NCBI GenBank assembly: GCA_046757025.1
Contig: JBHHXN010000056.1
Location: forward strand, 1 to 28,432
DNA: 28,432 nt
Source: a bacterium
Lineage (GTDB): Bacteria > Zhuqueibacterota > Zhuqueibacteria > Oceanimicrobiales > Oceanimicrobiaceae
Reading direction: 5' to 3'
Made by a program: the position numbers and the translations under genes. The notes under the pieces were generated by a model. It was not told where the DNA came from and searched no databases. It saw nothing but the letters and a program-made list of their open reading frames with translations. Shown in pieces: positions 1-28,432 of this stretch. How positions within the stretch are numbered: the first letter of the stretch is position 1; each line of letters opens with the position of its first letter.

Positions 1-918
1 GGTCTGGCTCTGGGCAGCGGATCCGCCCGAGGCTGGGCTCATATCGGCGTGATTAAGGCGCTGGAGGAGGTTGGAATCTATGCAGACTGTGTGGCCGGGA
101 CCAGCATCGGTGCCCTGGTTGGAGCAGTCTATGCTTCAGGCAACATCGATGCGCTGGAGGAGGTGGTTTGCAAACTCGACTGGAAAAAGGCGTTCAACTT
201 ATTCGATGTTGTCTTTCCGAGATCCGGGCTTCTGGACGGGAAAAAGGTCGCTGATTTCGCCCGCAATCACCTGCAAGCAACGAATATCGAGGATCTGCCT
301 CTGCCTTTCTGTGCAGTTTCAACTGACTTAACCACAGGCGAGGAAGTCGTCATCGCACAAGGCGACGTCATCGAAGCCATCAGAGCCAGCATCTCCATAC
401 CGGGAATCTTTACCCCGGTAAAGAATGGAAACCGGATATTGGTGGACGGCGGCCTGGTCAATCCTGTGCCCGTAAGCGCGGTGCGAAAAATGGGCGCCGA
501 GTTCGTCATCGCTGTCGATCTTAACCACGATATTTTGGACAAAAAAGGAGTCCGAAAACCGCCGTCTGTGAAAACGAGCGCCCGGCCAAAGAATCAAAAC
601 GATGAGGGCAAGAAGAATTTGGTGTCCGTCTGGAATAAAAAGCTTGCCGCGCTTGATATTCCCGCTTTGAATCAGGTAAAACAATGGCTGAACAAAAAAG
701 AGCCGCTGCCCGGTATTTTTGAGGTTCTCATCAGTTCGCTTAATATCATGGAACTTCAAATCACCGACCGGAACCTAAAGATTGACGCGCCCGAGCTCCT
801 TATTCGGCCAAAGTTGGGGCATATAAATTTTCTTGAGATCAATCGGGCACAGGAGGCCATCGAAGAAGGGTACCGGGAAACCATGGCAAAATTAAACTCA
901 TTACCCGATTCCATTTAG
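1..918 (+). CDS. Patatin-like phospholipase (RssA/NTE family), 5'-truncated by the window edge
   Basis: Frame is open from base 1 (GLALGSGSARGWAHIGV). Contains the glycine-rich oxyanion loop, the GTSIG nucleophile motif (GxSxG) and the DGG motif. Confidence 0.93.
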   Translation, partial: GLALGSGSARGWAHIGVIKALEEVGIYADCVAGTSIGALVGAVYASGNIDALEEVVCKLDWKKAFNLFDVVFPRSGLLDGKKVADFARNHLQATNIEDLPLPFCAVSTDLTTGEEVVIAQGDVIEAIRASISIPGIFTPVKNGNRILVDGGLVNPVPVSAVRKMGAEFVIAVDLNHDILDKKGVRKPPSVKTSARPKNQNDEGKKNLVSVWNKKLAALDIPALNQVKQWLNKKEPLPGIFEVLISSLNIMELQITDRNLKIDAPELLIRPKLGHINFLEINRAQEAIEEGYRETMAKLNSLPDSI

Positions 919-1082
919 TGTAGTTCACCCAAAGAAGGGGAGACAAAAATGTACATTCCTAATGATGGGTGCACTCTAAAAACCACTAATTAAACCAATT
1001 GCACGTATTTTAAACGCTTTAATTTCTGCCCATGAAGATCATTGCGGATGTATATGCGCTTGTACTGAATTCAAACCACCCA

Positions 1083-4000
1083 TTACCTCACTAACATCAT
1101 TCTCCTGCTCTCGACCATTCTTTCTCCTGGACGGTGCAGCGGGACCAGTTCTAATCGATAAAAATAAAATCCCGAAGCCACTCCGCTTTCCTCCGCATCC
1201 CACACAACTTCATGATGGCCAGGGCTTTGGTTTGAATTTAACAGCGTCGTTATTTTTTGTCCCCGGGTATTGAAAATCTCCAGTTTAACATGGCCGCCCG
1301 CCGGCAGCTCATAAGCGATGGTCGTGGTGGGGTTGAACGGATTCGGGTAATTCTGAAAAAGGGCAAACGCTTCTGGCTGATAATTCAGAGCCACTTCAAT
1401 TGGGCTGGAAAAGACAAAAGAACCGTCCGTATCGATTTGTTTTAGTCGATAATATAGGCTTTCCACACCGGCTTCTATTTCTGGCTTAATCCTGTCAACA
1501 TAAACATAATCATGGGGAAAGCTGCTGGTGTCGTTGCCTTTCACAAAGCCGATCTTTTGCCAGCCGCGAGCATCCCGTTGCAGATTTCGTTCAATATCAA
1601 ATCCGAAATTGTTGGTTTCGGTGGCGGTCTGCCAGTGTAAAACTACTTCGAAACGGGCTGGTGTGCGTTTTCCACTAAATGAAGTCAGCTCCACAGGAAC
1701 CGGATTATCGATGAAACCACTGAAGACCCCTCGCCCGTGCGTGGCGGCCACCACCAGGCCGTCTGACATGCGGGAATCGATCATATCCACCACCACCTTT
1801 CCGATGGTGGAACTGCCTTCCTGACTCCAGACGGTGGCAGCGCCGTCAAGGGAAGTCGTAGAATACAGGCCGGTGCTGGTTGCCACAAAATAGTAAGTGC
1901 TGGTGCTGGCCGGCAAAATCTCCGCCCAGCGGGTAGAAGGCCCGCTGCCGGAACCGTTGGGGTTTTCCTCCAGATTGCCGCTGACATCGGTCCAGGTTGC
2001 GCCAGCGTTGCTGGTGTAAAACAGGCTCTGCACTTCGTAGTTCGAGAACACCAGCAGCGCCCGGTCCGCGTCGGTGGGGTCGATGGCGACGCAGCTCACA
2101 TAGCCGGCGGGCAGTCCCTTGCCGCTGAAAATATCCAGCGCCAGAGGATTGCCGGCATTCGCTCCATCAAGACGAAAAACTCTTCCGGAAATTGTGCCGT
2201 AATAAAGTCGATTTGCCGGCAAACTGGAAATCGCTACCGCTGAAATGGTATCGTTCGCAACCGCAGCATTGGTCAGGTTCGTCCAGTTCACTGTGGTAGT
2301 ATTATTTGAAAATGCTGGAATAGCGATCAGATCGGCGTTGCGCCATAAATTACTGCCGGCGGGCAGGTACATTATCTTCGAATCGTTTGGATCCAGTACA
2401 AACGGATTGATAAAAAGGAAGCCGCTCGCACCGGTTGGGGTCACTTTGGTCCATTCCGATAAGACGCCGTTATCGCTCAACCTGAGACGAACGATGCTGC
2501 CGTATGGGAAGGAGACATAATAACGGGATCGGCCATTTGCAATAGCGCAGAAAGAACCGTCGCCGCTGAGCAGGCGAACCCAGGGATTGGTGGAGTTGGC
2601 ATCGTTGGTAAACCAGGTGCCGTTATCCTGCATGCCGCCAATGACGATATGGTTTCCCGGGGTGGCGTGGTCGATGGCAACGGTATAAAACTGTGTCGTA
2701 AAATAACCAAAATTCAGATTCGCCCACAGCACCGGCTGCTCGGTACTGTTGGAAGTTTTACTCAACCCGCCGTCGTGAGCAGAAATCATGGTCCTGGAAT
2801 CCGAGGGCAAAAAAACCAAAGCGTGCTGATCCGGATGGTGATTGGGATAAATCGAATTATCGTTTAATATGGAATAGCCACCGATCCAATCGGTATTGCC
2901 AGTAGAAGCCAGCCCGTCAGTTGATCGGTAGAGATTGGTACCGCCAATAAATACCGTGTTTTCCTCGTCCGGCAGGACTTTTACCACCAGGTCGTACGAG
3001 CTTTGGGAATCGAAATCTCCGACCTGTCCTCCAAAAGCGGGAATATTTGCGGTTCGGTTTTCCCAGATGACGCCATTTCCGGCGCCGTTACCTGATAGGT
3101 AAGTGTATTTCCAGAAATGGTGATCGAGGGTGCCGGTACCGGGCGTACTCGCTAAAAAGTACACGATATTTTCATTGGATGGCGCCAGGCCAATGACAAC
3201 CCGATCGTAAATTGCAGGCCAGCCCGCAGGGGTGATTTTGGTCCATGTCAACCCGTCGGTGGAGCGCCAGATGCCGGCGTCCGAACCCTCGTCGCTCAGG
3301 GTAGCGTAAACCACGCCGGAAGAAGAAATCGCCACATCTGTGTAACTTGAGAACGGTGAGGAGCCGCCTAATGCAACGGTCCAGGAAGCGCCGCCGTCCA
3401 CGCTGCGATGGATAGCTCCATAAGTTGCCGCGTAAACTTCATCATTTTGAGAATTGGAAACATCGGTGACGATGTTCCAGACATAATCCCAGAGCTGATC
3501 CAGGACCTGCGGTGTCCCGCTGAAAGTTGAGGAAAGGGAAGTCCAATTCAATCCACCGTCTGTAGATTTAAACATGCCATCCCCCAGATATGGTGCACCT
3601 TTACCGCTGGCGCTGTTGCCGACAAATTCGCCCGTGCCAACATACCAGGTGGCGGTTTTATTTGCTCGGGTGTCCTGAGCGAGGCAGGTGATGTTGTGAA
3701 GCTGAGCCGGGTCGGTGGTGAGGGTCCAGCTACTGCCGCCGTCTGTGGATCGCCAGATTCCACCGGAAACGCCACCTGCAAGAATCATGCTTTCATTGGC
3801 CTGGTCGATGGCAAGTGCACGGGTCCGACCTCCCAGATTAAACGGTCCTCTTTCTGTCCAGGCGAGATTCTGGAAAACAATGGCGTCCGTTTTTAGCAAA
3901 CCAATTTCACGAGTTGGTAAAGTTGCGGCATACGTCAGCTCTTTACGGTGAATATGTTGTGGGATTGTGTTCGATTTTGGATTCCGTAGTCTGCGCCATT

Positions 4001-4154
4001 CGAATTGCATTCTGGCACGTGGATTTTCACTGGTACCGATAGCAGACTTTCCTGAAGATGGAAGTCTTGCAGTATCAAAAGTCCCAATTAAAAAATAGGT
4101 GATACCAATCGCCATTCCAAACAGAATTGTTGATATCAGGACTCTTTTTTTCAT
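1083..4154 (-). CDS. Secreted BNR/Asp-box beta-propeller protein with C-terminal T9SS-type A/FlgD-Ig-like sorting domain
   Basis: N-terminal hydrophobic segment, repeated SxDGGxxW/STDGLTW Asp-boxes, GGRTRALAID and GGMQDNGT motifs, then PVELTSF...YYRLKQIDTDG and QNYPNPFNPTTTI at the C-terminus. Confidence 0.85.
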   Translation of the reverse strand: MKKRVLISTILFGMAIGITYFLIGTFDTARLPSSGKSAIGTSENPRARMQFEWRRLRNPKSNTIPQHIHRKELTYAATLPTREIGLLKTDAIVFQNLAWTERGPFNLGGRTRALAIDQANESMILAGGVSGGIWRSTDGGSSWTLTTDPAQLHNITCLAQDTRANKTATWYVGTGEFVGNSASGKGAPYLGDGMFKSTDGGLNWTSLSSTFSGTPQVLDQLWDYVWNIVTDVSNSQNDEVYAATYGAIHRSVDGGASWTVALGGSSPFSSYTDVAISSSGVVYATLSDEGSDAGIWRSTDGLTWTKITPAGWPAIYDRVVIGLAPSNENIVYFLASTPGTGTLDHHFWKYTYLSGNGAGNGVIWENRTANIPAFGGQVGDFDSQSSYDLVVKVLPDEENTVFIGGTNLYRSTDGLASTGNTDWIGGYSILNDNSIYPNHHPDQHALVFLPSDSRTMISAHDGGLSKTSNSTEQPVLWANLNFGYFTTQFYTVAIDHATPGNHIVIGGMQDNGTWFTNDANSTNPWVRLLSGDGSFCAIANGRSRYYVSFPYGSIVRLRLSDNGVLSEWTKVTPTGASGFLFINPFVLDPNDSKIMYLPAGSNLWRNADLIAIPAFSNNTTTVNWTNLTNAAVANDTISAVAISSLPANRLYYGTISGRVFRLDGANAGNPLALDIFSGKGLPAGYVSCVAIDPTDADRALLVFSNYEVQSLFYTSNAGATWTDVSGNLEENPNGSGSGPSTRWAEILPASTSTYYFVATSTGLYSTTSLDGAATVWSQEGSSTIGKVVVDMIDSRMSDGLVVAATHGRGVFSGFIDNPVPVELTSFSGKRTPARFEVVLHWQTATETNNFGFDIERNLQRDARGWQKIGFVKGNDTSSFPHDYVYVDRIKPEIEAGVESLYYRLKQIDTDGSFVFSSPIEVALNYQPEAFALFQNYPNPFNPTTTIAYELPAGGHVKLEIFNTRGQKITTLLNSNQSPGHHEVVWDAEESGVASGFYFYRLELVPLHRPGERMVESRRMMLVR

Positions 4155-4401
4155 GGAATCAAATTCCTTTCTACAAATAAAGCATGTACTCTTTACCTGA
4201 GATAATATATGGATTGCAATAGCCTGGTTAAATATTTCAAGCTATTAATGGCTCAATAGTTCCATAAATAAGTGTTCAATTTGATTAATTTACGTTAATC
4301 ATACAATTAAAATACTTTGCTATCAGAAGATGATATGCTTATATTGGCACTTCCTTGTTTACCGATAATTTCGTTGTTTTGGATACACCGAGAAATCGTT
4401 T

Positions 4402-5076
4402 ATGAAATTTCAATTTATTCCCCTTGTCAAAATCTGCTGTATCCAGAATGTGGAAGAAGCCTGGCTTGCCATCCAACATGGGGCGTCTGCGCTGGGACTG
4501 GTGTCAGAGATGCCCAGCGGGCCCGGAGTGATTTCAGAACAAGCGATTGTTGAAATTGCCGCCAGCGTTCCGCCTGGCATCGCCACTTTTCTTTTGACCT
4601 GCAAACAGGACAGCGAAGAGATCATCGAACAGCAGCGACGCTGCCGTGTCAACACCTTGCAGCTCGTGGATGAGCTAAAAAACGGCACGCATGCCGATCT
4701 ACGCAAAGCGCTGCCCGGAATTGGCATCGTACAGGTCATCCATGTCACTGGTGACGAGTCGGTTTCAGAAGCCAGTACCGCCGCCCAGCACGTGGACGCC
4801 ATCTTACTTGATTCAGGCGATCCAAATTTGCAGGTCAAAGAGCTAGGAGGCACTGGCCGCACCCACAACTGGCAGTTGAGCAAACTAATTCGAGAAGCCG
4901 TGAGCGTACCGGTTTTTTTAGCCGGTGGTTTGAACCCGAACAACGTGGGAGATGCGATTCGAGAGGTTGGTCCCTTTGGCATCGATGTTTGCAGCGGCGT
5001 ACGCACCGACGGTCAATTGGATTCAGCTAAATTAACCGCTTTCATGGCACAGATTCGCTCAGCAGCAACCACCTAA
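4402..5076 (+). CDS. trpF: Phosphoribosylanthranilate isomerase
   Basis: VKICCI at the N-terminus, AILLDS, LGGTGRTHNW, LAGGLNPNNV and GIDVCSGV motifs. Confidence 0.92.
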   Translation: MKFQFIPLVKICCIQNVEEAWLAIQHGASALGLVSEMPSGPGVISEQAIVEIAASVPPGIATFLLTCKQDSEEIIEQQRRCRVNTLQLVDELKNGTHADLRKALPGIGIVQVIHVTGDESVSEASTAAQHVDAILLDSGDPNLQVKELGGTGRTHNWQLSKLIREAVSVPVFLAGGLNPNNVGDAIREVGPFGIDVCSGVRTDGQLDSAKLTAFMAQIRSAATT

Positions 5077-5212
5077 CCACAGGCGGTTTTATCAATAAAA
5101 AAATGGAAAATTTCAAAGAGTAAATGGCGTGTGGCACGCAACATATTTCTTGCTTTTTATATTTAAAAATGTTAAGCTACAGGAAAATAAACCTTTTTCA
5201 GTGCACAACTAA

Positions 5213-6457
5213 ATGCGAATTCGATTGCTGAGCCACTATCTCAAACATCTGAATGTTATCGCCTGTGTATTCGCTGCTTTTATTAGCACTTTATTGCTTA
5301 TTGAAACAGCTCAGGCCCAAAATAATCGCGACGAATTCAATCCGCTGTTTGTCGATCCCGCCAGCCCGGATTTTTCGAAAAACCCGGACTTACTGGTTCG
5401 CATCAAGTCCGGTCCGCATGGCTATTTTCGATTCATCAACATCCTTTTCAGCAAAGAAGTCTGCCGAAGATTTGAGCACACTCTGCCGGGAACGCCTTCC
5501 TTTAATTTACACGGAGACGCTCACATCGAACAATACGCCATCACCGATCTGGGTCGCGGCCTCACTGATTTCGACGATTCCTCCACCGGGCCGGCCTTGC
5601 TGGATTTGATGCGCTTCGGTGTTTCTCTGCACATCACCTGTAAAGTAAATGGCTGGGATGACCAGGCTGATGAGTTATTTGAGAAGTTTTTACTCGGTTA
5701 TCGATTGGGAATCAACAAACCCAAAATGACGGCGGAAGAACCCACCCTGGTCAAACGAATCCGTTCAAAATTCAAATTCAATCGAAAAGAGTATTTAAAA
5801 GACATCGATGAGTGGATGCAACCCATGCCCCAAAAAGAACAGACCGAGCTCAACGAAGCCATGCAGCCTTATGTAGAAACCACCTTGTTGCAGCATGCAG
5901 AGTTGACACCCGCCTTTTTTGAGATAGTGAAAATGGGGCTATTGCAAATGGGTATCGGCAGCGCCCTGGATATCAAATATTTAGTGCGGCTGCGCGGTAA
6001 AACCGACGATCCTTTAGACGACGTGGTTATCGAAATCAAACAGGTAAGAGATCTCAGCGGAATCGATTGCATTACCATCGCACAAAAATCCGACCCGTTC
6101 AGAGTTTTAGTGGGACAGGCGCGCATCGCTTATCAACCTTACAAATATCTCGGTTATCTGCGATTTCACGGCCAGACTTTCTGGATACACGCCTGGGTCG
6201 ATAATTATAAAGAGATCGATATTACAAAATCATTTAAATCCAAAAAAGAATTAGAAGAAGTGGTGCTGGATGTGGGCATTCAACTGGGACAGGGGCATCC
6301 CAAACAAATAGCCGCGCCGCTAGACATTCAACTGCGCCGCGAGCAATTGCTGCTGCTCACAAAATATGAAACGGAATTAGCGACAGCCTGCGCCGAACTT
6401 GCCGAGCTAACTGTGGCCGCCTGGAAAAAGTTTTGCAAAAATGTCTCCCACGAGTAG
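5213..6457 (+). CDS. DUF2252-like (kinase-like) protein with predicted signal peptide
   Basis: LHGDAHIEQY, TDFDDS, DLMRF, GIGSAL and IEIKQ resemble DUF2252 motifs. A hydrophobic N-terminal stretch ends in AQA-Q. Confidence 0.62.
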   Translation: MRIRLLSHYLKHLNVIACVFAAFISTLLLIETAQAQNNRDEFNPLFVDPASPDFSKNPDLLVRIKSGPHGYFRFINILFSKEVCRRFEHTLPGTPSFNLHGDAHIEQYAITDLGRGLTDFDDSSTGPALLDLMRFGVSLHITCKVNGWDDQADELFEKFLLGYRLGINKPKMTAEEPTLVKRIRSKFKFNRKEYLKDIDEWMQPMPQKEQTELNEAMQPYVETTLLQHAELTPAFFEIVKMGLLQMGIGSALDIKYLVRLRGKTDDPLDDVVIEIKQVRDLSGIDCITIAQKSDPFRVLVGQARIAYQPYKYLGYLRFHGQTFWIHAWVDNYKEIDITKSFKSKKELEEVVLDVGIQLGQGHPKQIAAPLDIQLRREQLLLLTKYETELATACAELAELTVAAWKKFCKNVSHE

Positions 6458-6469
6458 AGTGTTCACATT

Positions 6470-7882
6470 TTAGATTCCTTCCATTGCCAGAACGTAACTC
6501 AAAATAGCCATAGCTGCCGCTCCTAACTCCAATTCCCGTTCGTTGACCTTGTCGAAGGTGTCGTTGTCCGAATGGTGGTAATCGAAATAGCGGTGTGAGT
6601 CCACCAGCAAACCGATGGTGGGAATCTGATACTTTTCTCCCAACGGATTGATATCCACTCCGCCATATCCTTCCGAAATATGGTCAGCGGTGATGGTTTC
6701 AAACAGATAAGACCAGTTGGCAATTTTTCTGAGCTGTTCAGGGGCGGTTTTTACCGTAAATCCTCTGGGTGTAAATCCGCCGCGATCGCTTTCTATGGCC
6801 GCGATGTGTCGCAGGCCGTTTTCATCGGCTTTTTCTGCGTAAGCTCTGCCGCCGCGAACGCCGTTTTCCTCGTTGATAAACAACACGGCCCGAATGGTGC
6901 GTTTCGGGGTCAAACCCAGGGATTTGAGCACGCGCAAGGCTTCGATGGCTTGCACGCAACCGGCGCCGTCGTCGTGCGCACCGTGCCCTTTATCCCAGCT
7001 ATCGAGATGGCCGCCGATGACGATGACCTCGTCTGGAAATTCCGAGCCGGTGATTTCTCCGATGACATTGGCGGATGGCACATCGGGCAGGGTTTCGCAG
7101 CTCAGCCTCAATCGCACGCGCACACTCTTATCGCGTTTCAGCAGTTGACTGAGAAAGTTCGCATCCAGCGTGCTGATGGCTGCGGCCGGTATTTTACGTA
7201 CATTATCGTCATAGCGCATGGCGCCGGTGTGCGGCACGTCGTCCAGACGCGTGGTCATGGAGCGCACCAGCACGGCCGTTGCCCCGACTTTGGCCGCTTC
7301 GATGGCGCCGCGCGCCCGTTGATACACGGCTCCGCTGTAAGCCGAAAAGGTGTTCAATCTGGTGGGGTCCATGGCGCGATTATAAAAGATGATTTTATTT
7401 TGCGCTTTTTTACCCAGCGCCTGCACCGCTGCAAAATCATGCACTTCGATGACTTCTCCCACCACACCTATTTCTGATGTGCCGACGCTACGTCCCAGGG
7501 CACAAACGGTTAATTCTACCGAACCGACTGTGGGTGAATTAAGCACCTGCGCTTCTTCGACGGCGCCGCGTACCCAGTGCGGCACCATCACTTCCTGAAG
7601 GTGGACGTTTTCCAGTCCTGCTTTGAGCATGGTCTGACGTCCCCATTCCACCGCTGCTGCTGCCTGCGGGGAGCCGCTCAATCTCGGCCCGATTTCCAGG
7701 GTTAACTCCTTGAGCATGGAATAGGCCTGGCCCTCCGCAAGCGCCGCATTTATAATTTGTTTTGAAATGTTTGAATATAACTGCGGCGAATCGTTGGACT
7801 TTTCCTGGGCAAATAATGCAGTGGTTGATATCATTGAGAACAGGATGAGAATGACCTGAAAACATTTTTGAACTCGATTCAT
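6470..7882 (-). CDS. M28 family metallopeptidase (carboxypeptidase Q-like), exported
   Basis: IGPRLSGS, GGHLDSWD, GAHDDGAG, NEENG, ESD and YHH zinc-ligand motifs, plus a signal peptide. Confidence 0.93.
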   Translation of the reverse strand: MNRVQKCFQVILILFSMISTTALFAQEKSNDSPQLYSNISKQIINAALAEGQAYSMLKELTLEIGPRLSGSPQAAAAVEWGRQTMLKAGLENVHLQEVMVPHWVRGAVEEAQVLNSPTVGSVELTVCALGRSVGTSEIGVVGEVIEVHDFAAVQALGKKAQNKIIFYNRAMDPTRLNTFSAYSGAVYQRARGAIEAAKVGATAVLVRSMTTRLDDVPHTGAMRYDDNVRKIPAAAISTLDANFLSQLLKRDKSVRVRLRLSCETLPDVPSANVIGEITGSEFPDEVIVIGGHLDSWDKGHGAHDDGAGCVQAIEALRVLKSLGLTPKRTIRAVLFINEENGVRGGRAYAEKADENGLRHIAAIESDRGGFTPRGFTVKTAPEQLRKIANWSYLFETITADHISEGYGGVDINPLGEKYQIPTIGLLVDSHRYFDYHHSDNDTFDKVNERELELGAAAMAILSYVLAMEGI

Positions 7883-7922
7883 TTGGCCCTCATAATTTTA
7901 TGGCGCAATCGTCATTGTCCAA

Positions 7923-8453
7923 CTACGAATGGTATTTCAACATGAAAAAGATGATGACGCCCGTGATAGAAACATACAGCCAGATGGGAAAAGTGAATTT
8001 GGCGATTTTGCGGTGCGACTTTCTTTTATCAGACAGACCAAAGTAAATGGTCGAAATGACCATGGGTAAAACGATCATCGATAAAAGAATATGGCTGATC
8101 AGTACAAAAAAATAAACCGGTCGAATCCAGCCTTCGCCTAAGAACCGGGTGTCGCCTTGTAAACTATGGTAATAGACATAACTGATGAGAAACAAGGCGG
8201 AAACGATAAATGCCGAAATCATGAGATTTTTGTGTAAAAATTCACGTTTGTTTTTGATGGCCCAGTACCCGATCAAAAGGATGACGGTACTGGTGGCATT
8301 GAGCGTGGCATTCACCGCCGGCAGCATGGAAACCGCTAAATTTTTATCGCCGCTTGCCTGACGAAAATAAATCAGCCAGATCAAAAATGACAGGGCCAAG
8401 GTGGTGATAACGGCGTTCCAGATGTAGAAATTTTTGTTGGTGGTTGAATTCAT
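7923..8453 (-). CDS. DUF420 family membrane protein (CtaM/YozB-like)
   Basis: LPAVNATLN, HKNLM, FLISYVYYH, LISHILLS, HRKIA and PIWLYVSITG motifs, with multiple TM helices. Confidence 0.9.
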   Translation of the reverse strand: MNSTTNKNFYIWNAVITTLALSFLIWLIYFRQASGDKNLAVSMLPAVNATLNATSTVILLIGYWAIKNKREFLHKNLMISAFIVSALFLISYVYYHSLQGDTRFLGEGWIRPVYFFVLISHILLSMIVLPMVISTIYFGLSDKRKSHRKIAKFTFPIWLYVSITGVIIFFMLKYHS

Positions 8454-8478
8454 GAGTATCCTTACGAAAAATATTTAA

Positions 8479-9279
8479 TCAAATTATTTTTGCTTCATTA
8501 ATTAACTTTTGCCATAAATTTTCTAAGTTGAGTTTGTTGACCCAATATTTCAAATAAACCTGATCTAAGTTCTCAAATTGAACCTCATAAATTCTTAAGG
8601 CATCTTTAAATTGCTTTTCACTGCCACCAGACAGTTTAGCCCATTTTAACTTGACTAATATCGTATCTTCCGGGCTGGATACACAGATATTGGCACCCAA
8701 CACATGTTCAATATATTTGCGAGCAAATCTTGACTTGTCAAACTCGTCGTCTGTTAATATCCAAAAATCAACCTTATCCCCTTCCGTGACACTTATAAGA
8801 TTGAACATGTTTCTCTGAATAATAGCTTGATTTATAGTATGACTTCTGAACTTTTGCATTTTTTTACAAGAAAATGGCTAAATGACGCGAAGTGAATGAC
8901 ACGACCCGTCATAAAGTCATCAGGTCATTTGCCTTTGGCGTCATTTTAGACAGCAGCAATAATTCACCTCTGTCAATGACAGCGAGGCTTAATGACGGCT
9001 GATAATAGCACCATGGTTTGGACCACAACAAAGCAAGTCATTTAAACATTTGCGGCTCCGCCGCGCTAGGCTTTCCTCATCTAAATAATATTCAGGTTGA
9101 GAAAATTTAGCAACTAAAGATTTTACAGTTGATTTTTGAATTGCCACTACGATATCGATATCATGAGTTGATCTCGGTTCTCCTTGCAAGCTTGATGCGA
9201 TTGAACCGGTTACCATGTATTCGATTTCTGCCTCTTCAAGGGCTTGAATTACTTTGATTAATAATTCCTGTTGTGACAT
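8479..9279 (-). pseudogene. Nucleotidyltransferase-fold protein (toxin-like partner of a two-gene module) interrupted by a 234-bp element
   Basis: ORFs 8989-9279 and 8479-8859 share a frame. Deleting the element gives a 188-aa ORF reading ...YYLDEES-INQAIIQRNMFNLI..., with TGSIASSLQGEPRSTHDIDIV (GS...DxD), SPEDTILVKLKW and SEKQFKDA. Confidence 0.85.
8836..9070. mobile_element. 234-bp non-autonomous element, copy 1 (boundary ambiguous by 1 bp: 8836-9069 or 8837-9070)
   Basis: Reverse complement of 23409-23643 with one mismatch seen (8841 vs 23638). Interrupts a CDS. No TIR or TSD. Confidence 0.9.
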
Positions 9280-9473
9280 TTATCCAGTCGTTTTTTTAGT
9301 AGTTCATTAAATTCGGCTTCTGATAAGTTAGGGAACCGTTTCCGTAAACCATGAATAAAAAGCTGTTTACTGAAAACAGACAACTCAAATGTTTTGAGCA
9401 GCTTTTTCTCGGGCGACATTTTTCGCAATGATTGAATATAAATTTGATGATTTAATTGTTTTTTTAATTGCAT
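9258..9473 (-). CDS. Small helical protein, putative antitoxin-like partner of the nucleotidyltransferase
   Basis: 71 aa with the pattern LRKMSPEKKL...GLRKRFPNLSE. Overlaps the start of the downstream gene by 22 bp and lies in an AT-rich segment. Confidence 0.7.
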   Translation of the reverse strand: MQLKKQLNHQIYIQSLRKMSPEKKLLKTFELSVFSKQLFIHGLRKRFPNLSEAEFNELLKKRLDKCHNRNY

Positions 9474-9813
9474 ATTTAAACATATAAATTTATTTAAAAA
9501 AGCTCAATACATTAATACAAAGGCCTGGCTTGATCGATTTTCTCGTTGGAATCCCGTATGTGAATTTACAAAGGATTGTCTCCTTCGATTTTCCAAACAC
9601 AAAAATGAAAACGATGTAGGTTGCAATTGTTATCATTGTCGGATGGATTCACCTTGTTACTAAAAAACCGAACACAAATAAAAATAATCAATTTGAATTA
9701 AAATTTTATTGACATATATTAATTAATTATTAATTTTAATGGGAATTTAAAAGCAGTCATTGTTTGAAAATTAGCATAAAATGAAAAATAAATCTGACAT
9801 TTTCAAGCTTTAA

Positions 9814-10638
9814 ATGAAAAGATTAGAAAACACGCGTGTACGAAAAACCGATAGCAAACCCTATTCCCTCATAAAAATTGACGAGGTGCTGATTGGAGAA
9901 GGGTACTTCACGGTCATCGCCGGTCCCTGTGCATTGGAGAATCCGGAGCAAGCGCTCAAAACCGCCCGTTCGGTGGCTAAGGCCGGGGCCAAAATTATGC
10001 GCGGTTCGATCTTTAAGCCGCGTACTTCACCTTATTCGTTTCAGGGAATCGGCCCGGAGGGCATCGAACTGTTCAAGCTCATAAAAGAGGAGACCGGGCT
10101 GCTCATCGAAACGGAAATTTTAGCGCCAGCCCACCTGGAGTTGCTTGCCGACCAGGTCGATTTACTGCGCATCGGTTCACGCAATATGGATAACTTCGAT
10201 CTTCTTAAAGAAGTGGGCAAAACCGGCAAACCCGTGATTTTAAAAAGAAACATGAGCGCCACACTGGAGGAATTTCTGCTGGCGGCAGAATACATACTCG
10301 CCGAAGGCAACGAGCAGGTCATTTTATGTGAACGCGGCATCCGTACCTTTGAAACCTACACCCGAAATACGCTGGACATCCTTGCCGTACCGGCGGTGAA
10401 AGAACTGTCGCACCTGCCCATCATCGTAGATCCTTCTCACAGTACGGGAATTAGAAGTTTGGTGAATTCTGCCAGCAAAGCCGCGCTGGCTGCCGGAGCG
10501 GACGGCCTCATGGTGGAAGTCCATCCCCATCCTAAAAAAGCCCTTTCCGACGGCTACCAATCTTTAAACCTGAGCGAATTTGCCAGCCTGATGAGTGAGC
10601 TTCGAGGCCTTGCTCTGGTTTTGAAGAAGAAGATGTAA
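9814..10638 (+). CDS. aroF: 3-deoxy-7-phosphoheptulonate (DAHP) synthase, type I-beta, catalytic domain only
   Basis: IAGPCALE, FKPRTSPYSFQG, IGSRNM, LCERGIRTFE, DPSH and EVHP...ALSDG motifs. Confidence 0.95.
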   Translation: MKRLENTRVRKTDSKPYSLIKIDEVLIGEGYFTVIAGPCALENPEQALKTARSVAKAGAKIMRGSIFKPRTSPYSFQGIGPEGIELFKLIKEETGLLIETEILAPAHLELLADQVDLLRIGSRNMDNFDLLKEVGKTGKPVILKRNMSATLEEFLLAAEYILAEGNEQVILCERGIRTFETYTRNTLDILAVPAVKELSHLPIIVDPSHSTGIRSLVNSASKAALAAGADGLMVEVHPHPKKALSDGYQSLNLSEFASLMSELRGLALVLKKKM

Positions 10639-10645
10639 ATCCACG

Positions 10646-11389
10646 ATGCCCCCGGATCACTCAAATCTGAAAGCCGAATCCTTTGACATCTCTGAAAGGC
10701 AAAAATACGTGGCGGAGCTGTTTGATACGCTGGCGCCCAAGTACGACCGATTCAACCGCTGGGTCAGTTTGTTCCGCGATGCGAAATGGCGGCAGGAAAC
10801 CGTTCGTCAATTGCAGGAGCGCGCCACCGGCGTGGTGCTGGATCTGGCTGCCGGCACCGGCGATTTAGCACAAGCGGCATTGTTGGCTGGCGCTCAGCAG
10901 GTACATGTTTTCGATATTGCCTTCGAAATGCTTTCGTTTGCGAAACGAAAAATCGACCAGCCGCTTCGACCAAATCAACAAGTGACTTTTGAACTGGGAT
11001 CAGCGAACCAATTGCCGTTTCAGAGCGAATCCATCGATGGCATTGTCAGCGGCTTTGCCATTCGAAATATCTATCATTTTCTGGACGAAGTGCTGTCGGA
11101 AATTTACCGCGTGCTCAAGCGCGGCGGGCGTCTGGCGGTTCTGGAGCTGAGCCAACCGGGCAATCCGTTCATTCGGCTGGGATTTCGTTTGCACATGAAA
11201 ACCGTCATGCCCCTGATAGGCAGAATCATCGCCGGCAATTCTGAACCCTTTCAGTACCTCTATCAAACCACTATGACTTTTCTCAAAGCCAAAGAATTTG
11301 CACACAAACTGACCGAAGCCGGTTTTCACGACGTTCAATTCCAAAAATATTTGTTTGGCGGCATTGCTATTCACAGCGGCTGCAAGTAA
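10646..11389 (+). CDS. ubiE: Ubiquinone/menaquinone biosynthesis C-methyltransferase (UbiE/MenG family)
   Basis: VAELFDTLAPKYDRFN, VLDLAAGTGD SAM motif, SGFAIRN and EIYRVLKRGG. Starts 7 bp after aroF. Confidence 0.85.
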   Translation: MPPDHSNLKAESFDISERQKYVAELFDTLAPKYDRFNRWVSLFRDAKWRQETVRQLQERATGVVLDLAAGTGDLAQAALLAGAQQVHVFDIAFEMLSFAKRKIDQPLRPNQQVTFELGSANQLPFQSESIDGIVSGFAIRNIYHFLDEVLSEIYRVLKRGGRLAVLELSQPGNPFIRLGFRLHMKTVMPLIGRIIAGNSEPFQYLYQTTMTFLKAKEFAHKLTEAGFHDVQFQKYLFGGIAIHSGCK

Positions 11390-11394
11390 TTAGT

Positions 11395-11568
11395 GTCTGA
11401 CTGAAAACGACCCTATCTTCCCGAAGGCCTGCTGGCCGAGGGTGTATGCCTGTTGGCTCGGCGGGGCCGGCCCTTAGCTTCGTCGAAGAGCCTGTCCTGA
11501 GCTTTGTCGAAGGGACGCCGTCACGAAGAGGTTGTTAATTTGCGCATTTCTATAGTTTTCTTTCAGTC
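11395..11568. mobile_element. MITE-like element family B, copy 1
   Basis: Imperfect TIRs gtctgactgaaaac / gttttctttcagtc. Body is homologous to 15348-15499 (cgaccctatcttccc, gcctgtcctgagctttgtcgaagggacgcc, gcgcatttct) and carries an extra degenerate 'cttagcttcgtcgaag' unit. Confidence 0.72.
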
Positions 11569-11811
11569 ATGATTTGTGAATTGTGTCGCGTTGTTATACA
11601 ATTAGTTTAGAAAATTTCATTCTCTTAAGGAGTCCTTTCCGTTGAGCAGGATCGATCAGAAAGACCCTATTGGCAGATGACTGAGCGAAATGGATTACCG
11701 CGCATTATTCACATCCGCTCCACTCAGGGTGAATAACACGACTTTTTGGACAGCCTTTGAACGCTTGGCAGCATTCCGGACACCCCTTATCCCACTCGAA
11801 ATTGATCAGCG

Positions 11812-13083
11812 TCATTTCTCCGAAATGGCGTACAAAGCCTGGTAGGTGCGAAGATAAATCGTTCCGTTGGCGATGGCCAAAGAAGCGGCGAGGCGCTCAC
11901 GCAGGTTGTTCTTGCTGAGGATTTTAAATTCGCGCCCGGCCTGCACCACGCTGACGGTACCATCCATGCCCATCAAATAGATCTTACCGTCGGCAAAGAC
12001 GGGCGAACCGCGGTGACGTTTGCGATGTACCCGCTCTTTGAAGATCAATGCCCCCGTTTGAGCGTCAAGGCACAGGAGCTGGCCGTTTTCACGGCAGAGA
12101 TAGACCAGTCCGTCATGGATGAGCGGCGACGGCACATCCGGCGTGTTGTTTTTCAGGCGCCAACTCAAGTGGCTTTTTGAGTTGGTGATATTCCCGGCGG
12201 CGCCTTCGGGATTCAAACCCAGCACGGGTCCGTTTTTGGCGGAAGGCACTACGATGAGGTTGGGCGCGGTGACCGGCGTGGCTACCAGTCGAAACAGCGG
12301 ATTGTAAATGCCGGTTTGCAGTCCACCGCAGCGCCAGAGCTCGCGACCGTCGTTGAGATCGTGTGCCACGAGATAGTCCGCGCCGTGGGTAAGCAGAAAC
12401 TCCTGGCCGTGGTAACGATAGATCACCGGCGAAGTGTAAGCGTGCCGGCTTTCCCAGTAAGCGTCGGTCTGGCGCTGATGCAGCCAGATTTCCCGACCGG
12501 TATTTTTATCCAGCGCCACCACAGCCTGCTGGTTGGTGTGCAGCAGCAACAAGTACAATCGATCGCCGTCCAGAAGCGGTGAGCTGGACATGCCCCAGTA
12601 TATGCGAAACGATTTGTAACGTTTTTGCACGTTGAATTTCCAGATTTCGTTGCCGTCAAAATCCACACAGGCCAGGTCGCCGGTGCCAAAAAATACCCAA
12701 ACGCGACGGCCGTCGGTTGAAGGAGAGGGGGCGGCCATGTTGCTTTCCCCCTGGCGTATGCTGGTGTTGCCGCGGCTTAAGGCCTTTTTCCAGAGGATTT
12801 CGCCATGGGTATTGGCGCATATCAGCAACAAGTCCTGATCCGCCGCGGCGGTGAGAAAAATACGCTCACCCCAAACGACGGGCGTGGAAGGGCTCGGTCC
12901 GGGCAGCTCCAGCCGCCAGCGCACATTTTCGGTTTGGCTCCAACTGGCGGGTAAGTTGCGCTCCTGACTGGTGCCGTCATGACGCGGCCCCCGCCAACTC
13001 GGCCAATTCTCGGTTGTTAAATTGGTTTGACCAAAAATTAGTGGAAACAAAACACTTATTAACAATCTAGAAAAAAAAGTCAT
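11812..13083 (-). CDS. PQQ-binding-like beta-propeller repeat protein (BamB-like), exported
   Basis: NWPSWRGP, STPVVWGERIF, repeated ALDKNTGREIW-type and SSPLL/GSPV motifs, plus a signal peptide. Confidence 0.9.
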   Translation of the reverse strand: MTFFSRLLISVLFPLIFGQTNLTTENWPSWRGPRHDGTSQERNLPASWSQTENVRWRLELPGPSPSTPVVWGERIFLTAAADQDLLLICANTHGEILWKKALSRGNTSIRQGESNMAAPSPSTDGRRVWVFFGTGDLACVDFDGNEIWKFNVQKRYKSFRIYWGMSSSPLLDGDRLYLLLLHTNQQAVVALDKNTGREIWLHQRQTDAYWESRHAYTSPVIYRYHGQEFLLTHGADYLVAHDLNDGRELWRCGGLQTGIYNPLFRLVATPVTAPNLIVVPSAKNGPVLGLNPEGAAGNITNSKSHLSWRLKNNTPDVPSPLIHDGLVYLCRENGQLLCLDAQTGALIFKERVHRKRHRGSPVFADGKIYLMGMDGTVSVVQAGREFKILSKNNLRERLAASLAIANGTIYLRTYQALYAISEK

Positions 13084-13317
13084 CTCAAATGCTCCTTAAA
13101 AAGTGGGAATTAACTTATTTTGCCTTGGGTGAAAGGGCAACTCGAACTCAGAAGCAGAATTTTATGGGGTGCTCCAAAAGTGCCATCTGAAGCTTGAACC
13201 ACTAAAGAGCCGCGTTTCCGAAAAGCGAAGTCGAAGGGGCTGTATGTTCAACCGGTCGTTCATCTGAACCATTTGAAGGTGTTGATCAGGGCTATGATGA
13301 CTTTCTGTTAGGCATTT

Positions 13318-14736
13318 TTAAAATTTTAGATAATCGGAGTACTTATATTCAACGCCTTTCAGACGGTACTCACCGGTGATTTTGTCCGGAACGTACTCAC
13401 CCTGCCATTCTTTCCGCGCTATTTTATGTAACAATTCTACGCAGGCATCAATTTCCGCTTCGTCATTGTAGATGCCGAAACTAATACGTGCGGCGCCGGG
13501 TAAGTCCGAGCGATCGTGTCTTAGAATTTTATTTTCCAATTGCTGGGATTCCTCATCGGTGATATTCAGCAGGCATTTGATGTAGGGGTGGGCACAAAAA
13601 CAACCGTTTCGCACACCGATGCCTCTTTCGTAGTTTAAAATAGCCGCCACCAGCGCGTTGGGTAAATGGTCGATGTTGAATGAGATCACTCCCAGTCGGT
13701 TTTCCACCAGTTGCGGATCGCTGCCGCCGTAAATGTGCATGCCGGGAATGCCGCGCATGTGTTTTAATGCGTAGCTGGTCAGCTGACTTTCGTGCTCGGC
13801 AACCTTATTCATGCCGAGCTCTTCCATCACCAGCAGGGCTTTGGCCAGGGCGATGACGCCCACAATATTGGGGGTGCCCGCTTCTTCTTTTTCAGGTAAA
13901 TCGGTCCAGTAGGTATAATCCAGAGACACGATGTCCACGGTGCCGCCGCCTACAAAATCGGGATCGCCTTCGGCGAATACTTCTTTGTTACCGATCAACA
14001 CACCCGTTCCAAACGGGGCGTAGATTTTGTGCGCGGAAAAAGCTAAAAAATCGATGTGTCCGGGATCGTCGGGCGACCGCATGTCCACTTTGCGGTGCGG
14101 CACCAATTGTGCGGCATCCACCATGATGGGCACATCAAATCGGTGGCAGATTTCCGCGAGATGGTGCACATCGTTTATCCAGCCGGAGACGTTGGAAGCG
14201 CCGGTTACCGCAAACAACGCCACGTGGTATTTCTCCAAATGCGCAATCAGATCCCTTTCATCCAATCGTCCCTGTTCGTCGATCTCGATGTGCATGACCT
14301 TCGTCCGCGCGCGCCAGGGTAAATCGTTGGAGTGGTGTTCCATTTTACTCACCAAAATGATCTGGTCGGCAGCGATGGGCAGACGATGGGCTAATTTGTT
14401 GATGGCTTCGGTGGCATTTTTTCCGAAAATGATGGTGTGATCTTCCAGATCCACGTTGACAAACCTGGCCACGATTTCACGCGATTGATCGTACATGTGG
14501 GACGAGAGCTGTGATTTGAAGCCCGTGCCGCGATGAATGTTGCTGTACCAGAGCATCAATTCATTGACTTTGTCTAACACCGGCTTCAGCACCGGCGTGC
14601 TGGCCGCGTTATCGAAATTGATGTATCGTACGTGGCAACCATCGAGGATGGGAACCTTCATATCGTAACCGACGATATTTTTCTTGATATTTTTCCAGGA
14701 AATATCACATTCTGAATTCGATGAATTGAAAACCAT
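13318..14736 (-). CDS. Class V PLP-dependent aminotransferase-fold enzyme (cysteine desulfurase/SufS-like)
   Basis: NFDNAASTP, MEHHSNDLPW, VDAAQLVPH, FSAHKIYAPFGTG (PLP lysine), EAGTPN and GVRNGCFCAHPY motifs. Confidence 0.92.
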   Translation of the reverse strand: MVFNSSNSECDISWKNIKKNIVGYDMKVPILDGCHVRYINFDNAASTPVLKPVLDKVNELMLWYSNIHRGTGFKSQLSSHMYDQSREIVARFVNVDLEDHTIIFGKNATEAINKLAHRLPIAADQIILVSKMEHHSNDLPWRARTKVMHIEIDEQGRLDERDLIAHLEKYHVALFAVTGASNVSGWINDVHHLAEICHRFDVPIMVDAAQLVPHRKVDMRSPDDPGHIDFLAFSAHKIYAPFGTGVLIGNKEVFAEGDPDFVGGGTVDIVSLDYTYWTDLPEKEEAGTPNIVGVIALAKALLVMEELGMNKVAEHESQLTSYALKHMRGIPGMHIYGGSDPQLVENRLGVISFNIDHLPNALVAAILNYERGIGVRNGCFCAHPYIKCLLNITDEESQQLENKILRHDRSDLPGAARISFGIYNDEAEIDACVELLHKIARKEWQGEYVPDKITGEYRLKGVEYKYSDYLKF

Positions 14737-14867
14737 TTGTAAAATCTCCGCTATTTTGAATGCTCATCCGCATTTGTTTTTCATTTGGTTTCATATATGG
14801 TGGTTTATCGAAAAAATGGTTGCAGTCATTCCCCCCAGTCCCAAAAACTTAATCGTAAAAATGAATT

Positions 14868-14894
14868 GTCATTTCTGGGAAAGCCGGAATCCAG
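14868..14894. repeat. REP-like palindromic unit (GTCATT...GGAATCCAG type), degenerate
   Basis: gtcatttctgggaaagccggaatccag, related to the gtcattcccc...gaatct unit near 24948. Confidence 0.45.
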
Positions 14895-15347
14895 AAAGAA
14901 CCGCCAACTATTGACTCCTTCTTATACACAGAACGGCGAACTCATGGTCCATCAGGACTTCCCCATAAAATTCAGGTATGCAGGAAAGCTTCTTCAGTTA
15001 TTAGCCACCCCGCTCTATTTTAAAGTCTTTGGGAATAACCACCATGTTGATTTTTCAGAGGAACCATCGAGACTCCCAGAATCAAAATATAAAAAAAATA
15101 CCATTAATTCAACAGATTTGATGTTGACGCTCCGGACTTAATCCGGCCCTTGTCTGTTTTGAAATTAACTAATTGACTATTTGAATGTCTGATGAACTGA
15201 GTGAGTTGCTTGCTGGAGATGTGTTTATTTTTTAAATCCGTGTCACTAAAAGTGTTGTGAAATGGTTTTAAATTTGTTAAATTTAACTGGTTGTTCAAAA
15301 TGCCATTTCTGAGAATCGAATTGGTAAAAAATTTGTTATCAAATAAT

Positions 15348-15499
15348 GTCTGAACGAAAACGACCCTATCTTCCCGGAAGGCCTACTGACCGCGGGTGAA
15401 ATCCTTCTCTGCTCGGCAGGGCCTGTCCTGAGCTTTGTCGAAGGGACGCCTTTGCGAAAAGGTGTCTAAATCGCGCATTTCTCGAGTTTTCGTTCAGAC
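15348..15499. mobile_element. MITE-like element family B, copy 2
   Basis: Perfect 14-bp TIR gtctgaacgaaaac (15348-15361) / gttttcgttcagac (15486-15499), extendable with one mismatch to TA-bounded ends. Homologous to 11395-11568. Confidence 0.78.
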
Positions 15500-15551
15500 C
15501 TTAAATATTGAAAAAAACATGTGAGGTATTTAACCATAAAGAACAGGGAAC

Positions 15552-16841
15552 ATGAATAAAAACAGCGGACTGGAAATGGAAACGGACTCAGAAAATGATT
15601 CGTCTCTGGAAACGGAGACAAAAAAAAGACTGGACGTCGCGCACTTCGATTTACCGGTACACGAGATTCGATGTGGGTTTCGATCAGCAGTGTATTTTTG
15701 GCGCAGCAAGCGCATTCTGGAGCAGGATCGGCATCGTGCCCACATAACACACCAGATTTTTCAGAAGAACGAAGAAGTGAAAATATGCGGCACCGACGAA
15801 GCCCTGGCTATTTTAAAAGTGGCGACCGGCTATTTTAAAGATTATGAAAAAGCGTTGGCTCTCTTCGATGAATTTCTTGCCTTGAAGCAACGGCTGCAGG
15901 TGTATCCCTCCGGTGCTGATCCCCAGGTATATTTGCACTGTGCAAAAAAAATGGCGGAGCTGTCGCTGGAGCTCGATTCACTGTGGGTGGATCAGTTCAG
16001 AGAAGTGGAGGTTTACGCTCTGCATGACGGAGACCGGTTGATGGCTTGGGAAACCGCCATGTTGATCGAAGGGGATTATGCCTTGTTTGCCCATCTGGAA
16101 TCGCTCTACCTGGGCGTTCTGGCGCGTCGGACAAAAATTGCCACCAATTCGCATCGCGTGGTGCAGGCGGCGCGGGGCAAGCCGGTACTGTTTTTCGCCG
16201 ATCGCTTCGATCATTTCTACATGCAGGACGGCGATGGCTATGCAGCCCGAATTGGCGGAGTCAGCGGTGTGGCTTCCAACGCCATGGCCTCCTGGTATGG
16301 TGAAAAAGGCATCGGCACGGTTCCCCACGCCTTGATCGTTTCGTATGGCGGCGATTCGGCTCTGGTGAACGCCAAGTTTAGCGAATATTTTCCTGAAATC
16401 AACAACATCAGCCTGGTGGACTTCAAGAATGATTGCGTACAAACGGCGCTGGAAGCGGCCAGGAAACTGGGCGAAAAACTTTGGGGCGTGCGGCTGGATG
16501 TGGCTGAAAACGTCATCGACCGCTCTTTGCAGGAAGAGACCCATTTGAAAGACAGCGAACGTTACGGCGTGACCCCGCGGCTGGTGGAAAAAGTGCGCAC
16601 CGCCCTCGATAACGAAGGCTTTCAGCACGTCAAAATTATCGTGTCGGGCGGGTTTAATCCGCAGCGTATTGCCCGATTTGAAGCCCTCTCTGCGCCGGTG
16701 GACGTGTACGCCGTGGGAAGCTGGATCTTGTCCGGCTGCTATGATTTCACCGCCGATGCCGTGCGGCTCGACGGTAAAAAATTAGCTAAAGTCGGCCGGG
16801 AATACCGACCGAATCCCCGTCTTGAGAAAGTGAATTATTAA
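15552..16841 (+). CDS. pncB: Nicotinate phosphoribosyltransferase-like protein (PRK07188-type)
   Basis: GFRSAVYF, FAHLESLYLGVLARRTKIATN, FADRFDH, QDGDGYAA, GTVPHALI, LVDFKNDC, LWGVRLD, IIVSGGFN and AKVGR motifs. Confidence 0.82.
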   Translation: MNKNSGLEMETDSENDSSLETETKKRLDVAHFDLPVHEIRCGFRSAVYFWRSKRILEQDRHRAHITHQIFQKNEEVKICGTDEALAILKVATGYFKDYEKALALFDEFLALKQRLQVYPSGADPQVYLHCAKKMAELSLELDSLWVDQFREVEVYALHDGDRLMAWETAMLIEGDYALFAHLESLYLGVLARRTKIATNSHRVVQAARGKPVLFFADRFDHFYMQDGDGYAARIGGVSGVASNAMASWYGEKGIGTVPHALIVSYGGDSALVNAKFSEYFPEINNISLVDFKNDCVQTALEAARKLGEKLWGVRLDVAENVIDRSLQEETHLKDSERYGVTPRLVEKVRTALDNEGFQHVKIIVSGGFNPQRIARFEALSAPVDVYAVGSWILSGCYDFTADAVRLDGKKLAKVGREYRPNPRLEKVNY

Positions 16842-16907
16842 ATGTAAACGGAGGTGAAATAGTGCAAGCCTGCACGGACAGGGGGGGGCGGCGGTGTTCA
16901 AGCTTTA

Positions 16908-16995
16908 CAGACTGTGTGAAAAGTAGCTTAGCTGACTAAAAACCAAAAACATCTTGAATGACACAAGCCTGGAACTTGATTTTTCACACAGGCTC
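16908..16995. mobile_element. MITE-like element family C, copy 1 (about 88 bp)
   Basis: TIRs cagactgtgtgaaaa / ttttcacacaggctc with TA on both sides. Same ends as 24915-25094. Confidence 0.65.
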
Positions 16996-17148
16996 TAAAG
17001 CGTGAATCCCCTTGATTATAAACACCTCAACCCGTTGATGGAACCATTCAACGGTAAATTGCTCAAATTAGGTAAAAGTAAATGAAGAGCATATAATATG
17101 TTAGCAAATTCAGAAAGGTTATTTAAAAAAGTTGATTGAGGATCAGTC

Positions 17149-18183
17149 ATGAGTCACAAAGCGTTACCCATTCCGGCTCATTTTGACCCGGCAAAAGTGG
17201 GAACCGTCTGGCGTGTGCCGTACCAGGAACGCGCCAAAGACGCTGAAAATTGGCGGAATTTACACAAAATTCAGCCGGCGGCTCGGGACAAGTTTCGCAC
17301 CTGTCTCATGGCCGTGGATGTCCAGAACACTTTTTGCATTCCGGATTTTGAGCTGTTCGTGGGGGGGCGTTCCGGCACCGGCGCGGTGGACGACAATCGC
17401 CGCTTGTGTGAATTTATCTACCGCCACCTGGATATTATCACCGAAATTTGCCCAACCTTGGACACGCACCAGGTCCTACAGATTTTTCACAGCGTGTTTC
17501 TCATCAACGATAAAGGTGAGCACCCGGCGCCTTTCACTCTGGTGTCAGTGCAGGATATTGAAAAAGGCGTCTGGAAATTTAATCCGGAGGTGGGGCGTTC
17601 ACTGGGCGTGGATTTGGATTACGGACAGAAGTATTTGCGGCACTACACGCAAAAACTCAGAGAAGGCGGCAAGTACGAGCTGACTATCTGGCCCTATCAT
17701 GCCATGCTCGGTGGCATCGGGCACGCACTGGTTTCCTCTGTGGAGGAAGCGATCTTTTTTCACAGTATCGCACGCCTGAGTCAGCCGGATTTTCAGGTGA
17801 AAGGCAACAATCCCCTCACGGAAAATTATTCCGTTCTCAGCCCGGAGATCGTCGAGGATTTCGAAAACAACCCCATCGAAGACCGCAACGTTTCCTTTTT
17901 GCAAAAATTGCTGAATTTCGATGCCGTCATCATCGTTGGGCAGGCTAAAAGTCACTGTGTGGCGTGGACTATTGCCGATCTTTTGAGTGATATCCAAATG
18001 ACCGATCGACGCATTGCGGAGAAGGTTTATCTCTTGGAAGATTGCATGTCGCCGGTGGTGATTCCCGGGCTCATCGACTACACCGAGGAAGCCAACGCCG
18101 CTTTTCAGCGGTTTGCGGAAGCGGGAATGCACATTGTACGTTCGACGGAGCCACTCGAAAGTTGGCCGGGGATCCGACTGTAG
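17149..18183 (+). CDS. Isochorismatase-fold cysteine hydrolase, probable nicotinamidase (PncA-like)
   Basis: Catalytic Asp (AVDVQNTF), Lys (QVKG) and Cys (AKSHCV), with metal-ligand-like LDTH and IWPYH. Lies directly downstream of the pncB-like gene. Confidence 0.8.
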
Positions 18184-18199
18184 TAGGTTGGCTTCACTT

Positions 18200-18658
18200 T
18201 TAGAGATGCTTTTTTAATAGAGCAATCTGACCTGCGTGGTAAAGGTCATGTTGAACGACGCCGTGCAGCAACACGTAGATTGAATAATCATGGGCTGGTA
18301 CCGTTTCATCCAATTGAGAATCGTTTAGCCGGGTGACCGTTTCCACAAGCCTGGATTGAGTTTTTTTCAGCGTGGCCAGGGTAAGCTGCCAGGCGCTATC
18401 ACTGACTTCTCCGACTTGTGGCCAGTCTTCTTCATCAGTCGGCGCCCAGTTGTTTCCAGAGATTTGCTTGTGGGCCACTTCTTTCCAAGTGATGATGTGC
18501 AGTACGATCTCCCAGATATTGTGGACATCCGCAAAGGGTCTGGCAGCGGCCTTGGTGCTTGTGACGCTGTCCAATACTTCCAACAGAGCCGGACCGTGTC
18601 AGGCATCTTTCTGAAAAGCTTTATTGAATTGATCCAAAATTCTTTTGACTTCCTGTAT
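18200..18658 (-). pseudogene. DinB family protein with ATA at the expected start and an in-frame TGA at codon 20
   Basis: Upstream in-frame translation is IQEVKRILDQFNKAFQKDA*HGPALLEVL (family pattern AWHGP). HNIWEIVLH and HDLYHAGQI motifs are intact. An AAGGA RBS-like sequence precedes the ATA at 18658. Confidence 0.8.
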
Positions 18659-18688
18659 CGGTTTCTTCCTTTTATCGTTAGATGGGTC

Positions 18689-21046
18689 TTATTCCCCGGC
18701 AATTTCACTGAATTGCAAATTCAGAATGGGATATTTCGCTGCGGTTTGATAATTAAAATGCCACCACTCCCATTTGTAAACCGTAAATCCCTGTTCTTCC
18801 ATGGCGTCTCTGAGCAGCTCGCGATGCCAGCGCTGCTTGCTGGTACCGCCCGGGTAATCCGGATAAGCCCGCGCTGAAAATTCGTCGTAACCGCTGACCA
18901 TTTCCACCGGCCGGTCGGTTTTTAAATCATAAAGTGTGAGATCCACGGCCGCCCCGCGATTGTGAATGGAGCCTCTGGCCGGGTTGGCGACGAAGTGTTT
19001 TAAGTTCTCAGGAGTAGCGTCCCAGAACATTTTGGTCACGTACCAGGGCCGGTAAGCATCGTGAATAAGTAAACCGTAGCCTTGCTTTTTTAAATTTCGA
19101 TGCACCCGAATCAGCGCTTCCGCGGCCGGGCGCTGCATGAACGCTTTCGATTGATCGTAAAATACCGCGCTCATGAAATTATTGGTAGAAGCATATCGAA
19201 TATCGTATTTTATGCTCTGATCCAGAGTGGCTAATTCTACCAAATCGGGTGTTAAAAAATTTCCATCTTGTTTTGGTGGTGTGGCAGATAGAGCTGTTTG
19301 TCGTAATTTCTCCACGGATTTAACAGGTTTTATTCGAAACGTCGCATTTTCTGCTGTGCCCACTGCACGTCGTTTAAATACAACTTCTGCAGCTTTTACC
19401 TCGGTAGCCCGGCCTGAAGCATCACGTTTGAAGATGAGATTCTGGCCATGGTAAAGTCCATAATTGGGGAAGGCAAAGACATCCCTTGATATTTCGGTCA
19501 AAGGATAAAGAAAAAACCATTCGATAAGTGCATGTAATTGGCCGTTCTTTTCGAGAAGATACAAAATATTGTGATCCCAGCCATATTCGCCGATCAGACC
19601 GCGCCATTTTTCTGGCATGGCCTGGGGTTTGGTATTGGGCTGGCGCGTATAAACGTCTCCATCTACAATGAGTAGGTTTTCACCGGCTGGCATCAGCTTT
19701 GTCCCATAAGCCAGTCGATCATCGGTGATCAGCGTATCACGGAGGGTTTTTAGCTCAGAGCGAAAGCTGCCTTTCCAGAGAAACAGTTTGCCGTTTCGTT
19801 CTACAAGCTCAATTTGCTTTTCGCCATTTTTATATTTGCCATCAAGACGTCGAGCCAGTGCAGAGTCTACCGGGCTTGTGAATTGCATTTCTGGGATGGG
19901 TTCATTGCTGCGTACAGCCAACATCGATTTCAAGGCATGATTGGCGATGCGCCGCATAACGGTATTTGCCACGTCCATGGAGGTTACCACGACCACTCCA
20001 AGCTTTTCCTCAGGTAAGGCATAAAGTTGGGTGGCAAAGCCATAGATGGCTCCGCCGTGCCCTATTCTGCGATGGCCTTGCAGCGTAGAAATAGCGAAAC
20101 CAATACCGTATCCCTGCGCGGCGCCGGGCCTGGCAAATTGCGGTGTCCACATCTCTTCAAGCGTTTCGGGTTTGAGTATTTGTCCAGCTGCTCCCTGACC
20201 GCCGTTGAACAGGACACTCATGAACTGCCCCAGGTCCAGTACGGTGGAATACATGCTGCCGGCTGGGGACATGCCCATCTCAAAGGTTGGCGCAACAAAC
20301 TCCTGTCCAGCATAGGTCCACATAAAAGCTTTGGCTAATTTTTGTGTAATAGCAGGGGTGGGTTCAAAAGCACTGTTTCTCAATCCTAATGGTTTTAACA
20401 CGGCCTGCTGCAGATATTGAGCAAAGGGTTGATTTTGCGTGCGTTCAAGCACATATCCGACCGTACCAATGCCGGCGTTGGAATATTTGATTCGGCTTTC
20501 TGGCTTGAAAACTAACTTCGTTGAATTGAGACTTTGCACGGTCTGTGTTAAAGTTGGTTCCGTAGGGTCAAAGTAATTGCCAATCGGCGGTTCTCGAACC
20601 AGGCCCGCCCGATGCGACATGAGCTGCCTGAGTGTAATGGGTTTGTTAAATGGATTGCTGGGTTGAAAATCTGGCAAATAATTTGTAATGGGCGCATCCA
20701 AATCAAGTTCTCCACGCTCCACGAGCTGCATGATACCGATATCGGTGAACAGCTTGGACACGGACCCGACTCGGTACACGGTTTCCGCTGTAGCCGGTAT
20801 TTTTTTGTCTCGATCAGCGAAGCCAAATCCTCTCGCCCAGACGATTTCCTGATTATCTACCAGCGCAATAGAAACCGCAGGCAGTCCTTTGTCCTGCATT
20901 TCATGGGTGATGATGCGTTTGAGTTCCTGGGCAACTTCCACATAATCGGAACGTGGTGCAATGTTTTCAGTTTTAGGTTGACAACCCAGGAATAATAAAA
21001 CCTGAAACAAGCAAGACAGAATAATTAGTTTGGATCGAATTTTCAT
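18689..21046 (-). CDS. Lipoprotein: serine hydrolase (beta-lactamase class C-like) fused to a C-terminal M15D D-Ala-D-Ala dipeptidase (VanX/DdpX-like)
   Basis: Lipobox LFLGC, then SVSK (SxxK), YSN and HGG. C-terminal domain has DAYRP, SIHNRGAAVDLT and EWWHF. Confidence 0.9.
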   Translation of the reverse strand: MKIRSKLIILSCLFQVLLFLGCQPKTENIAPRSDYVEVAQELKRIITHEMQDKGLPAVSIALVDNQEIVWARGFGFADRDKKIPATAETVYRVGSVSKLFTDIGIMQLVERGELDLDAPITNYLPDFQPSNPFNKPITLRQLMSHRAGLVREPPIGNYFDPTEPTLTQTVQSLNSTKLVFKPESRIKYSNAGIGTVGYVLERTQNQPFAQYLQQAVLKPLGLRNSAFEPTPAITQKLAKAFMWTYAGQEFVAPTFEMGMSPAGSMYSTVLDLGQFMSVLFNGGQGAAGQILKPETLEEMWTPQFARPGAAQGYGIGFAISTLQGHRRIGHGGAIYGFATQLYALPEEKLGVVVVTSMDVANTVMRRIANHALKSMLAVRSNEPIPEMQFTSPVDSALARRLDGKYKNGEKQIELVERNGKLFLWKGSFRSELKTLRDTLITDDRLAYGTKLMPAGENLLIVDGDVYTRQPNTKPQAMPEKWRGLIGEYGWDHNILYLLEKNGQLHALIEWFFLYPLTEISRDVFAFPNYGLYHGQNLIFKRDASGRATEVKAAEVVFKRRAVGTAENATFRIKPVKSVEKLRQTALSATPPKQDGNFLTPDLVELATLDQSIKYDIRYASTNNFMSAVFYDQSKAFMQRPAAEALIRVHRNLKKQGYGLLIHDAYRPWYVTKMFWDATPENLKHFVANPARGSIHNRGAAVDLTLYDLKTDRPVEMVSGYDEFSARAYPDYPGGTSKQRWHRELLRDAMEEQGFTVYKWEWWHFNYQTAAKYPILNLQFSEIAGE

Positions 21047-21079
21047 ATTTGAACCTATGCTATTAAGTGAAATTCTACA

Positions 21080-23227
21080 TTATCTGGTGCTCATTTTTGC
21101 ACTCTTCAGTTGTTTGTCAAAAAAATCCGCCGTCGCGTGAAAAGCCCGCAGCCAGCTTTCATAGCGTAAAAATCCATGTACTTCATCCGGGAAGATCAGT
21201 GTTTCCACATGCACATCGCGTTCACGCAGCCGTTGCACCAAATCCGTGGTTTGTTGGAACAGCACGTTGCGGTCGTCGTCGCCATGAATAAAAAGAACCG
21301 GGGAACTCCAGTAGGTTAAATCGGCTACTGGTGAAGATTTGTAGGCCAGTTCCAGCAGCTCATCTCCCTGCAAACCCCAGCCGCCGCCGCGTGAAAAATC
21401 CGTGGCGCGGAAAGCCCAGTCATGCACCCCGTGTAGATCGACGCCGGCTTTGAATAAGTCCGAATCTCGCGCCAGGCCCATAGCGGTGAGATAACCGCCG
21501 TAAGAACCACCCCAGAGTCCAATTCGTTCAGGGTCTACTTCCGGTCGCTGCCACAGATACTGGCCGGCTGCGATGATATCGCGATATTCTGAAGCTCCGC
21601 GCGGCCCCTGATTTTGTGCGCGTCGGAAAGCACGTCCGTAGCCGATGCCTGAGCGATAATTCACAGACAGGACCACGTAACCTCGATTGGCAAGATATTG
21701 ATTCATGGCGTAAGAATTGCCGTAGTAACCGCGATAATGCCACCCCAGAAGCATCTGTCGAATGGGACCGCCGTGCATGAAAATCACTGCCGGTCTTCTC
21801 TCTCCTGCTTTGGCGTTCTTTGGAAGAAAAAGCTGGCTATGAATTTCCAATCCATCAGAAGCCTGGAAAATTACCTGCTGCGGTGTGACCAGCTCTTTTT
21901 GAGGAAAAGGTCCGGGTAATTGTTTTGGAAAAATGGTTTGCGGCGTACCACCACTTGAGGAGACGATTTTTATAGCTGGCGGATGATTAACGCCTGCGCC
22001 ACGATAAACCACATACTTGCCATTAGCCAGTACCACTGGATCGGTTTCAATACCCTGACCTTGAGTCACTTGAGTTAACTTACCCCCTTTTGTGGCAACC
22101 CTCCAAACATGCCTCCGGTCGATATCCCCTTGATTGCTGCTAAAATAGAGAACTTTTCCATCGATTGAAACCGCGCTGTGTTCGGTCTCGTTGTTTCCGG
22201 GGGTTAAATTAACCAATGTGCCGCCATCCGTAGATATGCTGTAAATATGCATCCAGTTTTCGTGCTCTGAATAAAACAACAGGCGGTTGTTTTGCGTCCA
22301 CCGCAGAGGCTCGGCCGGGTAGTACTGGGCGAACCCGCCATCGTCGGCAGGGGAACGCCAGATTTCCCTGGCTTTGCCGGTGGCTGCATCCGCAATCCAG
22401 ACAGCAAAGGGATTGCCGCCGGTTAAATTCCGTAGTTGATGCTTTTTTGCTCCGGGACTTCGAATGAAAGCAATTTGCTTGCCGTTGGGTGACCAGACCG
22501 GAAAATTGTCTCGATCTACACTGGGAGCCAGCCAGCGGATTTTAAGCGCCTGGCGATCATAAATTCCGATGAAACTGTGGTCGCCGCGGGCGCTTACAAA
22601 TGCAATCTGAGTGCCATCTGGAGACCATCGTGGTCTGCCATTCCTGCCCCTAACTTTAAAAAGCTGCTTTGACTCATATTTTGTGCCATCGCTTGTGTCG
22701 GGTGGAACCGTAGCAATTTCAAATATTTGTCCATTGCGTGAAAAAAGAACGTCTTTGCCATCCGGTGAAAGCACTGGACGACTCCCTGTGGCTAATTTCC
22801 ACGGCTCACCGCCATCGACCCGGACCGCCCAGATGGCTTGCTCCGCGCCGTCTGGATTGCTGGTGGGATTGGGGTGCTCGCCAACTCGATTCGCGCTGCC
22901 GCCATGGACATAAACCACCATTGCCCCATCCGGAGTCAAACGCAGGCTACCCAGACTTTGGCCATCATCTTCGGAGTAGGTGGTCAATTGCCTGGGTTGA
23001 AAATCTGGCGCGGCCGCGGTCCAGATATTACGCATTCCACGTTCATTTACGACCCAGGCGATGCGGTCTGCCTTTGATGCCGCCACAAGATTGGTTGGAT
23101 AGGGGACGCTGAGAATATCTTCCAGCTTGAATGATTGTGAAAATATCCTTATGGGTGTGGTGAATAGAACAATTTGAAAAAGGATAATAAAATAATAAAT
23201 TTTTTCAGTACATGATTTGGATCTCAT
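21080..23227 (-). CDS. S9 prolyl oligopeptidase family peptidase with PD40/TolB-like repeats
   Basis: PRWSPDG and PVWSPNG repeats, HGGP, GGSYGG nucleophile, HGDDDRNV and DEVHGF. GGAGG RBS upstream. Confidence 0.94.
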   Translation of the reverse strand: MRSKSCTEKIYYFIILFQIVLFTTPIRIFSQSFKLEDILSVPYPTNLVAASKADRIAWVVNERGMRNIWTAAAPDFQPRQLTTYSEDDGQSLGSLRLTPDGAMVVYVHGGSANRVGEHPNPTSNPDGAEQAIWAVRVDGGEPWKLATGSRPVLSPDGKDVLFSRNGQIFEIATVPPDTSDGTKYESKQLFKVRGRNGRPRWSPDGTQIAFVSARGDHSFIGIYDRQALKIRWLAPSVDRDNFPVWSPNGKQIAFIRSPGAKKHQLRNLTGGNPFAVWIADAATGKAREIWRSPADDGGFAQYYPAEPLRWTQNNRLLFYSEHENWMHIYSISTDGGTLVNLTPGNNETEHSAVSIDGKVLYFSSNQGDIDRRHVWRVATKGGKLTQVTQGQGIETDPVVLANGKYVVYRGAGVNHPPAIKIVSSSGGTPQTIFPKQLPGPFPQKELVTPQQVIFQASDGLEIHSQLFLPKNAKAGERRPAVIFMHGGPIRQMLLGWHYRGYYGNSYAMNQYLANRGYVVLSVNYRSGIGYGRAFRRAQNQGPRGASEYRDIIAAGQYLWQRPEVDPERIGLWGGSYGGYLTAMGLARDSDLFKAGVDLHGVHDWAFRATDFSRGGGWGLQGDELLELAYKSSPVADLTYWSSPVLFIHGDDDRNVLFQQTTDLVQRLRERDVHVETLIFPDEVHGFLRYESWLRAFHATADFFDKQLKSAKMSTR

Positions 23228-23345
23228 TTTACTCCTCCTCTAAAATTAGAACGTATTGTCAAATGATGATCATGTATTAAATCACTTAGAACTCTGCACA
23301 ATTCTAACTCTCTTATCCGAACCCCAAGAGAAGACTGACTATTTT

Positions 23346-23370
23346 CCCCCTTGATGGGGAATCAAAGGGA
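23346..23370. repeat. REP-like short palindrome
   Basis: cccccttgatggggaatcaaaggga, a C-run/G-run hairpin. Only one copy in the window. Confidence 0.3.
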
Positions 23371-23408
23371 GTGTTGATAGCCAGTAAAAGCTACCAAATT
23401 TCACAAAT

Positions 23409-23643
23409 CCTAGCGCGGCGGAGCCGCAAATGTTTAAATGACTTGCTTTGTTGTGGTCCAAACCATGGTGCTATTATCAGCCGTCATTAAGCCTCGCTGT
23501 CATTGACAGAGGTGAATTATTGCTGCTGTCTAAAATGACGCCAAAGGCAAATGACCTGATGACTTTATGACGGGTCGTGTCATTCACTTCGCGTCATTTA
23601 GCCATTTTCTTGTAAAAAAATGCAAAAGTTCAGAAGTAATACT
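23409..23643. mobile_element. 234-bp non-autonomous element, copy 2 (inverted relative to copy 1, intergenic)
   Basis: cctagcgcggcggagccgcaaa...gttcagaagtaatact matches the reverse complement of 8836-9070. The shared flank (t)ataaa extends to 23648. Confidence 0.9.
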
Positions 23644-23751
23644 ATAAAAAAACTTTCATGTTGAAATTTCAACGCCACTTTTTCACACTACTCTTGCAAT
23701 TATGAATCGAACAACCCTAACTGACCTATTGAATGCTGGTTGATTTTCACG

Positions 23752-24807
23752 TCATTCCTGATGTTTTTTCAATTCATTCAACTGTTTTTCGAAATGGCCG
23801 ATGGCGGTGCCGGCTTGTGCCTGGTTTTCCAGCCATTGTCGGTGTTCTAGAGAAAGCTGCTCGTGTACGGCTTCCACAAAATTTGCCAGCGTGTCCAGAT
23901 TGCCCTGGGCTACCTGTGTTCTGACATCGTCCAGCCGGCCTCTTAAATGCCGCAGAACGGATGCCGTGCGCTGGTATCTTTCGGCGTTGCGGCTGTCCTG
24001 ATTGAGCGCTTCGGTATTGGATATTTTAGTGACAAAGGCTTTGGCCACGATGCTGATGGCCGCGACGGCGGTCAGTTTGATGCTCATCGTGCTGCCTAAA
24101 TATCCGCTGGCACCGTTGGCCAAGGCCGCCACGCCCATGGCGAGGGAGCTAAAAAGCAGGGCTTTCTGGGCGCTTGAGTCGTGTTGTCCACCGCGAGTGG
24201 TGTAAAAAGTTTTCTGCACATCCAACTGGAAACGCCGAAAATATTCTAATTGCAGCAGCGGTACCGGCGCCGAAGTATTTGCGGGTAATTCCGATTGCGG
24301 ACTGGTAACGAGTTTGAAATATTTCAACCGCCGCATCTCGGCTTCGGCGCGATTTTGCATCCATTTTTCTAACAATCGGCCCGAGCGGATCAGGTTGAGC
24401 AGGCTGCTGGCGCTGGCGCCAAAAAAGATACCGCCCAGGGCAAAGATTGCAGTGAGGGCTCTGGAACTGCCGGTTAAAACCGGGTTGTCGCCACCGCTGA
24501 CTGCGGCGCCTTCGGCCAGAATGCTGATGACGAGTACCCCCGCCGCACAAATTGCCGAACCGATGATGGTCCAGCTCGTCCAACGGGAAAGGGATTTAAA
24601 TTTGTTCTGCGCTGCTATGGCAAGCTGGTCCCATTTTTTGTACTCTTCGGCCACTGCCTGTACCTTGGATTTTTTGAGAATTTCACAGATCTCCGGCGCC
24701 GTTTGTTCGAATTCTCCAACGTGTGCCGTGGGATCGATTTTGTAATCATCGTTCGTGTTTTCACCGATGACCTGAATGGCTAATTCAATGTTTTTTTTAA
24801 AACTCAT
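23752..24807 (-). CDS. Tandem SLATT/DUF4231-like membrane effector (2 x 2TM)
   Basis: D..AIAAQ..F, two TM helices and WMQNRAEAE, then YFRRFQLDVQKTFY, two TM helices, ERYQRTA and EQLSLEHRQW. Start moved to the ATG at 24807, which follows an AGAGGAG RBS. Confidence 0.7.
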   Translation of the reverse strand: MSFKKNIELAIQVIGENTNDDYKIDPTAHVGEFEQTAPEICEILKKSKVQAVAEEYKKWDQLAIAAQNKFKSLSRWTSWTIIGSAICAAGVLVISILAEGAAVSGGDNPVLTGSSRALTAIFALGGIFFGASASSLLNLIRSGRLLEKWMQNRAEAEMRRLKYFKLVTSPQSELPANTSAPVPLLQLEYFRRFQLDVQKTFYTTRGGQHDSSAQKALLFSSLAMGVAALANGASGYLGSTMSIKLTAVAAISIVAKAFVTKISNTEALNQDSRNAERYQRTASVLRHLRGRLDDVRTQVAQGNLDTLANFVEAVHEQLSLEHRQWLENQAQAGTAIGHFEKQLNELKKHQE

Positions 24808-24914
24808 TTTGCTCCTCTCTCTATGAACAATTTTGATTTTCCTCAGATCAAGCAAATTCAGTTTTTGGGAGCCACAATTCAAGTGCAGTATTAGAGTGTG
24901 GTGTTCACGCTGTC

Positions 24915-25094
24915 GAGACTGTGTAAAAAGTCAACTTCTAGACTTTTGTCATTCCCCGCCTAGCGGGACAGGCAGGAGGAATCTTTTTCGTTTGGAAGGA
25001 AAGGGCTGTTTTCTTAAAAAGATCCCGCGGTTGCGGGATGACAATAATGGCGTATTGGGTTTTTAACCGCGATGTCACTTTTTCACACAGTTTG
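24915..25094. mobile_element. MITE-like element family C, copy 2 (about 180 bp), carrying a REP-like inverted pair
   Basis: TIRs gagactgtgtaaaaagt / actttttcacacagtttg. Interior holds tgtcattcccc...gaatct and agatcccgcggttgcgggatgaca. Confidence 0.68.
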
Positions 25095-25190
25095 TACAGC
25101 TTTAACACCCAAATTCCAATTGATGATGAATGGCTTAGAAAGGTTTTCACATGGTTGTCGAAATTCCGATAAAAATATGTTTGTGAGCCC

Positions 25191-26426
25191 TTACCTGGGA
25201 AACGCGTGCAATCGCAGCAGCTCAGCCATTATTTTGGGCAGGTCGGTGTTGTCTTTCAAGCCGGTAAAGCGCATGGCCTGCGGCCCGAAAGCAAACAACG
25301 GCACGGGCTGCGCCGTGTGGTCGTCGGTGACCCAGGTAAACTCCATGTGTTTGCTTTTTCGCGACCCTTTGACGATATTCAAACCGCCGGTTTCGTGATC
25401 CGCGGTGACGATCACCAGAGTTTGCCGATCCTGCATGGCGAAATCCAGCCCCATCTTGACGGCGTCATCGAATTGCTTAAGGTAGTGCAGAATATAGTCC
25501 GCTCGGTTGACGTGGCTGCCGCTGTCCGCGCCTTCTTCTTCCACCATCAAAAAAAAGCCGTTTTCCCGGCGACTTAAAAGGGCTATGGCTTTCTGGGTGA
25601 GTTCGGCCAGGGACGGCGTGCTGGTTGCGGTTTCTAATTGAACCTCGTAACGGTCGCGGGTGATATTTGAGAACAGACCTAACAAATAATCGGCTGAGGT
25701 ATTTTTCAATTCCGTTTCGTTGTCGACGAACATGTAGCCGGCGTTTTTTGCTTGCGCCACTACGTCAATGTCGTCGTCGCGTTTGCTGGCGGCATGCGTT
25801 TGCGGAAAAAAGTAAGAGCCCTCTCCCAGCAGAACGTTCACTTTCGAGTCGATGAGCTGCAGGGCGATTTCGTCGTGACTTTTGCGAGTCCGAACGTGAC
25901 TGGCAAAGGCTGCCGGTGTGGCGTCCGTCAGTTCAGTGCTGGTTACCAGACCCGTCCACAAGCCGGCATCTCTGGCCGCTTCCAGGATGGTCATGCGACT
26001 GACGTCATCGGCGTCCATGCTGATGCGCTTGCTTTTGGTTTTAACTCCCGTTGCCAGCGCCGTGGCGCTGGCAGCGGAATCGGTGATGAGGTCGTCTATA
26101 GTATGCGTGTTGACGAAGCCGGTTACCGGCATGCGTTCGATATGCAGTTTGCCGTCTGGCCCAAAATAATGTAATCGCGTGGCGGCCAGATGGCTGATGC
26201 CCATGCCGTCGGCGATGAACAGAATGATGTTTTTAACTTCCGCATCTGGCATGAAAGGATAGTTTGGAAGTTCCTGCGACGGCGACTGTAAAGTAATCGT
26301 GTGGCCCGGATCGTAGAATACCAAACTGATGTTGTAAAAATTGATCAGAATGAGAATGACGGCTGTGAGCAGCAGCAAACTGCTGCTCAGAAGTAGCAAA
26401 ATTTTGAATATCCAGTTTGATTTCAT
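25191..26426 (-). CDS. phoA: Alkaline phosphatase (PhoA-type) with N-terminal membrane anchor or signal
   Basis: NIILFIADGMG, TDSAASATA (catalytic Ser), DATPAAF, FFLMVE..D..SH, TADHETGG and HTAQPVP motifs. Confidence 0.9.
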   Translation of the reverse strand: MKSNWIFKILLLLSSSLLLLTAVILILINFYNISLVFYDPGHTITLQSPSQELPNYPFMPDAEVKNIILFIADGMGISHLAATRLHYFGPDGKLHIERMPVTGFVNTHTIDDLITDSAASATALATGVKTKSKRISMDADDVSRMTILEAARDAGLWTGLVTSTELTDATPAAFASHVRTRKSHDEIALQLIDSKVNVLLGEGSYFFPQTHAASKRDDDIDVVAQAKNAGYMFVDNETELKNTSADYLLGLFSNITRDRYEVQLETATSTPSLAELTQKAIALLSRRENGFFLMVEEEGADSGSHVNRADYILHYLKQFDDAVKMGLDFAMQDRQTLVIVTADHETGGLNIVKGSRKSKHMEFTWVTDDHTAQPVPLFAFGPQAMRFTGLKDNTDLPKIMAELLRLHAFPR

Positions 26427-26428
26427 GA

Positions 26429-26857
26429 TCAGACGCGGTAAGTGTCCTCTTTCCAGTTTTTGATAGCTTTTTTGATATCGTCTTCCGACAGGTTTTCGGC
26501 CACGGCTTTCTTTTCCAGCTCCGGGTACTCCTCATCCGAAGCAAAGCGCAAACCGATGATCTGGCGCATGGTGAGATTGGGATGCAAAAGTTTGCCAGTC
26601 ATCACATAGTGACGCAAGTTTTCTTCCGCACGAATGGCACGGTCCTGCGCTTTTAAAGGAAACGTTCTTACAAACACAAACATGATGAAGATCGCGATGT
26701 TCATCACAAAAATTAATGAAGCGCTATACAAGCCGTCCGTACCGAATGACTTGAATAAATTGACACCCGAACCGATCATGCTCAGGAAGATAATTCCGAA
26801 CAATAGAAAATGATACATGGGTACGATTCTACTGTGGTTCGAATAATTTTGCGGCAT
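26429..26857 (-). CDS. DUF6526-like small membrane protein
   Basis: QNYSNH, YHF, QDRAIRAEENLR, QIIGLRFASDEE and IKKAIKNW..D..RV. Ends 2 bp upstream of the phosphatase. Confidence 0.75.
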   Translation of the reverse strand: MPQNYSNHSRIVPMYHFLLFGIIFLSMIGSGVNLFKSFGTDGLYSASLIFVMNIAIFIMFVFVRTFPLKAQDRAIRAEENLRHYVMTGKLLHPNLTMRQIIGLRFASDEEYPELEKKAVAENLSEDDIKKAIKNWKEDTYRV

Positions 26858-27063
26858 ATTTCCCTCCTGTGTTTAGTTAATTTTGGGGCAATGTAATTAT
26901 TTTACCTTTAATGTGCAACCGAATAATTGTAATGCCCGGAGGGATCTCGCGGGTGTGTGGAAAGGCTGCAAACGTCGTTTCGCATGGTGTCGTTGGGGCT
27001 GCCCAGGAAGCCGCTTGTGAATGTCATACTGAAGAGCCCTTGTTTTGTGAACCGACAAACTAG

Positions 27064-27351
27064 CTACGATTCTTTTTCGGGTTGGCTTTCAACCCACAAA
27101 TAGCGTGCATTGCGATATTTGGCTTTCTCATCCAGGGTGCGCTTGAGCAGGTCGATCTTGGCGTCCAGGAAATAGAGATAGTACAGAATGACCGCCAGCA
27201 CCGCCAGGGGGGCGCTGATTAAATCTTTCGTCAACCATTTGCCGACCATGACCGCGATAAAAAAGGTTATGGCCGCCGATAGAATCGGTTTGATGTAAAG
27301 ATCGAAGATCAGGGCGCGATTAAAATTGTTTTGCCAGCGATTTTTTTTCAT
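27064..27351 (-). CDS. Hypothetical 2-TM membrane protein
   Basis: ATGA overlap with the anti-sigma stop codon and two hydrophobic segments. Confidence 0.6.
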   Translation of the reverse strand: MKKNRWQNNFNRALIFDLYIKPILSAAITFFIAVMVGKWLTKDLISAPLAVLAVILYYLYFLDAKIDLLKRTLDEKAKYRNARYLWVESQPEKES

Positions 27352-27839
27352 GATAAATTTCTCCTTATTTTTGAAATGGTATCTTCAAATATAATTTGTT
27401 TGATTAAATAACTCAGAAAAACCAGCATTAGGGCGCAACCGTAGGTCATTAAAATATTATGCGGCAAATCGGTGTCGAAGGCATTCATAGAAGCGGATGC
27501 AAGAAAGCGGGCCATGCCGGCCATCAACAGAGAGAAAACCAGCACCGTTGGCAGCCGCCACTTTGAAGTCATGATGTGCAAGGACATTTTGTGCGGCCAG
27601 TCGAGGGTTTGCAGAGACGTTTTCCGGGCTAATTTGGCCGAAAAGCGGAGGTCGAAGCCCGGCGGCAGCGGTTTACTGGGTAACGTGTTTAAAGCCGAAT
27701 TTACTTTCAGCAGCGGATTGAATTGTTGCGAACACGCGCGGCACTCGCTCAAATGCTGATTCAGGAGGCGGCTTTCTCCTGCTGTCAATTCTCCCACAAG
27801 CTGCTTTGCAACAAGCGATTTTACTTCAATGCATTTCAT
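27348..27839 (-). CDS. Zinc-binding anti-sigma factor (zf-HC2/ZAS) with two TM helices
   Basis: True start is likely MKCIEVKS at 27839 (AGGA RBS). HLSECRAC matches HxxxCxxC. Immediately follows the ECF sigma gene. Confidence 0.82.
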   Translation of the reverse strand: MKCIEVKSLVAKQLVGELTAGESRLLNQHLSECRACSQQFNPLLKVNSALNTLPSKPLPPGFDLRFSAKLARKTSLQTLDWPHKMSLHIMTSKWRLPTVLVFSLLMAGMARFLASASMNAFDTDLPHNILMTYGCALMLVFLSYLIKQIIFEDTISKIRRNLS

Positions 27840-27861
27840 AACACTTCCTGCATTTTTATAT

Positions 27862-28398
27862 TTAATCGTTTGAAAAATATTTCCTGAGCATTTGCATACC
27901 GCGATAAATGCGTTGCTTGACGTTGGTTTCACTGATCCCGAGAATTTTTGTACAGTTTGCAATGGAAAACCCCTGTAGTTTCGTCAAGATGATCGGCAGG
28001 CGATGTTTTTCCTGTAATCGCGACAACGCGTGCTCCAGGCTGATTTTATCGAGAACGGCCGCACTCGGATTGTCTGGATCGTGAATGCTTTCCTCCCATT
28101 GGCGACTCTCTCTCTGCAGGATCAAGCTTCGCCATTTGCGGTTGCGTTTGATTCGGCAGCAGCGGTGATAGGCAATGGTAAAAAGCCAGGCTTTAAACTG
28201 CCCCTTATTTTCGCTAAATTGTTCGAGGTGTTCGTAAACCGATAAAAATACCTCATGAGCTGCATCTTCGGCTAATTCCGAATTTTGAAGAAAACGAAAA
28301 GCAAAATTGTAAATACTTTGTTTATGGCGGTTGTAAATCGTCGTAAACGCCTTCTCATCGCCGCCAGCCGCTAATTTTACGAGTGATTCATCGGTCAT
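27862..28398 (-). CDS. ECF RNA polymerase sigma-70 factor
   Basis: TDESLV...GDEKAF, AEDAAHEVFL, FKAWLFTIA (region 2) and ILGISETNVKQRIYRG (region 4). Confidence 0.93.
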   Translation of the reverse strand: MTDESLVKLAAGGDEKAFTTIYNRHKQSIYNFAFRFLQNSELAEDAAHEVFLSVYEHLEQFSENKGQFKAWLFTIAYHRCCRIKRNRKWRSLILQRESRQWEESIHDPDNPSAAVLDKISLEHALSRLQEKHRLPIILTKLQGFSIANCTKILGISETNVKQRIYRGMQMLRKYFSND

Positions 28399-28432
28399 CC
28401 GGGCTCTTTCATTTAACCATTCTCTATAATAA

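Follow-up and report, generated by a model that had tools for sequence, protein, structure and literature searches.

A recently spread non-coding 234-bp element with common superfamily ends, a candidate for rolling-circle copying in trans

The window analysed here, 28,432 nucleotides of a bacterial contig, carries two copies of a 234-bp non-coding element that has spread recently and that, at odds we put only slightly above even (about 0.55), is copied in trans by an HUH rolling-circle transposase of the IS91/Helitron kind. Most miniature elements known from bacteria derive from DDE insertion sequences and have terminal inverted repeats (TIRs) and target-site duplications (TSDs). The element in the window belongs to a whole superfamily that has neither, differs between samples and breaks genes, and TIR-based finders would miss such elements. 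We found no description of these ends in openly readable main texts, where the hairpin words occurred only in unrelated papers, and IS91, IS200 and HUH are absent from the accessible main text of a 2024 review of bacterial miniature elements (PMC10969869).

Copies of the element and its recent activity

A self-comparison of the window returned two inverted arms, 8831-9074 and 23405-23648, that are 99% complementary (Table 1). They hold the two near-identical copies claimed in the earlier note, which differ within the 234 bp at a single base (position 6, G versus T). The range given there for copy 1, 8831..9070, does contain the element but also takes in the target TTTAT and the following G.

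Table 1. Features of the element in the window
Feature	Position	Strand	Remarks
Copy 1 of the 234-bp element	8836..9069	+	AGTA...CTAG; alternative register 8837-9070
Copy 2 of the 234-bp element	23410..23643	-	intergenic; after TTTTAT (23649-23644), before G at 23409
Target motif TTTAT	8831..8835	+	host coding sequence, not duplicated
Left end, putative ori	8836..8874	+	NN-TATTA-type start; A/T-rich palindrome 8850-8874, imperfect in the 234-bp subfamily
Right end, putative terminator	9051..9069	+	hairpin GCGGC-TCC-GCCGC 9052-9064, then CTAG 9066-9069
G after right end	9070	+	most paralog comparisons assign it to the target; the empty allele of run X2 lacks it
Non-coding interior	8875..9050	+	AATGAC/GTCATT repeats like those flanking four-helix-bundle genes; varies between subfamilies
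Interrupted host gene, nucleotidyltransferase-like	8479..9279	-	PF10706; DUF6036 below cut-off; 188 aa without the element

Deleting either 8836-9069 or 8837-9070 (234 bp) from the interrupted gene gave a 188-aa ORF reading DEE-S-INQ, and 188 aa is the commonest length among the host-gene homologs (80 of the 120 listed). Deletions of 232, 233 or 235 bp led to early stops and one of 231 bp left an extra residue. Since only removal of 234 bp restores the 188-aa frame, the insertion made no duplication, in agreement with the earlier reading that the host ORF is restored without duplicated bases. The same reading frame rejects a duplication of TAG or AG at insertion, and neither a TIR nor a TSD was found at the 234-bp element in the ends of the copies, their flanks and the host-gene frame. 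The start of the interrupted gene is overlapped by a 71-aa ORF without a Pfam match (9258-9473, minus strand), and the two possibly form a two-gene module. Other repeat families of the window (11388-11566 and 15341-15497; 16893-17006 and 25079-25110) are probably TIR-type MITEs, and the genome has hundreds of such repeat segments, which break the assembly.

In the window's genome (G000; 374 contigs, 94.8% complete) we found 21 full copies with different flanks, 20 of them 234 bp and one 233 bp long. Another 13 left halves lie at contig ends, and 17 right ends lack a left partner. The 21 full copies exclude chance or the assembly artefact considered in the earlier note, and they show none of the TSDs that it had named as evidence against its own reading. 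Among the 20 copies compared (one mis-anchored copy was dropped), 10 were identical and eight sequence types were present.

We then turned to contigs of four public read runs of one study (X1-X4), of which X1 may be the source of the window. At copy 1, contigs of X1 and X3 pass from the host gene into the element and contigs of X1, X3 and X4 lead out of the element into the gene's remaining half; the whole filled site is spanned by no contig among those listed for the four runs. A contig of run X2 joins 8836 to 9071 with a 234-bp skip (one side 30 bases), which is the empty site that the earlier note had proposed to screen for. Its companion proposal, a screen for circle junctions, gave none in the contigs of the four runs, contigs being a form of the data that drops rare forms, and no empty allele was seen in them at the C28 copy. 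Because one of the four public runs carries the empty site, the insertion of copy 1 is polymorphic, and because the flanks hardly vary between runs (a single difference is listed outside the element), gain or loss at this site was recent. The identical copies and the site empty in one run support the view of a recently active non-autonomous element.

A superfamily with common ends

The superfamily is held together by a left end of the form NN-TATTA plus an A/T palindrome, a right end made of a GC hairpin plus a YTRG-like tetranucleotide, and the target TTAT. Across G000 and all fetched loci there were 100 distinct complete sites, 91-409 bp long and falling into 26 interior clusters, in which the longest ORF is 77 aa. 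Another 39 sites have a left end only, some of them with degenerate right ends that the pattern missed and others possibly through deletion, and 30 lie too close to a sequence end for judgement. G000 alone has about 95 left ends. The 234-bp subfamily accounts for 33, a 160-bp subfamily for 23 and a 178-bp type for five; 11 more, a few of them spurious, belong to none of these, and an older left-end type gave 26 pattern matches.

Within the bacterial family, 16 of 21 genomes had the left-end pattern (its reversed control gave one match). Among 167 genomes of the phylum, 18 had the right-end pattern, and 13 of these 18 are relatives in the family; G013 and G000 do not count as independent here, as they share a stretch that is 99.4% identical. 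This 2.7-kb stretch (G013:C131, locus L189, and G000:C254) is common to two genomes of different genera, includes one element and reflects bin contamination or recent transfer. Elsewhere the left-end pattern matched six loci in a genome contig collection and seven in metagenome contigs, all of them short or truncated elements, while the right-end pattern had no match in viral contigs and the matches in plasmid and phage records were all short chance ones (27-41 bp). Another 57 stretches around left ends, taken from five relatives, contained no long element.

The interiors are non-coding mosaics of short repeats, some of which contain internally deleted GxxExxY genes (a family label taken from PF13366 searches) with repeat arms. 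Intact GxxExxY and four-helix-bundle genes are mostly without superfamily ends, and therefore these cassettes look like cargo of the elements. One locus (L234, G013:C206) has a GxxExxY remnant between two left ends in facing orientation and lacks a right end.

Several other arrangements were seen. Superfamily elements of G000 are often nested in other repeats, and a 160-bp sister element (G000:C130:6258-6417) breaks the gene of a 4Fe-4S dicluster protein just past the N-terminal leader. Two 52-bp mini-elements (G000:C150:6608-6659 and G000:C256:158-209), both after TTTGT and before CTGTG, consist of a left end folded back into a 22-bp inverted repeat around a T loop and look like a fold-back product of that end. 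Many right ends (C193, C229, C324, C139) are followed by a GAATWAT-CAGGTT-like motif, which also occurs alone and may be the end of another repeat family.

The asymmetry of the ends, as originally claimed, holds: the left A/T palindrome and the right GC hairpin are unrelated and form no TIR. At each position of the right stem, 31-34 of 34 distinct ends are paired, with G:C changed to A:T in four; the pattern by which these ends were selected favours pairing. The left palindrome beat 95% of shuffles in 23 of 58 elements (fold z of -0.6 in the window's element and -3.4 in that at L065). Taken singly, a hairpin folded no better than its shuffles. The 3' tetranucleotide, which the end pattern constrains, is CTAG in 30, TTAG in 25, CTGG in 16 and CCAG in 8 of the 100 complete sites. 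At the other end the first base is A in 78, G in 18, T in 2 and C in 2, and it also varies among similar copies in G001 and G013; 76 sites start with AG, and an older sister type starts with TC.

Target site and a one-base discrepancy

The bases before the left end are TTAT in 64, CTAT in 10 and TTAG in 5 of the 100 sites, against a genome background of 0.42% for TTAT, and T holds the second position of the target tetranucleotide in 68 of 71 left flanks. The target TTTAT(A) of the earlier note was thus right in its T-rich left motif and incomplete in its extent, since the next base after the right end is G in 90 of the 100 complete sites. All 21 full copies of the 234-bp subfamily start with A, and 20 have a G directly after their right end.

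Where a copy sits inside another repeat, we read the target base hidden by the insertion from paralogs. It was G without exception at C28 (10/10, right side), C241 (12/12), C77 (5/5), C79 (5/5) and C324 (9/9), and G in the majority at C36 (8/9), C47 (7/10) and C273 (6/8); it was mixed at C51, C109, C125, C266 and C288 and mostly T at C16, C180 and C351. At the C101/C34 site, A stands in 10 of 12 paralogs aligned across the joined site, a case weaker than direct evidence as these paralogs are about 80% alike. The homologs of the broken C130 gene are not conserved at the point where the hidden base would specify Tyr or His. Because the paralogs mostly show a hidden G, most sites read TTAT^G, with an element AGTA...CTAG.

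Filled sites thus read TTAT-A...CTAG-G and the paralogs mostly predict a target G, yet the observed empty allele keeps an A: in run X2 it reads TTTAT-A-CTTT (one contig, one run), though the filled site ends CTAG-G. Either one target base is replaced on insertion, or the X2 allele arose by an excision cut one base further right. The boundary of the element is uncertain by this one base, in a manner that may be mechanistic, and the discrepancy offers a direct test between rolling-circle, peel-and-paste and recombinase chemistry.

Candidate mechanisms and the mobilising enzyme

In the rolling-circle scheme that we favour, the enzyme would nick after TTAT at the left end (ori), one strand would be displaced from the nick onward until displacement stops at the hairpin-CTAG (ter), and the displaced strand would be joined into a new TTAT^G site. 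Movement would depend on the ends alone, which would account for the 26 interiors and for insertions directly behind other elements' right ends; those right behind a TTAG end (C324, L252) fit a common cut motif. Simple nick-and-join predicts an empty allele with G, whereas X2 has A; under this scheme either a target base would have been lost when the element inserted, or the excision cut would have fallen one base out of register. The end anatomy fits the HUH rolling-circle movement in trans proposed earlier; we infer the chemistry, the moved strand and the enzyme, because no transposase-bearing copy was found and 69 loci around Y1, Y2, IS110, tyrosine or serine recombinase matches are without a left end.

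Profile searches of G000 gave no match for Y2, the IS91 zinc finger, Helitron or TnpB, and 14 control genomes likewise had none for Y2, the IS91 zinc finger or Helitron; PF14214 (RepHel) is absent from G000, with the controls silent too. The matches obtained in G000 were three to Y1 (with other ends), one to IS110, two to tyrosine recombinases, one to a serine recombinase and one to a reverse transcriptase, and an H-u-H motif scan of its ORFs added no candidate. The left end was found at none of 34 Y2 loci and none of 31 Y1 loci. The sole strong right end at the 69 loci is part of an incomplete copy of the 178-bp type and follows the local RAYT-like gene at a distance of about 100 bp. Y2 genes occur in 7 of the 21 family genomes, in integrase+Y2 elements or fragments with other ends. 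A longer element with the same ends around a transposase, which the earlier note had suggested looking for, was found neither in G000 nor in relatives or contig collections; the two short ends are precise probes for the missing enzyme. In several family genomes tyrosine integrase genes lie directly upstream of IS91-type Y2 genes (L033-L042 and L203-L227) in elements with their own ends, and one of these (L035) has a tandem junction.

Among known systems, the IS91 family (IS91, IS801, IS1294) offers a closer likeness than IS200/IS605, the other relationship that had been suggested. IS91, in the accessible part of its description (PMC13181058), makes no TSD. Its target tetranucleotide has T in second place and adjoins the palindromic oriIS, and its terIS is a palindrome that has a similar tetranucleotide next to it. 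The superfamily has the same layout, with a T-second target beside a palindromic end and a GC-rich palindrome beside a target-like tetranucleotide at the other. Miniature pieces of IS801 (229-679 nt), as reported in the accessible text of PMC3189936, are also short non-coding forms moved in trans. The tetranucleotides are CTTG and GTTC there, in contrast to TTAT^G here, and the end sequences also differ; as far as those texts describe them, IS801 miniatures are one-ended pieces of a parent, whereas here both ends are kept around many unrelated interiors. IS91 further differs in that no parent or Y2 gene was found for the superfamily, and in the one-base A/G discrepancy. One-ended movement of the IS91 type would be visible in the 39 left-end-only sites, set against 100 complete ones, for which degenerate right ends or deletion would serve as well. 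The anatomy suggests that the element works like a non-autonomous IS91 or Helitron element, with membership in the IS91 family unproven.

The Helitron likeness lies in the 3' hairpin followed by CTAG, which is the transposition terminator of Helraiser (PMC4778049, accessible text), the lack of a TSD, one conserved target base on each side and non-autonomous forms with captured interiors, as well as in the older sister type that starts with TC. CTAG and CTGG ends fit the Helitron CTRR, but TTAG does not. Helitrons as described in that text start with TC, insert at A^T and have the hairpin 11 nt from the end, in contrast to the AG start, T^G target and 5 nt here, where the host is bacterial and no RepHel gene was found. 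A bolder proposal, which we hold tentatively and think doubtful in its full extent, is that these are bacterial counterparts of non-autonomous Helitrons: their transposase would lie outside the Y1/Y2 Pfam models, a 40-bp origin and a 20-bp terminator would suffice, any DNA could be captured, and one target base would be replaced per insertion. If this is true, the discovery of a long element bearing these ends would define a new class of prokaryotic transposase.

Peel-and-paste movement is unlikely by comparison. In this model a Y1 TnpA, or else a domesticated TnpA-REP, would cut out a derivative of the IS200/IS605 type in the form of a single-strand circle, which would then insert 3' of TTAT. 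The one-sided T-rich target, the lack of a TSD and the hairpins near both ends resemble the single-strand hairpin ends of IS200/IS605 derivatives and REP/TnpA-REP systems (accessible parts of PMC8266576 and PMC6006769), and the empty allele fits excision. G000 has an intact IS200 TnpA and an intact RAYT-like gene, and the three family genomes with strong IS200-type matches (G000, G013 and G018) have 65, 36 and 9 left ends, although this co-occurrence is not independent, given the 2.7-kb stretch common to G013 and G000. For the pairing of guide and cut sequences we used the IS608 scheme. The rule, whose principle is given in the accessible text of PMC8266576, held for no more than 2 right ends and 3 left ends out of 63 each, whatever the offset, which counts against this part of the earlier suggestion. 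The left and right hairpins are unrelated, the IS200 ends in the three genomes differ from those of the superfamily, and so do the ends at the local Y1 genes. A further point against such chemistry is the G that follows the right end, to our knowledge no feature of IS608. As for REP/TnpA-REP, there is no GTAG at the right hairpin, the flanks of the RAYT gene are unrelated, and the main text of PMC6006769, as far as accessible, has none of the superfamily end words. Left-end orientation relative to the replication strand, deduced from noisy contig skew, showed no significant bias (28 versus 38, p 0.27).

Somewhat less probable still is a site-specific recombinase (tyrosine, serine or IS110-type) acting on a double-stranded circle by a one-base staggered exchange, the base between TTAT and the element being the coupling base. 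Such a position would account for the A/G discrepancy, and it is consistent with a hidden target base that is G at most sites and A at two, and with the variable first base, seen also among similar copies in G001 and G013. G000 has an IS110, a large serine recombinase and an integrase fragment, and the element begins and ends with AG, the core of ISPpu9 of the IS110 family (PMC12288879, accessible part), whose MITEPpu9 is likewise short, non-coding, without classical TIRs and with AG at both junctions. In that account, however, one AG is target-derived, and a common AG core implies a net insertion of 232 bp, a length that does not preserve the host reading frame and does not match the 234-bp skip in X2. 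A heteroduplex model predicts many copies with G at the start or A at the end, which are nearly absent from the 234-bp subfamily, and the ends of the G000 IS110 have nothing in common with the element. DDE-type MITEs differ in their TIRs and TSDs. The Helitron, IS200/IS605, IS110, REP and TIR-MITE models each fail on a defining feature.

We regard it as very improbable that the repeat-armed GxxExxY nuclease or four-helix-bundle cassettes are autonomous parents whose small proteins do the moving. Several sister elements do hold internally deleted GxxExxY genes with repeat arms, and in L112 (with one internal stop) and L113 a full-length GxxExxY match has a right end some 230-260 bp away. Yet among 45 GxxExxY or four-helix-bundle loci (L080-L124) an end occurred only in L090, L112 and L113, none had left end, gene and right end in order, and the same repeat arms also stand alone around intact cassette genes. 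RNA-mediated copying by a reverse transcriptase has about as slim a chance, if not slimmer: the 3' end is structured, the whole-element RNA fold has a z of -2.5 and G000 has one reverse transcriptase, but this lies between an Avd-like gene and a template-repeat-like stretch (G000:C20:62-1843, L269), presumably the layout of a diversity-generating retroelement, Rfam gave no match to the element, and the interiors are not conserved while the 5' ends are exact. A group I or II intron, judged by the end rules of these introns, was rejected, the element being antisense to the host gene and its interiors unconserved.
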